Below are positions 1 through 64,000 of a DNA stretch of 64,000 bases, in pieces. The first letter of the stretch is position 1; each line of letters opens with the position of its first letter. The stretch lies in the IMG/VR virus record IMGVR_UViG_3300042904_000405, positions 1-64,000 of that record. One strand, given 5' to 3'. A program made the position numbers and the translations under genes. The stretch comes from a virus. Below the pieces are notes generated by a model, which did not search any database, was not told the DNA's origin, and saw nothing but the letters and a program-made list of their open reading frames with translations.

Positions 1-646
1 GACCATGGCGACCGACCTGCAGAAGGTCTTCGACGACGCCGCCGTGGCGCTGTGGGACTCGGTCTCCAACCCGACGACGGCCCAGCAGCGGATGATCCGC
101 AATCAGTTCACGGGGTATGGCCTCGGCTTCCAGAGCTTGAACACTGGCGCGATCCTCGGCTCGCAGAACGCGGCTGGGTTCCTCGACATCGCCGAGCGCA
201 TCTCGGACTTCATCCGCACGCAGCTCGCCGCCGGCGACGACGTGCGCGCCGTCACCAGCCAGGCTCGCGGGTACGTCGATCAGCTCCGGGCAGTGTCCGC
301 CCAGTACGGCGCCAGCAGCGCCGAGGTGGAGCACCTCCTCGCCTCCCTCGGCCTCACCGACTCCGCCATGGCCCAGCTCGTCGCCGAGGTGGATGCGCTG
401 CGCGCCGAGGCGAGCCGCACCGTGCCGGCGAGCGACCCGGAGGCAGCCAAGGCCGCCGAGGAAGAGGCCAAGCGACGCGACGAGGAGGCGAAGAAGCGCG
501 AGGAGCAGACGCAGGCGCTCATGCTCGAGCTGCTCCGCATCGCCGTCGCGAAGCCCACCAGCGTTGAGGTGTCCATCCCGTACGGCGACCCGGAGGCCGT
601 CGCTCTCGCCACCATGAACCGAATCGCCGACAGCCTCAGCGTCTGA
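1..646 (+). CDS. Tape measure protein, C-terminal part (probably 5'-truncated by window edge)
   Basis: Ala-rich helical/coiled-coil sequence, frame open to the window edge, directly upstream of the distal tail gene. Confidence 0.7.
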   Translation, partial: TMATDLQKVFDDAAVALWDSVSNPTTAQQRMIRNQFTGYGLGFQSLNTGAILGSQNAAGFLDIAERISDFIRTQLAAGDDVRAVTSQARGYVDQLRAVSAQYGASSAEVEHLLASLGLTDSAMAQLVAEVDALRAEASRTVPASDPEAAKAAEEEAKRRDEEAKKREEQTQALMLELLRIAVAKPTSVEVSIPYGDPEAVALATMNRIADSLSV

Positions 647-664
647 CCATAGGATCGTGGCCCA

Positions 665-3397
665 GTGACCTATCACCATCAGTGGCTCTACCTGCGCGAC
701 GAGACCGACGCGCACGAGGTGTTCAACGGGGCCCGGACGGCGGCATACCTGAAGAACCCAGCGCTCAACAACCTCGGCTGCGCCAAGATCTCCAACGTCC
801 TCGACTTCGGCGGGTGCGAGGCCTACGCCTACGACCCGCCGTGCGACGACGACTCCTACGAGGTGCTGGGGTACAGCGACGGGTATGTCGACTTCCCCGG
901 CATTGCGGGCAACTACCTGTCCACCCCGGACGCAGCCCTCTGGGACATCCTGGGCGACGTCACCTTCATCGCTCGGATCGCACCGGACAACTGGGCGACG
1001 GGAGGGCTCCAGACGATCGTCGCGAAGAGATCCGGCGCGACGCAGCACTCGTACCGGTTCTTCGTGAACTTCGATGGCACCCTCCTGCTCAACACGACCC
1101 CGACCGGCCTCGATGCGGCGACCATAACGGCGACCTCAACTGCGCCCGTGGCGGCCGCGCCCGGCGAGTGGATGTGGGTCGCAGTGAGTCTCGACGTGGC
1201 AGATGGGGCCAACCGGACGACGAAGTTCTGGGTGTCTGCCGACGCCCCCGAACCGTCGTGGACGCAGCTGGGGGCGACCATCTCGATTGCTGGCAACACG
1301 ACGATCTTCAACTCAACGTCCCCGGTTGAGGTGGGCTCCAACAATGCCGGCCTGAACAACCTGTTCGCCGGCAAGATCAGCCACGTTTACGTCCGAGCGG
1401 GGATCACGGCGTCGCACGTCAAGCCCGCCCCCCTGACAGACATCATCTCGTATGGGGGATTCGTTCCCGCTGACCTTCCACTCAACTCGGTGAGCACCTT
1501 TTTCGCGTCGTCCTTTGTGGTCTTCACCATCAACCGCGCTGGAGCGGATCAAACGAGGTCGGCGCCACCCCTCGGCGGAGGTCTCTCCCCCGCCCGCGCG
1601 AACCACGTCAACTTCCCGCGGTTTCAGACGAACACGAACGTCTTGACGGTCGCCGACGCGGCGAGCTTCTCCGCCCCGTCTCAACTGGACATTCGCGTGG
1701 CCCTCACGATCTCCCCTCTGAGTCCCGTGAACCGCATCCTGCTGGGCCACTTCGACTTGGCGGGCGTGAGCCTCTCCTGGCGACTCCAGACCAGCTCGTT
1801 CAATCGCTTGGTCCTGCTCACCAGCACGAACGGCTCCACGTCCGTCAACGCCCTCTCGAGTGTCCCCGTTACGACGGACGAGGATCTCTTCCTGCTGAGA
1901 GTGACCTGGCGGTCCAGCGACGGGAGGGTGCAGTACTTCCGCAAGGACACCACCCCCGACACCATCGACGCCGACAAGGCATCGAACACCGGATGGACGC
2001 AGCTCGGAGTCAATGCCACCGCCGCAGTGGGGACGCTCTTCAACTCCACCTCTCCCCTCACGATCGGCAACCTCTCCCTCACCGGTGCGTCCAGTCCATG
2101 GAATGGCGACATCTACGCCTTGTCGGTGGCGACCACCATCGACGGGGCGCCCGTCGTGGACATCAAGACCGATAACTGGCCCCGGGTGAACGACATGGCG
2201 TCGTTCCCGATTGCCGCCGGAGGTCCGGTGGCCGTGACCCGGGCCACGTCCGGGGCGGCTCTCGACTTCGTCTTCGCGGAGCTGGATGATTGGGATGTCG
2301 GCGAGTACTCCGACCCCATGTTCGACCCGGCCCCGTGGTACAGCGAGAACATCCCCGAGTCCGGCGACGTCATGGGCTTCTTCATTGAGGAGTGGACCGG
2401 CCTCGACAACCGCCACACGAAGCGCACCGCCACCAGGACAGGCCGACCGGGGGGAGGCGGCCAGCTCGGCAAGCTGGACTCGTCGGAGCGGGTGATGAAG
2501 CTCAACGTGCTCGTACTCGGCCTCAGCGAGCGCGCGCTCGACCATGCGTTCAACTGGCTCGCCGGCCGACTCGGCAACGCATGCGCCACGTGCGCCACCA
2601 GCTCTCTCCTGCTCCGTCGGTTCTGCCCGGACTCCGAAGAGGAGAACCTCTGGAGCGGCGTGGCCGAGCTGCGCGAGGTCGGCCTCATCGAAGACCTCTC
2701 ATGGGAGGACGAGCCGGTGAAGAACGGTGGGTGCTTCATCCGGCGGCTCTCGTTCACCATCGCCGCCGGCGACCCGTGCATGTACTCGGCGTCCTCGGCC
2801 GCCCCCGGCCTCGTCGACACTGGGGTCATGGCCACCTGCCTGACTTCCCTGCCGATCGGCCCCGACAAGGTGGACTGCCGACCGATGTGTAGCGACATGC
2901 CGGACACATGCCGCAACGTCTTCACGTTCGAGGTCGGCGAGGCAACAGGTGTTGTCGCCCCGATCGTCACGCTCACCAACGACAACTCCGCCCCCGTCGT
3001 CCCGCTCCGCCTCATCTGCTACGCCGACCCCAACGAGGACGGAGTCGTTCCGAATCCTTGCGGTCTGCCGATCCTTGGCGAGATCTACACGCAGGTGATC
3101 CCGCCGTGGACCGAGCTGGTCTGGGACGTCGCGGCACGCAAGGTGCTCTACAGCGACAACAGCACCGTGGGTCTCGAGGGCGGCTTCCGCCTGATGGACG
3201 CCGTCGACCCGCCGTTCCAGCGCTTCTTTGCGTTGCCCTGCGGGACGTCGCACATCGTCATTGAGCCAGCCACGACGTGCTTGACCCGGGACGCGCCGAA
3301 CCTGCGCTACACCTACGGCGGCTACATCTTCGACGACTCAACGCTCCACTTCCCGACGATGTCGTTGCGGTTGCAAGAGCGCTCTGGCTGCGCCTGA
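665..3397 (+). CDS. Distal tail (Dit-like) minor tail protein with two inserted LamG/ConA-like carbohydrate-binding domains
   Basis: Follows tape measure; two related beta-rich segments each with W..LG...T.FNSTSP..IG/VG; C-terminal part Cys-rich and resembling actinophage minor tail proteins (DPAPWY, TIAAGDPCMY). Confidence 0.7.
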   Translation: MTYHHQWLYLRDETDAHEVFNGARTAAYLKNPALNNLGCAKISNVLDFGGCEAYAYDPPCDDDSYEVLGYSDGYVDFPGIAGNYLSTPDAALWDILGDVTFIARIAPDNWATGGLQTIVAKRSGATQHSYRFFVNFDGTLLLNTTPTGLDAATITATSTAPVAAAPGEWMWVAVSLDVADGANRTTKFWVSADAPEPSWTQLGATISIAGNTTIFNSTSPVEVGSNNAGLNNLFAGKISHVYVRAGITASHVKPAPLTDIISYGGFVPADLPLNSVSTFFASSFVVFTINRAGADQTRSAPPLGGGLSPARANHVNFPRFQTNTNVLTVADAASFSAPSQLDIRVALTISPLSPVNRILLGHFDLAGVSLSWRLQTSSFNRLVLLTSTNGSTSVNALSSVPVTTDEDLFLLRVTWRSSDGRVQYFRKDTTPDTIDADKASNTGWTQLGVNATAAVGTLFNSTSPLTIGNLSLTGASSPWNGDIYALSVATTIDGAPVVDIKTDNWPRVNDMASFPIAAGGPVAVTRATSGAALDFVFAELDDWDVGEYSDPMFDPAPWYSENIPESGDVMGFFIEEWTGLDNRHTKRTATRTGRPGGGGQLGKLDSSERVMKLNVLVLGLSERALDHAFNWLAGRLGNACATCATSSLLLRRFCPDSEEENLWSGVAELREVGLIEDLSWEDEPVKNGGCFIRRLSFTIAAGDPCMYSASSAAPGLVDTGVMATCLTSLPIGPDKVDCRPMCSDMPDTCRNVFTFEVGEATGVVAPIVTLTNDNSAPVVPLRLICYADPNEDGVVPNPCGLPILGEIYTQVIPPWTELVWDVAARKVLYSDNSTVGLEGGFRLMDAVDPPFQRFFALPCGTSHIVIEPATTCLTRDAPNLRYTYGGYIFDDSTLHFPTMSLRLQERSGCA

Positions 3398-5340
3398 TGG
3401 CACGCCCCCGCATCACCGCCGTCTCGGAGATGGTCTTCTCCGACGCGTCATCCAGCTCCGCCCTCGACGTCCCCCTGCCCTTCCACCAGAAGGACGACGT
3501 CATCGTCCTGGCTGCGCAGATCTTCCCGTCCCCCCTGGGGCCCGTGTACCCAGCGGCGCCCGCTGGGTGGCAGGCCACCACTGCAAGTTTGTACAGCGGC
3601 AGGGACTACTTCATGAACTCCGCCGCGGTCGTCATCTGGTGGTGGCGGCGCGCCACGGACAGCGCGACGCCGACCCCCCGGATCGTCCCGGGCACCCCTG
3701 CTGGGTTCGCCGACCTCGAGCACAACATGGGCGCCTTCGCCTTCGTGGTTCGCGACTGCGTCACGTTCGGTGACCCCTTTGAGAGCAGGACGCGCTCAGG
3801 CGGCACCCAGACCGACAACACTCCGACGTCGCCTACGGCATCCACCAATCCCGACTCGCTCATGATCGTGCTGGCCACCGCAACGAGCAGTGGACTCACA
3901 ACCATCGGATCGCCGGGGCAGGGGTTCTCCTTCGTCGCTCGCAAGGTCAGCTTCTACAACGCTGGCTCCACGGGGATCATCTTCACCCGACCGGTGGAGG
4001 CGGAGACGGTCGGGGCATCGTTCCTCGGGTTCGACTACAACGACAGCAACCCGTCCACCTTCTACAACGTCTTCACGTTCGTCGCCATCCCCACGGCGAG
4101 CGTTGGCGTCGGCATCATCCCAGCCACGGCGGTGCCGATCCGCGGCATGGCGCGCGGCTCCAAGAACCGGCCGGTCCTGGGGTGCGCCAGCGAGTACGAG
4201 GCGATCATCACCGGCAATGACTACGAGACTCGGATCGATGCGGTCCGGTGGTCCAACATCACATGGGAGCGTGTGCTCGACGAGATCTCCACCGCCAGCG
4301 TCGTCGTTCCCGACGAGTGGGGTGGCGTGGCGTGCTGCGCCAAGTACGGCGGCCTCAAGCCGTGGCGCTACGGCATGACGATCGAGCGCGACGGGATGCC
4401 TGTGTGGAAGGGGCCGGTCACATCGGTGGCGCGCAGCGACGGGCGGATCACGATCAGTTGCAGCGACACGTTCTCCCGGTTCCGCAAGCGCCTCGCCACC
4501 AGGACGGAGTCGCTGCGCTTCGTCTCCAACGATGTGGGGCAGATGTTCGCCTACATCCTCAACGTCTCAGCGCGAGTGCCCACGGACGCCTTCGTCTTCA
4601 ACGTGCCGCAGCCCGCCGTCGGCGTGGCGATCACCCGCAACGTGGTGGCCCGAGAGTTCAACTACGCCTGGGACGTCGTAGAGGATCTCCTCGACTCATC
4701 GATCGATGCCTACGTGCTCGCCGGCGTGCCGGTCGTCTTCCAGCCGAACGTCGGTTGGCTCTTCATCGGCCCTCTCAACGAGCAGTACTACCTCAACACC
4801 GAGCAGGCCGCGGCCGTCACGTCGGGCGGCGACACCGTCTACGGGATGTTCACCCAGGAAGCCTTCACCGAGATCCCGCAGTGGACGATCAACGGCATGG
4901 CGCAGGCCAACACCGGATGGGCGCCCGGCGCCGACTCCGGCCAGGGGGGCTTCCGTAAGTTCTGGACCGCGCAGATCGACGATGACCTTCCCTATGACAG
5001 CGTGCTCGACATCGTGGAGACCGCCGAGCTGTACCGGGCCGGCGAAGGCGAAGTGGAGCCGGACGACTCGGCGTTCCAGCGGCGGGTCGACTCTCTTGTT
5101 GCCCTGCGCGCCATCGCTCCAGCGGTGATTGACTCGGTGAGCCTGTCCGCCGAGGCGCCGGTCAACGTGGAGAACCTGCGACCCGGATCGATCTGGACGA
5201 TGGACGTGTTCGACGCATGCTGGGGGCAGTTGCTTGCTGCGGGACGCGTGAAGCGGGTGCGTGGCAGTGTGCAGGCGGGCGAGGACGAGAAGATCGCTGT
5301 GACACTCCAGCCGCTGGGCTACACGGAAGGCGCTCTCTGA
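3397..5340 (+). CDS. Minor tail protein (baseplate hub/Tal-like) with extra N-terminal beta-sandwich domain
   Basis: ATG coupled to upstream TGA (TGATG, 3395-3399); motif WERVLDEISTASV..KPWRYGMTIERDG.PVWKGPV typical of siphovirus hub proteins. Confidence 0.75.
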   Translation: MARPRITAVSEMVFSDASSSSALDVPLPFHQKDDVIVLAAQIFPSPLGPVYPAAPAGWQATTASLYSGRDYFMNSAAVVIWWWRRATDSATPTPRIVPGTPAGFADLEHNMGAFAFVVRDCVTFGDPFESRTRSGGTQTDNTPTSPTASTNPDSLMIVLATATSSGLTTIGSPGQGFSFVARKVSFYNAGSTGIIFTRPVEAETVGASFLGFDYNDSNPSTFYNVFTFVAIPTASVGVGIIPATAVPIRGMARGSKNRPVLGCASEYEAIITGNDYETRIDAVRWSNITWERVLDEISTASVVVPDEWGGVACCAKYGGLKPWRYGMTIERDGMPVWKGPVTSVARSDGRITISCSDTFSRFRKRLATRTESLRFVSNDVGQMFAYILNVSARVPTDAFVFNVPQPAVGVAITRNVVAREFNYAWDVVEDLLDSSIDAYVLAGVPVVFQPNVGWLFIGPLNEQYYLNTEQAAAVTSGGDTVYGMFTQEAFTEIPQWTINGMAQANTGWAPGADSGQGGFRKFWTAQIDDDLPYDSVLDIVETAELYRAGEGEVEPDDSAFQRRVDSLVALRAIAPAVIDSVSLSAEAPVNVENLRPGSIWTMDVFDACWGQLLAAGRVKRVRGSVQAGEDEKIAVTLQPLGYTEGAL

Positions 5341-5864
5341 TGGGTGACCGGAACCTGACCGAGCCGACGATGGCCATGCAGCAGATGCTGACCGGGCTGC
5401 GCGACGGGCAGGCCCGCACGCGCAACCGGCAACGGTGGCAGGGAGCGATCCAGCCGTCGGCCCCCGGCTCTGGCTCGAGCATTACGGACGGCAACGACGT
5501 GGCGCTGGCGAGCCTCGTGCTCGACCCGGGCTCGTGGTTCCTCATGGTGAGGATCGGCGTCGAGATCTCGTCGGGCCCCGGCACCGCGACGTTCATCGGG
5601 TCTGAGCGCATGACGGCCCTGCTGCGAACGTACCTGCCGGACTCCAGCTCCCTGCTTGAAGTGGTCGACCAGGAGACACTGTCACCGTCCGTCGTGGCGG
5701 ACACGTCCTCGGGCGGCTTCTACGCGGGATCCCTCACGCTGTTCGGCCCGATCTCCTACGACGACCAGGTGGAGGTGCGGGCCGGGGGCCGGATCATCGG
5801 ACCCGACGACGCTGGCCGCTTCGTCTCGTGGCACTCAACCAAGATCATGGCCTTGCCGTTCTGA
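5340..5864 (+). CDS. Minor tail protein
   Basis: TGATG-coupled start; synteny within tail-tip module. Confidence 0.6.
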   Translation: MGDRNLTEPTMAMQQMLTGLRDGQARTRNRQRWQGAIQPSAPGSGSSITDGNDVALASLVLDPGSWFLMVRIGVEISSGPGTATFIGSERMTALLRTYLPDSSSLLEVVDQETLSPSVVADTSSGGFYAGSLTLFGPISYDDQVEVRAGGRIIGPDDAGRFVSWHSTKIMALPF

Positions 5865-5876
5865 CAGGATGTACCC

Positions 5877-6500
5877 GTGAGTCTCTGCCCCCCGTCGCGA
5901 TGCGGCTGCACGATCACGTCGTCATCGTTGAGTGTCCAGGCCAAGGCTGGCGGCGTCGGCTACAACCTCGAGACCTACGACGGCATCGCCACCGAGATCC
6001 CGGACACGCGCCCCGAGTCCGGCGAGCGGTTCGACGGGATGCGCGTGTTCACCACCGACACGCGCAGCGTGTGGATGTGGAACGCGCCGTCGGGCAAGTG
6101 GCGCCTGAGGTCCAAGCCAGTCACCAGCTTCACCCCCACGACGACCTTCACGCTGGGTGCTGCGACGATCGCCACCAAGTACTGGGTCTCGGATGAGACG
6201 GTCCACTACCAGGGCCGGCTGCTCTGGGGAGCCGGAATGATCTGGGGGATGAACGGCAACGAGATCGACCTCCCCATTCCCGCTTACCCCAACATCCCCC
6301 GCATGGCAGGTGTCGCTAGCTTCTACAACCCGCCGGCAGGCGACGTGTACCCGGCGATCACCGACATCGCCCCCGGTTGGGACACCTTCACCACGTACGC
6401 CCCCGCGCCGGCCGACTTCGCCATCTCCAACACGAACCCCTTCACCTGGGTGGCTGGCGCCGAGATGTGGTGGACCTTCGCCTACCCGCAGGCCCCCTAG
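5877..6500 (+). CDS. Minor tail/receptor-binding protein, paralog 1
   Basis: Starts MSLCPPSRCGC; fibre-head-like C-terminus NPFTW..GAEMWWTFAYP. Confidence 0.6.
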   Translation: MSLCPPSRCGCTITSSSLSVQAKAGGVGYNLETYDGIATEIPDTRPESGERFDGMRVFTTDTRSVWMWNAPSGKWRLRSKPVTSFTPTTTFTLGAATIATKYWVSDETVHYQGRLLWGAGMIWGMNGNEIDLPIPAYPNIPRMAGVASFYNPPAGDVYPAITDIAPGWDTFTTYAPAPADFAISNTNPFTWVAGAEMWWTFAYPQAP

Positions 6501-6511
6501 GAAGGAACGCG

Positions 6512-7165
6512 ATGTCTCTCTGTCCCTCCTCTCGCTGCGGGTGCTCGTTCGATTCGGACACGCTGGAGATCAGCCGCGCCGCCAGCGGGCTCGTCACCAT
6601 CGAGATGCCGGACGCCTACGCCGACGCCTATCCCGTCTTCGTGTTCCTCAACGAGGCCGAGCGCGACGCCGAGTTGCCCAGCCCCGAGGAGGGGATGGAG
6701 GCGCGCATGCGGGCGACCGACGTCAAGTACCGCTACACGGGGAGCGCTTGGCGGATCATCTATCAGCCGATCACGGCGTACACGCCAACGTTCTCCGGCG
6801 TGGTCTCGGCGCTGGGCGCGGTCACGGTGGCGGCGCGCTACTGGCGCGAGGGCGACACCGTCCACTACACGGGCAGGTTTGCCCTCGGGGCGGGGACCAC
6901 GTTCACGGCTGGGCTGAACCTCTTCCGACTGACGTTGCCCGTCATGCAGGAGGGCGGGAACACCTACCCCGTGTGCGGGTCCGGGCGCATGTACGACGCG
7001 AGCACGAACACCAACGCCAGCGCTTCCTGCTCGTTGTTCGTCGCCGGAGAGGCGGTGATCTTCCGCGACGGCGACTTCCAGTTCGGCGACATCAGCGCCA
7101 CGTCGCCCTGGACCTGGGGAACGGGCGACGAGCTTCAGTGGACCCTCTCCTACCCGGCCCTATAG
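6512..7165 (+). CDS. Minor tail/receptor-binding protein, paralog 2
   Basis: SD GAAGGA then MSLCPSSRCGC; C-terminus SPWTWGTGDELQWTLSYP aligns with paralog 1. Confidence 0.6.
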   Translation: MSLCPSSRCGCSFDSDTLEISRAASGLVTIEMPDAYADAYPVFVFLNEAERDAELPSPEEGMEARMRATDVKYRYTGSAWRIIYQPITAYTPTFSGVVSALGAVTVAARYWREGDTVHYTGRFALGAGTTFTAGLNLFRLTLPVMQEGGNTYPVCGSGRMYDASTNTNASASCSLFVAGEAVIFRDGDFQFGDISATSPWTWGTGDELQWTLSYPAL

Positions 7166-7264
7166 CAGGCGGGACGCTGTAGGACCCTCCTGGGACGCTC
7201 CTGATACATGCTTGCGTCATGGGAGAAGACCGACAGAGCGCGGCCGAAGGGTACTGTGACATCT

Positions 7265-7726
7265 ATGCCATCCTTGCGTCCCGCTACGACTTCGACGGGA
7301 CCGTCGACGACGCGCCGCGAGCGGTTGCTGACGTCGTTGAGCCGCCGCGGCGGGGCGATGGGCTGGATCGCATCGACGCACGGCGTGATCATCCTGATGA
7401 CCCTGATCATGCTCGGCATGACGATCGTCATCCTCCTCGACTACCACAGCAACGAGCTGCCTGGGAAGTGGTGGCACGTCGCTGCTTCGTCAACCGCAGT
7501 CGGGTGTGGAGTCTGGGCCATGAGGGCCGGATCAACCCCGACGATCCGATACTGGTGCGGGATCTTCTGGGTCGCCTTCGGGGTGTTGCGGTCCCTCTCC
7601 TGGTTGCTGGCTGGGTCGCTGTCGGGTGCGCTCTCCTGGCTACCATGCGTACTACTGGGTCTGGTGGTATTCGCGAGGCGTGGCTCAGCTCCTTACGTCA
7701 GGGCGGAACATGAACCTCCGACATAA
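7265..7726 (+). CDS. Multi-pass membrane protein (lysis cassette)
   Basis: About four hydrophobic segments; TACTGT 7 nt before the ATG. Confidence 0.6.
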   Translation: MPSLRPATTSTGPSTTRRERLLTSLSRRGGAMGWIASTHGVIILMTLIMLGMTIVILLDYHSNELPGKWWHVAASSTAVGCGVWAMRAGSTPTIRYWCGIFWVAFGVLRSLSWLLAGSLSGALSWLPCVLLGLVVFARRGSAPYVRAEHEPPT

Positions 7727-8081
7727 GAAGGACCCGTGGAAGAACATCACCACAGCGGTGTGCCTGATGATCATGGTCGCGTTCGCGATCGCAAAGATCA
7801 CAGCGGACATCGATCCTGGGCCATACTGGACGGCGTTGCTGGGCGGCGCCCTTGGGATCGGCGTCGTGGCGGGCAACACCAGACAGGATGGCCGTCGTGA
7901 CTCAGAACGAGATCGACCAGATCGAGATCGAGCGCAGGACGTGGTGGACGAAGGGCAGAGTGCCCGCCGCCCCGGTGATGCTGGCGATAGCGATCGTCGC
8001 CGCAGCTTTCGGCTACGCCTTCTGGCAGCAATCAGTGGACCGACACGAAGCGCGCGTTGCCAACTGCGAAGTGCAGGCTGA
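7710..8081 (+). CDS. Small two-TM membrane protein (holin-like)
   Basis: MNLRHKKDPWKNITTAVCLMIMVAFAIA...YWTALLGGALGIGVVAG then charged tail overlapping the next gene. Confidence 0.5.
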   Translation: MNLRHKKDPWKNITTAVCLMIMVAFAIAKITADIDPGPYWTALLGGALGIGVVAGNTRQDGRRDSERDRPDRDRAQDVVDEGQSARRPGDAGDSDRRRSFRLRLLAAISGPTRSARCQLRSAG

Positions 8082-8286
8082 GTTCAGGACGTTCTTCACT
8101 GACTACCTCGCGGATCAGATCGGCACGCCGGTTGAGCAGATCGGCGGCTTCGATCAGCTGTCGCCGCCAGCCAGAGACTTCGCCCTCCAGCTCGCCCCGA
8201 TCGTCGAGGCCGACCGCCTCGAGGACAAGGCAGCGCTCGCCGAGTACATCGCCAAGTTCCCCATCCCGACCTGCCGCGGCCTGTAG
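7888..8286 (+). CDS. Single-TM membrane protein with two Cys in the extracytoplasmic domain (lysis accessory)
   Basis: TM segment VMLAIAIVAAAFGYAFW, helical domain ..ANC..PIPTC; immediately upstream of endolysin. Confidence 0.6.
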   Translation: MAVVTQNEIDQIEIERRTWWTKGRVPAAPVMLAIAIVAAAFGYAFWQQSVDRHEARVANCEVQAEFRTFFTDYLADQIGTPVEQIGGFDQLSPPARDFALQLAPIVEADRLEDKAALAEYIAKFPIPTCRGL

Positions 8287-8303
8287 CGCATAGCATCAGA
8301 CCC

Positions 8304-9140
8304 GTGACCACGACTCGATACCTGACGGCCGCCCAGTGGGGGATGACGTGGTCTCGCCCACCCCAGCCCGAGACCCAGTGGGATCCCGAGACCTACGTGC
8401 ACCATGTCGGCGGCGGAGCGTGGATGGACGGCAGCGCCGAGATGGTGTTCCGCAACCTGAACACGTACGCCCAGAAGACGAAGGGCTACTCGGCCCTCGA
8501 CTACGACGTGCTCGTCCACTACAACCGTCAGACCGACGTCCTCACGATCGCCGAGGGCCGCGGCAAGTACATGAGCGCCGCCACGAAAGACCGCAACGAA
8601 CAGGGCGAAGCCGTCTGCATCTGCGGCAACTACGACCTGCGCGAGCCGCTGGCGATCGAGGTTGAAGGCGTGGCGCTCGGTGTCGTCTACGGCATCAAGA
8701 ACGGCTGGATCCTGCCGACCGCCAAGATCCTCGGCCATCGCGACAACCCGGCCCACCCGAACGCCACCAGCTGCCCCGGCGCCAACATGTACTCCAAGCT
8801 CCCGGTCGTCCGCGCTCGGGTCATCACCCTACTCAACCCGCCCGCCGCACCGATCGGCCCCCTGCCCGTAGGAGACGACGTGAAGTTCTGTGTACACCAG
8901 CCCGTTGAGGGCGACCCGAACGCGCTGTTCATCTACGACCACACCAGCGCCGTCCAGATCGCCTGGCCGGGTCACGAGCTGAAGCTGATCGCCCAGCTGT
9001 GGGACCTCGAGGACCAGGGCGTCGCCTTCAACTCTCCCCGCGGCAAGCCAGGCCAGGCGGACCGGATGGTGCCGGTGCCGTTCACCCTCAACGAGTGGCA
9101 GCAGGGCACGTTCGAGAACGCCCGCAAGGCGAGCAGCTAG
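8304..9140 (+). CDS. Endolysin, N-acetylmuramoyl-L-alanine amidase (Amidase_2/PGRP-like)
   Basis: YVHHVGG, YDVLVH, EGRG, GHRD and ATSCPG zinc-amidase motifs. Confidence 0.9.
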   Translation: MTTTRYLTAAQWGMTWSRPPQPETQWDPETYVHHVGGGAWMDGSAEMVFRNLNTYAQKTKGYSALDYDVLVHYNRQTDVLTIAEGRGKYMSAATKDRNEQGEAVCICGNYDLREPLAIEVEGVALGVVYGIKNGWILPTAKILGHRDNPAHPNATSCPGANMYSKLPVVRARVITLLNPPAAPIGPLPVGDDVKFCVHQPVEGDPNALFIYDHTSAVQIAWPGHELKLIAQLWDLEDQGVAFNSPRGKPGQADRMVPVPFTLNEWQQGTFENARKASS

Positions 9141-9175
9141 ACGAATCCGCCTCAGCGGTAGTACGACTGGTGGCC

Positions 9176-9571
9176 GTGGAGAACTTCCTTCCGACTGCCG
9201 CGTTGGCCGCCACCGTGCTCGCCATCGTCAACCTGTTGCGCTACGCCCGGGGCCGGGACTGGAACGGCGTCCTCACGCAGCTGACCGTCTGGGGCTCAGG
9301 CGTCGCCGGCGTTTCCATCTTCGCGCAGTCAGCGTGGGGCGAAGCGATCAGCCTCGGCGGCGCCCTCCCCCTGTCGAAGCTCGGCTGGGCGTCGCTGGTC
9401 ATCGTTGGTCTCCAGGTCGGCTCGGCCGCCACGGTGGTCAACGAGTTCCGTGGCGCCATCGACCGCTCGACGACCACGGCGAAGCCCCGTCTGCTGACCG
9501 GCAACACGGTGCGCCTGGTCGACTCCAACGAGCGGGTCGTCGTCGATCCGCCGCCGCCCGTCGACCAGTGA
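9176..9571 (+). CDS. Holin
   Basis: Three hydrophobic segments, follows endolysin; start GTG 9170 or 9176. Confidence 0.7.
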   Translation: MENFLPTAALAATVLAIVNLLRYARGRDWNGVLTQLTVWGSGVAGVSIFAQSAWGEAISLGGALPLSKLGWASLVIVGLQVGSAATVVNEFRGAIDRSTTTAKPRLLTGNTVRLVDSNERVVVDPPPPVDQ

Positions 9572-9600
9572 TCCTCTGACCCCTCTGAAAGGACTGACCG

Positions 9601-9975
9601 ATGGGCAAGGCAACGCCTGATGCCGTTCTGGACACCATGTTGACGGACATCGCCACGTCGACCGTCCTTCACGTCACCTCCGCCGAGCCGGCGAACTTCG
9701 CTGGCATCGCCGCCGTCTCCCTCGCCGACGTCACCATGACGGCCGGCTCGGGCAACGGCGACTACACGATCGCCAACGGCGACGTCTCCGGCCGCAAGCT
9801 CTCCGTGCTTGCCCAGAACGCCGTGCCCGTCGACGCTTCCGGCACAGCGACGCACATCGTGCTCGCCACCGGCTCGGTGCTCAAGTACGTCACCACCTGC
9901 ACGTCGCAGGCCTTGACGTCCGGCAACACGGTCAACGTCCCTGCATGGGACATCGAGATCGCCGACCCGACGTAA
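9601..9975 (+). CDS. Small virion structural protein (fibre-associated)
   Basis: SD AAAGGA; beta-rich; ends LTSGNTVNVPAWDIEIADP, a type commonly found before phage fibre genes. Confidence 0.6.
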   Translation: MGKATPDAVLDTMLTDIATSTVLHVTSAEPANFAGIAAVSLADVTMTAGSGNGDYTIANGDVSGRKLSVLAQNAVPVDASGTATHIVLATGSVLKYVTTCTSQALTSGNTVNVPAWDIEIADPT

Positions 9976-9985
9976 GGTGTCGGGC

Positions 9986-10120
9986 ATGAGCCCCACCGAA
10001 GAGCCTTGCGACGAACCGGTCGAGGAGACCGAGGATCACAGCGAGGTCGAAGCTCCCGTGACCCTCGAGGTGCACTCCACCCGCCACACAGGCGTGAGCG
10101 CGTTCGGCGGCCGCAAGTGA
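9986..10120 (+). CDS. Small acidic hypothetical protein (44 aa, not in ORF track)
   Basis: TAAGGT-7nt-ATG; MSPTEEPCDEPVEETED...; stop overlaps next GTG (GTGA). Confidence 0.5.
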   Translation: MSPTEEPCDEPVEETEDHSEVEAPVTLEVHSTRHTGVSAFGGRK

Positions 10121-10428
10121 AGCGCCGCCTCCTCTTCCTCGCGCCGCTGGCTGCGGTGCTGCTCGCCTGCAGCCCGGTTGAGATTGTGACCTACCAGTGG
10201 AAGCAGGGCAACACCACGTTCGTGCAGACTCGGGCCAAGTCAGGCCCGAGTGACAATGCGGGCTCCTCGTTCCGCAGTGCAGTGGTCTGCGACGGTGAGC
10301 CGTTCTGGCGCCGAGGGAACGATGTCAGTGTCGACACCGCTACGCCTGACGCGGGCGGCTTCTTCTACTCCACCACCGCCTGCTATGACAACCGGGTCCC
10401 TGTCGGCATCACCGTAGAGAGGTGGTGA
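10117..10428 (+). CDS. Lipoprotein
   Basis: MKRRLLFLAPLAAVLLAC lipobox. Confidence 0.7.
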   Translation: MKRRLLFLAPLAAVLLACSPVEIVTYQWKQGNTTFVQTRAKSGPSDNAGSSFRSAVVCDGEPFWRRGNDVSVDTATPDAGGFFYSTTACYDNRVPVGITVERW

Positions 10429-10430
10429 GC

Positions 10431-11693
10431 GTGAAGCGCTCCCTCGTCGCGATCGGCGCGGCCTTCGTCGCCGGCGCCGTCGCATTGTCCGGTGTGTTCA
10501 TCGCCCAGGCGGGCGAGGAGGAACCCAGCCACTACCGCGTCGAACCGTCGGACACCTGGCAGTCGATCGCCGCATCACACGGCCTCACCGCCGACGACCT
10601 GCAGCTGGCCAACAACATCGCCGCGTCCACGTCGAACACGGGTCATCCCCGCACCGGCTGGGTGCTCCACATCCCGGAGGTGGCGCCATCGACGACCACG
10701 ACGACCACGACGTTGCCGCCGACCACCACGACGACACCGTCCACTACGACGACTGTCCCTGTCACAACCGCCCCGCCCCCGACGACTACGACGACTGCAC
10801 CTGCGACCACATCGTCGACGAGCACCTCGCTCCCGCCGGAGCCGAGCGGCGACTTCCTCGCGGACTTCGCCTCGGCGGCTGACTTCTACGGCCGCTTCCA
10901 GCTCGACGTCCACTTCCGCGACGACGCCAACGTCGACTACGGCCGGGTCTTCGGTGGCGACCACGACATGGCCTGCGGCGCACCGACGACACAGCGCGAC
11001 GTCCACATCCACTCATCGATCGACGGGGCCAACGTCAACCTGGCGAACTCCGAGCTGTTCTGGTGGTGTGCCCCCGGCGGCGACGCCGCCAAGGGCCACG
11101 TGATGACCGGCATGGCCGACGTCGATGGCTACACCATCCTGTCGTTCTCTCCGAACCAGACGTTCAGCAACGTGGGTCGCGTCTGCTGGGACGTCAACGC
11201 CACCGACCTCGGCGGTCGCAAGTGGGTCCAGGCCCTCGTGATCCCCGAGGCTGCCTATCAGGCGAACAGCTGGCGCCTCGACTACATCTCGCCGACGACG
11301 TCCGCCGTCGATCAGACCGCCCTCCCGCTGCCCGCGGGCTCATTCATGTTCCAGCTCTGGGACCACAAGATCCGCACGGCCGTCGACAACACCGAGCGTG
11401 AGACCGATTGGTTCCAGTGGTCGACAACCGACAAGGCTGCCCGCTACCGGCACTGCATGGTCGACAACGACAACGGCACGGTGACGGTGTCCCGCCAGGT
11501 CGGCGTCGTCAACCAGGACGCCCCCGCCGATCCGACAGATCCGACGCGCGGCGTCCGCTCGGTCACGGTCCCAGGCTCCTTCCCGGCTAACGCCCGCGTG
11601 ATCTTCCAGGACGACAACTACACGCCCGAGAAGGACGGCCCGATCGCCGGCTTCACCTGGCACTGGGACAACATCCTCGTCGACGTGGACTGA
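10431..11693 (+). CDS. Secreted LysM-domain protein with Thr/Pro linker and unknown C-terminal beta domain
   Basis: Signal peptide; YRVEPSDTWQSIAASHGLTADDLQLANN..GWVLHIP matches LysM; poly-Thr linker. Confidence 0.8.
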   Translation: MKRSLVAIGAAFVAGAVALSGVFIAQAGEEEPSHYRVEPSDTWQSIAASHGLTADDLQLANNIAASTSNTGHPRTGWVLHIPEVAPSTTTTTTTLPPTTTTTPSTTTTVPVTTAPPPTTTTTAPATTSSTSTSLPPEPSGDFLADFASAADFYGRFQLDVHFRDDANVDYGRVFGGDHDMACGAPTTQRDVHIHSSIDGANVNLANSELFWWCAPGGDAAKGHVMTGMADVDGYTILSFSPNQTFSNVGRVCWDVNATDLGGRKWVQALVIPEAAYQANSWRLDYISPTTSAVDQTALPLPAGSFMFQLWDHKIRTAVDNTERETDWFQWSTTDKAARYRHCMVDNDNGTVTVSRQVGVVNQDAPADPTDPTRGVRSVTVPGSFPANARVIFQDDNYTPEKDGPIAGFTWHWDNILVDVD

Positions 11694-11705
11694 CCCGAGG
11701 CCCGC

Positions 11706-12524
11706 ATGGCAGCCCCCGTCTACCGGTCAGCGGTAGTCACGTCGACGTTCAACGGGTCGGTCAGCTTCGTCGTCGACATGCCAGCGGGTGCCGCGGTCGG
11801 GGACTTCATCGCGGCGCTCGTCTACTGCCCTGATGGGTTCTACGGCTCCGCTGCCGATCTGACCCCGCCGGGCGGCGGATGGGTGACCGTCGCCGAGGTG
11901 CTGATCGGGAACGCGCCGATCGCAGGGATCTATTACCTGATCCCCAGCGGCGCGCCGTCCGCGACGTACACGTGGACCAAGAACGACGGCTCCAACGCCA
12001 CCGCTGTCGTCGTGGCAGTGGAAGCTGGGACGTTCGACGCGACGAATCCGCTCGGCTCCTCACCTGCGTCTGGCACTGACTATTCGATCGCGCATGACGG
12101 CACGGCAGGCACAACGGTCGATGTCCCGACGATCACCCCAGCCGTTGACGAATGCCTAGGGATCGCCCTCGCGTCAGCGGTCGAATCCAGCTACACGTGG
12201 ACGCCGCCGTCGGGATTCACGGAACGCGCCGACTCGCATGACGGCACGTCGTACGTCAGCAGCTCGGCCGCTACGGCTGCGCTGACGACGTCAGCAACGG
12301 GCGCCCTGTCCTTCACCGCGAACGCTTCCGTCGGTGCGAACAAGGGCGTGGGGGCGATTGTCGCTCTGCGCCCGGAGCCCCCACCCCCGTCGGAGACCCT
12401 GCGCCCCGACGCAGATGTCGCCCGCGTCGGCTGGGTCAACGAGTCAGCGGGCACAACTAACCTCTGGCAGTCGATCGACGAGACGACGACGAACGACTCC
12501 GATTACGTGACGGTGACGATCTGA
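11706..12524 (+). CDS. Putative virion fibre/adhesin protein
   Basis: Ser/Thr/Ala beta-rich; N-terminal domain resembles those of 3397 and 12526. Confidence 0.55.
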   Translation: MAAPVYRSAVVTSTFNGSVSFVVDMPAGAAVGDFIAALVYCPDGFYGSAADLTPPGGGWVTVAEVLIGNAPIAGIYYLIPSGAPSATYTWTKNDGSNATAVVVAVEAGTFDATNPLGSSPASGTDYSIAHDGTAGTTVDVPTITPAVDECLGIALASAVESSYTWTPPSGFTERADSHDGTSYVSSSAATAALTTSATGALSFTANASVGANKGVGAIVALRPEPPPPSETLRPDADVARVGWVNESAGTTNLWQSIDETTTNDSDYVTVTI

Positions 12525-12525
12525 C

Positions 12526-14658
12526 ATGGCCTTCCCAGTAGTCCAGGCCGTCACCGAGTCCGTCGTCGCCACTGCTGCGACCAGTCACCCCGTGACGCTG
12601 CCAGCCAGCATCGCGAGTAGCGACCTCGTTCTCATCCTCATGGACATCGGGTCGACGGCGGCGACCCTGAACGCACTCACCGACTGGTCCGAGGTGCTCG
12701 ACGAGAACGTCGCGAACGGCCTCAAGATCCTCCTCTACACCGGCGCCGGCGTCCCGTCGAACCCGACGTTCACATCCTCTGCGGCCACCCGCTCGGTGTC
12801 GCTCGCCTACCGGATCTCTGGTGCGGACAAGTCGATCACTCCACAGATCGGCACGACCGCCACAGGGACTTCCCTCACGCCGGATCCGCCGTCGGTGACG
12901 CCGACCGGTGGCATCACGAAGGACTACCTGTTCATCGCGTTCTTCGGGCAGGCGCTCGAAGAGGCGGACGATGACACGTGGGCGAACACACCGCCCACGA
13001 ACTACACGCCGTCACCGCCACGCCAGAAGACGGCGGGCACTGCGGGCACGAACCTCGGCGGGCTGATCGCGTCCGCCGAGCGGCAGCTGGCGACTGGCTC
13101 CGCTGAGAACCCTGGCACATTCGCCGTCGATGTGTCAGCGGCGTGGCGCGCCCAGACGATCATCGTCCACCCACAGGCGACCACGTCTGGCGCCTACGAG
13201 TTCGCCTTGGCGAACCCGGTCACCACGCCACCCAACGATGACGACCACACGGTCAGGGTGCGGGCATGGGCGTCCGCTGGCTCCGGTCTCCTCAAGGTTC
13301 GGCTCCTGCAGGGCGCGACCGAGATCGATGCTTGGACCGAGACGCTGACCGGGTCCGCGGCCAACTACAACCACGCGGTCGCTCCAGCGGCAGCGGCCAA
13401 CATCTCGAACTACAACGACCTTCGGCTCGAGCTGGTTGCCACAACGTTCACCAGCGCCACCGTTCGGGTGTCGCAGGTCTCCTTCTCAGTACCCGAGGGA
13501 GCGGCTGGCGGCGACCTCGTCGTCCAGGACGCGCTGCACGGCCACGCCGCTGACAATGCCGCGCTCACCCAGGTCCACACCCTCGCCGTCCAGGACGCGA
13601 CGCACGGGCATACGGCCGACAACGTTGTCCTCGTCCAGAACTCTTCGCTGGTCGTCGCCGACGCTCTGCATGGGCACACGGCCGACAACGTGGTCCTCAC
13701 TCAAGGTCATGTGCTCACCGTCGCCGAAGCGAGGAACACGCACACCGCCGACAACGTCGCCCTGACGCAGGTCCACTCACTGGTCGTTGCGGACGCCACG
13801 CACGGGCACACCGCCGACAACGTCGCTCTGACGCAGACCCACGTCCTGGCCGTCCAGGATGCGCTTCACGGTCACGCCGCCGACAACGTCGTGCTCGCCG
13901 CCGGCGGGGCCCTCGTCGTTCAGGAAGCGACGCACGGCCACACAGCGGACAACGTTGCGCTGACCCAGGTCCACGTCCTGTCGGTCCAGGATGCGGCTCA
14001 CGGCCACACCGCTGACAACGCGGCCATCACCAAGAACTCCTCACTCGTCGTCCAGGACGCGCTGCACGGCCACGCGGCCGACAACGTCGTACTCACCCAA
14101 GGCCACGTCCTCACCGTCTCCGAGACGCTTCACAGCCACACCGCCGACAGCGTCACTCTCACCCAGGTCCACGTTCTCTCCGTCGCCGACGCGCTCCACG
14201 GGCACGCCGCGGACAACGTCACCGTCACCACGGTCAATGCGCTCGTCGTGCAGGAGACGCTCCACGCCCACTCGGCTGACACCGTCACCGTCACGCAGCT
14301 GCACGTCCTCGTCGTCGACGACGCTCTCCACGGCCACACCGCCGACACGGTGCCGCGCGGCGACCTTGAGGCGATCATCACCTGCGCCATCGATGGCCCA
14401 GCGACGAAGGCGATCCTGCTCTCCGGCCCCGCCATCATGGTGGTCGCGCTGAAGGGCCCAGCCGTCGCACGTCGGATCACCGGGCCGGCGATTGAGGTAC
14501 TCTCCCTGAATGGCCCAGCAATCGAAGCTGTGTCCGTGCGGGGCCCAGCGGTGAGCCGGGTCGTGGACGGTCCCGACATCGAGGCTGCGCCCTCCGTCGA
14601 TGCGGGACCCGACACGTCCCGCGAGCTGATCGGGCCCGCGATGTGCCCAGGAGGATGA
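12526..14658 (+). CDS. Fibre-like protein with 13 HxH-containing 22-aa repeats
   Basis: Repeat consensus LVVQDALHGHTADNVxLTQxHx; C-terminal GP repeats. Confidence 0.7.
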   Translation: MAFPVVQAVTESVVATAATSHPVTLPASIASSDLVLILMDIGSTAATLNALTDWSEVLDENVANGLKILLYTGAGVPSNPTFTSSAATRSVSLAYRISGADKSITPQIGTTATGTSLTPDPPSVTPTGGITKDYLFIAFFGQALEEADDDTWANTPPTNYTPSPPRQKTAGTAGTNLGGLIASAERQLATGSAENPGTFAVDVSAAWRAQTIIVHPQATTSGAYEFALANPVTTPPNDDDHTVRVRAWASAGSGLLKVRLLQGATEIDAWTETLTGSAANYNHAVAPAAAANISNYNDLRLELVATTFTSATVRVSQVSFSVPEGAAGGDLVVQDALHGHAADNAALTQVHTLAVQDATHGHTADNVVLVQNSSLVVADALHGHTADNVVLTQGHVLTVAEARNTHTADNVALTQVHSLVVADATHGHTADNVALTQTHVLAVQDALHGHAADNVVLAAGGALVVQEATHGHTADNVALTQVHVLSVQDAAHGHTADNAAITKNSSLVVQDALHGHAADNVVLTQGHVLTVSETLHSHTADSVTLTQVHVLSVADALHGHAADNVTVTTVNALVVQETLHAHSADTVTVTQLHVLVVDDALHGHTADTVPRGDLEAIITCAIDGPATKAILLSGPAIMVVALKGPAVARRITGPAIEVLSLNGPAIEAVSVRGPAVSRVVDGPDIEAAPSVDAGPDTSRELIGPAMCPGG
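13516..14352 (+). repeat. Degenerate 66-bp coding tandem repeat, 13 units
   Basis: Recurrent CACGGCCAC(A/G)C(C/G)GC(C/G/T)GACAAC every 66 bp. Confidence 0.9.
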
Positions 14659-14659
14659 C

Positions 14660-14995
14660 ATGCAGATCGACCGGGACAGCACCGAGTACCTGTTCATCGG
14701 AGTGACGGGCGATGTGCCATCCGTCGGCGCCGAGGTTGCGTTCGTCGCGCCGGCCGCCCGCCCGCTCGAGGCCGACTGGGATGACGCCATCCTCGTCACC
14801 AGTAGCGGCCATGCCCTCTGGGATGACGCCCTCGCGTCCGGCGTCTCCGGGGACTACTACCTCGCCCGCCTCGTCGGCCCCTTCAGCTCCAACGACGTCG
14901 TCCTCACAGCGGGTGACTACCAGTGCTGGGTCCGCCTGACCGACACGGTGGAACGCCCCATCCGCGTGGCGCCCGCCGCCGTTGAGGTCGAATGA
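14660..14995 (+). CDS. Small virion/fibre-assembly protein (Ig-like)
   Basis: SD GGAGGA; GDYQCWVRLTD..E.P motif typical of small actinophage structural proteins. Confidence 0.55.
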   Translation: MQIDRDSTEYLFIGVTGDVPSVGAEVAFVAPAARPLEADWDDAILVTSSGHALWDDALASGVSGDYYLARLVGPFSSNDVVLTAGDYQCWVRLTDTVERPIRVAPAAVEVE

Positions 14996-15216
14996 TGCGC
15001 AAGGTCATCGTGCCCTGGGACCACGACGCCGAGGATCTCAGCGCCTTCCACATGGCCATCAGCCGCCGGCAGCCCGCCGACGACGAGTGGGTCCCCGCCC
15101 TGCGCGACACCATCGGTGGCCGCCGGGTGCTCTGGGCTCGCTTCGACTCGGCGCCCGCAACTGCCGACGTGTGGGTCCGTCATCGCGGCCAGGTGACGCA
15201 GGTCAGGGCCGTCTAG
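14992..15216 (+). CDS. Hypothetical protein, resembles upstream gene
   Basis: ATGA coupling; P..D.W..A and VWVR motifs shared with 14660. Confidence 0.55.
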   Translation: MMRKVIVPWDHDAEDLSAFHMAISRRQPADDEWVPALRDTIGGRRVLWARFDSAPATADVWVRHRGQVTQVRAV

Positions 15217-15218
15217 CT

Positions 15219-15581
15219 GTGCTCCTCTCGGAGTGGCTGCGCGACCGGCTCCAGGGCGAATGGATCCCGACGTCGACTACCTTGGACGACGTGCCCCTGC
15301 TGTCCCAGGCCTACGCCCTCGGCGATCTGCACATCGGCGACCGCATCTATCGCCGAGTCACGGCCCTCGACTTCGACGGCTTCCCCGTGGCGGCGACGGT
15401 GACAGGCAAGCTCACGCTGCCGAACGGGACGATCTCCAACATGACGGTCACGGCCGAAGCGACTGGCATCTACCGTGTCGCCTTCCCGATCTTCACGCTG
15501 CGCGGATATCACACCTGGCGAATCACCGCCACAGGGGCCGTCGCTGCCGTGGAGGAGGGCAGAGTCCGAGTGAACCCCTAG
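15219..15581 (+). CDS. Ig-like hypothetical virion protein
   Basis: ATGIYRV.F....G.HTWRITATGAV.AVEEG beta-sandwich pattern. Confidence 0.55.
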   Translation: MLLSEWLRDRLQGEWIPTSTTLDDVPLLSQAYALGDLHIGDRIYRRVTALDFDGFPVAATVTGKLTLPNGTISNMTVTAEATGIYRVAFPIFTLRGYHTWRITATGAVAAVEEGRVRVNP

Positions 15582-15623
15582 CTCGCCGCACGCGGCCGTC
15601 TCACGGTCGTATACGAGACTCTG

Positions 15624-15654
15624 TTGACGGGGGCGGCATCCGTGTGCGTACCAT
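15624..15654 (+). promoter_or_regulatory. SigA-like promoter (TTGACG-N19-TACCAT), leaderless start at 15662
   Basis: Hexamers read from sequence; spacer slightly long. Confidence 0.45.
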
Positions 15655-15661
15655 GGATGCT

Positions 15662-15820
15662 ATGGACCGCCTCGTGATCGTCCCGGCAGCCTCGGTGGCT
15701 GACCTGTGTGACATCGTCGACCGCGTCCTGCCTCAGCTCGACGAGCGCGAGGCCGACCAGCTCCGAGGCGTCACCGCTTCGATGCTGTCGGTCGCCGTCT
15801 TCGAGCCGGCGCCTGCGTGA
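15662..15820 (+). CDS. Small hypothetical protein
   Basis: MDRLVIVPAASVADLCDIVDRVLPQL..; good codon bias; promoter upstream. Confidence 0.55.
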   Translation: MDRLVIVPAASVADLCDIVDRVLPQLDEREADQLRGVTASMLSVAVFEPAPA

Positions 15821-15908
15821 AATGACACGCCCGGCGCTCGGGAATAGTGAGCCCGACACACGGCCGAGATCGTCGCCCTGATTGGAGCGGGACGGCGGCA
15901 GGCGCTGG

Positions 15909-16673
15909 CTAGAGCTTCCAGTACCGCTGGTGCAGCCGCGCCGTCAGGTGCGGGGTCTGCGGGAAGCTCGCCGTCGGCAGGCCCGAGCGGATCGCCCTGA
16001 ACCACCGGATCATCGTGTCGCCGGGCGAGTAGGCATCGATGGCTACCCGGGTGAAGGCGCCGTTGGCCCGATCCCCGAACCACGCGTCGTAGCTGTACTC
16101 GCGGTCCGAGCACCCGGAGATGAGCGTCGCCGGCACCCTCGACGCCTTCGGCTGCACCCAGCCGCGCGACATCGTGACGAGCGGGTCGCTGCCGATCAGC
16201 TCAATCGGCGACATGAACCGGGCGCGGATCGGTGGCAGGGATCCACCGAACCCCAGCCCAGCGACCCGAGACACCGAGCCCGAGTGGCAGCTGTCCGACA
16301 GGAACGTGCGCCGCACGCCAGTGGCGGCCGAGTCGAACGCTGTCGCCAGCTCGTCGTCGGTGATGTACCGACGGGTGTAGTCGGACGGGCACAGCACCTC
16401 GTCGAACCCGTCGATCTCGTCGCCGTTCCGATCCGGGACGAACGACCCGTGCCCCGAGTAGGTGAACACGAACCGGTCACCCCAGCGCATCCCGTCCAGG
16501 CCGTCGCGCAGGGCGGTGAGGATCGCATCCCCGCTCGGCTCGATTGAGATCGTCGGCTCGTAGCCCAGCTCGGCGAACATGGCCGCCCAGTCGTAGGCGT
16601 CATTGACGCAGCCGGCCAGCTCGGCCGACGTCCCCGGATAGTTCAGCCCGACGTGCAGTGAGCGCTTCAGCAT
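15909..16673 (-). CDS. Caspase-family (peptidase C14, metacaspase-like) protease
   Basis: VGLNYPG...LAGCVNDA, FTYSGHGS (catalytic His), LSDSCHSGS (catalytic Cys), GAFT. Confidence 0.92.
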   Translation of the reverse strand: MLKRSLHVGLNYPGTSAELAGCVNDAYDWAAMFAELGYEPTISIEPSGDAILTALRDGLDGMRWGDRFVFTYSGHGSFVPDRNGDEIDGFDEVLCPSDYTRRYITDDELATAFDSAATGVRRTFLSDSCHSGSVSRVAGLGFGGSLPPIRARFMSPIELIGSDPLVTMSRGWVQPKASRVPATLISGCSDREYSYDAWFGDRANGAFTRVAIDAYSPGDTMIRWFRAIRSGLPTASFPQTPHLTARLHQRYWKL

Positions 16674-16674
16674 C

Positions 16675-16905
16675 TCATTCCTCCTCGGCCTCCTCGGCCT
16701 GTTCCTCGATCATCTCTCGCTTCGCCCCCTGTGCCTCGTTCTTCGCCCCCTTCACGTTGGCCCACGCCGACATGAAGAAGATGACCGGGACACTGTTCGA
16801 CAGCGGGTCATGGACTACCCCGATGACCCCGATCAGCACCCAGAAGCGCGACTCCCAGGTCTGGGTGACCACCGTTGAGGCGGCACTGCGCCACCAGCGC
16901 CGCAA
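16675..16905 (-). CDS. Small membrane protein (start uncertain)
   Basis: Hydrophobic FWVLIGVIGVV and SVPVIFFMSAWANV segments. Confidence 0.55.
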   Translation of the reverse strand: MRRWWRSAASTVVTQTWESRFWVLIGVIGVVHDPLSNSVPVIFFMSAWANVKGAKNEAQGAKREMIEEQAEEAEEE

Positions 16906-16955
16906 CCTCGAGATGCGTTCAGGCTCCGCGACGATGCGCCATAGTATGGCCCACC

Positions 16956-17285
16956 ATGGGATGCAACTGCGGCCAGCGCCAGGACTCCGCCCTCGCGGGC
17001 ACCACTCTGCGCCAGAGCTTCGCCACGTCGAACTCCGCCGGCCTCTACGACCTCGCCAGGTCGCCGGGCTGCAAGGAGCCGTACCACGGTTCCTTCCCGA
17101 CGGCCGTGATCTACGTCGTCGCCCTCGGCACCGAGGACGAGCAGCTGTTCACCCGCGGGCAGCGCAATGACGCCACCCGTCGGGCCCGCACCGGCCGCGC
17201 GTCCGACGGCAGTCGGCTCACCCTCGACTCCATCGCCGCGAGCAACCTCTGCCACGACGCCGTCGTGGAGTTACTCGGCAGCTGA
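16956..17285 (+). CDS. Hypothetical protein beginning MGCNCG
   Basis: TAGTAT-8nt-ATG; good codon usage. Confidence 0.65.
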   Translation: MGCNCGQRQDSALAGTTLRQSFATSNSAGLYDLARSPGCKEPYHGSFPTAVIYVVALGTEDEQLFTRGQRNDATRRARTGRASDGSRLTLDSIAASNLCHDAVVELLGS

Positions 17286-17304
17286 GGTGGGGTAGGGGTT
17301 CACC

Positions 17305-17448
17305 ATGCACCTACTGCTGTGGATTCTCGCCGTGGTCCTCGTCGTGGTCGGGATCGTGAACCTGGTGAGGGGGGCGATCCTCGTGGGGATCATCTGCATC
17401 ATCCTCGGCCTGCTCGTCGGGCCGGGAGGCGTCAGCCTCTTCACCTAG
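17305..17448 (+). CDS. GPGG-motif small membrane protein (47 aa, not in ORF track)
   Basis: MHLLLWILAVVLVVVGIVNLVRGAILVGIICIILGLLVGPGGVSLFT matches the actinobacterial GPGG small-protein pattern. Confidence 0.85.
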   Translation: MHLLLWILAVVLVVVGIVNLVRGAILVGIICIILGLLVGPGGVSLFT

Positions 17449-17467
17449 GGGCGGTTGTCGGGTTATA

Positions 17468-17495
17468 TGCGTCCTAAGTCGCTCATAGGGACGCA
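17468..17495. terminator. Imperfect hairpin between convergent genes
   Basis: TGCGTCCTA...TAGGGACGCA. Confidence 0.4.
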
Positions 17496-17523
17496 GCCCT
17501 GAGAATCCTCGCGGTGACTGTCG

Positions 17524-17736
17524 TCATACGCGCTGGTGAAGCAGCTCGTTCAACAGGTGATGCCCGTTGAACCCGTCGAGTAGACGGAGCACCTGCTCGT
17601 CCGTCAGGTTCTTCCAGCTGGAGACGTCGCGCCGCAGGAAGAACTCAGCGAAGTCCATCCGCTCCTCCCGCGTCATCTTCAGCCCCTGGGCTTGAGCCAT
17701 CAGCGCGATGAACTGCGGGGAACGAGTGTTCGCCAT
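17524..17736 (-). CDS. Hypothetical protein
   Basis: SD GAGGAG; REERMDFA..FLRRDVSSWKNLT.EQ pattern seen in actinophage small proteins. Confidence 0.7.
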   Translation of the reverse strand: MANTRSPQFIALMAQAQGLKMTREERMDFAEFFLRRDVSSWKNLTDEQVLRLLDGFNGHHLLNELLHQRV

Positions 17737-17782
17737 ATCACACACTCCTCTCGAGATCAAGACCTACACTCGGCTCCCAGCC

Positions 17783-18193
17783 ATGGGTCGCCATCAGTCC
17801 TTCGCCAGCGGATCCGAGATCCCCAAGTCGATGCGCGCCGCCCGGGGGGCTGACGTCTCGTGGAAGGAGGAGGCCCGCTGCCGGTCCAACCACCGGCCCG
17901 AGGGGCTTCCGCACTTCGCCTGGACCGTCGACCCCAAGGACAAGGGCGCCCTTCTGCTCGGCCGCGAAGCCAAGGCGTGGATCGAGATGGCGCTGCTCAT
18001 CTGCCAGGCGTGTCCCGCCCAGTACGGCTGCGCCCGATTCGCCCTCAAGGTCGGCGAGGAGTGGGGCACCTGGGCGATGCACACCAACGATCTCAAGCAG
18101 CTCCATCGCCACCCCCGCAAGGATCTGATCATCGACGCTGCCGAAGACGCTGGCATCCCGGTGCAGGTCGCCGTCCGCCGGGCGCTGGGTTGA
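17783..18193 (+). CDS. whiB: WhiB-family Fe-S transcription factor
   Basis: W...ARC...ICQACPAQYGC...GEEWGTWA: four Cys plus a G(V/T)W turn (divergent from GVWGG). Confidence 0.8.
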   Translation: MGRHQSFASGSEIPKSMRAARGADVSWKEEARCRSNHRPEGLPHFAWTVDPKDKGALLLGREAKAWIEMALLICQACPAQYGCARFALKVGEEWGTWAMHTNDLKQLHRHPRKDLIIDAAEDAGIPVQVAVRRALG

Positions 18194-18219
18194 CATGCTA
18201 TGGATGATACTCTGTCGAC

Positions 18220-18549
18220 GTGAGCCGCTACATCAGGACCATGTGCAAGATCGAGTGGCAAGGGGGCAGCCACCTCGGTGAAGACATCGTAGAGCCGGGG
18301 CACGCCTCCTCCAACGGCGACACCTGGGTGCTCTCCCGCTACCAGATGCGCGACCTCGGCGACGGGCGCTTCGAACCGACCGGCCGCACCGAGCGCATCG
18401 ACCAGCTGACCGAGTGCCAGGTGACCGGCGACGAAGGCACCGAGACCCTCGTGGTCACCGGCCAGTCCACCTTCCTGGAGGGCGCCGGCGTCCCGGAGGA
18501 CGACCGCAGCGTCACCGTGAAGATCACACAGAACCCGAGGCACCGATGA
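18220..18549 (+). CDS. Hypothetical protein
   Basis: TACTCT-6nt-GTG; coupled to next gene. Confidence 0.65.
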   Translation: MSRYIRTMCKIEWQGGSHLGEDIVEPGHASSNGDTWVLSRYQMRDLGDGRFEPTGRTERIDQLTECQVTGDEGTETLVVTGQSTFLEGAGVPEDDRSVTVKITQNPRHR

Positions 18550-18896
18550 GCTGGCTGACCTTCGTCATCCTGATCGGCGTCGTCTGGCGCGTCACCCGCT
18601 TCATCGTGGCCGACGACCTGATCGCCGGCACCCGCAAGAAGGTGACAGACTGGTTGGAGTTGCGCCCTGCGCCGAGCCACGCGGAGTACACCAAGGGGTT
18701 CAGCAGGGACCTCATCGCCTACAAGGGCTGGACCCTGATCACCTGCCCCTGGTGCGTATCGATCTACGTGTCGGCTGGGACGCTGGTCCTCACCCGCATC
18801 TTTGTGCTGGACTCCATCCCGATGCCGGTGTGGACGTGGCTGGCTCTCGCCGCCTTCTCCCTGGTGCCGTACAACTACCTGGACGGCGAAGACTAG
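18546..18896 (+). CDS. DUF1360-like membrane protein
   Basis: WRVTRFIVADDL...LITCPWCVSIY. Confidence 0.8.
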   Translation: MSWLTFVILIGVVWRVTRFIVADDLIAGTRKKVTDWLELRPAPSHAEYTKGFSRDLIAYKGWTLITCPWCVSIYVSAGTLVLTRIFVLDSIPMPVWTWLALAAFSLVPYNYLDGED

Positions 18897-18909
18897 GTAG
18901 CATCCGCTC

Positions 18910-19341
18910 ATGCCGAGTGCGGTCGCCGACATCGAAGAGGTGGAGACCTTCTTCGACCTGGTGCGCAGCGGCGCCGCCGAGATGGTCGCCGCCTACTCGG
19001 TGGGCTGGACCCCGCTGAAGCTGCGCAAGCTGAAGAAGGACACCGACTTCCTCGACCTGCTCGCCGACGCGCAGGAGCACTTCCTCGACCAGGTGGAGAC
19101 CACCGTCGGACAGCGAGCCCTGGCTGGCAACCGCTGGGCCGTGGAGATGGTGCTCTACAACCGCCGCCCCGACCGCTGGCGCCCGCCGGCACACAAGATC
19201 GCCATCGAGCAGCACACCACCGTCAAGCACGAGGTGGTGCAGGCCACCGTCGAAGCAGCCAAGGAGCTGCTCCTGACCAGCGGCACCGTGGCGGCGCTGC
19301 AGCAGCGGCAGGCGATCGAAGCGCATGTCCGCGACGACTGA
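18910..19341 (+). CDS. terS: Terminase small subunit
   Basis: N-terminal HTH-like segment, helical core, LYNRRPDRWR; overlaps terL. Confidence 0.7.
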   Translation: MPSAVADIEEVETFFDLVRSGAAEMVAAYSVGWTPLKLRKLKKDTDFLDLLADAQEHFLDQVETTVGQRALAGNRWAVEMVLYNRRPDRWRPPAHKIAIEQHTTVKHEVVQATVEAAKELLLTSGTVAALQQRQAIEAHVRDD

Positions 19342-20848
19342 GTCGCTCGAGCACCTCGAGCGCATCGCCCTTCCCTCCAGCATCGGCCGGTCGCTAGCCC
19401 CTCGGCTGTGGGGAGCGGGCACCGAGTACCGCGTCGACCCGTGGCTTGCCATGGCCGAGCAGGCTGTCGTGCCAGCGTTCCTGGACAAGACCCAGGAGTC
19501 GTTCATCATGCTGAACGTCCCGCCCCAGGTCGGCAAGTCGACCTTCGGCGGCGAGCTGCTCCCGTTCTGGGTGCTCGGCATGTTCCCCGAGACGCGCATC
19601 ATCGTCATCACCTACTCGGACGACTTCAGCAAGGGCCGCGGCGCCACTGTCCGCAACATGATGGAAGCCTTCGGGCCTGAGCTGTTCGGCGTCGACGTCG
19701 ACCCCGACTTTCGCTCCGCCGGCGACTGGCGCATCAAGGGGCACCGCGGCGGGATGCTCTCGGTCGGCATCGGCTCGCAGATCACTGGCCGTTCCGGCGA
19801 CCTGATCATCATCGACGACGTCATCAAGAACGCCGAGGAGGCGGCGAGCCCGACCGCCAAGCGCAAGCACCTCGCAGAGTACGACGGCACGATCCGCACC
19901 CGCCTCCAGCCGGGCGGCATGATCCTCATCACCGCCACGCGCTGGGCCGAGGACGACCTGTCCGGCGAACTGCAGACCCGTCAGAAGGACCCCACGTACT
20001 TCGGTGATCGCTGGGAGGTGTACTCCTTCCCGGCCATCGCCGAGCCCGAGGACGAGGACGACGAGGAGTGGGTCGACCCCCTCGGCCGCGCCGAAGACGC
20101 CGAGCTGCAGTGCCGCTTCCCCGAGGGCCACTTCCACCGCGTCCGCCGCTCGATCGACGCCTTCACCTTCAGCTGCCTCTTTCAGCAGCGCCCATCCGTC
20201 CGCAAGGGGGGCATGTTCCCCAAGGCGAACTGGCGCTACTACGACCCCGACGACCGCCCGTACATGGATCAGTTCATGCGGGTGTGGGACCTCGCCGCCA
20301 CCGAGAACGGCGGCGACTACACCGTCGGGTCGAAGGTGGGCAAGACGCGCGACGGCGAGTGGTACGTGCTGGACGTCGTCCGCAAACGGCTCAACGCCAA
20401 CGACGTGCGCGAGCTGGTCTGGGCGACCGCGGTCGGCGACGGCTTCCTCACCAAGATCCGCTTGGAGGAATCACGGGACGGCGCCGGCAAGAGCGTCGTT
20501 GAGTTCTACAAGGCGGATCCGCGCTTCGCTGGGTACGACATCAAGGGCACACGCGCCGAAGGCCAGAAGGAGAGCCGGGCCACGCCCTACTCCGCACTCC
20601 AGAACGGCGGCCACTTCCACCTGCCCGACGGCGCTCCGTGGGTGAAGGACTTCGTCGACGAGCATCGACAGATGATGGGCGACGGGCGCAAGCCGCGGCA
20701 CGACGACCAGATCGACACGGTCGCCTACGCCGTGCTCGAGATGGCCGACTCCGGCCCTGTCACCATCCTCGACCCGCACGACTACACCGACCAGTTCACC
20801 GAGAAGGCCATGAACGACATCTGGCGCCGCATGGGCGTCATGCGGTGA
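19325..20848 (+). CDS. terL: Terminase large subunit
   Basis: Walker A PPQVGKST, ITGRSGDLIIIDD Walker B, TRWAEDDL, nuclease WDLA..GDYT and HDDQID. Confidence 0.95.
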   Translation: MSATTESLEHLERIALPSSIGRSLAPRLWGAGTEYRVDPWLAMAEQAVVPAFLDKTQESFIMLNVPPQVGKSTFGGELLPFWVLGMFPETRIIVITYSDDFSKGRGATVRNMMEAFGPELFGVDVDPDFRSAGDWRIKGHRGGMLSVGIGSQITGRSGDLIIIDDVIKNAEEAASPTAKRKHLAEYDGTIRTRLQPGGMILITATRWAEDDLSGELQTRQKDPTYFGDRWEVYSFPAIAEPEDEDDEEWVDPLGRAEDAELQCRFPEGHFHRVRRSIDAFTFSCLFQQRPSVRKGGMFPKANWRYYDPDDRPYMDQFMRVWDLAATENGGDYTVGSKVGKTRDGEWYVLDVVRKRLNANDVRELVWATAVGDGFLTKIRLEESRDGAGKSVVEFYKADPRFAGYDIKGTRAEGQKESRATPYSALQNGGHFHLPDGAPWVKDFVDEHRQMMGDGRKPRHDDQIDTVAYAVLEMADSGPVTILDPHDYTDQFTEKAMNDIWRRMGVMR

Positions 20849-21341
20849 CGAAGGCCTCGTGCTCGGCTGGCTGGAGGAGCCGGTCAGGATGATCGAACGT
20901 CACCACGCCAGACCAGACAGTGACCCGCACGCCCCCGACGGTCCGCCAGTGTGGCACCATCAGGTATGGCGCCCACTGCGTCGGGTAGGGAGAGATGGCC
21001 CCGTCAGGATCGGTGGGCCACGCCAGGAAGACGGCGTCGTCCTCGCCGGGTAGGGCAGAGTTTGCCCTGAAGGCAGGGTGAGCCTCGAGCCGGGCGAGCG
21101 CCCTGCTGATGCGGATGACCGCTCGATGCAGCGAGCCCGAGGCCCGGCCCTTCCGCTGTCCGTAGGCGTTGAAGGCCTGCGCGCTCAGGTCATCCAGCAG
21201 CAGACGCCAACCGATCGGCGGCATCGGCACGTCGATCATCACCCGGCCAACAGGCTCTCCCCTGTCCAGCCACGCCTTCGCCGCCGAGGTGGCGTGCGCA
21301 TAGCATGCCTTGAGCTGGGAGTCAGTGAGGCGAACGATCAT
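20838..21341 (-). CDS. Hypothetical protein (last gene of leftward arm)
   Basis: ATGA-coupled start MIVRLTDSQ. Confidence 0.6.
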   Translation of the reverse strand: MIVRLTDSQLKACYAHATSAAKAWLDRGEPVGRVMIDVPMPPIGWRLLLDDLSAQAFNAYGQRKGRASGSLHRAVIRISRALARLEAHPAFRANSALPGEDDAVFLAWPTDPDGAISPYPTQWAPYLMVPHWRTVGGVRVTVWSGVVTFDHPDRLLQPAEHEAFVTA

Positions 21342-21493
21342 GGGGAATCGGACGGCGGTTCGGTAGCGCAGCTCGGGTTGGGACACTGGCGCTGTTCGCC
21401 GTACGGCCAGTCCATCGTCTGATCGACCACGACCCAGCCGACACCTCCACACTCGGGGCAGTTGAACGGCGGTTCGGTAGGGCTACTCGTCAT
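21338..21493 (-). CDS. Small CxxC protein bounded by two EPP repeats
   Basis: MTSSPTEPPFNCPECGG...CPNPSCATEPPSDSP. Confidence 0.7.
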   Translation of the reverse strand: MTSSPTEPPFNCPECGGVGWVVVDQTMDWPYGEQRQCPNPSCATEPPSDSP

Positions 21494-21690
21494 CGCTGGC
21501 ACCTGCCTGTTTCGTTGCATCGGCGCTCGCCGCAACGTTCGTCGAGGAAGTCCGCCAGGGGGCAGCCGTGTTCGTGGCGGTCGCCGGGTCGCACATCGGC
21601 GGTGCATGTGGCGCATCGGTAGTGGCCGGTGAGTTTCCGCCACCAGCCCCACGCGCTATCGGACGGCGGTTCGATGCCCGGCTCAGGCAT
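21490..21690 (-). CDS. Small Cys/His protein with N-terminal EPP repeat
   Basis: MPEPGIEPPSDS...CATC...HEHGC. Confidence 0.7.
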   Translation of the reverse strand: MPEPGIEPPSDSAWGWWRKLTGHYRCATCTADVRPGDRHEHGCPLADFLDERCGERRCNETGRCQR

Positions 21691-21973
21691 CGCTCACCAT
21701 CCATTGCAGGTTCCAGACACGGTCTGTCGATGGGTCGTGATGGTCGCGAGAGCCGTCGTGGAAGTGGCGAGCGGGTAGATCGCAGGTGTAGTGCACCGCA
21801 CCTGACGTGATCCGCGCCGGGCAGACCGGCCACGTATTGCACGGACATCCCGGAGCGGGATCGAGCAGCGGGCCACCGCCGCATTCCGGGCAGGTGGACT
21901 CGGACTGGACGTGATGCGCCGCCATGTCCGGACATTGCCCGACCGGCACCCCGTGCGAGCAATCGATAGTCAT
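21683..21973 (-). CDS. Cys/His-rich small protein
   Basis: MTIDCSHG..CPECGG..CPC..C..C..H..H; SD GGAAGAGG. Confidence 0.6.
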   Translation of the reverse strand: MTIDCSHGVPVGQCPDMAAHHVQSESTCPECGGGPLLDPAPGCPCNTWPVCPARITSGAVHYTCDLPARHFHDGSRDHHDPSTDRVWNLQWMVSDA

Positions 21974-22212
21974 TCCCCGCCCTCTTCCTCGTCGGTCCCC
22001 GATCCGTTGCAGGCGGCGCAGACGCTGACAGTGAGACCCATGCGATCCCAGCAGCGGCCGAGCCCGAGGCAGTCCTGACACGGCACGGTGGCGGAGTTGA
22101 ACGGCGGTTCGGTAGCCCGTTCCCGCATCGCCTTGCGCTTGCACTCACACCCGCCCTGGAACAGGCAGTCAGGGTGGCGCTCGCACCTATTGAACGGCGG
22201 TTCGGTAGCCAT
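21970..22212 (-). CDS. Two-module Cys-rich protein with two EPP repeats
   Basis: MATEPPFNRC...ATEPPFNSATVPCQDCLGLG...CAACNGSG (DnaJ-type CxxCxGxG). Confidence 0.7.
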   Translation of the reverse strand: MATEPPFNRCERHPDCLFQGGCECKRKAMRERATEPPFNSATVPCQDCLGLGRCWDRMGLTVSVCAACNGSGTDEEEGGE

Positions 22213-22346
22213 CACAGGAGCGCCAGTCCGACCATTGTCCACCACAGTGCGAGCATGATGAAGCCCGCCAGGCAGACGGCTACGAGTAATCCGAGCGCGG
22301 CTTCGTCGTCGCTATCGGACGGCGGTTCGGCAGAGGGGTCAGGCAT
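22212..22346 (-). CDS. Small membrane protein with N-terminal EPP repeat (44 aa, not in ORF track)
   Basis: MPDPSAEPPSDSDDEAALGLLVAVCLAGFIMLALWWTMVGLALL; TGATG coupling both sides. Confidence 0.65.
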   Translation of the reverse strand: MPDPSAEPPSDSDDEAALGLLVAVCLAGFIMLALWWTMVGLALL

Positions 22347-22633
22347 CACAGACCATCCAGCCTCATGCGAGGGTCGAGCCGGCGCGGGGGCTGATTCCGC
22401 TTGAGGTAGCCGTGGAGTCGCTCGTCGAATGCCTCGTCCTCCTCAACCATGTTGAAGATGGCATCGCAGAGCTGCCATGCCTCCTCTCGGTTCTGCTCGG
22501 CGAGCTGCTCAAGGCTGAGCCCGCGCTCGCCCAGAGCCTGGAGAACGAGGGCGATCTCTGGGTCGCTGGCCCGTTCGTTGACCCAAGCGATCATCTCGCC
22601 GAGCGCGTTGCGCTCCTCGTCGATCTCGCTCAC
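22346..22633 (-). CDS. Hypothetical protein
   Basis: Coupled ORF with strong codon bias. Confidence 0.65.
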   Translation of the reverse strand: MSEIDEERNALGEMIAWVNERASDPEIALVLQALGERGLSLEQLAEQNREEAWQLCDAIFNMVEEDEAFDERLHGYLKRNQPPRRLDPRMRLDGL

Positions 22634-22878
22634 ATCGTCTCCGTCCGCGGCGTGATCACAGCCTCTCCGACACGGATCGTCCTCGACTTCTCCCGGGCGC
22701 CGGTCAGCAGACCCAGGCGGATCATCTGCTGGAGCATCGCTTGGATCGAGCCGGGGCTCTTCATGCCGATGCCCTCGGCGATCTCGCGCACCGACGGCGA
22801 GTAGCCGTGCGCGTCGATGAACGACTGCACGAACCGTTGGATCTCCGCGGCCTGCCGCGGGACGTAGTTGTCCTTCAT
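22630..22878 (-). CDS. Stand-alone LexA N-terminal winged-helix DNA-binding domain (no Ala-Gly site or S24 protease domain)
   Basis: RQAAEIQRFVQSFIDAHGYSPSVREIAEGIGMKSPGSIQAML...GLL....KSRTIRV matches the LexA DBD pattern. Confidence 0.85.
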   Translation of the reverse strand: MKDNYVPRQAAEIQRFVQSFIDAHGYSPSVREIAEGIGMKSPGSIQAMLQQMIRLGLLTGAREKSRTIRVGEAVITPRTETM

Positions 22879-25800
22879 TGGTTCAGCTCTCCTTGGATGT
22901 TGGGATTGAGTTGATCACGGCGCTTCCGGTAGAAGCGTCCTTCCACCGTCACGCGGCCGGCCGAGCCGACGCCCATGGTCGGACTGTCGGTCACCCCGGC
23001 CCATTCCCAGCGCACCGTGCCCGCTTCCACCTGGAAGGCGTGCTGCGAGCCGTCAGGCATGGCGACGAGCACGATGACCTCGGTGGCGTCCGTGAACTCC
23101 TGGCCGATGCTCATGTCTCGCGCTGCTCCATGCGCTCCAGCGCCTTGTGCGTCGACCAGCCGATGTGGCCACAGGAGCACCGATACTCGCGCGAGAGATC
23201 GGATACGCGGCCCGAGCTGCGCCGGCGCGACGGGTTCACCTTCGTCCTCCCGGTCAGCGTGACGCTGTGTTGGTTGCGCTCTCGCCTTGTCCGCTCGACG
23301 TCGGTGTACCAGATCTTCCTGGCCTGCGAACAGTGGAACCAGATCGGGTTGCCAGTCCCCGCTGAGCGGCTCACAGCACCGACTCGTATCGTGCGTGCCG
23401 CGTCTCGACGACGTGGCGGTCCTCGGCGGCGATCGTGGTGAAGATCTCGCCGCACGTGCAGCAGCGGGTGTCCGAGCACTCAGCCGCCGGGGCGTGCCTC
23501 CCCGTCGTCTTCTTGCGCTTCGTCGCCTTCACGTCGATGCCCAGCTTGCGCGCCTGGTCGGGGGTGAGGTGGACACTCATGCCGGCTCCTGCATCCCCAG
23601 GTTCTGGGCTTCGGCAGCCCACCAGAACACGTCCTCGGTGGGCTCGATCTCGGCGAGGAGATCAAATGCCGCCTTGCACCCACCCCAGTGGATGACGCCG
23701 CTCAGGTACCGCACGCGGGCGATCATCCGCTGTCCAGCCGCATCGGCGACGCCGGCGAACCTGCCCTCCGGGTCGCGGAGGCGCTGGGCGAACAGCAACA
23801 CGGCCTGCTGCAACGTGAGGTCGAACGCGCGGTCCGTGCAGTGGTATCCGCCGAACGGGTCGACGATCCCACTTATGAAGTTGAACGGCCCCTCGGGCTT
23901 GATCTCCCAGTCGTTCACGCGTCGTCCTCCGGTGCGCTCAGGTCGGTCACCACGATCTCGGTGCCCGTACGTTCCCACTTGGCGATCATCTTGTAGTCGA
24001 CGTAGCCCAGCTCCTTCAGCAACTCCGCCTTCGGCTTCGTCGCTGGCGCCACGAAGGCCTCGTGCATCAGCCGGATCGCCTCGGCGACGGCCTCCTCGGT
24101 CGATCGCTGCTCTCCGGTGGCCTTGTCGAGCCCGATCGCCCGCACCCTGATGGCACTCTCCAATTCGTCATGACGGAATCGCCACTTGCCGGTGGGCTTC
24201 ACGGCGTACAGGTTGGTGCCGAGCTGACGGGCCGAGCCCTCGAGCTGAGCCTTGGCCGTCGTCGTCAGCATCGACTCGGCGCGCCGGGTCTCCGACTGCA
24301 GCGTCGTCAACGCCTCCCTCATGGCGAGCGCCTCGTCTACATCCATCTCGTCGCACTGGTTCAACAGCTCGGACACGACGTCGATCGCCGCCAGGATGTC
24401 GCCCATTGAGACGGTCATGGCCGCTCGTTCCAGTAGCGGTAGCGCTGGAGCACTTCGAGCGGTGGATGGGCGTCGGCGTAGACAGTGCCGTCGAAGATCT
24501 CCTCGGCCTCCTGCGGCGAGCGGCATCCCTCAACCGCATTGATGATCTCGTCGGTCTTCTTGCTGCGCATGTAGTACGTGGCCATCACCACACCTTCGAC
24601 TTCATGCCCTGGACCTCAGCCCTCGACGGCGAGTACGGGCGCTCCACCCGACGGCCCTCCTTCTTCGCCTCGGTCGCCTTGTCCCGGCGCTTCTGCTGGA
24701 TCTCGCGGGCGAGCCAGCCGGCGTCGCGGAGGCCCGCTGCGTCGTACGTCCACTTGAACCTCTTGATCTTCATCAGTCCAACTCTCCTACTGAAACGTTG
24801 ATGCGGGGTGGGGCCGGCTCGTAGCACCACAGGAACGGCCCGCCGGCGGCCGAGTAGCCGGAGTTGTCGTAGCCCGACAGGCAGCGGAACGTGCGCTCCG
24901 TCTCGGGATCGGTGATCGTGATCCAGCCCCCGCCGACGGTCGCCCTGACCCCGACCTGTGGTCCGGGGGGTTCGTCGACCGGTGGCGATTCGTCGACGTA
25001 GTAGGCGCCACCATCGTCGCCGCCGCATGCGGCGAGCAGCGCCACCGGTAGCAGCAGGGGCCGCTTCACTGCTGCGCCTCCAGCATCCGCCGCCTGCGCT
25101 CGGCGAGGTACCTCTCCACCTCGATCACAGACCGATGGATCGGCCCGGTCGACGGCGCTGTGAACTCCGGGATGCGGATGTAGCGCTCGCCGTCCCACTC
25201 CAGCCGCTCGCCGACCGGCTCTGGCCGCTGCGTCTCGGTCTTCGCCCAGTGCGCACGCAGCCGGGCCGCGTCCTCCTCCCGTGCCCGCATCAGCTCGGTC
25301 TGGCTGAAGCCGCCGTCCTCTTGGATGTTGCGTTGCTCAATGCCCATCAGTCGAACCAGTCGTCCTTTGCGTGTCGTGCGATGTACATGGCCTTCTCCCA
25401 ATCGTCGTCGTGGATGTCGTCCATCCCCGCCCATCCGTGCTTCGTCAGCAGCGTCTTCGCCTTCAGCTCGTCCTCGGGGGAGAGCTGCTCCAGCAAGCCT
25501 CGCAGCACGACCGGCTTGTTCGGATTCGGCGCCGGCGCCTCAGCACGGGTCGGGGTCCGTGCTGGGCGCTCGGCGCCTGACCCGCGTGAGCGCTGGGGGG
25601 GCGCCTCTGCGCGGGCGGTCTTGGATGGCAGTCGTTCGAAGCCCGCCATGATCCTGACCTTCATCTTGGCCGACACGTCGTCGACCGCCTTGAAGATGAG
25701 CATGCGATCACCTGGCTGCATCCCGATGAGCCGGGTCGCCATCGCTGCGCCCGCTGGCTCGTCGGTGCGGTGGGTGCGCACGGTCTCGACCTCGCCACCG

Positions 25801-27132
25801 CCGCCATGATCCGCGATGAAGCTGACGATGTAGCGCTGCGACCTCTCTTCAAAGTCCTTGCCTTGGTAGGTGGCGAAGATCGGCGCGCCCTCGAGCACCT
25901 CCTTCGCCACCCTCATCGCCTCGCCCTCTGGACGGAGGAATCCAGCCACCACCGGCAGCGCCATGTGGACTCGGGTCTCCCATTCGTCGTCGAACCGGCC
26001 GGCGGCCTGGATGGCGAGCATCACTGCCCGCTCAGCGCTCACGGACCACCAACGTCAGCGAGTAGCCGCCGTCGTTGAACGACAAGCCGTACTGCAGGCC
26101 GGTGATGTCGAAGCTCCGGCCCTCGCCGTCCTCAACGCGTAGGGACACGTCCTGGTCGGCAGCGTCCTCTCGCAGCGCCTGCACTAGATCTCGCACCTTC
26201 ACAACAGTCCTCCTTGCTTGATGTCCTCTGTCGCCTTCGCCCGCGAGATCTCGCACGCGGCCTTGAACTTGCCGTCGTTGCCCCAGTCGCACTCCCACTC
26301 GTAGTACAGCGGGCCGGCTTCGAAGGAGTCGGGCTCCCATGCGGACTGTGCCTCGTGGAGGCCGTCGAGTTCCTGGATCAGCTCGGTCAGGGCGGCGACC
26401 TCGGCAGGCGTGCAGAGGGCCCTGCGCTGCGGCGCTGCGAACGTGCGGAAGAACTTCTGCGCCGCCCGCTTGCACTCGGTGTCGGTGTCCTTGACGATCA
26501 CCTTGTTCCACGCGGGCGTCGTCTGCCCGAGATTCCCCCAGGCGCCGCCCGTCCTGATGTAGTACTTGTACTTGCCGACCTTCTTCGGCCGGCCGATCTT
26601 CTTATCGCCCACTCGCTTCCTCCATCAGTCCGACCTCCGGTGCTGCCAGCAGCGGTCGGAGCCCATCTCGGCGCGCCGCTTGCATTGGCGGCGCCACCAG
26701 ACTTTGCCTCGGCCGGGGCCCTCCTTGAGTCGGGGCCCTTCGAGAATCCAGGTGCACTGGTTCAGCGGCATCACTGTTCCTCACGGGAGGCGCCGATGGC
26801 GTCGGCGACGTCCGACATCAGCTCTTGGGTGTCGAGCCCGTCGCCCTCGGAGCCCCACTCTTCCCACCAGCGCACGCACTCAGCGTCGCTCAGGCCGCGG
26901 AAGACGATGAACCCGTTGCGGTTGATCACGTTCGGCATCAGTCCACCATCCTCGTGAGGGCCCGATTGAGGGCGTTGCGCAAGTCCTTGACCTTGCGCTT
27001 CGAGAGCTTCCCAGCGCCCTCGTCGGGCAGAGAAGACAGGAACAGCACGTCGAGATGGTCAGGGTCGAGGCCGACCCAGACCTGCCCTTCGGTGATCTCG
27101 TCATCCCAGATGGTCTCGTTGACTACCCACAT
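22875..27132 (-). other. Run of ~14 coupled small early genes (22875-23114, 23111-23374, 23371-23580 C2H2-like, 23577-23918, 23915-24418, 24415-24585, 24585-24773, 24773-25069, 25066-25347, 25347-26042, 26032-26202, 26199-26612, 26625-26771, 26771-26938, 26938-27132)
   Basis: Head-to-tail ORFs joined mostly by ATGA/GTGA/TGATG overlaps; no recognisable domains. Confidence 0.65.
24773..25069 (-). CDS. Lipoprotein
   Basis: MKRPLLLPVALLAACGG lipobox. Confidence 0.7.
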   Translation of the reverse strand: MKRPLLLPVALLAACGGDDGGAYYVDESPPVDEPPGPQVGVRATVGGGWITITDPETERTFRCLSGYDNSGYSAAGGPFLWCYEPAPPRINVSVGELD

Positions 27133-27608
27133 CACCAGCTCCACCTCTCCACATGTCGGGCCGCCTCGATGGCGGCGTCGGTTGGCTTCCACACCGTGGC
27201 CTGCTGGCCGTAGCGCGTCGCCCGGGTCTTGCCCGAGTCTTCGATCCAGCCCTGGTCCCGCAGGTCGGTGACCCGCGGCGACACTGACTGGTGCGATCGG
27301 CTGAGCCGCTGCTCGATGGCGTCCGTCGTGAGCCCGATCGATCCCTGCTGGTAGGCGAGGAGGATCTGAGCGAACACCCGACCCACCACCCGGTGGGCGC
27401 TCTTGCTCATGTACTGCGCCGCCGCCTCCGAGGTGGCGAGCGGCAGTGAGATCGTGCGGGTTGCGGTGGCTGGCTCCAGGTCGAGCGCCTTCAGCCTCGT
27501 CACGGCAGCTTCGAGCTTGGCGACTCGACTCCAGAAGCCGAACACCGTCGGCTCTAGGAGTACGGCTGCTTCGATGACGGCGCGTTCCGCTGTCCGTCTC
27601 TTCGTCAT
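27132..27608 (-). CDS. Winged helix-turn-helix DNA-binding protein
   Basis: GLTTDAIEQRLSRSHQSVSPRVTDLRDQGWIEDSG..R.TRYG..ATVW; SD GGAAGGA. Confidence 0.8.
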   Translation of the reverse strand: MTKRRTAERAVIEAAVLLEPTVFGFWSRVAKLEAAVTRLKALDLEPATATRTISLPLATSEAAAQYMSKSAHRVVGRVFAQILLAYQQGSIGLTTDAIEQRLSRSHQSVSPRVTDLRDQGWIEDSGKTRATRYGQQATVWKPTDAAIEAARHVERWSW

Positions 27609-27656
27609 TGGCGTCCTTCCATGCTATGCGAGCGTACCGCTCGGATGTTCGGTTGT

Positions 27657-28250
27657 CTAGGGCACTTCGATCACGAGGAGCACCGAGTGGTAGCCCCAGA
27701 TGTTGAGCTGCTTCTTGCCCGAAGGCTGCGACCGCATGGCGTGGATGTACAGCTTTCCAGCCACCCGGCCACCGGCCTTGCGCACCGCCTCCGTCACGAA
27801 GCCCGACTGATCGCGGAACTTCGACGCCACGTTTGAGTCCTGGCACTTCACCAGGACCAGCCGGCGCGAGATCTCCATCGCCTCGAGCGCTCCGCCGATC
27901 AACGTCTCGTCGACCGAGTCAGCGCTGCTGTAGTCGCCCAAGCCGTACTGCGCGTCCGACTCCAGCCGGCTCGTCCCTCGGTAGGCATAGGGCGGGTCCC
28001 AGCACACGACGCTGTACGCACCCGGCGCGAACGCCCGATCGAACACGTTGTGGTGGTAGTCCGCCGCCACTGCCTCGTCGTCGTCGTTCGTGACGAGCAC
28101 GTCAGGGCGCCAGCGCGTCCAGAACCCTGCGTTCGGCCCGACCGTCAAGTCAAGGATGGAGTCCTCCTTGCGGAGGATCCCCAGCTCGGCGAGGTCGGCG
28201 ATGGCGGCACCGTTCGTCACGCGGTGCGTGTCGTTGGCCAGGATGGTCAT
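27657..28250 (-). CDS. Putative DNA amino-(N6A/N4C) methyltransferase
   Basis: ILDLTVG...GFW SAM-binding segment and WDPPY catalytic motif; LVKCQD. Confidence 0.75.
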   Translation of the reverse strand: MTILANDTHRVTNGAAIADLAELGILRKEDSILDLTVGPNAGFWTRWRPDVLVTNDDDEAVAADYHHNVFDRAFAPGAYSVVCWDPPYAYRGTSRLESDAQYGLGDYSSADSVDETLIGGALEAMEISRRLVLVKCQDSNVASKFRDQSGFVTEAVRKAGGRVAGKLYIHAMRSQPSGKKQLNIWGYHSVLLVIEVP

Positions 28251-28537
28251 GTCGTTCCTCTCGTCGCCCAGATGGACGTCGTCTCGCCCAGTGTCACGCC
28301 GTCGTGAGCTGCCAGCTCCTGATCGACGTACGCCCGCAGGTCGACGGCGATGTCGCCGTCGCCCCACGAGACGCGGGCGATCAGCGCGGCGCTGTCACCC
28401 GGCGCCCGCACCACGATGTCGATGCCCGAGTACTCGCTCACGCTGACGTCGTCGTCCGCATCCAGCTCGCACACGATGCGGCTGCGCGCCTCCTGCTCGC
28501 CTTCGATCTCCTCAATGGCGTCGTCGAGTGCACTCAT
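28247..28537 (-). CDS. Hypothetical acidic protein
   Basis: SD GAAGGAG, ATGA coupling. Confidence 0.65.
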   Translation of the reverse strand: MSALDDAIEEIEGEQEARSRIVCELDADDDVSVSEYSGIDIVVRAPGDSAALIARVSWGDGDIAVDLRAYVDQELAAHDGVTLGETTSIWATRGTT

Positions 28538-29250
28538 GCGGCTCCTTCCAGGTACGCCAACAGCTGGCGTCCGATGTGTTCGGTGTAGCGCGGTGGGATC
28601 GACTCGCACAGCTCGTCGTTGGTCATCCAGTCGATGCCCATCGCCTGCTGACGGATCGGCCCCTCGCCGGCGTACTGCAGGTGCCCATGCACCCCGACGA
28701 CCGAGGCGAGCCGCCCCTCCTTGCGGTTCTTGCTCGCCAGCGACTGGAACCGCGGCGTCTGCCAGCCGTGGTCGCACGGCGGCGCTGTCAGCGGCCAGTT
28801 CGTCTCGAAGTACCGGTGGCGGCGGATGTCCATGCCGAAGCTGGATCCGCACAACCGCACCGGGTCGACCATGTGTCGGCGAGCGCCCTCAACGTTCTCG
28901 ATGACGTAGGGCAGCCCGCTCGCCTGCAGGGCCTCACGCGTCGCAGCCAGCAGCCACGCCGTCCCCTTCGCGCCCCGCGCCTTGCGGTCGGTGCCGGTCG
29001 ACGTTGAGAAGTCATGACACGGCGGGGACGCATGGATGGCGCTGTAGAACGCCCGCCCCCACATTCCGACGGCGTCGGCCTGGATGTAGCTGTCGAGGTA
29101 CTCCAGAGCGTCGGCCTGGACGAACCCGCAGCCGGGCGGGTAGTTCGGCTGCGGCGCTACATCCACGCCGACGACCGAGAAGCCCGCCTTGTGGTAGCCC
29201 GCCGACGCCCCGCCTGCTCCGCAGAACAGATCGAGGATGACCGGCCTCAC
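28534..29250 (-). CDS. DNA cytosine-C5 methyltransferase
   Basis: LDLFCGAGG, IHASPPC, YVIENV, RRHRYFE motifs. Confidence 0.9.
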   Translation of the reverse strand: MRPVILDLFCGAGGASAGYHKAGFSVVGVDVAPQPNYPPGCGFVQADALEYLDSYIQADAVGMWGRAFYSAIHASPPCHDFSTSTGTDRKARGAKGTAWLLAATREALQASGLPYVIENVEGARRHMVDPVRLCGSSFGMDIRRHRYFETNWPLTAPPCDHGWQTPRFQSLASKNRKEGRLASVVGVHGHLQYAGEGPIRQQAMGIDWMTNDELCESIPPRYTEHIGRQLLAYLEGAA

Positions 29251-31684
29251 ACGGCCTCCACGCACTGTGGCTTCAGGTACATCGGGTTGCCGAAGCGTGG
29301 CTGCGGGATGTCCAGCTTGACGGCCACCCTGTCGCCCTTGGCCGAGTACACCGTCACGCCGGTGGCGCCGTCGAGCACCTTCGGCCGGATGTTCGTCAGC
29401 CGCACCCGCGTGCCCACCGGCAGCGACGCGTTCCTGGCGTTCAGCGCCCGGGTGACCAGATCCTTCAGCTCGCCGAGCTGCTTGGCGTCGGCCTCGCGGC
29501 TGATGAACTGGTCGACCTCTTCGTACGTCATGATTCCCCTTTCAGGTTGTGCTGGGTCGCCCAGCAGTTGGTGCGGGGCTTGTTGACCTCGCCCTCGCAG
29601 ATGCATTGGTCGATGGGGATCGTCTCCACCTTCGGCTCCTCATCAGGCAGCCCTTTGACGCAGGGGAAGACCTTGAACGTGTCGAGGTAGTTCTCCCACT
29701 TGCCGTAGTGAGGGTCGCCCTCGTTGTCGGCGATGATGTCGGACCACGTCGTCTCAACGAGCTGCCGCAGGCTGGCGTACTCCTCGTCGAGCGACTCGGG
29801 GTTGCCCCGGTACGGCCGCCGGCGCAGATCGGCACAGCCGGCGCGATGGACGTGCCACTCGCCGCCCATTCCGATGTTCGGCCCGGTGACGTTGAGGATC
29901 ATGCGTCGTGTCCTTCCTCTCTCAGGCAGTTGCCCTGTTGGTCGATCTCGTAGCCGCACTCCCCGCAGCCGTAGGCCTCGCCGCATCGACCGCACGTCGG
30001 CGACACCGTGTCGCCCTGCATGATCAGCTCCAGGTCGCTCTCGGTCCACGGCTCGTGCTTGGTCCAGAACTGGCATCCGTTGCACCAGAACGTGCGCAGC
30101 ACCTGCGTGCCGTCCTGGAACACCTGGAGGTCGAACATCGCCTCCAGCCGTCGTGCTCGCTCGGGCATCAGCACTCCCTCATCAGCTCTCGGAGGCGCGC
30201 GTCGCCGGCCGAGGAGAGCTGCTTGCCGTAGCCCTCCTCGTACTTCTCCACGCCGAACTGTTCGATCGCGGGGGTCAGGCCGCCGAGCTTGGCGATCTCG
30301 TCGCAGACCTGACCGCGGAACTGCGGCCAGACCATGTCGAGGGCGAGGACGTCTTCGTCCGCGGCTGCGACCGTGGTCGGCGGCAGCGTCCGGTAGACGA
30401 TCTGCGGCTCACTCTTCTGGCAGGCGACCAGGCCCAGCAGCGCGATCGGGATGATGAGCAGTCGCTTCATGATCTGTCAGCCTCCAGCTTGTGTTCGACC
30501 CACTCGGTGTAGCCGAGCACGGTGTCACCGTTGGCGACCTCGTACTGCCAGTCGGCGAGCGTGTAGTCGTCGTGTTCCGTCATCTGTTCCTCCACAGGTG
30601 GTCGATGTCTCGCATGTGCTCCTCGTACTCCTGCTCCTCGGTGTAGGGCTCGATGTCGGGGATCGTGTACTCGGCGCGGCCTCGGACGTGCAGCTCCTCG
30701 GTGCCAGCGCAGAACGCCGAGTGCGTCCCGATCGACACCCAGTCGTACTCGTTGGTCAGGTCGTTCCACCGCACGTCGAGGTGGTGCTTGCACGTCAGGC
30801 AGATGATCGGGTGGTGCGCCACGGTTCCTCCTCAGCAGCTGGCGTAGCCCATGAACGCCCACTGGCCGTCGCCGGCCGGGACGCACACGGCGCTGCCCCA
30901 CTTGTCGTCGAACACCTCGGCCATCTGGCGGAAGTTCGGGATCTGACGCAGCTGCGTGATCGCCTTCTTCGCATCGATCTCCCACTGGAGGGGCGGCGTG
31001 ATCTTCGGCTTCTTCCACTTCAGCGCCCTCGTGATGACGGCGTTGTTCGTGTCGTACTGCGGGCGCCGCGGTTCGAACGGCTCCGCTGGCGGCGTGTCGT
31101 CGACCGGCACCCGGCAGGTCACCGTCTCGGTCACCTTCATCGTGACCGTGCGGGTGTAGGTCGCCGTCTTGTGCAGCGGCTCCGGTGGGCGATCATCCAG
31201 CACCTCGTAGCTCGATGCGCTGAGGGCGTTGAACAGCTCCTCGGCTGTCATGCCTTTCGGCAGCTGGTAGCACACGAAGCCCGCCTTCTCGGCGATCGTC
31301 CCCGTGTAGCCACCGTGGCCGAACTCGTGCGCCGCCTCCCGGTAGGCGTTGTCGAACGCCTCCGAGGCGGTCTTGCCCTTGCCGATGCTGAAGAACGTTG
31401 TTGCTCCCATGTCATCCTCCTGTTGTGACAGCTGACAGCTCGATCACCCAGTAGCCCCAGGGGAAGCGCTGCTCCTCCGCCCACCCGTCGGCCACCTCGG
31501 GATCGTCGAACGGACCGATGTGGTTGAAGCCATCGACCGGCGTGCCGGTGATGACGATGTGCTGGGCAGCGCCCGGGGCGCGCGTCAGTTGGATCACCTC
31601 GTCGTTCAGACGGATGACGGCCTGTCGCCAGGTCTCGTCGTCGCCCGTGTTGGGGATCGGCGTGTCGCCGCAGTCGTGGTCCAT
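29247..31684 (-). other. Run of small early genes (29247-29531, 29528-29902, 29899-30168, 30168-30470, 30467-30583, 30580-30822, 30832-31410, 31412-31684)
   Basis: Coupled ORFs with GGAGG SD sequences. Confidence 0.65.
30168..30470 (-). CDS. Lipoprotein
   Basis: MKRLLIIPIALLGLVAC lipobox. Confidence 0.75.
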   Translation of the reverse strand: MKRLLIIPIALLGLVACQKSEPQIVYRTLPPTTVAAADEDVLALDMVWPQFRGQVCDEIAKLGGLTPAIEQFGVEKYEEGYGKQLSSAGDARLRELMREC

Positions 31685-32571
31685 CACGTTCCTCCTGTTG
31701 TCACTACGAACCCGCTCTTGCCGATGAGCTGGCGGGCCCGACCCTTTGCGCTCAGGTCTCCGATGACGCCCTCCTGGAACATCCACTCGTCGGTGAGGTC
31801 GGCGTCGACGACGTTGGCCCAGTAGACGTTGCCGCCGAGCCAGATCGGCTCCGGCTTCTGTCCCTTGCGACGAGACGTGACGACAGCGACTGAACCGCCG
31901 CGCTCCACGAAGTCGAAGACGGCGTGCTGATCGCTGTTCTCGTTCCAGCTGTACGCCAGGCGGTAGGTCGCGCCGACCCAGCCGTCGGTGTCGAGGACGA
32001 ACGGGTCCTTCGTGTACCCGTAGCTGAGCACCCGCGTCCCGAGCGTGTCGCCGTTGGTGAGCGACGGCAGGATCAGATCCCACCGGACGTCGCTATTGAC
32101 GTTGGGCCGGAACAGGATGTTCGTCTTCCAGTGCCGGGTCCAGGCGGCTTCCAGCTCCCAGCCCAGCAGGAAGGCGAACGCCCGCGGCTGCTCGCAGAGG
32201 AAGTCCACCTTCGCCCGGCGCGCCTCCTTGACCGCTTCGAAGGAGCCGTTCCCGTTGTCGAGGACGCACACCTTCTGACAGTCGCCGGCATGCGGGCAGG
32301 CGTTGACGATCAGGCCACGCTTGACCCGTGTCGTCGTGTGCTGAAGCGTGAGCCCGTAGCTCGGCACCTTGCCCTTCAGCAGCTTGTCGTTGTCGGCCGG
32401 CCAGGTGAGCAGTCGCAGGGCGGGACCGGTGAAGCCTCGCTTCTCCCGGTACGCCTGGTACAGCTTCATCGCCAGGCCTCGTTCGTGCCTGCTGGCATGC
32501 GAGGCTCCCCGGACGAAGTACTCGTCCATGGCCGCCGCGTGCGGCAGCAGGTGGTCAGTCAGCGTCTTCAT
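31684..32571 (-). CDS. GP88-like phage protein (Cys-cluster, radical-SAM-like)
   Basis: NACPHAGDCQKVC...ARRAK...FRPNVNSD...YGYTK pattern. Confidence 0.7.
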   Translation of the reverse strand: MKTLTDHLLPHAAAMDEYFVRGASHASRHERGLAMKLYQAYREKRGFTGPALRLLTWPADNDKLLKGKVPSYGLTLQHTTTRVKRGLIVNACPHAGDCQKVCVLDNGNGSFEAVKEARRAKVDFLCEQPRAFAFLLGWELEAAWTRHWKTNILFRPNVNSDVRWDLILPSLTNGDTLGTRVLSYGYTKDPFVLDTDGWVGATYRLAYSWNENSDQHAVFDFVERGGSVAVVTSRRKGQKPEPIWLGGNVYWANVVDADLTDEWMFQEGVIGDLSAKGRARQLIGKSGFVVTTGGT

Positions 32572-35500
32572 CTTCCTCCTTCGGCGGGTCGGCGGGTAGA
32601 TGTGAGATGTCGCAGGCGCCCAGGTCGAACGGCCGCAGCAGCGCCGACACCTCGTCGATCAGCTGCCAGGCGCTGGCGGGGTGCTTGTCGGCGAGCGCCT
32701 TGAACTCCTGCCACCCGATCACGGGCCCGCCGTTGGTGGCGGCACGCTCAACGACCTCGCCGTTCTCGGAGCCGTCGTAGAACAGCTCGTAGCCGTCATT
32801 CTCGTATTTGGCGTCGGTCTGGGCGTGGAACGGGATGCGGTGCTCCACGAGCCAGTCGAGGAAGTTGTCCGCATCGCTGTCGCCGGTCCAGCCGTAGTTC
32901 AGCTCGCCGGCCCAGTCGAGCGTGAGGAACTCGTCGCCCTCCCACTGGGCGACGTTCATCGCCTCGAACCACTCGAACTCAGGCAGGCGCACCGTGCGCT
33001 CGAGGTACTCCTCGCCGCCGTAGATCGGCATGGAGTAGCCGCCGCGCCCTTCGGTCCAGTCCGAGATGTGACGCCGGATGATCGGCTCGCCCTCCCAGTC
33101 GACGGGCACCTTGATGGTGATCGACGACCCTGTCATCTCGCTCATGTGTCTCCTCCTCAGAGATCGGGATGCCAACGCCAGCCGCATGCCGTGGCGGCGT
33201 CACTGGCGTAGCGGGCGGCGTCGGACCATGCGGTCTCGCCGTAGAACGTCTTCGATCGCAGCTTGCCGGGCACGTTCTGGAGGATCACCTTGTAGGCGCC
33301 GTCCTTCCAGACGTGCTCCGACCGCTTCTCCAGCAGGTCGGCGACCTTGATCTCGATGAGAGCCGGCTGCACGTCGTCACCCCGGTCGACCAGACCGTGG
33401 CGATGGGCCGCGTAGCGCCACTCGCCGTGGACGATGTAGCGGTCCTTGTTGAGTCGTGTCGTGGTCATCACCAGCTCGATTGGTAGAGGAACTCCACGCC
33501 GCCACGCATGGCGACAGTGGCTCGGACGATGCGGTCGATCTCGTCGATCGTGGTGGACAGGTCTTGCGCCCACCACTCGTCGATCTCGTAGCCACCGAAG
33601 AAGAAGCCCTGCCGGGGCTCCATGATCTCGGCTGCCTTCGTGAGGTCGCCGGCGTGGTAGGCGGCGAGCGCGTCCTTGCACTGGGCGCTCAGCTGCGCCA
33701 GCTGCTCAGGGTGCACCTCGGCCTCCTGGCACTCGTCCACGCCCTCCTGGCAGTGGTCGACGAACCAGGCGTGGATGGCGTTGGCCTTGCGCCAGTACGC
33801 CGCGCACAGCTTGACCGTGCTGCGGTCCTTGCTGATCTCGGCGTGGTTGGACTCGTCGCCGACGAGCGGTCGCAGCCCGGCGAGGTCGATGACCGCCTCG
33901 CACATGGCCTTCTCCTCGTCCGGGCTGTGCGACCAGCGGGACAGGTAGGCCTCGTCGTCATCGTCGTAGAACTCCACGTCGGCGGTCGCCTCGGTGAGCT
34001 TCTGCCGCACCGCCTCGTCAGCGATCCGACGACGTGCGTACAGGTACATGTCCAATCCCATGGGGATCTCCTCTCTCGTGGGCGTCTCAGCCCTGTATAC
34101 GGACGATCAGAACCGTCCCTGGTTGGTGTAGGCCCCGAGCCCTTCCAACGACGTGACGGCGAGCGTCCCGTCGGAGAGCTTGCAGAGGACGGTGTCGGCG
34201 TAGTTGAGCGTGAAGCCGGGCAGGTCGTGCTCCAGGTGCTCCAGGTCGCCCAGGCTGTTGATGTAGCCGACCGTGCCGAGCAGCTGCACCGAGCTGACCG
34301 CGAACGGCCAGGGGTGGAACTCCACCGCCTCCACCACGACTGGCTTCGGCGCTGGCTGGGTGACGTCGAGAATGCGCATCACCGGTACGTCCATTTCCCG
34401 ACGGTGTTGCCGTTGCTGTCGAGGCACTTGCCGCCGGCCTCGCCGCAGGCAGCGCGGTCGGCGACCCGGTCCATGATCCGCTTCAGTTCGTCGCGCTCTT
34501 CGATCACGTCGACGAACGCGGCGTTGTCTGTGTCGATCTCGACCTTGAGTCGCATCACGTCACCTTGAACCCGAGCGTGGTGCGCTGGAGCGTCCCGTAG
34601 AACTTCCGCGACGTGTACGGGTCCGGGCCGACGAAGTTGACCTTCGTGCCCGGCTTCAGGTCGAGGGCGTACGCCAGGGCCTCGTGGCCGAAGCGGGTCG
34701 TCTCAACCTCGACGCTCTCGGGCGTCGTGTTGAGCGCTTCCTTGACCGCCTTCTTGCTGGCGGGGCGCTTGCCGTTGATGTAGATGCCGTCCATGTCATT
34801 CCTCCTGTTGGTTGGTGCAGAACGGGTAGCCGGGCTCGCACGAGCACTCGGTGGCGCACTCGTCGGTCTCGGTGCCGTCGTCGCGCATGGCGACGTCCAT
34901 CAGCCGCAGCCCGCAGGCGCCGAACAGGCGCCCAACGTGGCGGTACCAGCCCGACCCCGTGCGCTCCACGGCCTCGCCGCAGTCCGGGCAGGTCAGCTTG
35001 TAGGCGGTCCTCATGCTCCCATCCTCCGTTCCATGGCTTCCATGGCGTCGCACTCCCACATCTCCTTGAGCCAGGCTCGGATGGCGGGCCGCGCTTCGGC
35101 TTCGTCGGTCAGTTCGTCCACGACGTTGGCGCCGCCACACATGTCGCATGTGCGGTCGTAGTGGCCGGCGAGGTAGTCGTCCTGGAAGTCTTCGCCCTGC
35201 TCGGCCCACTCGCTCTGCGTGTAGGCGCCGAGGTAGGCGGAGGACTTGCCGCGTCCCCTGCACTGCGGGCAGACGATGCGGCGGAGATCGGTGTTCGGGT
35301 TGAGCAGCACCTCGTGGTTGAGGCGCTCGCACTCCTCGTTCCAGCAGTCGTCACAAGTGACGCACCACTCGGCCATGGCGATGATGTCAGCGGGGCTCAT
35401 GCCTCCTGCCTTTCGATCCACTGACGGGCGGCCTCTTTGGCGATGCAGCCGAGGTCGGACGGTGACATCCAGGTCCCCAGCTCTTTGGAGATCCAGTTGC

Positions 35501-37349
35501 ACGGGAAGCTGCTGTGCGGGCTGAACCACTCAATCTCGGAGCCGCGCCGGCGGAACCCGCACAGAGCGTCCCACTGCTGTAGCGGGATGTCGTTGAGATG
35601 CGGGTCCGTCGATGCGAGCAGGCGGGCGGCGCCGACGGAGCGCACCACATGGCTGATCGTCTGGTCGTTGACGAACTGGGCGTAGTACTCCCGGTGGACG
35701 GCCATCGTGTCGCCGCCAGCGCGGAAGACCTCGCCGCTGCGTTCCATGTACTGGGCTCGGGTGATCATTGCGGCTCCCCTCGGGCGATGGAGCCATCGTT
35801 GAGTTCGACGATGGTCAGGTCGTCGACGGCCTCGTCCCAGCGGCCGGTGACGTTCCACTGGACCCAGACCCAGCCGTCAAGCGGGTGGGGCTCGTCCAGG
35901 ACGTAGCCGTGCTGTGGGCTCTCGCCCTGGCTGCGGACGAGGATGTCAGCGGCGATCGGTTGCCTGCACCGGGCGAACCAGTTCCCCATGAACGGGATGG
36001 CCACGTGGTGCGGCGCGTCGCCGTGGCACTCGGCGCAGTACTCGTGCTCGAACTGCTCCTGGAGCCAGGTGGCTCCGGGGATGTTGAGGTTGCTCATCCC
36101 TCACCCCAGTTCTGCGAGACGTCCCGCGGGCCGACACGCTGAGTGCCGCCGCACCGGGGACCGAAGTCGACGTGGAGCCACTTGCGGCCCACCTTGACGA
36201 TGCGGCCGTAGTCGATCACCCCGAACTTGCCGGGGTTGAACGCCTGGACGTTGTCGCCGACCTTGAAGTCGGCGATGGTGAAGCTGTCGATCATGATCCC
36301 TCCGGGGTGAACTGGCGCCACCACCGCGGGATGGTGGCGTAGCCGTCGGTGTCGGACTCGGCGTCGCGGTGCTCGTTCTCGTCCAGGTGGACCCGGCGGT
36401 CGAGCATGTCCCGCAGGAGCACGGCGCCGGCGATGGCCTCGCCGTATCGGTCGCTGTCGAAGATGTTGCCGTACAGCTCGGCCAGCTCCTGGTAGTGGAC
36501 CGGCCAATCCGGTCGGAAGAAGAGCGGCGGCATGGCGAGTACGCGGTGCAAGGCCTCTACGACGGCGACTGGGAGTGCGTCACCACTGGCCCAGTCGCCG
36601 ATCAGGTCCGGCAGTTCGAGGAGCGTCGCGCCCCGATCGCTGATCCGGTACATGGGGTTGGTATCGGCTCGTTCGGCGTCGACGGCGACTTTCATGACCG
36701 CCTTGTCGTGCCCGAGGCGGTCGGACAGGTCGTTCACGACCGCCCAGCCGGCGATGCAGCACGCCGTGCCGCAGACGTCCAGGTGGAGCGACTCGGAGTC
36801 GTAGCCCGGATCGACGAACGAGGCCATCTCGAATCGTTCGGGCTGGCGGAGGATCTGGGTGATGATCCGCTCGGTGTTGGCGACGTGCATGTCAGTGGAC
36901 CTCCCTGTCCCTGTACCAGTCGGACGGCTCGTTGAGCGTCGGCGCGCGACGGATCTCAACGGCCATCCAGACGATGAAGACGAGGACCGCCACGCCGCAC
37001 AGGATCGCCACCGTGGCGGCGATCCAGTGCCAGGACGTGTAGGCGATCACGCGTCGACGTCGACGGGCTTCGGCGCCTTCTCGGGGGTCGCCTCAAGCGG
37101 ATCGCCGGTGACGGCCTCGTGGAGGTCGGACAGGCGCTGCTGCTCGACGCGGGCGTCGAGGATGCTGCGGACGCGGTAGGCGTCGTAGGTGTTGCCGGTC
37201 TCGGCGACGCGGGCCTCATCCTCGGCCGCGGCCTCGGCGAGGTTCTTCTCCGCCTGCCACTGCTTGTCGAGGTGGGCGTCGGAGATCACCTTCGCGACGT
37301 CGTTGATCTGCTTCAGGGTCAGGTCGACCGGGAACTTGCGGGTTGCCAT
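32555..37349 (-). other. Run of small early genes (32555-33145, 33157-33468, 33468-34061, 34107-34379, 34379-34555, 34555-34794, 34796-35014, 35011-35400, 35397-35768, 35765-36097, 36094-36294, 36291-36890, 37047-37349)
   Basis: Coupled ORFs with SD sequences; 33468-34061 has the widespread phage MGLDMYL..YWRKANAIH.WF..GFFFG..YQSSW pattern. Confidence 0.7.
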
Positions 37350-37386
37350 GACTGTGCCTCCTAGGCGTCAGGTTTCCGTCGGGTAA

Positions 37387-37437
37387 CGGAACAGGCCCAC
37401 CCGCCCGGAGGGAGGCGTGGCGGGTAGGCCTGTTCCG
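37387..37437. promoter_or_regulatory. Long intergenic RNA hairpin (terminator or RNase III-type processing site)
   Basis: CGGAACAGGCC-C-ACCCGCC...GGCGGGT-A-GGCCTGTTCCG. Confidence 0.6.
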
Positions 37438-37474
37438 CCACCCCACTGGGGGATGGCGAGGGGGGTGGGGGGGG

Positions 37475-37978
37475 TCAGGGCATGGTGAGGGCCTCCTCGA
37501 GGAGCGCGCGGTCGCCGGGGCCGAACCAGCCCGGACGATCGGTCCAGAAGCCGCATTCCGACAGGACGCCGGGCTGCGAGCAGTCGGAGTGGACGGACCC
37601 GTTCCAGGTCGGCCACTCCATGACGATGTGGGCGATCTCGTGCTGCCACACGAACACCTCACGGGAGTGGGGGTCGGTGGGGTCGTAGAAGATGATCTTC
37701 GACCCCACGATCCCGGACGCCGCCACATGGTCGGTGCAGTCCCAGGAGGAGCACACCGGGGTCAGGGCGACGAAGGTGATGTCGGGGGCCGGCCCATTGC
37801 GAAGCAGCTCGTATCCGGCCATCTCGTTCCACGGCGCGAACACCGCGGCGTCGTCGACCCCCGGGATGTCCCCCACCACGTAGGTCGTACGCGGTGGGGG
37901 GCCCGGGGGGGATGGGGGGATCTGCTGGAGGGCGCACCCGGCCAGCGGCAGGGCGGCGAGAGCGGCGAGGCGCTTCAC
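37475..37978 (-). CDS. Lipoprotein with HExxH zincin motif
   Basis: MKRLAALAALPLAGC; VWQHEIAHIV; D..LL Met-turn-like end. Confidence 0.7.
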   Translation of the reverse strand: MKRLAALAALPLAGCALQQIPPSPPGPPPRTTYVVGDIPGVDDAAVFAPWNEMAGYELLRNGPAPDITFVALTPVCSSWDCTDHVAASGIVGSKIIFYDPTDPHSREVFVWQHEIAHIVMEWPTWNGSVHSDCSQPGVLSECGFWTDRPGWFGPGDRALLEEALTMP

Positions 37979-38109
37979 GCGGGCCGCTCCAGGAGGAGGG
38001 GGCCCGCGGCGAGCCAGTAGACGTCGGGGTCGTCCCACCACAGCTCCGGGTCGTCGGTGACGTGGTAGGTCCCGGCGAACCGGGGGAGCAGGTCATCCCG
38101 CTCTTGCAT
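37975..38109 (-). CDS. First small gene of leftward arm (44 aa)
   Basis: SD GGAGG; MQERDDLLPRFAGTYHVTDDPELWW; GTGA coupling. Confidence 0.5.
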   Translation of the reverse strand: MQERDDLLPRFAGTYHVTDDPELWWDDPDVYWLAAGPLLLERPA

Positions 38110-38176
38110 CAGGAGCCTCCGTTCCTGTCCCGAGACAGCCCCCGGAGAGCACGCCCTAGAGCGTCCCTCCGTTCAC

Positions 38177-38220
38177 TGCCTCTCACAATGTCATCGACCG
38201 TAGACCGGTCGATTCGTCAC
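38177..38220. repeat. Imperfect direct repeat copy 1 (TGCCTCTCACwATGT-N10-AGACCGGTCkATyyGTCAC), possibly a leftward promoter
   Basis: Second copy at 38612-38655 with identical spacing. Confidence 0.7.
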
Positions 38221-38360
38221 ACCCCCCTGGGGTGGGGGGAGGGGGCCGGGCCGGCGGGTAGGGCTGTTTCTAGCCCCCGGCGGGCCGGGCGTATGTCGAT
38301 TTCCTGCCCCCCCTAGGGGGGAGGGGGGTGGGGGGTGGCCCCCCCTGGGAGCCCCCCGCA
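38221..38360. other. Poly-G/poly-C tract region with CCCCCCTAGGGGGG palindrome; G-quadruplex-forming potential
   Basis: Multiple G4-G6 runs separated by 1-5 nt. Confidence 0.7.
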
Positions 38361-38370
38361 CACTCGCCGG

Positions 38371-38534
38371 CGAACCCCTGTTCGGGAACGTCTGTTCGAC
38401 GAACCCCTGTTCGGGTACACGCGTTCGGGTACGGGTGTTCGACGATCGAGTGTTCGGTCGCCGGGCAAACCCATGTTCGTACGATCGAGTGTTCGATCGC
38501 CGGGGGATCAAGCGTTCGTACGATCGTTCGTTCG
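38371..38534. promoter_or_regulatory. Tandem array of ten LexA (Gram-positive SOS/Cheo) box-like sites
   Basis: 14-mers at 38371, 38385, 38400, 38414, 38428, 38443, 38466, 38482, 38505, 38521; two perfect CGAAC-N4-GTTCG, all with invariant GTTCG. Confidence 0.8.
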
Positions 38535-38538
38535 ATTA

Positions 38539-38614
38539 GCAAGCGATGCCCCATCGCTCCATCGCTCCGTGCGATCGCTCGCACGCTCCGATGCTCCGAT
38601 GCCCCATCGCTTGC
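38539..38614. repeat. CATCGC/GCTCC-rich block bounded by 10-bp inverted repeat
   Basis: GCAAGCGATG (38539) ... CATCGCTTGC (38605); CGATGCCCCATCGCT occurs twice. Confidence 0.65.
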
Positions 38615-38655
38615 CTCTCACTATGTGGACGCGGGCAGACCGGTCTATCTGTCAC
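38612..38655. repeat. Imperfect direct repeat copy 2
   Basis: Matches 38177-38220. Confidence 0.7.
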
Positions 38656-38727
38656 GGGGACCGTACGGTTGTGCTAGCTTCCCCGTTGGGCGCACCACGC
38701 GTCCCACTCACAACGGAGGGTACGAAC

Positions 38728-39900
38728 ATGACGAACGAACATTGGCAAGCCATCGATGACGACACATGGCAGGAAGCGCACGGGGAAGCTGTCGACCAGC
38801 TCGCACCCCTGGCCATGTGGGCGCACTTGGCAGGGATGGTCCACGGGGATGTGTCCGCGGAGCGTGCCTATCACGCGGGGATGAAGACAGGGCAGGAAGC
38901 GCCACGCGGCATGGCACCCGCGCCAGACCCCTACGAAGGGGTCCGGCACGACGTCCATAGCAAGCGTTCCAACAGTGGGCGCACCGCTAAGCGCGTCACC
39001 CGCGCGGGACGGACCTACGTCATCGGCGCGGACCCTTTCCGCGAGCACGGGGACCCCGTCCGTATCGACGGAATCACACTCACGGCGATCGCCGACGCAT
39101 GGCACGCGATCCACGGGGGAGAGCATGAGTGCACGTGCGATGACCTCACGGAAGATCGACCGATCTACCGGAAGGGACGCATGGTCATCCGCAACGGGGA
39201 ACCCGTGACGCGCACGGTCGCTCTGCGCGCTTGCCACTGCGACCCCTTCCCCCGTCTCGCGGGGACCGACTTGCGAGCGTTCGCGGAGGTCACCCCGGAG
39301 ATTCGTGATACGTCCTACGTGACACCTAGTGCGACGCATCGCACATCGCTCGCGGGTGGTCTCGTGAACGATCGGGAGACGGTCGCACGGACCATCCGCG
39401 GACGTCGCGGCGATGGCACTCCCTACGTCATGACGGAACACGGGGAGTACGGGGATGCAATCACCGATCGGAGCGTGCCGACGATCGACACTGCCTCTCA
39501 CGTGACACGGACTCGCCTCTCCATGCGCCCGCGGAAGAGTGACCCTACGGAGTCCACGGTCGACGGAGTAACAGCACTGCTCGCACCCGCGGCAGACCGC
39601 GAGCACGTATGGCACGGGCACCGTTTGGTCCCCCGTGCGGGCGCGGTCAAGTCGGGCAGTGACACCCGCAAGCGTCGCAACGCTGCCACCCGCGCCGCGG
39701 CCCCATGGTCCCCGTTCGTCCCTGCCATCGCCGCGGCCATCGGAGGGACCGACCCCGTAGTGGTGAACGGAGTAACAGTGCGACTCACGATCCCCGGAGA
39801 CACGGGCAGATTCCGCGCCCACTTGACCTACTGCGACGGATCAACCGCGACCATCCAAGCCCGCACGGCCGACCGCGTCGCACGGGCAGTCGACGCATGA
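38728..39900 (+). CDS. Orphan 390-aa protein downstream of the SOS-box array
   Basis: SD ACGGAGGG then MTNEHWQ; long open frame; HECTC...CHC; followed by hairpin. Confidence 0.7.
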   Translation: MTNEHWQAIDDDTWQEAHGEAVDQLAPLAMWAHLAGMVHGDVSAERAYHAGMKTGQEAPRGMAPAPDPYEGVRHDVHSKRSNSGRTAKRVTRAGRTYVIGADPFREHGDPVRIDGITLTAIADAWHAIHGGEHECTCDDLTEDRPIYRKGRMVIRNGEPVTRTVALRACHCDPFPRLAGTDLRAFAEVTPEIRDTSYVTPSATHRTSLAGGLVNDRETVARTIRGRRGDGTPYVMTEHGEYGDAITDRSVPTIDTASHVTRTRLSMRPRKSDPTESTVDGVTALLAPAADREHVWHGHRLVPRAGAVKSGSDTRKRRNAATRAAAPWSPFVPAIAAAIGGTDPVVVNGVTVRLTIPGDTGRFRAHLTYCDGSTATIQARTADRVARAVDA

Positions 39901-39920
39901 CGTAGACCACGCGCCGCTGT

Positions 39921-39959
39921 ACCCCGCGCCCGATCGACTTTCTGTCACGGGCGCGGGGT
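39921..39959 (+). terminator. GC-rich hairpin
   Basis: ACCCCGCGCCCG...CGGGCGCGGGGT after stop codon. Confidence 0.6.
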
Positions 39960-40174
39960 CGCGTCACGGTCCTGCTCGATGCCAACTCGGACCGAATCGA
40001 GATCGAGCCGGCCACCAGGGGGCGCGCGTCATCCCATCTGCCCTGCGTACTGCCACATAGCATGTGTCCTACCTGGTCCTTCGTGTACCTGCAGGGTCCT
40101 GGCTACCGTGTCGCCCCAGGGCCGTGCGGAGCGAAGAAAGCCCAGGGTCTCTGCTCCCCTCGAGAGCTTCTTCT

Positions 40175-40250
40175 TGGGGGCGGGGTGGGCCGGGAAGGGC
40201 CGTGGGGAGGGGAGGGGTGCAATGCGAGGGAGGGGGTTGGTTAGGGAGAA
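40175..40250 (+). other. G-rich tract (G-quadruplex potential)
   Basis: More than ten G3-G5 runs in 75 nt, intergenic. Confidence 0.65.
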
Positions 40251-40290
40251 AAGAAGGATGGTTTGGTGAGAATGTGGTACTTTGGTCTAC

Positions 40291-40482
40291 ATGAATGAAC
40301 CACAGGAGAAGAAGGCTTGGGGGAGGCCGGTGAAGGATCCTTCGGGGCCGGCGAGGAACATGGGGATCTCCCTGGCGCCGAGGCATCAGGAGATCCTCAT
40401 CCGGGAGGCGGAAGCTCGGGGGATCAGTCGGTCGGAGCTGGTGGCGAGGCTCCTCGATCGGCTCGTGGGGGTGAAGAAGTGA
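40291..40482 (+). CDS. Ribbon-helix-helix (CopG-like) DNA-binding protein
   Basis: GRP..MGISLAP....L..EAEARGISRSELVARLL; TACTTT-7nt-ATG. Confidence 0.8.
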   Translation: MNEPQEKKAWGRPVKDPSGPARNMGISLAPRHQEILIREAEARGISRSELVARLLDRLVGVKK

Positions 40483-41939
40483 GCGGCGTGGCGTACATGG
40501 CACGGAACCGGGAGACGGCGGACAAGGTGACGGAGATCCTCGAGCTGCCAGAGGGCAGGTGGGTCGACGTCAGGGTCGAGCTGGAGACCGACGAGCCGGC
40601 GGTGGCCGTCGTCAGGCTGCTGCTCTCCTCCGCTCAGCTCCACGCCCTCGTCGACGCCTGCACGGAGGTGGTGTGATGGATGACTACATCGTCGTGACGA
40701 CCCCCGTGCCGAACCCGGACTACGACCCGAACGCCACCTGGCCGTCAGTGAACCTGCAGGAGGAGGTGTTGGCCTTCCAGATCTGTGTGCTCACAGGCGC
40801 AGGGTGGTACACGCCTCTCGCCATGGAACCTCTCCCGTACAGCCAGCTCGGCCTCGCCCTCCACATCGTCAAGGCGCTCAACGCCTACGCCGAACCGACC
40901 ACCGAGGAGGAGGGGTCATGAGGGTCATCCTGGCGGTGACCTCCCTCGTGATCATCTTCGTGACCTCGAGGGACGACTGGTTCTGGCAGGGACTCGCGGC
41001 GATCGCCGCCGCGGTGCTGGCCTTCACGGCTGACTCCCCTGTCGACGCAGGGATCTGGGGGATCGTGGCGGGGCTCGGGGCCTGCGACGCCCTGCTCGCG
41101 CTGGAAGGGCACCGGCTCAGGCGGGTGCGACGGATGCGGCACCTGCGGACCGGGCTGGAGCGCCGGGGGCGGTAGGCATTGCGCAGCTGACTCTCGTGGC
41201 GTACGATGAGGGTCGGACATAGCATACGAAAGGCCACTCCATGGACGAAGAGATCTACAACGAGGCGACGGCGGAGTTCTACTGCGCAATCGCCCTCCAG
41301 ACGGGCAGGTGCGCCGAGCTGCTCAACGGGCTCGCCAACGGCGGGGCGGTGACGCTCGACGTGAGCACCACCCCGCCGGGCTTCGCCTTCATCTCGGCCG
41401 AGCAGGTCGCACAGCTGGCGGAGGGTCTGTGATGGCCCTCGAAGAACTGCAGAGGCTGTTCCCGATCGGGACGCGGTGGATGATGACGGCGAACGACCGG
41501 ACACGTGAAGCCACGGTCGTCGGCTACGAGGCGGATCCGGTCGACGGCTGGGTGTGGGTCGTGGTCCGCAGCGCCGAAAACCTCGGGGCCTTCCACTATG
41601 AGTCGAACGTCTGGGACAGGATCGCCGAACCGACACCGTGCCCAATCGTCGAGGCCGAGAGGTTCCGCATCGTGGAGGATCCCGAGGCGAGTCCGTACCG
41701 GACGCTGTCGCGGGGCCTCAACGGGACCCCGATCACCCTCCACCCGGCCGACGCCAACCTCGCCTCGCTCGGCTCGTGGGCGCCGTACACGTGGGAGAAC
41801 CGGTGATCTGGTACCTCATCCGCTGGCTGGTCTCCCTGGCGTTCCGCCGGATCGGGTTCATCGACGACGTCGACGTGGAGGTGACGCGGTGATCTGGAGG
41901 GTCATCAGGTGGCTCAAGCGAAACCTGGCGACGTGGTGA
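40479..41939 (+). other. Run of small genes (40479-40676, 40676-40921, 40918-41175 membrane, 41241-41432, 41432-41806 and two tiny MIW.. ORFs to 41939)
   Basis: Coupled start/stop overlaps. Confidence 0.6.
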
Positions 41940-42457
41940 CGCGCCCCTACCGGGTGCTGTTCTGCGGCAGCCGCAACTGGTCGGCCCCTGAGCCGATCCG
42001 CATCAAGCTGGAGGGGATCCTGGAGAAGCATCCCAACGTTGAGCTGGTCCACGGCGCTGGCCGCGGCGCCGACATGATCGCCGGCGCGGTCGCTGAGTCC
42101 CTCGGCGTGCCGGTCCACGCCTTCCCAGCCGACTGGGACGGAGAAGGGCTCGGCGCGGGGCCGTTGCGCAACCAGCGCATGCTCGACTTCGGCGTCGACG
42201 CCATCTACGCCTTCAAGGAGGGCTTCATCCGCACGATGGACAGAGGCGGGACCGAGGACATGGTCAGACGGGGCTTGGAGGCCGGGGTGCCGGCTCAGAT
42301 CATCGACACGGTCACCGTCACGACGGGGACGATCATCCACCAGGCCATCGGGCGCAACAGCGAGGGCATGACGACGAGCTGTGGCCTCGAGCGCCAGCAC
42401 TACTCGACGTGCTCGGGCTTCGCCTCCATGGTGACGTGCGAGGAGTGCCTGACATGA
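41936..42457 (+). CDS. SLOG/YspA-like (DUF2493) protein
   Basis: RVLFCGSRNW, VHGAGRGAD, FPADW, AGPLRNQRML, GGTEDM. Confidence 0.85.
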   Translation: MTRPYRVLFCGSRNWSAPEPIRIKLEGILEKHPNVELVHGAGRGADMIAGAVAESLGVPVHAFPADWDGEGLGAGPLRNQRMLDFGVDAIYAFKEGFIRTMDRGGTEDMVRRGLEAGVPAQIIDTVTVTTGTIIHQAIGRNSEGMTTSCGLERQHYSTCSGFASMVTCEECLT

Positions 42458-42678
42458 GCGCCGAGGAACGAGCCGCCGATGTGATCCGCAGCGCCGACGG
42501 CAACCCCGACGTCTACAGGCACGCCGCTCGGGCTCTCGCTGACGCCGAGCTGCTCGTCACCGACGAGATCCAAGCGGTGCTCGATGCGTTCGTCGCTCTT
42601 CGCAGTGATGGGTCGACTCTCGCCTACCACCGGGCTGGCAGGGCTCTGGACGCCTACCTCGCATCGAGGCCGTCGTGA
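42454..42678 (+). CDS. Hypothetical protein
   Basis: Coupled ORF, SD GGAG. Confidence 0.55.
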   Translation: MSAEERAADVIRSADGNPDVYRHAARALADAELLVTDEIQAVLDAFVALRSDGSTLAYHRAGRALDAYLASRPS

Positions 42679-43007
42679 CCGAACGTCGCCAGAAGTACAC
42701 CATCGGGCCCGGCCCGTGGTGCGGGACCTCCGGCGGGTACGGCAACCACCACTGCCGGTGCGATGCCTGCCGGGCCGCCAACGCCGCCATGGCCAAGGAC
42801 TGGCGGGATCGCAACGCCGAGCGCTCCCGGGCGGTGAAGGCGCGGTGGAGGCGCAAGATGGGCATGGCCGAGCGTCCGCCGGTCGTCCGCAACCCGGACT
42901 GCCCGCTCGGCTACGGCAGCCGCACCGGCTACACACGCCACGGCTGTCGCTGCGATCTGTGCCGCGAGGGCAACAACCGCTACCACCGAGAGCGTCGCCG
43001 GAAGTGA
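42675..43007 (+). CDS. Basic protein with two GY..H.CRCD.CR zinc-binding repeats
   Basis: GGYGNHHCRCDACR and TGYTRHGCRCDLCR. Confidence 0.7.
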   Translation: MTERRQKYTIGPGPWCGTSGGYGNHHCRCDACRAANAAMAKDWRDRNAERSRAVKARWRRKMGMAERPPVVRNPDCPLGYGSRTGYTRHGCRCDLCREGNNRYHRERRRK

Positions 43008-43070
43008 CCGCGGGACGCGCGATGCACGCGAGGGGATGCCGCCGGTACGACCACCGTCTACCGTTTGGGC

Positions 43071-43685
43071 ATGAAACGACTCCCAATCCTGGCGGTGGCG
43101 CTCCTCGCGCTCGGCACGCTCACGGCGTGCGTCCCGATCCCTGGTCTGTCGAACAACGGCTTCACGAAGGCCCGCTGGCCGAACCGCACGTCGGTCAATA
43201 TGGCGAACCCGTCGAACGTCAACGGCTACAACATGGTCGAGTCGGTCAACGAGTGGAACTTCACCGCTGGGTGGCGCATGATCGACGTGTACCCGCAGAA
43301 TGACGCCTACGGCAACGCCAACGCTGACATCAGGTTCTCGCCGATGTCGCCCATCATCGACGGGCGAGGCGGCCGCCACGCCATGTGGGTGCAGGAGTTC
43401 CTGAACGCTGACCGCAGCGTCCACCACTGCGTCATCCACTACGACCCCGAGTTCCTGGCCCAGGTCCCGGAGATGCGCCATCCCGACGTGATCTCTCACG
43501 AGGTCGGCCACTGTCTCGGCTGGTACACGACCGGCGACATCAACGGGCTCTGCGATCCTGGCTACCAGGGCGTCATGTCGTACTGCCGCTTCAACAGCTA
43601 CCAACCGTGGTGGGAGAACCACCCAGCCCCGTGGTGGGGCGCTGACGACCAGACGATGCTGGCCAACGCTGGATACCGGTGGTGA
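43071..43685 (+). CDS. Lipoprotein zinc metallopeptidase (matrixin-like)
   Basis: MKRLPILAVALLALGTLTAC; VISHEVGHCLG; GVMSY Met-turn. Confidence 0.8.
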   Translation: MKRLPILAVALLALGTLTACVPIPGLSNNGFTKARWPNRTSVNMANPSNVNGYNMVESVNEWNFTAGWRMIDVYPQNDAYGNANADIRFSPMSPIIDGRGGRHAMWVQEFLNADRSVHHCVIHYDPEFLAQVPEMRHPDVISHEVGHCLGWYTTGDINGLCDPGYQGVMSYCRFNSYQPWWENHPAPWWGADDQTMLANAGYRW

Positions 43686-44014
43686 GCGAAGGCTCCCAGA
43701 TCGTTGTTCGCCTCCCGGACGTGGAGACGGGCCAGCTCGAGGAGCTGTGCGAGCACTTCGGGCTGACCCGCTCCCAGATGGTGCGCCGGATGATCCACCT
43801 GGCGCACTCAAAGCTCCCGTCGCGGTCTGACCCCGCCGAGCTGAAGGGTCCGTCGAAGCTCGCCAAGCAGCTGGAGGAGCGAGCCGCTGTGAGGATCCGC
43901 AACCGGCGCTCGGGCCTGCAGAAGGTGGAGCCGGCGGCCTGTGAGCGCCACCAGTGGACGGCGCTCGGCGACGGTCTCGACCAGTGTCAGGTCTGTTTGG
44001 CCATGAAGGGCTGA
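43682..44014 (+). CDS. RHH-like DNA-binding protein with C-terminal Zn site
   Basis: IVVRLP....LEELCEHFGLTRSQMVRRMI; CERHQW...CQVC. Confidence 0.65.
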   Translation: MSEGSQIVVRLPDVETGQLEELCEHFGLTRSQMVRRMIHLAHSKLPSRSDPAELKGPSKLAKQLEERAAVRIRNRRSGLQKVEPAACERHQWTALGDGLDQCQVCLAMKG

Positions 44015-44028
44015 GGTACCATCCGGCC

Positions 44029-44211
44029 ATGGCAACCCCGACCAACATCGTCATCGTCATGGAGCCCGGCGAGCTGCACTTCGCCGTGGTGAACCGCGAC
44101 AACTACGAGACGCTCCTCCACTCGGAGGACTACGACTCGATCTCCAACCGCAACCGGGCGGCCCGCGACCTCAAGAAGCTCACCGGCTGGCCCACCGTCG
44201 ACCACACCTGA
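44029..44211 (+). CDS. Small protein (DUF1508/YegP-like fold possible)
   Basis: TACCAT-6nt-ATG; HFAVVNRDNYETLLHSEDY.S.SN..RA. Confidence 0.6.
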   Translation: MATPTNIVIVMEPGELHFAVVNRDNYETLLHSEDYDSISNRNRAARDLKKLTGWPTVDHT

Positions 44212-44586
44212 CCCCCACTCGCCCCCCCGGAGTGCCGACAGGACTCGCGAGGGGGAGGCCAGCTACACCGGGACAGAGGTTACGAGGCCCGGCGTGGGGG
44301 CGTGTCTGGCCTTACGTCAGTTGAGCGCTGCAGAGAGGAAGGCCGGGCGCTGGCTGGACGGGTGCACCTGCATCGACAGATTGCGCGCCTCGTCCTCGCC
44401 GAGCACGACGATCGTGGGCATCTGATCGAGCAGTGCTTCCCAGTCGATCTCATCCATTGCGCCCTCCTTGGCAGAAGTGAAGGAAGCCGAGCCAGCGCTT
44501 CAAGCGGATCAGCTTGTCGCACCGCGGGCACCGGAACCAGTCACCGGAGACGGCTTCGATTCGGCCCTCGGGTTCGTCTGCGGCGT

Positions 44587-44760
44587 TCAAGACAACAGAT
44601 CCTTCAGCTTCGTGATCTCGTCGTAGGCCTTCTTGACCTTGCCGCCGTGACGTTCGACGAGCTGGTTCCAGTCGACGAAGACGGACAGCGGCGAGGCCGA
44701 GATCTCGCCGATCTCGGTCAGCCCTTCGAACTGGGTGTTGATGTCGTCTTCGTTGCTCAC
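44587..44760 (-). CDS. Small hypothetical protein
   Basis: GTGA coupling; MSNEDDINTQFEG... Confidence 0.55.
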   Translation of the reverse strand: MSNEDDINTQFEGLTEIGEISASPLSVFVDWNQLVERHGGKVKKAYDEITKLKDLLS

Positions 44761-45371
44761 TTCGTCTCCGGGAGTCCGCCGCTAGGAGCGGCTGTCGTTG
44801 GGGTCGTGTCCGCGGGCCACGCCACCGTTGAACGGGGAGGCTCCACGGAGCAGTTGACGCAGCCTCGGGGCACGAGGGGGGCGGTCGTCGAAGAGACGTC
44901 GGTACCACGAGGGACGGTTGTCCCAGGCGAAGTCGATGAAGTCGAGGAGGGCGTCGGCTGCGTCGTCGAGGTCTCGGGCACGGTCACCTGGGTCACCGGC
45001 GTGCAGTCCTGACACACGGTCGTCGATGTCGTGGAGTCTGGCACGGTCGTCGTGGTCCCGTCAGGCGGGTCGCACTCGCCGAGCGTGTCCTGCTCGTGGC
45101 CGGCCTGGGTGGTGCCGTTCTCGTTGAAGTGACCCCCGTTGCCGTAGACGGCCTGCGGCGGCAGGTGCAGCGTGACGTAGTTCGCCGGGTCGTCGGCCCG
45201 GCCAGCGACGTGACAGATCGTGATCTTGTCGTTGTTCCCAGCGGCAGGCACGGCCCCACCCGTCGGAGCGAAGAGCCAGATGGCCGCGGCACCCCCGACG
45301 GCGAGGACGCCTGCGATGAGTGGGGCGGCGTGGGCCCGCTTGAGGGGCCTCTGGTTCTCTTGGATGTCCAC
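44757..45371 (-). CDS. Secreted/anchored protein with KITICH domain and Thr/Pro-rich tail
   Basis: TACGAT-6nt-GTG; TM; DKITICH...GH...GH..D.LGEC; ends GGLPETK (LPxTG-like but lacking TM anchor). Confidence 0.7.
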   Translation of the reverse strand: MDIQENQRPLKRAHAAPLIAGVLAVGGAAAIWLFAPTGGAVPAAGNNDKITICHVAGRADDPANYVTLHLPPQAVYGNGGHFNENGTTQAGHEQDTLGECDPPDGTTTTVPDSTTSTTVCQDCTPVTQVTVPETSTTQPTPSSTSSTSPGTTVPRGTDVSSTTAPLVPRGCVNCSVEPPRSTVAWPADTTPTTAAPSGGLPETK

Positions 45372-45465
45372 TCGGCGATCGTATACGACGCCGCCTAGCA
45401 TGTCCAGCGAACGAGCGTTCGCCGGCGGTGGACAAAGCTGCTATGCCACCTCTACGGTGGCTGCT

Positions 45466-45627
45466 ATGAGCGAGGCCAGCGAGAACTCCCGCCCGGGCAA
45501 GGAGGGCAAGATCCAGTCCTTCTACGTGCGCCACGAGATCCTGGCCAAGCTCGGCGCCCTAGCCAAGGAGCGCGGCGTCAGCCGCAACCGCATGCTGACT
45601 GTGCTCGTCGAGGAAGCCGATCAGTAG
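45466..45627 (+). CDS. Ribbon-helix-helix DNA-binding protein
   Basis: SFYVRHEILAKLGALAKERGVSRNRML; TACGGT-7nt-ATG. Confidence 0.75.
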   Translation: MSEASENSRPGKEGKIQSFYVRHEILAKLGALAKERGVSRNRMLTVLVEEADQ

Positions 45628-45959
45628 CACTGCCACCCTTGGTCGACCTTGGCGAGCGAGCCGTCGACGTAGTCCTCGGACACGGCGATCTGCTCGGCCT
45701 TGGTCGCCTGCCACGGCTGGTCGGCGTAACGCTCACCGCCGAGGCGGTCCCAGTAGTAGTGGTTCCACATCAGGCCGCCGGAGAACGTGCCGTGGCTGTT
45801 CGTGACGGGCCGGTGGGACCAGTTGCCACCTGACTCACATTCGGCGATCGCATTCCAGTCGACGGTCCATGTCTGTGACCGCTGTGGCTGGCACTGGCCG
45901 GCGCAATCGGTGAGCAGAGCCACCGGCAAGGCTGCGATCGCGAAGAGACGAGTGTTCAT
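45621..45959 (-). CDS. Resuscitation-promoting-factor (Rpf)-like transglycosylase, secreted/lipoprotein
   Basis: VDWNAIAECESGGNW...FSGGL.W...W...GG..YA..P.QAT.AEQIAV.E...QGW.C. Confidence 0.88.
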   Translation of the reverse strand: MNTRLFAIAALPVALLTDCAGQCQPQRSQTWTVDWNAIAECESGGNWSHRPVTNSHGTFSGGLMWNHYYWDRLGGERYADQPWQATKAEQIAVSEDYVDGSLAKVDQGWQCY

Positions 45960-46004
45960 TGGTTGGTTCCTCCATGGTTGCCGCCCGGCTTCGGATGCGA
46001 CTGT

Positions 46005-46555
46005 CTAGCAGCCAGCGCCCTTCTTCCAGAACGCGGCCTTCACCGTCGGGTAGGTGCCGTTGAGGCTCATCTCGTAGGACTGCTCCATGTAGCACGTCCG
46101 CCTGACGGCATCCCGGGGGTGGCAGTACGGCACGCCGCCGATCGACGCCTCTTGCTCGGGCATCACCCGGCCGCAGCGCCCACAGATGCGCTCAACCACC
46201 GTTCACCCGCTCACGGATCATCTCGACGACGCGGGGCTCGCTGAACAGCCAGACGAACACCTCGGCCCACTGCTGCTTCGGGAACGTGGCCCGCAGCTGC
46301 TCGAGCTTCAGGTGAAGGTCCGGGTCGGCGCGGAAGGTGACGACGGGGCGCTCAGCCATCTTCGTCCCAGTCGTATGGCTTCCAGTTGTCCGCTGACTCC
46401 GGCCGCCACTCGATCTCTTCGCGCCGCCACTCCTTGTACAGCATGTCGCCGGACCGCATGCGGGTGACCGCCTCACGGCCATCGCTGGTCTCACACCACA
46501 GCGAGCCGTCGGGGGCGAGCACCCGGAACCAGCGTCCGCGTTTCCAGTCAGGCAC
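46005..46555 (-). other. Three small genes (46005-46199, 46192-46359 RHH-like, 46352-46555)
   Basis: Coupled ORFs. Confidence 0.55.
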
Positions 46556-47568
46556 CGGTCACCACCTTCCATGTTCCGTCCGGGCTGACCCGCACGATGG
46601 TGTAGCTCTGAGCGAACAGCGATGTGCGCGCCGTCTCGGGGTCGTTCGCTCCCCACCACAAGCGGCCGTCGCGATCAACCACGTAGAACATGTCGGCGAC
46701 CTGTTTCGGCGGTTCGGTAGCGGGGTCAGGCATTGGCGATCGCCGCCCTCAGAGCGTGGACGAGTGACGAACCCTCGCCCGTGCTCACTACGCCGCGCTT
46801 GTCCCCAATCACCACCGCGGTTCCGTGAGTCGTGATGGCGTGCGGTATCCGCACCGTCGCTCCGCTGCCGAGCACGACGTCGAGTAGATCGTCAGTTGTG
46901 AGCAGGTCGGCACAGTCTGGACAGAGCGCGAACCTCAGAGGGATGAGGTCCGAGCAGCGGCAGGGGCTATCGGACGGCGGTTCGTTAGCTGGTGCTGGCA
47001 TAGCCGTCCATCCATCGCTCGGCGATTCGGTAGCAAGGGTCCAGACAGAAGTGCCAGACCTGTACGTCATCGGCGCACCATCCCATGTCGGCCAATGGTC
47101 GGCGCGTGCCGCAGATGGCGCAGATGAACGGCGGTTCGATGGCAGGCGCAGGCGGCGGACTGCTCGGCCACGGCGGGCACTTGCTCACGTCGGTCCGCGG
47201 GTTGCTAGCCATCGGCCGATTCTTCGCACGGGCGACAGATGCCGTCAATCAGTTGCTCCCGCGACTCGCAACGCTCACAGACACCGCTGCGGCCCTCGCG
47301 GAAGTAGCGACGAGTGTTTGGTGGGAGGTGGGCGAGGGGGTCGCTATTGAACGGCGGTTCGTTAGTCACGGTCGGCCTCCAGCCATCGCCCGATGGCTGG
47401 GAGTCCGACTCGGACGACGGGCTCATCGGTGTCGAGCACGGCTCGCGCCTCGTCGCTGATGGACGGCGGTTCAGACGCCTGATCGCACGGCCACGGTTCG
47501 CCGCACGTCGCACATCGGACGATGGTCGCCGGGCGATGGCGATTGAACGGCGGTTCATCAGCGGGCAC
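46548..47568 (-). other. Five small EPP-motif genes (46548-46733, 46726-47001, 46985-47211, 47205-47369, 47362-47568), four with CxxC
   Basis: MPDPATEPPK, MPAPANEPPSDS, ..AIEPPFIC, MTNEPPFNS, MPADEPPFN..ASEPPSIS. Confidence 0.7.
46703..47557. repeat. EPP-repeat cluster 2: six sites at 46703 (degenerate), 46971, 47125, 47348, 47460, 47544
   Basis: Same CGGCGGTTC core, orientation and reading frame as cluster 1. Confidence 0.92.
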
Positions 47569-47803
47569 GTTGGGCCTCCAGCGTCATCTCAAAGAGCGCC
47601 CGGCGGCTCTGATCAAGGGCGTCGTGCTTGGTCCAGAAGCGACGGTGGAGGATCTCGGGTTCGGGGTTCCCGTGGGTCCACACACAGACGCACGAGGTCC
47701 AGGGCTTCCACTTCCACCAGCTGTGGTGGAGCAGGAAGTCGACCCAGCCGTCGGCGATCTCGTATCGGCCTATCAGCTCGTCGCGCTCTTCGAATCCCCG
47801 CAT
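47558..47803 (-). CDS. Trp-rich hypothetical protein heading the EPP cluster 2 operon
   Basis: TAGCAT-6nt-ATG on minus strand. Confidence 0.6.
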   Translation of the reverse strand: MRGFEERDELIGRYEIADGWVDFLLHHSWWKWKPWTSCVCVWTHGNPEPEILHRRFWTKHDALDQSRRALFEMTLEAQRAR

Positions 47804-47852
47804 GCCGACATGCTATGCACAGATCAGCTGCGTATACAAGCCCGGAACGCCA

Positions 47853-47884
47853 ACGGCCGGCCCCGTCGTCGGAGGGCCGGCCGT
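47853..47884. terminator. Hairpin in divergent intergenic region
   Basis: ACGGCCGGCCC-N10-GGGCCGGCCGT. Confidence 0.5.
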
Positions 47885-48059
47885 CAGGCGGGTGGACATC
47901 GCTCCCGTTTGGCTACTGGCACAGTAACGGCCAGAGCCCCCGCCGCACAAGACCAGCGGGCGAGCATGTCTTGCGCAGCGAGGGCTCAGATGGCACGATG
48001 ACGGACGCCAATCACGTCGGGGCTCAGCGTACCCGACGCCAGAAGCGAAGGGAAGAGCC

Positions 48060-48452
48060 ATGTACCCGTTCAAGATCTACGAGTGCGCCTACTGCGGCGA
48101 TGAGGCCACCGAGAACGATCACGTCACGCCCCGCTCGCGCGGCGGCAGACTGACCGTCCCATCTTGCGCCCCTTGCAACCGGTCCAAGTCCCGCAAGGAC
48201 GCCGACGAATGGCTGGCGCATCAGCTGATCCGCGACGCCCGCTGCGATATCGGTGACGATGCGAGCCGCCGTCTGGTGGAGATGTTGCTCCGCCTCCCGG
48301 CCCTCGTCGACGCTGGGATCATCGACATGGGCTGCGTCGGCGTCGAGCTGGCGTCGGCGCGAGAGGAGGCGCTCCAGCTGGCGCTCAACCTCGAGCTGGC
48401 GCTGACGACCCTCAACGCTGCCGTTGAGAATGCTCGGGCGCTGGCCTCATGA
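48060..48452 (+). CDS. HNH endonuclease
   Basis: CAYCG..ENDHVTPRSRGG...VPSCAPCNRSK. Confidence 0.9.
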   Translation: MYPFKIYECAYCGDEATENDHVTPRSRGGRLTVPSCAPCNRSKSRKDADEWLAHQLIRDARCDIGDDASRRLVEMLLRLPALVDAGIIDMGCVGVELASAREEALQLALNLELALTTLNAAVENARALAS

Positions 48453-49150
48453 GGATCCGCACCGCCCAGATCGCGATCACCCCGATCTGGGTGATCAAGC
48501 ACCCCGACGTCTACGGCAACGCCACACGCATGGCGGTGTACGCCGGCCTGCAGGTTGTCGCCTTCGAAGCGGGCGACACCGAGTGGCGCTCCGACCGCGA
48601 GTTGGCTGTCAGCGTGTCCGAGGTCGTCGGCATCGGAGACGAGGCGTGCCGGAAGCATCTCGCCGCGCTGAAGGCCATCGGGGCGATCGCCAAGACCGTC
48701 GATGGCGACATCTACCTCGCCCAGGATGACCCCGAACTGGGTATCGGCGTGGGTATCCAGGAACCCAAAGTTGGGTCTGGTGGTACCCAAACCGACGAAC
48801 GCACTACCACTACAGAGATAGAGAAGAGAGAGAGACGCGCGTCTGGGTACGACGGGACCCCTGGATTCAACGAGTTCTGGTCGCTCTACCCGAGAGGCGA
48901 GGGCAAGCCGGCCGCCCACGACGCCTTCAAGGCAGCGGCCAAGAAGGACGAGGTGGGAGTGATCCTGGCGGGCCTTGAAGTCTGGGTCGACTACTGGCAC
49001 CGTCGCGGCGAGCCTCAGTTCATCCCGTACGCCCAGAAGTGGCTGAAGGGAGAGAACTGGAACGCCTGCCCGCCCCCGGTGCGCTCTCAGGCTCCGAAGC
49101 TGTCATCGGGTGGCTCAGCGATCGCTCGACGCATGGAGAGGACGTCATGA
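48449..49150 (+). CDS. Phage replication initiator protein
   Basis: N-terminal wHTH, low-complexity linker, C-terminal FNEFWSLYPR..GK..A..AF...FIPYAQKWL..E.W. Confidence 0.8.
   Translation: MRIRTAQIAITPIWVIKHPDVYGNATRMAVYAGLQVVAFEAGDTEWRSDRELAVSVSEVVGIGDEACRKHLAALKAIGAIAKTVDGDIYLAQDDPELGIGVGIQEPKVGSGGTQTDERTTTTEIEKRERRASGYDGTPGFNEFWSLYPRGEGKPAAHDAFKAAAKKDEVGVILAGLEVWVDYWHRRGEPQFIPYAQKWLKGENWNACPPPVRSQAPKLSSGGSAIARRMERTS
48728..48840. other. Putative replication origin inside initiator gene
   Basis: Repeated ACCC/GGGT(A) elements incl. ACCCAAAGTTGGGT followed by purine-only AGAG run; lower GC; lambdoid-like position. Confidence 0.45.
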
Positions 49151-49770
49151 CCGAGGAAGAGGCCCTGAAGGTGCTCACGCCGCTGGCGGTGGCGTTCCCA
49201 TTCGGGGATGACCAGGTCGAGCTGTGGGTGGAGAAGCTCCGATCGCTGTCGAATGCGTTCATCGCGATGAAGACGACGAACTCACTCATCGACGAGCACG
49301 AGGGATTGCGCGCCCCGGCGTGGGCAGTGTTCAAGAAGCAGTACGACCGGTTCCATGCGCGGTGGGAGGAGGAGGAATCCGAGCGCCGCCTGGCCCTGGA
49401 GGCGCCGCAGGGGCGTCTCGCCGGGATGATCTCACCCAAGGAGGGCCGTCAGATCGCCGCCGCGGCCTACGCCAAGCAGTACAAGCGCAAGCCGCCGGCG
49501 AACATCTTCGACCTGCCGGACCCCGAGTTCGTCCCGAGGGCCACATCGGAGGAAGTCGAGACCGCCCTGCAGGTGATCCGCGGGGGCTATGACCACGACG
49601 GGATGACGTTCAGCAAGTACACCGACGTGCTCAAGGCCTTCGACGGCCACCAGCTCACGGCGCGCGCCGCCGTCAAGACACTGGAGGACTCCCGGCAGCT
49701 CGTCCATCGGCCCGATGGCACGCTGATCCTGCTGCGGGTGCGTACGATCGCGGGGGATGAGCGCAGTTGA
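49147..49770 (+). CDS. Helicase loader/inhibitor-like protein
   Basis: MTEEEALKVL..LAVAFP....VELW...L follows the initiator (G39P/P-like position and pattern). Confidence 0.55.
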   Translation: MTEEEALKVLTPLAVAFPFGDDQVELWVEKLRSLSNAFIAMKTTNSLIDEHEGLRAPAWAVFKKQYDRFHARWEEEESERRLALEAPQGRLAGMISPKEGRQIAAAAYAKQYKRKPPANIFDLPDPEFVPRATSEEVETALQVIRGGYDHDGMTFSKYTDVLKAFDGHQLTARAAVKTLEDSRQLVHRPDGTLILLRVRTIAGDERS

Positions 49771-50260
49771 GGTCGTCGGCTACCGGATCTGCGCCTCTGG
49801 GGTGTGTGATCGGCTCGTTCTGGAACATGTTGCGGTCCGATCGGGCGGATACTGCCCCGATTGCTGCTCCCGAGGGGTCGCAGAGGCCGCCAAGACCGTC
49901 CTCGTCGCCCTCGAGGGGGGTCGATACCCCGTCAAGTCCGCCAAGCCCGCCCAGACAGCCCGGAATCGGCGTCAGTACCTCCGTCGGAAGGCGGATCCGC
50001 GTCGAATCGAGGCGCGCAAAGCGCAGGAGAAGGCGAAACGGGCTGCGATGAGGCGGTTGCGGGCGTTCTGCCCCGAGTTGTACGACCTACTGCTCGCCGA
50101 TGAGCGAATGAAGCGGGGATTGGACCCGTTCCCCCTCGAAACGGCCGTTCTGCCGGGATCAGGGGTCGACGGCTGGGAGACGATGGACGCCACGGCGTTC
50201 TACCATGCGCTGGCGCGTCAGGAGCAGCAAACCGATGGCCCTTCCGAACCCACGCCGTAG
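49757..50260 (+). CDS. Basic Zn-finger hypothetical protein
   Basis: CASGVC..CPDC; Arg-rich helix. Confidence 0.55.
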   Translation: MSAVEVVGYRICASGVCDRLVLEHVAVRSGGYCPDCCSRGVAEAAKTVLVALEGGRYPVKSAKPAQTARNRRQYLRRKADPRRIEARKAQEKAKRAAMRRLRAFCPELYDLLLADERMKRGLDPFPLETAVLPGSGVDGWETMDATAFYHALARQEQQTDGPSEPTP

Positions 50261-51791
50261 CACGGCGACTCTCACACGCCCAACCGGGCAAGAGTCGACG
50301 TACGCGGCGCGTGAGATCAGGATCTCCGACCCGAACGAGGCCAGGTACCTCCACACGCTCGTTTCGGCCACGAAGAACCACTTCGGCTCGTCGCACAACC
50401 CGTGGGACTGGTTCGAGAAGCTCGGCGAGGTCCACTACGCCGTTGCTCGCGCTGCTCGCATCGCCGGCTACACCGAGCTGTTCGCCGAGTACGAGCAGAA
50501 GCCCGGGGTCTGGGTCCGTCGGGACACCGGACGCGAGGCGGCCATCGTCGACGGGATCTACTCGCCGTTCGGCGGCGTGCGAGGCCTGATCTCGCGCTAC
50601 TTCACGCTGATGAAGGTTCCCGCCGACTCTCACCTGATCCGGGTCAAGAACGGCGGCGTCTACGACGGCTACCACTTCATGTCGGTCGATGAGATCGATC
50701 AGGCGAGCCTGGACGAGGGAGCACGCAGGACGGGGGGCGCGACCGAGTTCAGGTGGCGCACCCTGCCGATCTCCGACGAGGGCAACACCAGCCTGCGCAC
50801 CGTCGCCGCCGAGGACTACCTCGGCCGGGTGTGGGCCCCGTCTGACCGCTGGGTCGACCTCCCGGACTCCCCGCTGTTCGCCCTCGACACCGAATGCGAA
50901 GTCCTGCACCTGTCGACGCTCTCGCTCCGGGCGAAGCTGGCCTCCCGCTTCGCTTCGGCGGGGATCCTGTTCATCCCGCAGTCGATGCGCTCGGCGGCGT
51001 GGGCGCACCCCGACAACGGGGTCAACGAAGGCGTCTCCGACGCGGCCAGGATCGACGACGTCCTCGACTCGCTGATCAAGAGCATGACTCGCAACCAGCT
51101 CGACTACGAGTCGGCGAAGTTCTGGCTGCCGCTGTTGGTCTCCGGCCCCGACGACGTCGGCGAGAAGATCAAGCACATCCTCATCGACAGCGAGGTGTTC
51201 GAGACCGATCTCTCGCTGCGCCGGGAGATGATCGATCGCATCTTCACCGGCCTCGACATCCAGGCCAACGCGACGAAGGGCGTCGGCGAGGAATCGTCCC
51301 GCTTCAACGCCTGGTCGGTATCCGACGACGAGCTGCGCCTCGTGGCCAAGCCCGACGTCGAAGCTGCGTGCTGGGCGTTCACCCGCCTCATCCTGCACAA
51401 GCAGCTCAAGGAGGCTGGCGTCGACGACGCGCAGATCGTGAAGTGGCGCGTCGGGTTCGACATGAACCGCGCCGCATCGAAGACGAACCAGCAGGACGAC
51501 GCCCGCCAGATCGAGGACCGCGGCGGCCTGAAGCTGGCGACGCTGCGCTCGGTCAGTGGCTTCGACGAAGACGATGCGCCCGAGGAGCAGGAGCAGATCC
51601 GCTGGATGGGCCGCCAGACGCGCAACCCGTACCTCGGCCTGTTCACCGGCAAGAAGATCAGCGAGATCGACTGGGACATGGTCCTGAAGTTCTCAGGCAA
51701 GAGCGGCCCGACCGGCAAGGCGGGCGACGACCCCACGAAGGGTCCGGGAGTCGGTAACCCGGGCAGCCCAGACACCCCACCGGAGGACTGA
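50235..51791 (+). CDS. Portal protein
   Basis: 518 aa; W.WFEKLGEVHYA, ASRFASAGILFIP, LRREMIDRI..GLD, N.WSV motifs; upstream of protease and capsid. Confidence 0.85.
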   Translation: MALPNPRRSTATLTRPTGQESTYAAREIRISDPNEARYLHTLVSATKNHFGSSHNPWDWFEKLGEVHYAVARAARIAGYTELFAEYEQKPGVWVRRDTGREAAIVDGIYSPFGGVRGLISRYFTLMKVPADSHLIRVKNGGVYDGYHFMSVDEIDQASLDEGARRTGGATEFRWRTLPISDEGNTSLRTVAAEDYLGRVWAPSDRWVDLPDSPLFALDTECEVLHLSTLSLRAKLASRFASAGILFIPQSMRSAAWAHPDNGVNEGVSDAARIDDVLDSLIKSMTRNQLDYESAKFWLPLLVSGPDDVGEKIKHILIDSEVFETDLSLRREMIDRIFTGLDIQANATKGVGEESSRFNAWSVSDDELRLVAKPDVEAACWAFTRLILHKQLKEAGVDDAQIVKWRVGFDMNRAASKTNQQDDARQIEDRGGLKLATLRSVSGFDEDDAPEEQEQIRWMGRQTRNPYLGLFTGKKISEIDWDMVLKFSGKSGPTGKAGDDPTKGPGVGNPGSPDTPPED

Positions 51792-53242
51792 TGATCACCA
51801 CCTACGGCGCACGCGTCATGGACAAGCCCAAGGGCATGCTGCGCGCCTTCAAGATCAACGACCTGGTGCGGCTCGACGAAGAGACCGGCGACGGTCGTCT
51901 ACTGCGCTCGAGCGGCGCCGGCGTGCGCCACCTGCCGCGGACGGTGTTCGGCGGCTTCTTCGAAGGCGAGGCACACGGTCGGAACGTCATCATCGGCCGG
52001 CTCGACGCCGTGGAGTTCGACCCGGACAACAACACGGCCACGGGGTGGGGCTGGCTCATCGACGACGAGAACGGCCGCCAGGCGGCGCGCTACATCGACG
52101 CCAAGGCGATGACCGGCAACTCGATCCACATGGCTGAGATCGAAGTGACGATCGAGTGGAAGTCCGACGACCCCAACGACCCCGACTTCATGGAGTACAC
52201 GGTCGTCTTCGAGAAGTGGTCCGTCGCCTCCACCACGATGCTCGGCATCCCTGCGTTCAAGGACTCCCAGTTTGAGCTGGAGCCCGAGGTGCTCGCCTCG
52301 CTCTATGAGTCCGACAACCCCCTGGAGATCGACGGCGGCTTCACGGTCACGTATGACCTGAAGTTCGACGTCCCCCAGCGCGAAGAGATCACGGCATCCG
52401 GCGAGCCCCGCCCGCCGTGGGAGTACTTCCACCGCGCCGAGGACAGCAAGCCGACCCCGATCACCGTCGGCGAGATGGACGGCGACGGCTGGGTCCCGGT
52501 CTACGGCAACCTGGCCCGTTGGAACGTCTGCCACGACGGCATCGATGCCCGATGTGTCATCGCCCCGTACGACCCGACCGAGTACTCCAGCTTCAACTGC
52601 TCCAGCGTGCTGACGAGTCGCGGCAACGTCCCGACCGGTCCGATCTTCTTCCAGGGCGGCCACCCCGACAAGCCGCTCGGCCACGGTGACGTGGCGAAGG
52701 CCTACGGCGGGATCGAGAACGCCTGGGCCGACGTGCGCGTCACGCACGGCGTCCACGGCCCGTGGATCTCCGGCGTCGTGCGCCCCGGCGTCACCAGCGC
52801 CAGTGTCTACGCGGCCCGCGCCTCGCGGATCTCCGGCCACTGGATGGGCGACGGTCGGCTGAAGGCGATCGTCTCCTGCAACGTGCCGGGCTACGACGTG
52901 CCCGGATCCAAGGTCTACACCGACGGCAACGGCGCTGTGCTCGAGGTCGTCGCCTCGTTCGTGCCGGACTGCCAGACGGAAGCGCCCGACGCGCCGGCCT
53001 TGAACACCAACTCGTACAACATGAACATCGATCCGCTGCTGACGTTCGACTTCATGACCCCCGAGGCCCGCTCTGACTTCGCCCGCCGCCTCGTGATGAT
53101 GAACAACGGGACGTTCGCTCAGACGCCGGTCGACAACACGCCCGTCGTCCAGGACGTGCTGGGCAAGCTGGAGGCCGTCGACGACCTCCTTCTGGATCTG
53201 GAGCTGGAAGCCGAAGAGGACGCCGACCGCGGTCTCGTTTGA
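51791..53242 (+). CDS. Capsid maturation protease/prohead core protein
   Basis: ETGDGR, H...IIGRLD, T..GIPAF; C-terminal G.VYGNLA.W.VCH..ADVRV..G.WISG..SGHW..NVPGY; between portal and capsid. Confidence 0.75.
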   Translation: MITTYGARVMDKPKGMLRAFKINDLVRLDEETGDGRLLRSSGAGVRHLPRTVFGGFFEGEAHGRNVIIGRLDAVEFDPDNNTATGWGWLIDDENGRQAARYIDAKAMTGNSIHMAEIEVTIEWKSDDPNDPDFMEYTVVFEKWSVASTTMLGIPAFKDSQFELEPEVLASLYESDNPLEIDGGFTVTYDLKFDVPQREEITASGEPRPPWEYFHRAEDSKPTPITVGEMDGDGWVPVYGNLARWNVCHDGIDARCVIAPYDPTEYSSFNCSSVLTSRGNVPTGPIFFQGGHPDKPLGHGDVAKAYGGIENAWADVRVTHGVHGPWISGVVRPGVTSASVYAARASRISGHWMGDGRLKAIVSCNVPGYDVPGSKVYTDGNGAVLEVVASFVPDCQTEAPDAPALNTNSYNMNIDPLLTFDFMTPEARSDFARRLVMMNNGTFAQTPVDNTPVVQDVLGKLEAVDDLLLDLELEAEEDADRGLV

Positions 53243-53308
53243 CCAAAGCGGGATGCTGCCAGCAGCATGGCCTGCAGCATTCATCCAGAGCGTCCAGGAG
53301 GGCCTCGT

Positions 53309-54952
53309 ATGTTCCAGCTCCCCGAGGATCTGACGAGCCTCGATCGTGCGGCGCTCAGCGCGCTGCTCGCCACCCTGCGCTCGGACTTCCGCACCGAACT
53401 CTCCCGCAAGCGCGGCGAGGACGAGGGTGCGCTCGACCGCAGCGCGTTGCAGGCCGAGTACACCGAGGCCCGCGAGACCGTGCTCTCAATGATCGCCACC
53501 TTCGACGAGGTCGATCCGGCCGATGCGCCCGAGCCGCCCGCGGTCCCCGCGGACGACGAGGTCGTCGATCCCCCAGCCGCCCCCGAGGAAGAGGAAGTCG
53601 ATCCCCCGGTTGAGCCGGAGCCCGACGACGAGGCAGCCGTCTCCACGAAGCCGGTCGTCACCACGACGGGCCTCGCCACCACGCCCACCAACGTCGCCGA
53701 GCGCCGCTCGGAGGCTGAGGTCTTCAAGGCGCTGGCGACGGTCGCCGGCAAGAAGCAGGGCGAGCGGTTCTCCAGCTGGGCCGAGGCAGGCGCCGCCCTC
53801 ATGGCGATGGCCGCCGACACCCGTGGTTCGGGCATGAAGCACTACGTCGGCTCGGCCGCCGCGCAGATCCCGGACATCATGAAGCTCGACGAGGGCAAGG
53901 GCGGGATGGCCCGCATCGGCGACAACCTCAAGCTCATGGAGCAGGACGAGGTCACCGCCGCCCTCTGTGCCCCGCTGCCGACGGTCTACGGCCTCGCCTG
54001 CGACAACGTGACCCGGCGTCCGGTCAAGGGCTCGCTGCGCACCTACCAGGCGCCCCGTGGCGGCGTGCAGATCATGTCCTCGCCGACGCTCGAGGACATC
54101 AAGACCGGCTTCGGCATCTGGGACCGCGACGACGACGCGAACCCGGCCGCCACCAAGGAAGCCTGCCAGACCATCAAGTGCAACACGCCGTCGAGCTACT
54201 ACATGTACGCGGTCTACCGCTGCATGACGGTGAAGAACATGCTCGCCGCGACGTACCCGGAGCTGGTCGAAGCGTGGCTGAACCGCCTGCAGGCCCGCTG
54301 GGCCCGCATGGCAGAGGTGCAGCTGCTGGAGGCGATGGCCGTCGACACGACCGTCGTTGAGGCTCACACGCTCGGCTACAACGCCAGCACGAGCATCATC
54401 ACGAACCTCCTCAACTACCTGGCCCTGTACCAGGAGCTGCAGCGCTGGGACGTGCCGTCGTTCGAGGCGTGGATCCCGCGCTGGGCGCTGTACGCCATCA
54501 AGGCCGACATGATGCGGCGCCGCCGCACCGACGGCTCCTTCGCTGGGGTCCCGTCCGACGCTCAGGTCAACGCCCTGTTCACCTCGGTCGGCGTCACGCC
54601 GCACTGGTTCATCGACACGCCGTCGTGGGCGACGCCGATCCCGAAGTTCCAGGTGACGGGCCGCCTCGGCCAGTTCACCCGCAACCTCGAGATCCTCATC
54701 GCCCCGACCAACAAGTTCGCCGTCATCGACCGCGGCGAGCTGAACTTCGGCGTCAACAACGTGATGCGCGACAACACGTCGCTCTCGAAGAACGAGTACA
54801 CGCTCTTCTACGAGAACTACGAGGGCATCGTGAACACGACGTCGTGCCCGGCGCACGTCCTCGAGTTCAACAACCTCTGCTTCAACGGCCAGCAGATCGC
54901 CGACGTCGTCCTCAACTGCGAGGGCTACGACGAGGTCGGCGCCGCCTCCTGA
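53309..54952 (+). CDS. Major capsid protein with N-terminal acidic scaffold-like extension
   Basis: SD AGGAGG; strongest codon bias; LCAP..VY, RGG, YPELV..W; followed by hairpin. Confidence 0.85.
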   Translation: MFQLPEDLTSLDRAALSALLATLRSDFRTELSRKRGEDEGALDRSALQAEYTEARETVLSMIATFDEVDPADAPEPPAVPADDEVVDPPAAPEEEEVDPPVEPEPDDEAAVSTKPVVTTTGLATTPTNVAERRSEAEVFKALATVAGKKQGERFSSWAEAGAALMAMAADTRGSGMKHYVGSAAAQIPDIMKLDEGKGGMARIGDNLKLMEQDEVTAALCAPLPTVYGLACDNVTRRPVKGSLRTYQAPRGGVQIMSSPTLEDIKTGFGIWDRDDDANPAATKEACQTIKCNTPSSYYMYAVYRCMTVKNMLAATYPELVEAWLNRLQARWARMAEVQLLEAMAVDTTVVEAHTLGYNASTSIITNLLNYLALYQELQRWDVPSFEAWIPRWALYAIKADMMRRRRTDGSFAGVPSDAQVNALFTSVGVTPHWFIDTPSWATPIPKFQVTGRLGQFTRNLEILIAPTNKFAVIDRGELNFGVNNVMRDNTSLSKNEYTLFYENYEGIVNTTSCPAHVLEFNNLCFNGQQIADVVLNCEGYDEVGAAS

Positions 54953-54980
54953 CCAGGAGCAACCCGAACACCCCGTGAGA

Positions 54981-55010
54981 GAGGGCCCGGTCCGAGAGGG
55001 CCGGGCCCTC
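54981..55010 (+). terminator. Hairpin with GAGA tetraloop after capsid gene
   Basis: GAGGGCCCGGTCC-GAGA-GGGCCGGGCCCTC; no U-tract (common in actinobacteria). Confidence 0.7.
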
Positions 55011-55029
55011 GCTGTGAGAGGATGACCGC

Positions 55030-55890
55030 ATGCCTGTGCTCGCCCCCCAGATCCAGTCCCTCCCGATCCCGGAGCCCCTCCCGATCGGACAGGCGGTCGA
55101 CCTGTACTCCATGCTGCCGCTGGAATGGGTGCAGGGGCCGGATTCGAACTCGGACCGCTGGCTCGCCGGCGTCACGTTCGTGCCGCGCGGTATCTCCACC
55201 TCGGTCAACCTGACGCCGCTCGAGGACCCGTGCATCACTCTGGAGAACAGCTTCGGCACGGTGCAGGGCTTCGAAGCCCCCGCCACGTTCCTGCCGTTCC
55301 GGGTCGAGAACGCCATCACGTGCTCGGCGCTGGGTGGCTTCACGCAGAACGAGCTGGAGCAGTGGATCCTGGACGAGACCCGCTCGGTGGAGTCCTTCGA
55401 TCTCGCCAAGCAGGTGTGGGGCCTCGGCGGCCCGAACCTCGACCTGCGTGACCAGGCGGACGTGATCACCACGGGTGACGTCACGCCGCTGGGTGCGCTG
55501 TCCGCTGTCGTCGGCGGCCTCGATCGTCGCCTCAAGGGGCGCCGCGGCCTGATCCACATGTCGACGGCGATGCTGGTGCGTGTGGTGGCAGCCGGGGCGG
55601 TCACCTTCCGCAACGGCCAGTACGAGACCGCTGGCGGCCACCGGATCGTCGCCGACGCCGGCTACGACGGGTCGGCCCCCGCTGGGCAGATCCTGGGGCA
55701 GTCCTGGATCTACGGCTCCGGGCCGGTCTACTACCGCATGTCGCCGCCCGAGGCGCCGGGCCTGTGGTGGGAGTCGTTCAAGCGCTCGCACAACGACTTC
55801 GTCGCCCAGGTCGTGCGCTACGGGCTCTTTGCCTTCGATCCAGCCTTCGTCGTCGGCGCCAGGTCTGACGTCGCCACCAGCATCGCCTGA
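55030..55890 (+). CDS. Minor capsid/head-associated protein
   Basis: RWLAGVTF, PF.V....TCS, GLIHM, GH.IVADAGY.G, WIYGSGPV; follows capsid. Confidence 0.65.
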   Translation: MPVLAPQIQSLPIPEPLPIGQAVDLYSMLPLEWVQGPDSNSDRWLAGVTFVPRGISTSVNLTPLEDPCITLENSFGTVQGFEAPATFLPFRVENAITCSALGGFTQNELEQWILDETRSVESFDLAKQVWGLGGPNLDLRDQADVITTGDVTPLGALSAVVGGLDRRLKGRRGLIHMSTAMLVRVVAAGAVTFRNGQYETAGGHRIVADAGYDGSAPAGQILGQSWIYGSGPVYYRMSPPEAPGLWWESFKRSHNDFVAQVVRYGLFAFDPAFVVGARSDVATSIA

Positions 55891-55932
55891 TCGCTCCTTG
55901 CCGCCGGCGAGCTGAAGACATAGCATGCCCCC

Positions 55933-56925
55933 GTGGCATCCATCGCGTACATCGGCAACTTCGGCCCGCCCCACTCCACGGAGAACGACGTCCTCCGCAC
56001 TCTGACGGACATGGGCCACGACGTGACGCGGTACCAGGAGAACGAGATCGGCGAGTGGGAGAGGCTTGTTGAGGCCCTGCGCGAAGAGGGCCCACTCCCC
56101 GACCTGATCCTCTGGACGTCGACGCACGACTACGCCGAGAAGGTCGGCCACGAGATCCAGCGGCACATGCAGTGGCTCGCCCGGATCCAGGGTGTGCCGA
56201 CGATGGGCTTCCACCTCGACCGCTGGTGGGGGCTGCAGCGCTGGAAGCGGGTGCTGTCCCAGCCGTTCTTCCGCTGCGACTACGTCCTCACCGCTGACGG
56301 CGGCCACCAGGCCGAGTTCGGGGCGGCGGACGTCAACCACCACTGGTCCCCGCCAGCCATCGCCCCGCACAACTGCGTCCGCGGCGAGTACCGGCCCGAG
56401 TTCGACTTCGACATCGTGTTCGTCGGCTCCTGGCAGGGCGGATACCACGAGGAGTGGCAGCACCGCCCCCAGCTGATTAAGCACCTGCAGCGCAAGTGGG
56501 GCGACCGCGTTGCGTTCTTCCCAGGGGCGCGCCAAGGCGCCATCCGCGGCCAGGGCCTCGCCGATCTCTACGCCTCGGCCAAGGTGGTGGTCGGTGACAG
56601 CTGCCTCGTCCCGAAGTCGGACGGCTCCCCGATGACGCACTACTGCAGCGACCGCGTCTTTGAGACGATCGGGCGCGGCGGCCTGCTACTCCATCCGTTC
56701 GTTCCTGGGGTCCTCGGCACGATGGACACCGACCTCGTTCAGGGCGGTGTCCATGCTCTCGGGTGGGATCTCGGCCACTGGGATCAGCTGGACTCTCTGA
56801 TCACGTACTACCTCGATGAGCCCACCGCAGCGGAGGACATCCGCCGCACCGGCTACCTCCACGTCTGGGCCAACCACACCTATGCCAACCGCTTGGACTG
56901 GGCTCTCGGACTGGTGGGGCTGTAA
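55933..56925 (+). CDS. Glycosyltransferase (GT-B, CgeB/YkvP-like)
   Basis: DIVFVGS...YH..RPQL, LADLYASAKVVVGD, SDRVFE..GRGG, HTY.NR. Confidence 0.85.
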   Translation: MASIAYIGNFGPPHSTENDVLRTLTDMGHDVTRYQENEIGEWERLVEALREEGPLPDLILWTSTHDYAEKVGHEIQRHMQWLARIQGVPTMGFHLDRWWGLQRWKRVLSQPFFRCDYVLTADGGHQAEFGAADVNHHWSPPAIAPHNCVRGEYRPEFDFDIVFVGSWQGGYHEEWQHRPQLIKHLQRKWGDRVAFFPGARQGAIRGQGLADLYASAKVVVGDSCLVPKSDGSPMTHYCSDRVFETIGRGGLLLHPFVPGVLGTMDTDLVQGGVHALGWDLGHWDQLDSLITYYLDEPTAAEDIRRTGYLHVWANHTYANRLDWALGLVGL

Positions 56926-57125
56926 TGGGCGCCACCTATGAGTTCGCCAGCTACGACGACCCCGAGACCGACCTTCACGTGTCGCGCGGCAAGCTCGACC
57001 CAGCAGGCACCACCCATCCACCGCAGTGGGGGAAGCCCTACCACCAGGACATGGGGTTCTGGGTGAAGGATTGCCTCCACCCGAACTGCGAACTGTTCAT
57101 CAAGGCAGAGAGGCCCCAGCCATGA
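56925..57125 (+). CDS. Small hypothetical protein
   Basis: TAATG and ATGA coupling. Confidence 0.55.
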   Translation: MGATYEFASYDDPETDLHVSRGKLDPAGTTHPPQWGKPYHQDMGFWVKDCLHPNCELFIKAERPQP

Positions 57126-57838
57126 GACGCGAGAACATCCTCGGCTTCGACATCGTCGTGCCGGACTCGGTAGCCGACTGGGATGCCGTGCGCGGCCCTG
57201 ACTCACCGTGGGAGCGCGAGCGCATCAAGTCGATGCTCAGCATCCTGCGCCGCGGCGACGTCCTCTACGACATCGGCGCCGAGCACGGGTGGATGTCGGT
57301 CATCTTCGGCTTGCACGTCGGCGGCGAGAACATGGTGCTCGTCGAGCCGTCGCAGGACTTCTGGCCGAACATCAAGATGGGCTGGGACGAGAACGGGCTC
57401 CACATGCCGCTCGCCACCGCCCAGGCCTTCGCAGGTGATGCCTCCGAAGGCGACATCTACGTCCGCTCGTGGACCCCGTTCATCGATGGCCCCGAGTGCC
57501 CGGCCATGGCGTACCGTCATCCGAACAACCACGCCGACTCGATCAAGACGGTGTCGATCGATCAGCTGTCCCTCGCCACGGGGAAGCCGCCGAAGGGCAT
57601 CACGATCGACGTCGAAGGCGCCGAGCTGGGCGTCCTGAAGGGCGCCGAGCGCACTCTCGTCGGCGATCGGCCCAACGTGTGGGTCTCAGTCCACGAGGAT
57701 CTGATGATCCGCGACTTCGGCACCACCCCCCAGGAGCTGGTCTCCTACATGGAGGGTCTCAACTTCAGGCTGTACAACCTCGGCTACGACCACGAGCAGC
57801 ACATGTACTTCCAGCCCGCGGAGTGGCGGCCGCGGTGA
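57122..57838 (+). CDS. FkbM-family SAM methyltransferase
   Basis: LYDIGAEHGW, VEP, ITIDVEGAELGVLKGA, VSVH. Confidence 0.9.
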   Translation: MRRENILGFDIVVPDSVADWDAVRGPDSPWERERIKSMLSILRRGDVLYDIGAEHGWMSVIFGLHVGGENMVLVEPSQDFWPNIKMGWDENGLHMPLATAQAFAGDASEGDIYVRSWTPFIDGPECPAMAYRHPNNHADSIKTVSIDQLSLATGKPPKGITIDVEGAELGVLKGAERTLVGDRPNVWVSVHEDLMIRDFGTTPQELVSYMEGLNFRLYNLGYDHEQHMYFQPAEWRPR

Positions 57839-58584
57839 GCCGGCGCAAGGTGAACCTGGCCGAGGCGCATTACTTCCCCGACCTGACGCCGATCCCGACG
57901 CGGCTGCATAAGATCTTCGACCTCGAGTTCCACGACGACATCGCGGTCGACGAGAACTGGACCGTGGGCGACTGCATCCAGAAGCTCGGCGTGTGGGAGC
58001 CGGTCGAGACGGCTGTCCTTTCCTCGGCGTTCGCGGGCAACCCGGAGTCCACCTTCGTCGACATCGGCTGCCACATCGGCTGGTACACGGTGATCGCCCG
58101 GCAGTGGGGCCTCGCCGTGGTTGCGATCGATGCCAACGAGCAGAACCTGAAGCTGCTGGAGAAGCGCCACGACCGGCACATCTACAGGTTCCACGAGTGG
58201 ATCGACAAGGGTTGGGACCCGGACATCATGTGGCCCGAGCCGTGCATCGTGAAGATGGACATCGAAGGCACCGAGCAGCACGCCGTCAACGCCATGTGGG
58301 ACCTGTTCAGCGTCGGCACCGTCACCCACGCCCTGATCGAGTGCAGCCCGGTCTTCAACGACAGCTATCCGAAGCTGCTCGAGCGGCTTATCGGCGTCGG
58401 CTACGAATGCTGGATCCTTCCGCCGAAGCGCGAGGATCCAGCACCGATGGACGACACCAGGCTGTGGCTGGAGACTGAGTGCCTGCCCCTCCAGGCGCTG
58501 GGGCCGGTCACGCGCTCGGACTGGGTCAAGGACCAGCACCAGTTCAACGCCGTCATCTGCAAGGAGGACTCCAAGTGGGGGTGA
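57835..58584 (+). CDS. FkbM-family SAM methyltransferase
   Basis: GVWEPVET, FVDIGCHIGWY, VKMDIEGTE, IECSP. Confidence 0.88.
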   Translation: MSRRKVNLAEAHYFPDLTPIPTRLHKIFDLEFHDDIAVDENWTVGDCIQKLGVWEPVETAVLSSAFAGNPESTFVDIGCHIGWYTVIARQWGLAVVAIDANEQNLKLLEKRHDRHIYRFHEWIDKGWDPDIMWPEPCIVKMDIEGTEQHAVNAMWDLFSVGTVTHALIECSPVFNDSYPKLLERLIGVGYECWILPPKREDPAPMDDTRLWLETECLPLQALGPVTRSDWVKDQHQFNAVICKEDSKWG

Positions 58585-60260
58585 CGGTGCCCGTCATCTG
58601 GCTCGCCAAGGAGGGCGTGTGCTCGCGCTGCCGTTGGGACGAATGGATCGTGGAGGATCTCCTCAACGGCGCGCAGAAGCGACCGGCGACGCTCATGTCG
58701 GCTGCGCACGGAACAACGTCGAGCATCGGCCGCGCGGGCAGCCTCCACCCCTGGGTGGTGGTCCTCCCCGGCGGCAACCATGTCGACGACGTCGACTGGG
58801 TGAACAAGCAGCTGAGTGGTATCGCAGAGCTGATCCTCTTCATCACCTCCGACGAGGGTGCTGCCTTCCCGGTGGAGAAGCTCAACCACCCCAACATGAG
58901 GCTGTGGATCCAGACGCCGCGACCCGAGGCGAGCTACCCGGTCGGTACTCAGTTCTTCGGGGTGGGCTCCGCTCGCGCATGGGAGTACGCCATTCCGCAG
59001 CCCAAGGAACACCGCGCGATGCTCGCCGGCCAGCGCACGCACCAGCGGCGCGACGACGCCTTCGCCAACACCGTGCGAGTGCCGAACTCCTTCGTCCGGG
59101 AGTCGAGGGGTTTCCTCACTGGCCTTGATCGTCCCGAGTACCTCGATGCCCTCGCTCGGTCGTGGTGGGCCCCCGCTCCGTCGGGGGCCATCACGCAGGA
59201 CTCGTTCAGGTTCTACGAAGCCCTCGAGCTGGGTACGATCCCGATCCCTGATGGCCTGCGCGCCGACGGGGCTGGGCAGGGGTACTGGGACATGGTGGCC
59301 CCGGGCTTCCCGATCGCGCCGATCACCGACTGGCGAAGGTTGCCTTCTCTCTTGGACTCCGCAGAGCAGCTCCTCACTGCAGCCGAGATTGAGCTGATGA
59401 CTCACGGCTGGTGGCACACCCGCCGCAGGGAGATGGCTCGCACGCTCGCCTCGCAGGTGGGGAACGACGCCCCGCACCCGCTGACGGTGATCGTTCCCAC
59501 GTCGCCGATCAAGTCGCATCCGAGCACGAAGATCATCGAAGAGACGGTGCGTTCGATCCGGGAGCGAACCGACGCGGAGATCCTCATCACCTGCGACATG
59601 CCTCGCAGCGAGCTGTCCCACTACAAGGAGCGCTACACCGACTACCTGCGCGACCTGATGTTGCTCGCCGAGCACGAGTGGTGGAACGTCACGCCGATCG
59701 TGATGAACAAGTTCTGCCACCAAGTTGAGATGCTGCGCCGCACGCTGCCGCACATCGACTCCAAGTACCTCATGTACGTTGAGCACGACACGCCGCTCGT
59801 CGGCGACATCGACTTCGACCAGGTGATCGCGGCGATGAAGGCGAGCGACCTGAACGTCATCCGCTTCTACCACGAGGCGGCCGTGCACCCCGAGCACGAG
59901 CACCTGATGACCGGCGCCGTCCACTCCAACGGCTGGCGCCCGACGATGCAGTGGTCCCAGCGCCCTCACGTGGCGAAGGTGTCGTTCTACGAGAAGTTCA
60001 TCCTGCGGCACTTTGAGACCACGGCGCGTTGCATGATCGAGGACGCCATGTTCGGCATCGTCGAAGGCGCCTGGCTCTCCCAGGGCGCTGACGCATGGGA
60101 GAGCTGGCGCATGGGCCTGTGGCATCCCGCAGGGGACAGCATCCAGCGCTCCACTCACCTCGACGGCCGCGGGCCGGATTCGAAGTACGAGGAACAGTTC
60201 AAGTACCGCTACAGGGGTGACCGCCCACCGGGCGCGCCGGCAGGAGCAAACCAGACATGA
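58581..60260 (+). CDS. Fused glycosyltransferase: exostosin/GT47-like N-domain plus GT-A (GT2-like) C-domain
   Basis: APAPSG...DSFRFYEALELGTIPI; LTVIVPTS, ITCD, YVEHDTP (DxD-like). Confidence 0.75.
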   Translation: MTVPVIWLAKEGVCSRCRWDEWIVEDLLNGAQKRPATLMSAAHGTTSSIGRAGSLHPWVVVLPGGNHVDDVDWVNKQLSGIAELILFITSDEGAAFPVEKLNHPNMRLWIQTPRPEASYPVGTQFFGVGSARAWEYAIPQPKEHRAMLAGQRTHQRRDDAFANTVRVPNSFVRESRGFLTGLDRPEYLDALARSWWAPAPSGAITQDSFRFYEALELGTIPIPDGLRADGAGQGYWDMVAPGFPIAPITDWRRLPSLLDSAEQLLTAAEIELMTHGWWHTRRREMARTLASQVGNDAPHPLTVIVPTSPIKSHPSTKIIEETVRSIRERTDAEILITCDMPRSELSHYKERYTDYLRDLMLLAEHEWWNVTPIVMNKFCHQVEMLRRTLPHIDSKYLMYVEHDTPLVGDIDFDQVIAAMKASDLNVIRFYHEAAVHPEHEHLMTGAVHSNGWRPTMQWSQRPHVAKVSFYEKFILRHFETTARCMIEDAMFGIVEGAWLSQGADAWESWRMGLWHPAGDSIQRSTHLDGRGPDSKYEEQFKYRYRGDRPPGAPAGANQT

Positions 60261-61291
60261 GGGCCGGGATCATCATCCGCTCAACGGCGCGCGGCTTGGC
60301 CACGCAGACCCAGGAGGCGTGGCGGGGCTTCCCGTTTGAGGCCGCCCTGCACATCGTCGACGGCGACCCCGTGTGGCCGGAAGACCTGTGGGAGCCACAC
60401 CGACCGGATGACATCTACCGGGCACACCTCAAGGACGGCGAGCTGCTCCGCTACGAGTACGAGGAGTTCCTCTCCCGGATCGACGTGCTGTTCTCAGTGG
60501 AGACGCTGTACAGCTGGCATTTCGCCCGCGCCGTGGAGAACGCCAACGTCCGGGCCGTCGTCCAGGGCAACTGCGAGCTGTGGGGCCCGTTCCAGCCCGC
60601 CCTCCCGATGACCCAGTGGGTGTGGCCGACTCCCTGGCGTCTCGACGGCGTGCCGGAAGGGCCGACCATCCCGGTGCCGGTGGCGGACGCCTGTCGCGCC
60701 AAGGCGGCCGACATCGATGCCCCCCTCGTCATCGTCCACCCGGCCGGCCACGCTGCCATCGGTGACCGCAACGGGACCGAGCTGCTCCTGCGGGCGGCGT
60801 CGATCCTCAAGACGGAAGTGACCCTGCGCATCATCGGACAGGACGGCAGGGGGTCGATCAACAAGGGCTTCCATCTGCGTGTCCCACCCAACGTGAAGGT
60901 TGAGGTCATCGAGACCGGCGTGAAGGATCGCTGGTCGCTCTACGACGGCGCTCACGCCGTCATCCTCCCGCGTCGCTACGGCGGCCTGAGCTTGCCCGCC
61001 CAGGAGGCGTTGCAGGCCGGCGTCATTCCGATCATGACGGACTGCGAGCCGAACCGCTTCTGGCCGATCATCCCGATCCCCGCCGCCAAGGGCAGGGGCC
61101 AGCGGGTGCGCTACGGCCACATTGAGACATGGGTTGCCGATCCCCGGATGATCGCCCGCCGGATCGATGAACTGAACTACGACCGGCAGACATTGGTGAC
61201 ACAGAGGGAAGCTGCCCGCACGTGGGTCCAGGAGCACACATGGGAGAAGATGGCCCCGATGTACGACGAACTCTTCCTCTCGCAGCTCTGA
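60257..61291 (+). CDS. Glycosyltransferase (GT4-like)
   Basis: DRNGT..LL.A, LY..AHAVILPRRYGGLSLPAQEALQAG.I.IMTD, TWE. Confidence 0.85.
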   Translation: MRAGIIIRSTARGLATQTQEAWRGFPFEAALHIVDGDPVWPEDLWEPHRPDDIYRAHLKDGELLRYEYEEFLSRIDVLFSVETLYSWHFARAVENANVRAVVQGNCELWGPFQPALPMTQWVWPTPWRLDGVPEGPTIPVPVADACRAKAADIDAPLVIVHPAGHAAIGDRNGTELLLRAASILKTEVTLRIIGQDGRGSINKGFHLRVPPNVKVEVIETGVKDRWSLYDGAHAVILPRRYGGLSLPAQEALQAGVIPIMTDCEPNRFWPIIPIPAAKGRGQRVRYGHIETWVADPRMIARRIDELNYDRQTLVTQREAARTWVQEHTWEKMAPMYDELFLSQL

Positions 61292-61301
61292 GCCGTCTCA
61301 C

Positions 61302-62255
61302 ATGCGTATACACGCCCTTGCGACCACCCCCCAGTACCGCCGCCACGTCGAAGCGGTCTGGAAGCATCTCGACCCCTCGCTGAAGGGTGACCTGCTCGTC
61401 GGCCGCACCGCCTCAACGAAGCGCTACCCCACCCAGGACGTCGTCATGGTCGGCGGCTACTACGACGTCGCCAACGCTCCGCACCAGCGGATCATCTACG
61501 TGGAGCACGGAGCCGGCCAGGCGTACGGCGGTGACGAGACCTCCCGTGGGCACCTCTGCTACCACGGGTCCAACCACCCAAAGCGCGTCGTCGGCTACAT
61601 CTCGCCGTCCGAGCAGGTCGCCCGCCTCTGGAACCGCCCGGCGTTCGCCGCTGGTGTGCCCGCCCTCGACGACATCCCACGCCGGCCGATCCGCTTCGCC
61701 AGGCACAAGGTCGCGGCGATCACCTTCCACTTTGACGCTCGAGGAGCGTTCGTCGCCCCGGAGGCTCGCTCCGCCAGGGAGCACTACATCGAGATGCTGC
61801 ACAGCATGGTCGGCGCCCTGCGCGCCGACGGATGGGAGGTGATCGGTACCTGGCACCCGAAGGACCCCGTCGGGCACAAGATCTGGCGCAACCTGCAGAT
61901 CGAGTCGACTGCGGACCCGGCCGAGATCCTGAGCCGCGCTCACCTCGTCATCGCCGACAACACGTCCCTGCTCTACGAGGCGGCCTATCTCGGCATCCCG
62001 TCGATCGTCCTGAACGCCCCGTGGTATCGCAAGGACGTGGAGCATGGACTGCGCTTCTGGGATCACGTCCCCGGCCACCAGGTCGACAGCCCGGAGGAGT
62101 TCATCGCCTTCGACTTCACCTACTGGCTCAACGGGATGAAGAGCAACATCTTGGCCTCGTCCGCCGCCCTCTACGCCTACGGCCCCGACCGCCACGGCCA
62201 CGCCGGCGCGCAGGCTGCCCGCTGGGTGGAGAAGTTCGTGATGGGCGAGGTCTAG
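61302..62255 (+). CDS. GT-B enzyme (TagF/capsule-polymerase-like)
   Basis: YVEHGAG, AGVPALD, WHPK, AHLVIADNTSLLYEAAYLGIPSIVL. Confidence 0.75.
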   Translation: MRIHALATTPQYRRHVEAVWKHLDPSLKGDLLVGRTASTKRYPTQDVVMVGGYYDVANAPHQRIIYVEHGAGQAYGGDETSRGHLCYHGSNHPKRVVGYISPSEQVARLWNRPAFAAGVPALDDIPRRPIRFARHKVAAITFHFDARGAFVAPEARSAREHYIEMLHSMVGALRADGWEVIGTWHPKDPVGHKIWRNLQIESTADPAEILSRAHLVIADNTSLLYEAAYLGIPSIVLNAPWYRKDVEHGLRFWDHVPGHQVDSPEEFIAFDFTYWLNGMKSNILASSAALYAYGPDRHGHAGAQAARWVEKFVMGEV

Positions 62256-62264
62256 GGTCTCAAC

Positions 62265-62981
62265 ATGGCCCGCCAGTACGCATGCGAGCAGCTCACGACT
62301 GAAGCACGGGTCGACAGCTACTGCAGCTGCTCGCTCGACGGTCTCGCTGGGACCAACTTCACGATCTCCGACATCATCGACGCCGCCTCGGACTTCGTCT
62401 TCCTGGCGACCGGCGGGCGAGTGCGCGGGCGATGCGAGTCCACGGTGCGTCCGTGCGCCGACCGGTCGTGCATGTGCGGCCACCCGTCCGACGCCTGCGG
62501 CTGCTGTCGCCTCGATGCCATTGCGCTCCCCGGCGACATGGTCGACGTGATCAGCGTCCAGATCGATGGCACGACGCTCGACCCCTCCGAGTACGGCTTC
62601 ATCGATGGAGCGGGCCTCGTGCGCGTCGGCGAGCACTCAACGACATGGCCGGGCTGCCAGTACCTCAGCCGCCCCGACGGTCAGGAGGGCACGTTCTCCA
62701 TCACCTACGAGCACGGCCTGCTTCCGTTCGTGGGCGTCATGGCCGCCACCGAGATCGCCTGCGAGCTGCTGACAGCCCTCACTGGCAAGACCTCCCGCCT
62801 CGACCCCCGAGTGATCACCGCCGTCATGGATGGCGTCACCGTCGAACTCGACCCCACCGTCCTTGGCATGTTCGACTGGACCAGCCGCCTCGCCGCTCAG
62901 TACCCAGCCCTCGGCCCCCGACCAATCGTGTGGTCCCCGGAAGTCGACGACGGCTGGGCTCTGCACACCACGTCGTTCTGA
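62265..62981 (+). CDS. Head-to-tail adaptor
   Basis: IDAASD..FLATG....G.C..TVRPC, V.IDG..L, WP.CQ, FSITY.HG, A..E.ACE; actinophage adaptor pattern. Confidence 0.8.
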   Translation: MARQYACEQLTTEARVDSYCSCSLDGLAGTNFTISDIIDAASDFVFLATGGRVRGRCESTVRPCADRSCMCGHPSDACGCCRLDAIALPGDMVDVISVQIDGTTLDPSEYGFIDGAGLVRVGEHSTTWPGCQYLSRPDGQEGTFSITYEHGLLPFVGVMAATEIACELLTALTGKTSRLDPRVITAVMDGVTVELDPTVLGMFDWTSRLAAQYPALGPRPIVWSPEVDDGWALHTTSF

Positions 62982-62985
62982 GCCG

Positions 62986-63387
62986 TTGAAACGATCCGGC
63001 CCGCCGCAGCGCAAGACCCCACTGGCGCGCACGTCGAAGATCAAGCAGGGGAAGTCACTCTCACGTGAGTGGCCCGAGGCGACACGCCCGGGGTGGCAGC
63101 CGCATGTAGGCAAGCGCACCCCGTCGGCACGCAAGGGTTCCAAGTCCAAGGTCCCCGAATCGGTCAAGATGGCAGTTGCCGCGCGCTCAGGGGGCAAGTG
63201 CGAGGCGGCTGCCGCGGCGTCCTGCCGGCGCCGCGGCAGCCAGCTCCACCACCGGCTGATGCGGTCCCAGGGTGGCAAGCACACGGTGGAGAATCTCCTC
63301 GACGTCTGCGCCACCTGCCACGCCCACATCCACGCCCACCCCGAGCAGGCCTACGAGAGGGGATGGCTGCTTCGGCGTCCCGTTTGA
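62986..63387 (+). CDS. HNH endonuclease
   Basis: V.ARSGGKCE...C....QLHHRLMRSQGG....NLLDVCATCH..IH; TTG start inferred. Confidence 0.85.
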   Translation: MKRSGPPQRKTPLARTSKIKQGKSLSREWPEATRPGWQPHVGKRTPSARKGSKSKVPESVKMAVAARSGGKCEAAAAASCRRRGSQLHHRLMRSQGGKHTVENLLDVCATCHAHIHAHPEQAYERGWLLRRPV

Positions 63388-63450
63388 CGAAACCGCTGGT
63401 CCCGCGGAACGCTGTCGGGGTACTCGTGTTCCTCGAAAGGACTCAGCGCT

Positions 63451-64000
63451 ATGGCATCGAACCTCGCTGGTAACGGCGTCTGCATCGGTGCGCACGATGC
63501 ATGCCTCATCCGTGCGGCCAAGCTCGACCCGGACTGCTCGCCGAAGGGCGGCGCCGACAGCGGCATCATCACGGCTGGCATCGTCACGATGACCGCCTCG
63601 CCGGACATCGAAGAGGGCCAGCTCTACGAGCCCAAGACGGGCTGCGGCACCGTGGGCTTCACGGTGGAGAAGCCCTCCCGCACGAAGCGCGTGAACCTCA
63701 CCGGCGAGCTGCTCTTCCACGACGAGGAGCTGATGGAGGTGCTGTTCGGCGGGAAGCTCATCCTCGGTGGTGCGCTCTCCGACTTCAACACCGACGTCAT
63801 CGGCTGGGCCGAGCAGAACATCACCGAGGCCGACCCCTCCCCGATCTACCTCGAGATCATCACCCGCATGTCCGCCCAGGGCGCGGGCGAGTGCTCCGTC
63901 GGTGGCGTCATGCAGCCGTACGCGCAGGGTCACATCTTCGGCAAGGCCCGCCTCACGCTCGGTGACGAGACCTTCGAGAACGACGTGCGCAACCTGACGT
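63451..64000 (+). CDS. Major tail protein, 5' part (runs off window; absent from ORF track)
   Basis: SD AAAGGA; MASNLAGNGVCIGAHDACLIRAAKLDPDC...SPDIEEG....KTGCG...KRVNL; no stop to window end. Confidence 0.75.
   Translation, partial: MASNLAGNGVCIGAHDACLIRAAKLDPDCSPKGGADSGIITAGIVTMTASPDIEEGQLYEPKTGCGTVGFTVEKPSRTKRVNLTGELLFHDEELMEVLFGGKLILGGALSDFNTDVIGWAEQNITEADPSPIYLEIITRMSAQGAGECSVGGVMQPYAQGHIFGKARLTLGDETFENDVRNLT

Follow-up and report, generated by a model that had tools for sequence, protein, structure and literature searches.

A short in-frame linker in two small-gene arrays of a phage genome from soil metagenomes, a candidate boundary for cassette exchange

Sequences that channel the joints of mosaic phage genomes are known in only a few cases. 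In lambdoid phages, short boundary sequences shared at gene junctions channel recombination and place the joints between functional units. Integrons, with their attC and attI sites and the IntI integrase, assemble single-gene cassettes that lie in one orientation, are diverse in cargo and have no expression signals of their own. The repeats described from T4-type phages as promoter-early stem-loops (PeSLs) are intergenic and combine a sigma-70-like promoter with a terminator stem-loop (PMC2839356). According to the same account, the genes that they flank are small, non-essential and mostly ORFans and lie in hyperplastic regions, close relatives differ by insertions, deletions and replacements that are explained by recombination between PeSLs, and mini-circles were shown (PMC2839356). 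In phages of Cluster K, the Start-Associated Sequence (SAS) is presented as a 13-bp asymmetric motif that lies in one orientation in front of genes from different families, within the non-structural half of the genome (PMC3203893). Its consensus is given as GGGATAGGAGCCC or GGGAAAGGACCCC, it occupies the position of the ribosome-binding site (RBS), 3-7 bp ahead of the start codon, and it contains AGGAG (PMC3203893; PMC7302621). SAS and ESAS elements are also reported from the Cluster EF Microbacterium phages (PMC7302621).

The virus record described here (G000; 72,403 bp, 67% G+C, ~95% complete by the CheckV estimate) contains two arrays of small genes, with dozens of genes in the interval separating them. 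The window, meaning the whole stretch of DNA that was analysed, is the first 64 kb of this record. An exact search found 13 matches to the nine-base motif CGGCGGTTC in the window against 1.39 expected from 100 dinucleotide-preserving shuffles, among which the largest count was 4 and none reached 13. The same search found no copy in positions 64001-72403, and the whole of G000 thus holds the same 13 copies. Twelve of them are on the plus strand and fall into two clusters, at 21353, 21467, 21664, 22102, 22195 and 22320 (array 1) and at 46707, 46975, 47129, 47352, 47464 and 47548 (array 2), these being positions of the nine bases in plus-strand letters. As the genes of the arrays are on the minus strand, the motif is read in them as GAACCGCCG (E-P-P). 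The six copies of array 2 listed in the first-pass annotation are real, with positions that are each lower by 4 nt, consistent with a unit of slightly greater length. The accompanying remark that no copies were noticed beyond the two clusters overlooked one copy on the opposite strand, at 31892-31900, which is about the level expected by chance. When the longer unit GAACCGCCG-TYC-RAY was sought with up to two mismatches, 14 matches were found against 2.18 expected. It was matched by 11 of the 12 clustered copies, the exception being the copy at 46707, which is broken off after GAACCGCCG. The features, all given in window positions, are as follows.

47558-47803, minus strand: first gene of the array-2 leftward unit, 81 aa and linker-free; its stop codon overlaps the start of the first cassette
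47362-47568, minus strand: cassette ORF, 68 aa, containing CxxC and two copies of the linker; no family found
47542-47556, minus strand: linker copy GAACCGCCGTTCAAT, palindromic, 12 nt past the GTG start of ORF 47362-47568
47458-47472, minus strand: linker copy GAACCGCCGTCCATC, internal and in frame in ORF 47362-47568
47205-47369, minus strand: cassette ORF, 54 aa, Cys-rich; no family found
47346-47360, minus strand: linker copy GAACCGCCGTTCAAT, 9 nt past the GTG at 47369; the TAA of the upstream gene ends 1 nt before it
46985-47212, minus strand: cassette ORF, 75 aa, Cys-rich; no family found
47123-47137, minus strand: linker copy GAACCGCCGTTCATC, within ORF 46985-47212
46726-47001, minus strand: cassette ORF, 91 aa; no homologue in a search of 5.8 billion proteins
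46969-46983, minus strand: linker copy GAACCGCCGTCCGAT, 18 nt past the ATG at 47001
46548-46733, minus strand: cassette ORF, 61 aa; homologues elsewhere at 73-81% identity, without the linker
46707-46715, minus strand: truncated linker copy GAACCGCCG, then AAACAG, 18 nt past the ATG at 46733
21347-22328, minus strand: array 1, six linker copies in small overlapping ORFs
21347-21361, 21461-21475, 21658-21672, 22096-22110, 22189-22203 and 22314-22328, minus strand: the linker 15-mers of array 1
22212-22346, 21970-22212, 21683-21973 (without a linker), 21490-21690 and 21338-21493, minus strand: small ORFs of array 1
31892-31900, plus strand: stray GAACCGCCG copy outside the arrays, antisense to the minus-strand ORF 31684-32571

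Both clusters are leftward-transcribed runs of small overlapping ORFs. The start codon of the small ORFs with a linker overlaps the stop of the upstream gene, successive genes overlapping as ATGnnTGA or TAA. Codon-position composition supports the minus-strand ORFs, in which GC3 exceeds GC1 and GC1 mostly exceeds GC2, while in the competing long plus-strand ORFs GC2 is equal or close to their own GC3. GC3 in the array ORFs is 0.71-0.84 compared with 0.88-0.93 in core genes. No array ORF of G000 had a Pfam match at the curated cut-off, and only weak zinc-finger-like matches were seen. Several observations made in the first-pass annotation held good. All 12 clustered copies are on the same strand and in the E-P-P frame of an open minus-strand ORF; the identical gene start ATGCCTGACCCC, which forms the leader of the copy at 46707-46715, occurs at both 22346 and 46733; and the copy at 47545-47558 has perfectly inverted arms (TGAAC-GGCG-GTTCA), the TCC-type copies being non-palindromic. 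The two clusters also share the junction sequence while their cargo is unrelated, as had been proposed. Exact repeats in G000 are at most 21 nt long within an array and at most 19 nt long between the arrays, and the excision of ~25 kb by cross-array recombination, raised earlier, is a logical possibility only.

On the minus strand the linker reads GAA-CCG-CYG-TYC, encoding E-P-P/L-F/S. In the G000 copies, GAA CCG CCG precedes TYC, and the next codon is RAY or ATC (E-P-P-F/S-N/D/I); GAA CCG CCG is present in all 12 clustered copies. In 26 long G000 genes, GAA supplies only 84 of 521 Glu codons (16%) and CCG supplies 326 of 604 Pro codons (54%), and the only two E-P-P tripeptides in these genes both use GAG. 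A total of 118 linker copies, each with no more than two mismatches from GAACCGCCGTTC, was pooled from 27 sequences. Their consensus is GAACCGCYGTYC RWY WSC, and many are preceded by one of three recurring leaders. The sites that vary are second codon positions (C in 68 and T in 50, giving Pro or Leu; T in 83 and C in 34, giving Phe or Ser), whereas the four third codon positions deviate in 9, 1, 1 and 1 of the 118 copies. The first codon changes to GAT, AAA, GGA or CAA and almost never to the synonymous GAG. The uniformity of the 118 copies owes something to their having been collected by motif, but this does not account for the difference between second and third positions. Because GAA is fixed against the preference of the genome and variation falls at second rather than third positions, conservation of the linker acts at the nucleotide level. 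Across phages with terminases that are only ~38% identical, the core hardly varies.

These data bear on the view that it is the peptide that is conserved, as an N-terminal E-P-P-F tag serving, for example, mimicry of the actinobacterial SSB tip or as a targeting or processing signal. The mycobacterial SSB tail is given as ending in ...GGGDDEPPF (PMC7847540), and xDEPPF is encoded at some copies, such as PADEPPFN in ORF 47362-47568 and MTDEPPFN and MADEPPFI in G001, one of the array-bearing virus records described below. Against it are the fixation of GAA CCG in the face of the genome's own codon preference and the nature of the frequent changes, which are radical swaps (Pro/Leu and Phe/Ser) that leave EPPF encoded by only ~37 of the 143 listed sites. 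The SSB tip works as a free C-terminus, whereas the motif is N-terminal or internal. Selection for a peptide is therefore considered very unlikely.

In nine of the 12 clustered copies in G000, an in-frame start codon was found 9-18 nt upstream. For the remaining three, at 47472, 47137 and 21361, the nearest in-frame start is 96, 51 and 54 nt away, respectively, and these copies are internal or C-terminal, in ORFs with the look of fused cassettes. The copy at 47458-47472 in particular can be read as marking a fusion of two cassettes, because its nearest in-frame start is 96 nt upstream. The usual closeness to a start codon, together with conservation at the nucleotide level and in a single orientation and the restriction of the motif to arrays of small non-structural genes, would be expected of a start-associated cis signal in DNA or mRNA. 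Such a signal would be recognised by a phage or host factor, as a translational operator or enhancer or for the regulation of one temporal class of small genes, with exchange as a by-product. A role of this kind has been suggested for the SAS of Cluster K, and the descriptions of the SAS in Cluster K and Cluster EF phages offer a precedent (PMC3203893; PMC7302621). However, the distance to the start codon ranges from 3 to 24 nt or more, and three of the 12 G000 copies are internal or C-terminal. The junction windows fold no better than shuffled ones (mean z -0.27, n=109), antisense pairing with 16S rRNA, for which a Streptomyces 16S was the stand-in, was no better than that of shuffled motifs (7-8 against mostly 8-9), and no candidate binding protein was found to be common to the array-bearing records. 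Two narrower ideas were set aside, namely an RNA hairpin or start-codon sequestration, as there is no fold signal at the junctions, and a resemblance of the antisense strand to a tRNA T-arm, as the 3' half of the arm is missing.

The geometry of the junctions is regular. Of 79 pairs of adjacent linkers, 56 have an ORF that opens at the first linker and terminates no more than 30 nt upstream of the second. The end of the stop relative to the next linker is at -1 in 19 pairs, -10 in 13 and -7 in 12, and these three distances match the three leader types. Among the other pairs, nine show in-frame read-through, 10 have room for another gene and four are arranged otherwise. The median spacing from linker to linker is 157 nt. 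From this geometry of stop and linker, a cassette can be defined as one small ORF body together with the start codon and leader used by the gene that follows. A cassette would thus span from linker to linker and hold a single small ORF body for which the linker provides the first codons. At its end, the gene that follows would be provided with a ribosome-binding stretch, a start codon and a short leader, and the cassette's own stop would overlap that leader. It follows from this anatomy that each cassette would borrow its start codon from the cassette upstream, and any crossover within the linker would rebuild two intact, translationally coupled genes. Some arrays end in 'empty' linkers with a stop immediately after, for example the one at 21347-21361 in G000 and others in G003, L336 and L307.

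The cargo is almost entirely unrelated ORFans. By BLASTP (E <= 1e-3), 62 of 99 cargo ORFs were singletons. A Pfam family was found in only three of 85 cargo ORFs, Dam twice and Mom once, and PHROGs added little. The DNA modification carried out by Dam and Mom has an anti-restriction role. This composition leaves little room for the idea that the array genes are tandemly repeated paralogues from a single small gene family with a conserved N-terminus. Many cargo proteins are small and Cys-rich, as that idea would have it, and a few similarities occur within arrays, most of them between nested copies in one ORF. The majority of singletons, the presence of Dam and Mom among the cargo and the fact that similarity between arrays or contigs ends at the junction all argue against it, and we consider it extremely improbable.

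Further arrays were sought among cultured and uncultured phages. When both arrays were compared with the cultured phages in INPHARED using blastn in near and distant modes, nothing was found, and two queries made from junctions, 39 and 36 nt long, had no matches there beyond the level of chance (best E 0.04, most 2-7). The G000 TerL was at most 33% identical to proteins of cultured phages (tblastn), and neither TerL nor ORF 20838-21341 identified kin of G000 in IMG/VR. One-strand arrays were found in three IMG/VR records, G001, G002 and G003, with 7, 5 and 4 copies, respectively. Their per-strand counts were 7/0, 0/5 and 0/4, and the reversed control pattern gave 0. A two-copy scan of metagenome contigs yielded 88 loci, 23 of which carried the extended 18-mer two or more times on the same strand; among these 23 are the three records G001-G003 themselves. 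By the same measure, arrays were found at none of 86 loci from species-representative genomes and at three of 160 viral loci. Arrays in the relatives have 4-8 copies and are found at differing genome positions in related phages. A single-copy 14-mer scan of IMG/VR was discarded because almost all of the 118 stretches it returned were background, and most matches of the two-copy scans of IMG/VR proved to be unrelated Gly-rich or tandem repeats read on the opposite strand.

The runs containing G000 are soil metagenomes. Two runs (X4 and X10) contributed only short contigs that were identical to G000, none of which spanned the arrays. The array-bearing phages form a group of uncultured high-GC soil phages, with likely hosts among the Actinomycetota. 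The host assignment is based on the WhiB, GP88 and Rpf-like transglycosylase domains encoded in G000, on an Lsr2 gene in each of G001-G003 and on the recurrence of a 44-nt tRNA 3' fragment that is common to G001 and G002. Among 401 genomes sampled from the phylum containing a Streptomyces record, 127 have this fragment with up to two mismatches, or 123 of 397 after four genomes flagged as unpublished were dropped.

No close relative of G000 was found in the INPHARED or IMG/VR searches, and the evidence on breakpoints comes from G001, G002 and L283, a contig from another sample. Compared over their whole length, G001 and G002 share segments that are 67-76% identical. They nevertheless have in common three cassettes of 164-170 nt that are 97.6-99.4% identical, and both ends of each shared cassette are inside a linker copy. 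The order of the cassettes is permuted, being D-E-F in G001 and E-D'-x-F in G002, and the two arrays sit in different genomic neighbourhoods. In these events the leader stays with the upstream cassette and the downstream cargo differs. L283 matches G001 at 99.8-99.9% apart from one insertion, a ~120-nt partial copy of cassette D located at the linker of cassette F. Unrelated neighbours were also found around cargo families present in two or more contigs (families 3, 7, 8 and 9) and around the L290 member of family 0. Between G000 and other contigs, sharing was confined to the junctions (20-53 nt, 77-100% identity) with two exceptions, the cargo at 21349-21461, which is 78% identical in L290, and a transglycosylase-like neighbour gene at 45676-45848, which is 71% identical in L305. 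In a single low-depth contig from an independent groundwater run, the 46548-46733 cargo was found at ~90% identity, and upstream of it were 98 different letters, read as a different cassette, and then a linker copy in the place where G000 has two other cassettes.

Read at the level of sequence, these comparisons show exchange, reordering and replacement of cassettes among the relatives, and the breakpoints fall inside the linker. The clearest case is drawn from three metagenome assemblies, two of them from one sample, and assembly artefacts at the cassettes shared by G001, G002 and L283 cannot be fully excluded. The linker is shorter than the word sizes usually employed in assembly and the copies differ by 1-2%, observations that oppose an artefact. 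The interpretation offered in the first-pass annotation is partly supported, its cassette reading in substance, by way of the relatives. No particular mechanism was found for its further proposal, that both loci would be fed in the same way. A cis signal on its own would leave unexplained both the conserved geometry of stop, start and leader and the presence of 98-99% identical cassettes in ~70% identical genomes. As an account of the linker as a whole, the cis signal is considered possible but rather unlikely.

The explanation that we favour, with slightly better than even confidence, is that the linker is the conserved in-frame boundary of single-ORF cassettes in hypervariable accessory-gene arrays that recombine at this boundary. 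Exchange would take place by recombination across the 12-18-nt core, or across ~36-40 nt where the leaders also match, and would use host functions or phage recombination functions that are not recognised as such. The setting may be co-infection, or an encounter between a phage and a resident prophage. Selection would retain the products in which both genes are preserved, and the design of the cassette would guarantee that such products arise. Turnover through a shared pool of cassettes may keep the linker uniform. In the assembled contigs, neither a recombinant nor an excised circle was seen for the arrays of G000. That recombination occurs at a repeat does not, however, establish that it is the purpose of the repeat.

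Two points speak against a purely passive role for the linker. The parental junctions in G001 and G002 share just ~8-14 nt, a short stretch by the standards of ordinary homologous recombination and one that would agree better with a site-specific enzyme, and the core is near-invariant across very distant phages. The linker could then be the recognition or crossover site of a dedicated system, site-specific or template-directed, that captures cassettes in frame in the manner of an integron and whose enzyme is not yet recognisable. In line with this, the crossovers in G001, G002 and L283 are within an 8-18-nt core even where the leaders differ, the core has stayed nearly constant despite the divergence of the terminases, some arrays end in 'empty' linker copies, and the position of the arrays differs between related phages. 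However, G000 is ~95% complete and has 12 copies, yet no match to a tyrosine or serine recombinase was found in it. The search for PF00589 (tyrosine recombinase) found none in G000 at E <= 0.01 and was positive in 14 of 14 control genomes, and G000 likewise gave no match to RecT, YqaJ, an integrase, a serine recombinase or a resolvase. A Pfam search of its 54 larger ORFs returned nothing recombinase-like. All-against-all BLASTP of the nine larger sequences found no enzyme or gene family consistently beside the arrays. The usual inverted-repeat architecture of recombinase sites is also absent, the TCC-type copies being non-palindromic, and the crossover points range from inside the core to just past the 18th base. 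A dedicated system of this kind is therefore regarded as improbable. Integrase-family proteins, a resolvase and a YqaJ-like nuclease are encoded in G001-G003, as expected of temperate phages, and G001 and G002 carry an attP-like site at the tRNA fragment. The most far-reaching version, which we hold to be doubtful, would be an in-frame, integron-like system of cassettes without a start codon or RBS of their own, in which a near-invariant 12-18-nt crossover site is used by an unrecognised enzyme or a replication-linked mechanism, and not by microhomology alone, to capture and shuffle accessory genes, including anti-restriction genes, across distant phages.

If recombination at an in-frame boundary is the correct reading, the linker would be a translated connector of unusual design. 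As each cassette would take its start signals from the neighbour upstream, genes would still be expressed after any reshuffling, and on the present sequences the linker looks like a standard connector for swapping small accessory genes. Its occurrence in phages that otherwise have almost no DNA likeness points to a shared pool of tiny accessory genes among soil phages. It could serve as a searchable flag with which hundreds of unknown small phage genes might be collected from metagenomes, and it would mark natural positions for the insertion of foreign genes. It also provides a testable case for the minimum shared length that still drives modular exchange.

Searches of the main texts of the open literature with the motif strings and descriptive terms found no account of the linker, and among the closest published systems found, none appears to place the shared sequence in the reading frame or to depend on the start of a neighbouring gene. 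Like the PeSLs, the linker repeats flank small ORFs clustered in variable regions, six copies in each of the two G000 arrays, and the differences between relatives break in the repeats (G001, G002 and L283). In contrast to the PeSLs, the linker is inside the reading frame and supplies its first codons, the genes overlap and leave no intergenic space, and there is no fold signal. The resemblance to the SAS, by analogy, may lie in a short, asymmetric motif of actinophage-like genomes that is almost always in one orientation, is tied to starts, is found with unrelated gene families in the non-structural region and sometimes overlaps the upstream stop. The linker differs from the SAS in its sequence, in its position 3-24 nt past the start and in being translated, and the published descriptions of the SAS present no cassette exchange at that element (PMC3203893; PMC7302621).

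The arrays recall integrons in consisting of single-gene cassettes in one orientation that rely on upstream signals and carry diverse cargo. They differ in that G000 has no integrase, the dependence is on the start codon and RBS of a neighbour rather than on a promoter, and the junction is in frame. Unlike attC, an imperfect inverted repeat that forms a hairpin at the end of every cassette, the linker has a core of only 12-18 nt, with inverted arms of 4-5 bp in the TTC-type copies only and no fold signal. As at the boundaries in lambdoid phages, a short common sequence places the mosaic joints between functional units, but here it is one near-invariant 12-18-mer that is present in up to eight copies per array, within coding sequence and in otherwise dissimilar phages. 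Set beside these systems, the linker is best placed with repeat-mediated modular shuffling, with a modest chance that a dedicated mechanism is behind it.

The open reading frames (ORFs) of the two arrays had a markedly lower GC3 (0.71–0.84) than the long genes of this phage (0.88–0.93; window 20838–22633 and 46352–47803), and this fits with their being foreign or fast-turnover DNA. Exchange is not confined to the linkers, the short in-frame repeats near the starts of the cassette ORFs. In L283, a contig from another sample that is otherwise nearly identical to the array-bearing IMG/VR record G001, the cassette at 805–949 was found to be a chimera, in which the initial part of cassette D is joined to the final part of cassette F. 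The alignments derived from D and from F overlap by 27 nt, and recombination therefore also occurs inside the cargo, the ORF body between linkers.

An HNH endonuclease gene lies close to array 2:

Window 48060–48452, divergent to array 2: HNH endonuclease gene, approximately 250 nt from the first gene of the array

One of 85 cargo ORFs elsewhere gave a weak match to an HNH PHROG.

The 54 ORFs of at least 90 aa in the window include those encoding a caspase-domain protein (Peptidase_C14, E 5.6e-23), an uncommon find in a phage, as well as a WhiB-like regulator, a YspA/SLOG-family protein and several glycosyltransferases. Beyond the window, approximately 6 kb of the phage record under study, G000 (66,032–72,194), contained no ORF that passed the composition filter and could be non-coding DNA or a gene with unusual composition. 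At least two further studies (X4 and X10) include soil runs with short contigs identical to G000 (window 45872–47776), so this phage is present in more than one sample.

G001 and its relative G002 share a 44 nt stretch with 100% identity (L177:13682–13725 and L180:16652–16695, respectively) that covers the variable arm, T-arm and acceptor at the 3′ end of a tRNA and looks like an attP core. Integrase-family genes are also present in both. The two array-bearing relatives are therefore probably temperate, integrating into the same actinobacterial tRNA gene.

The 9-mer of the linker was also found in L103, an unrelated viral contig (53% G+C), within a hairpin-forming element present at 226–260 and 461–495. 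Both copies immediately precede a Shine-Dalgarno sequence and start codon, and the element probably belongs to a repeat family other than the linker.
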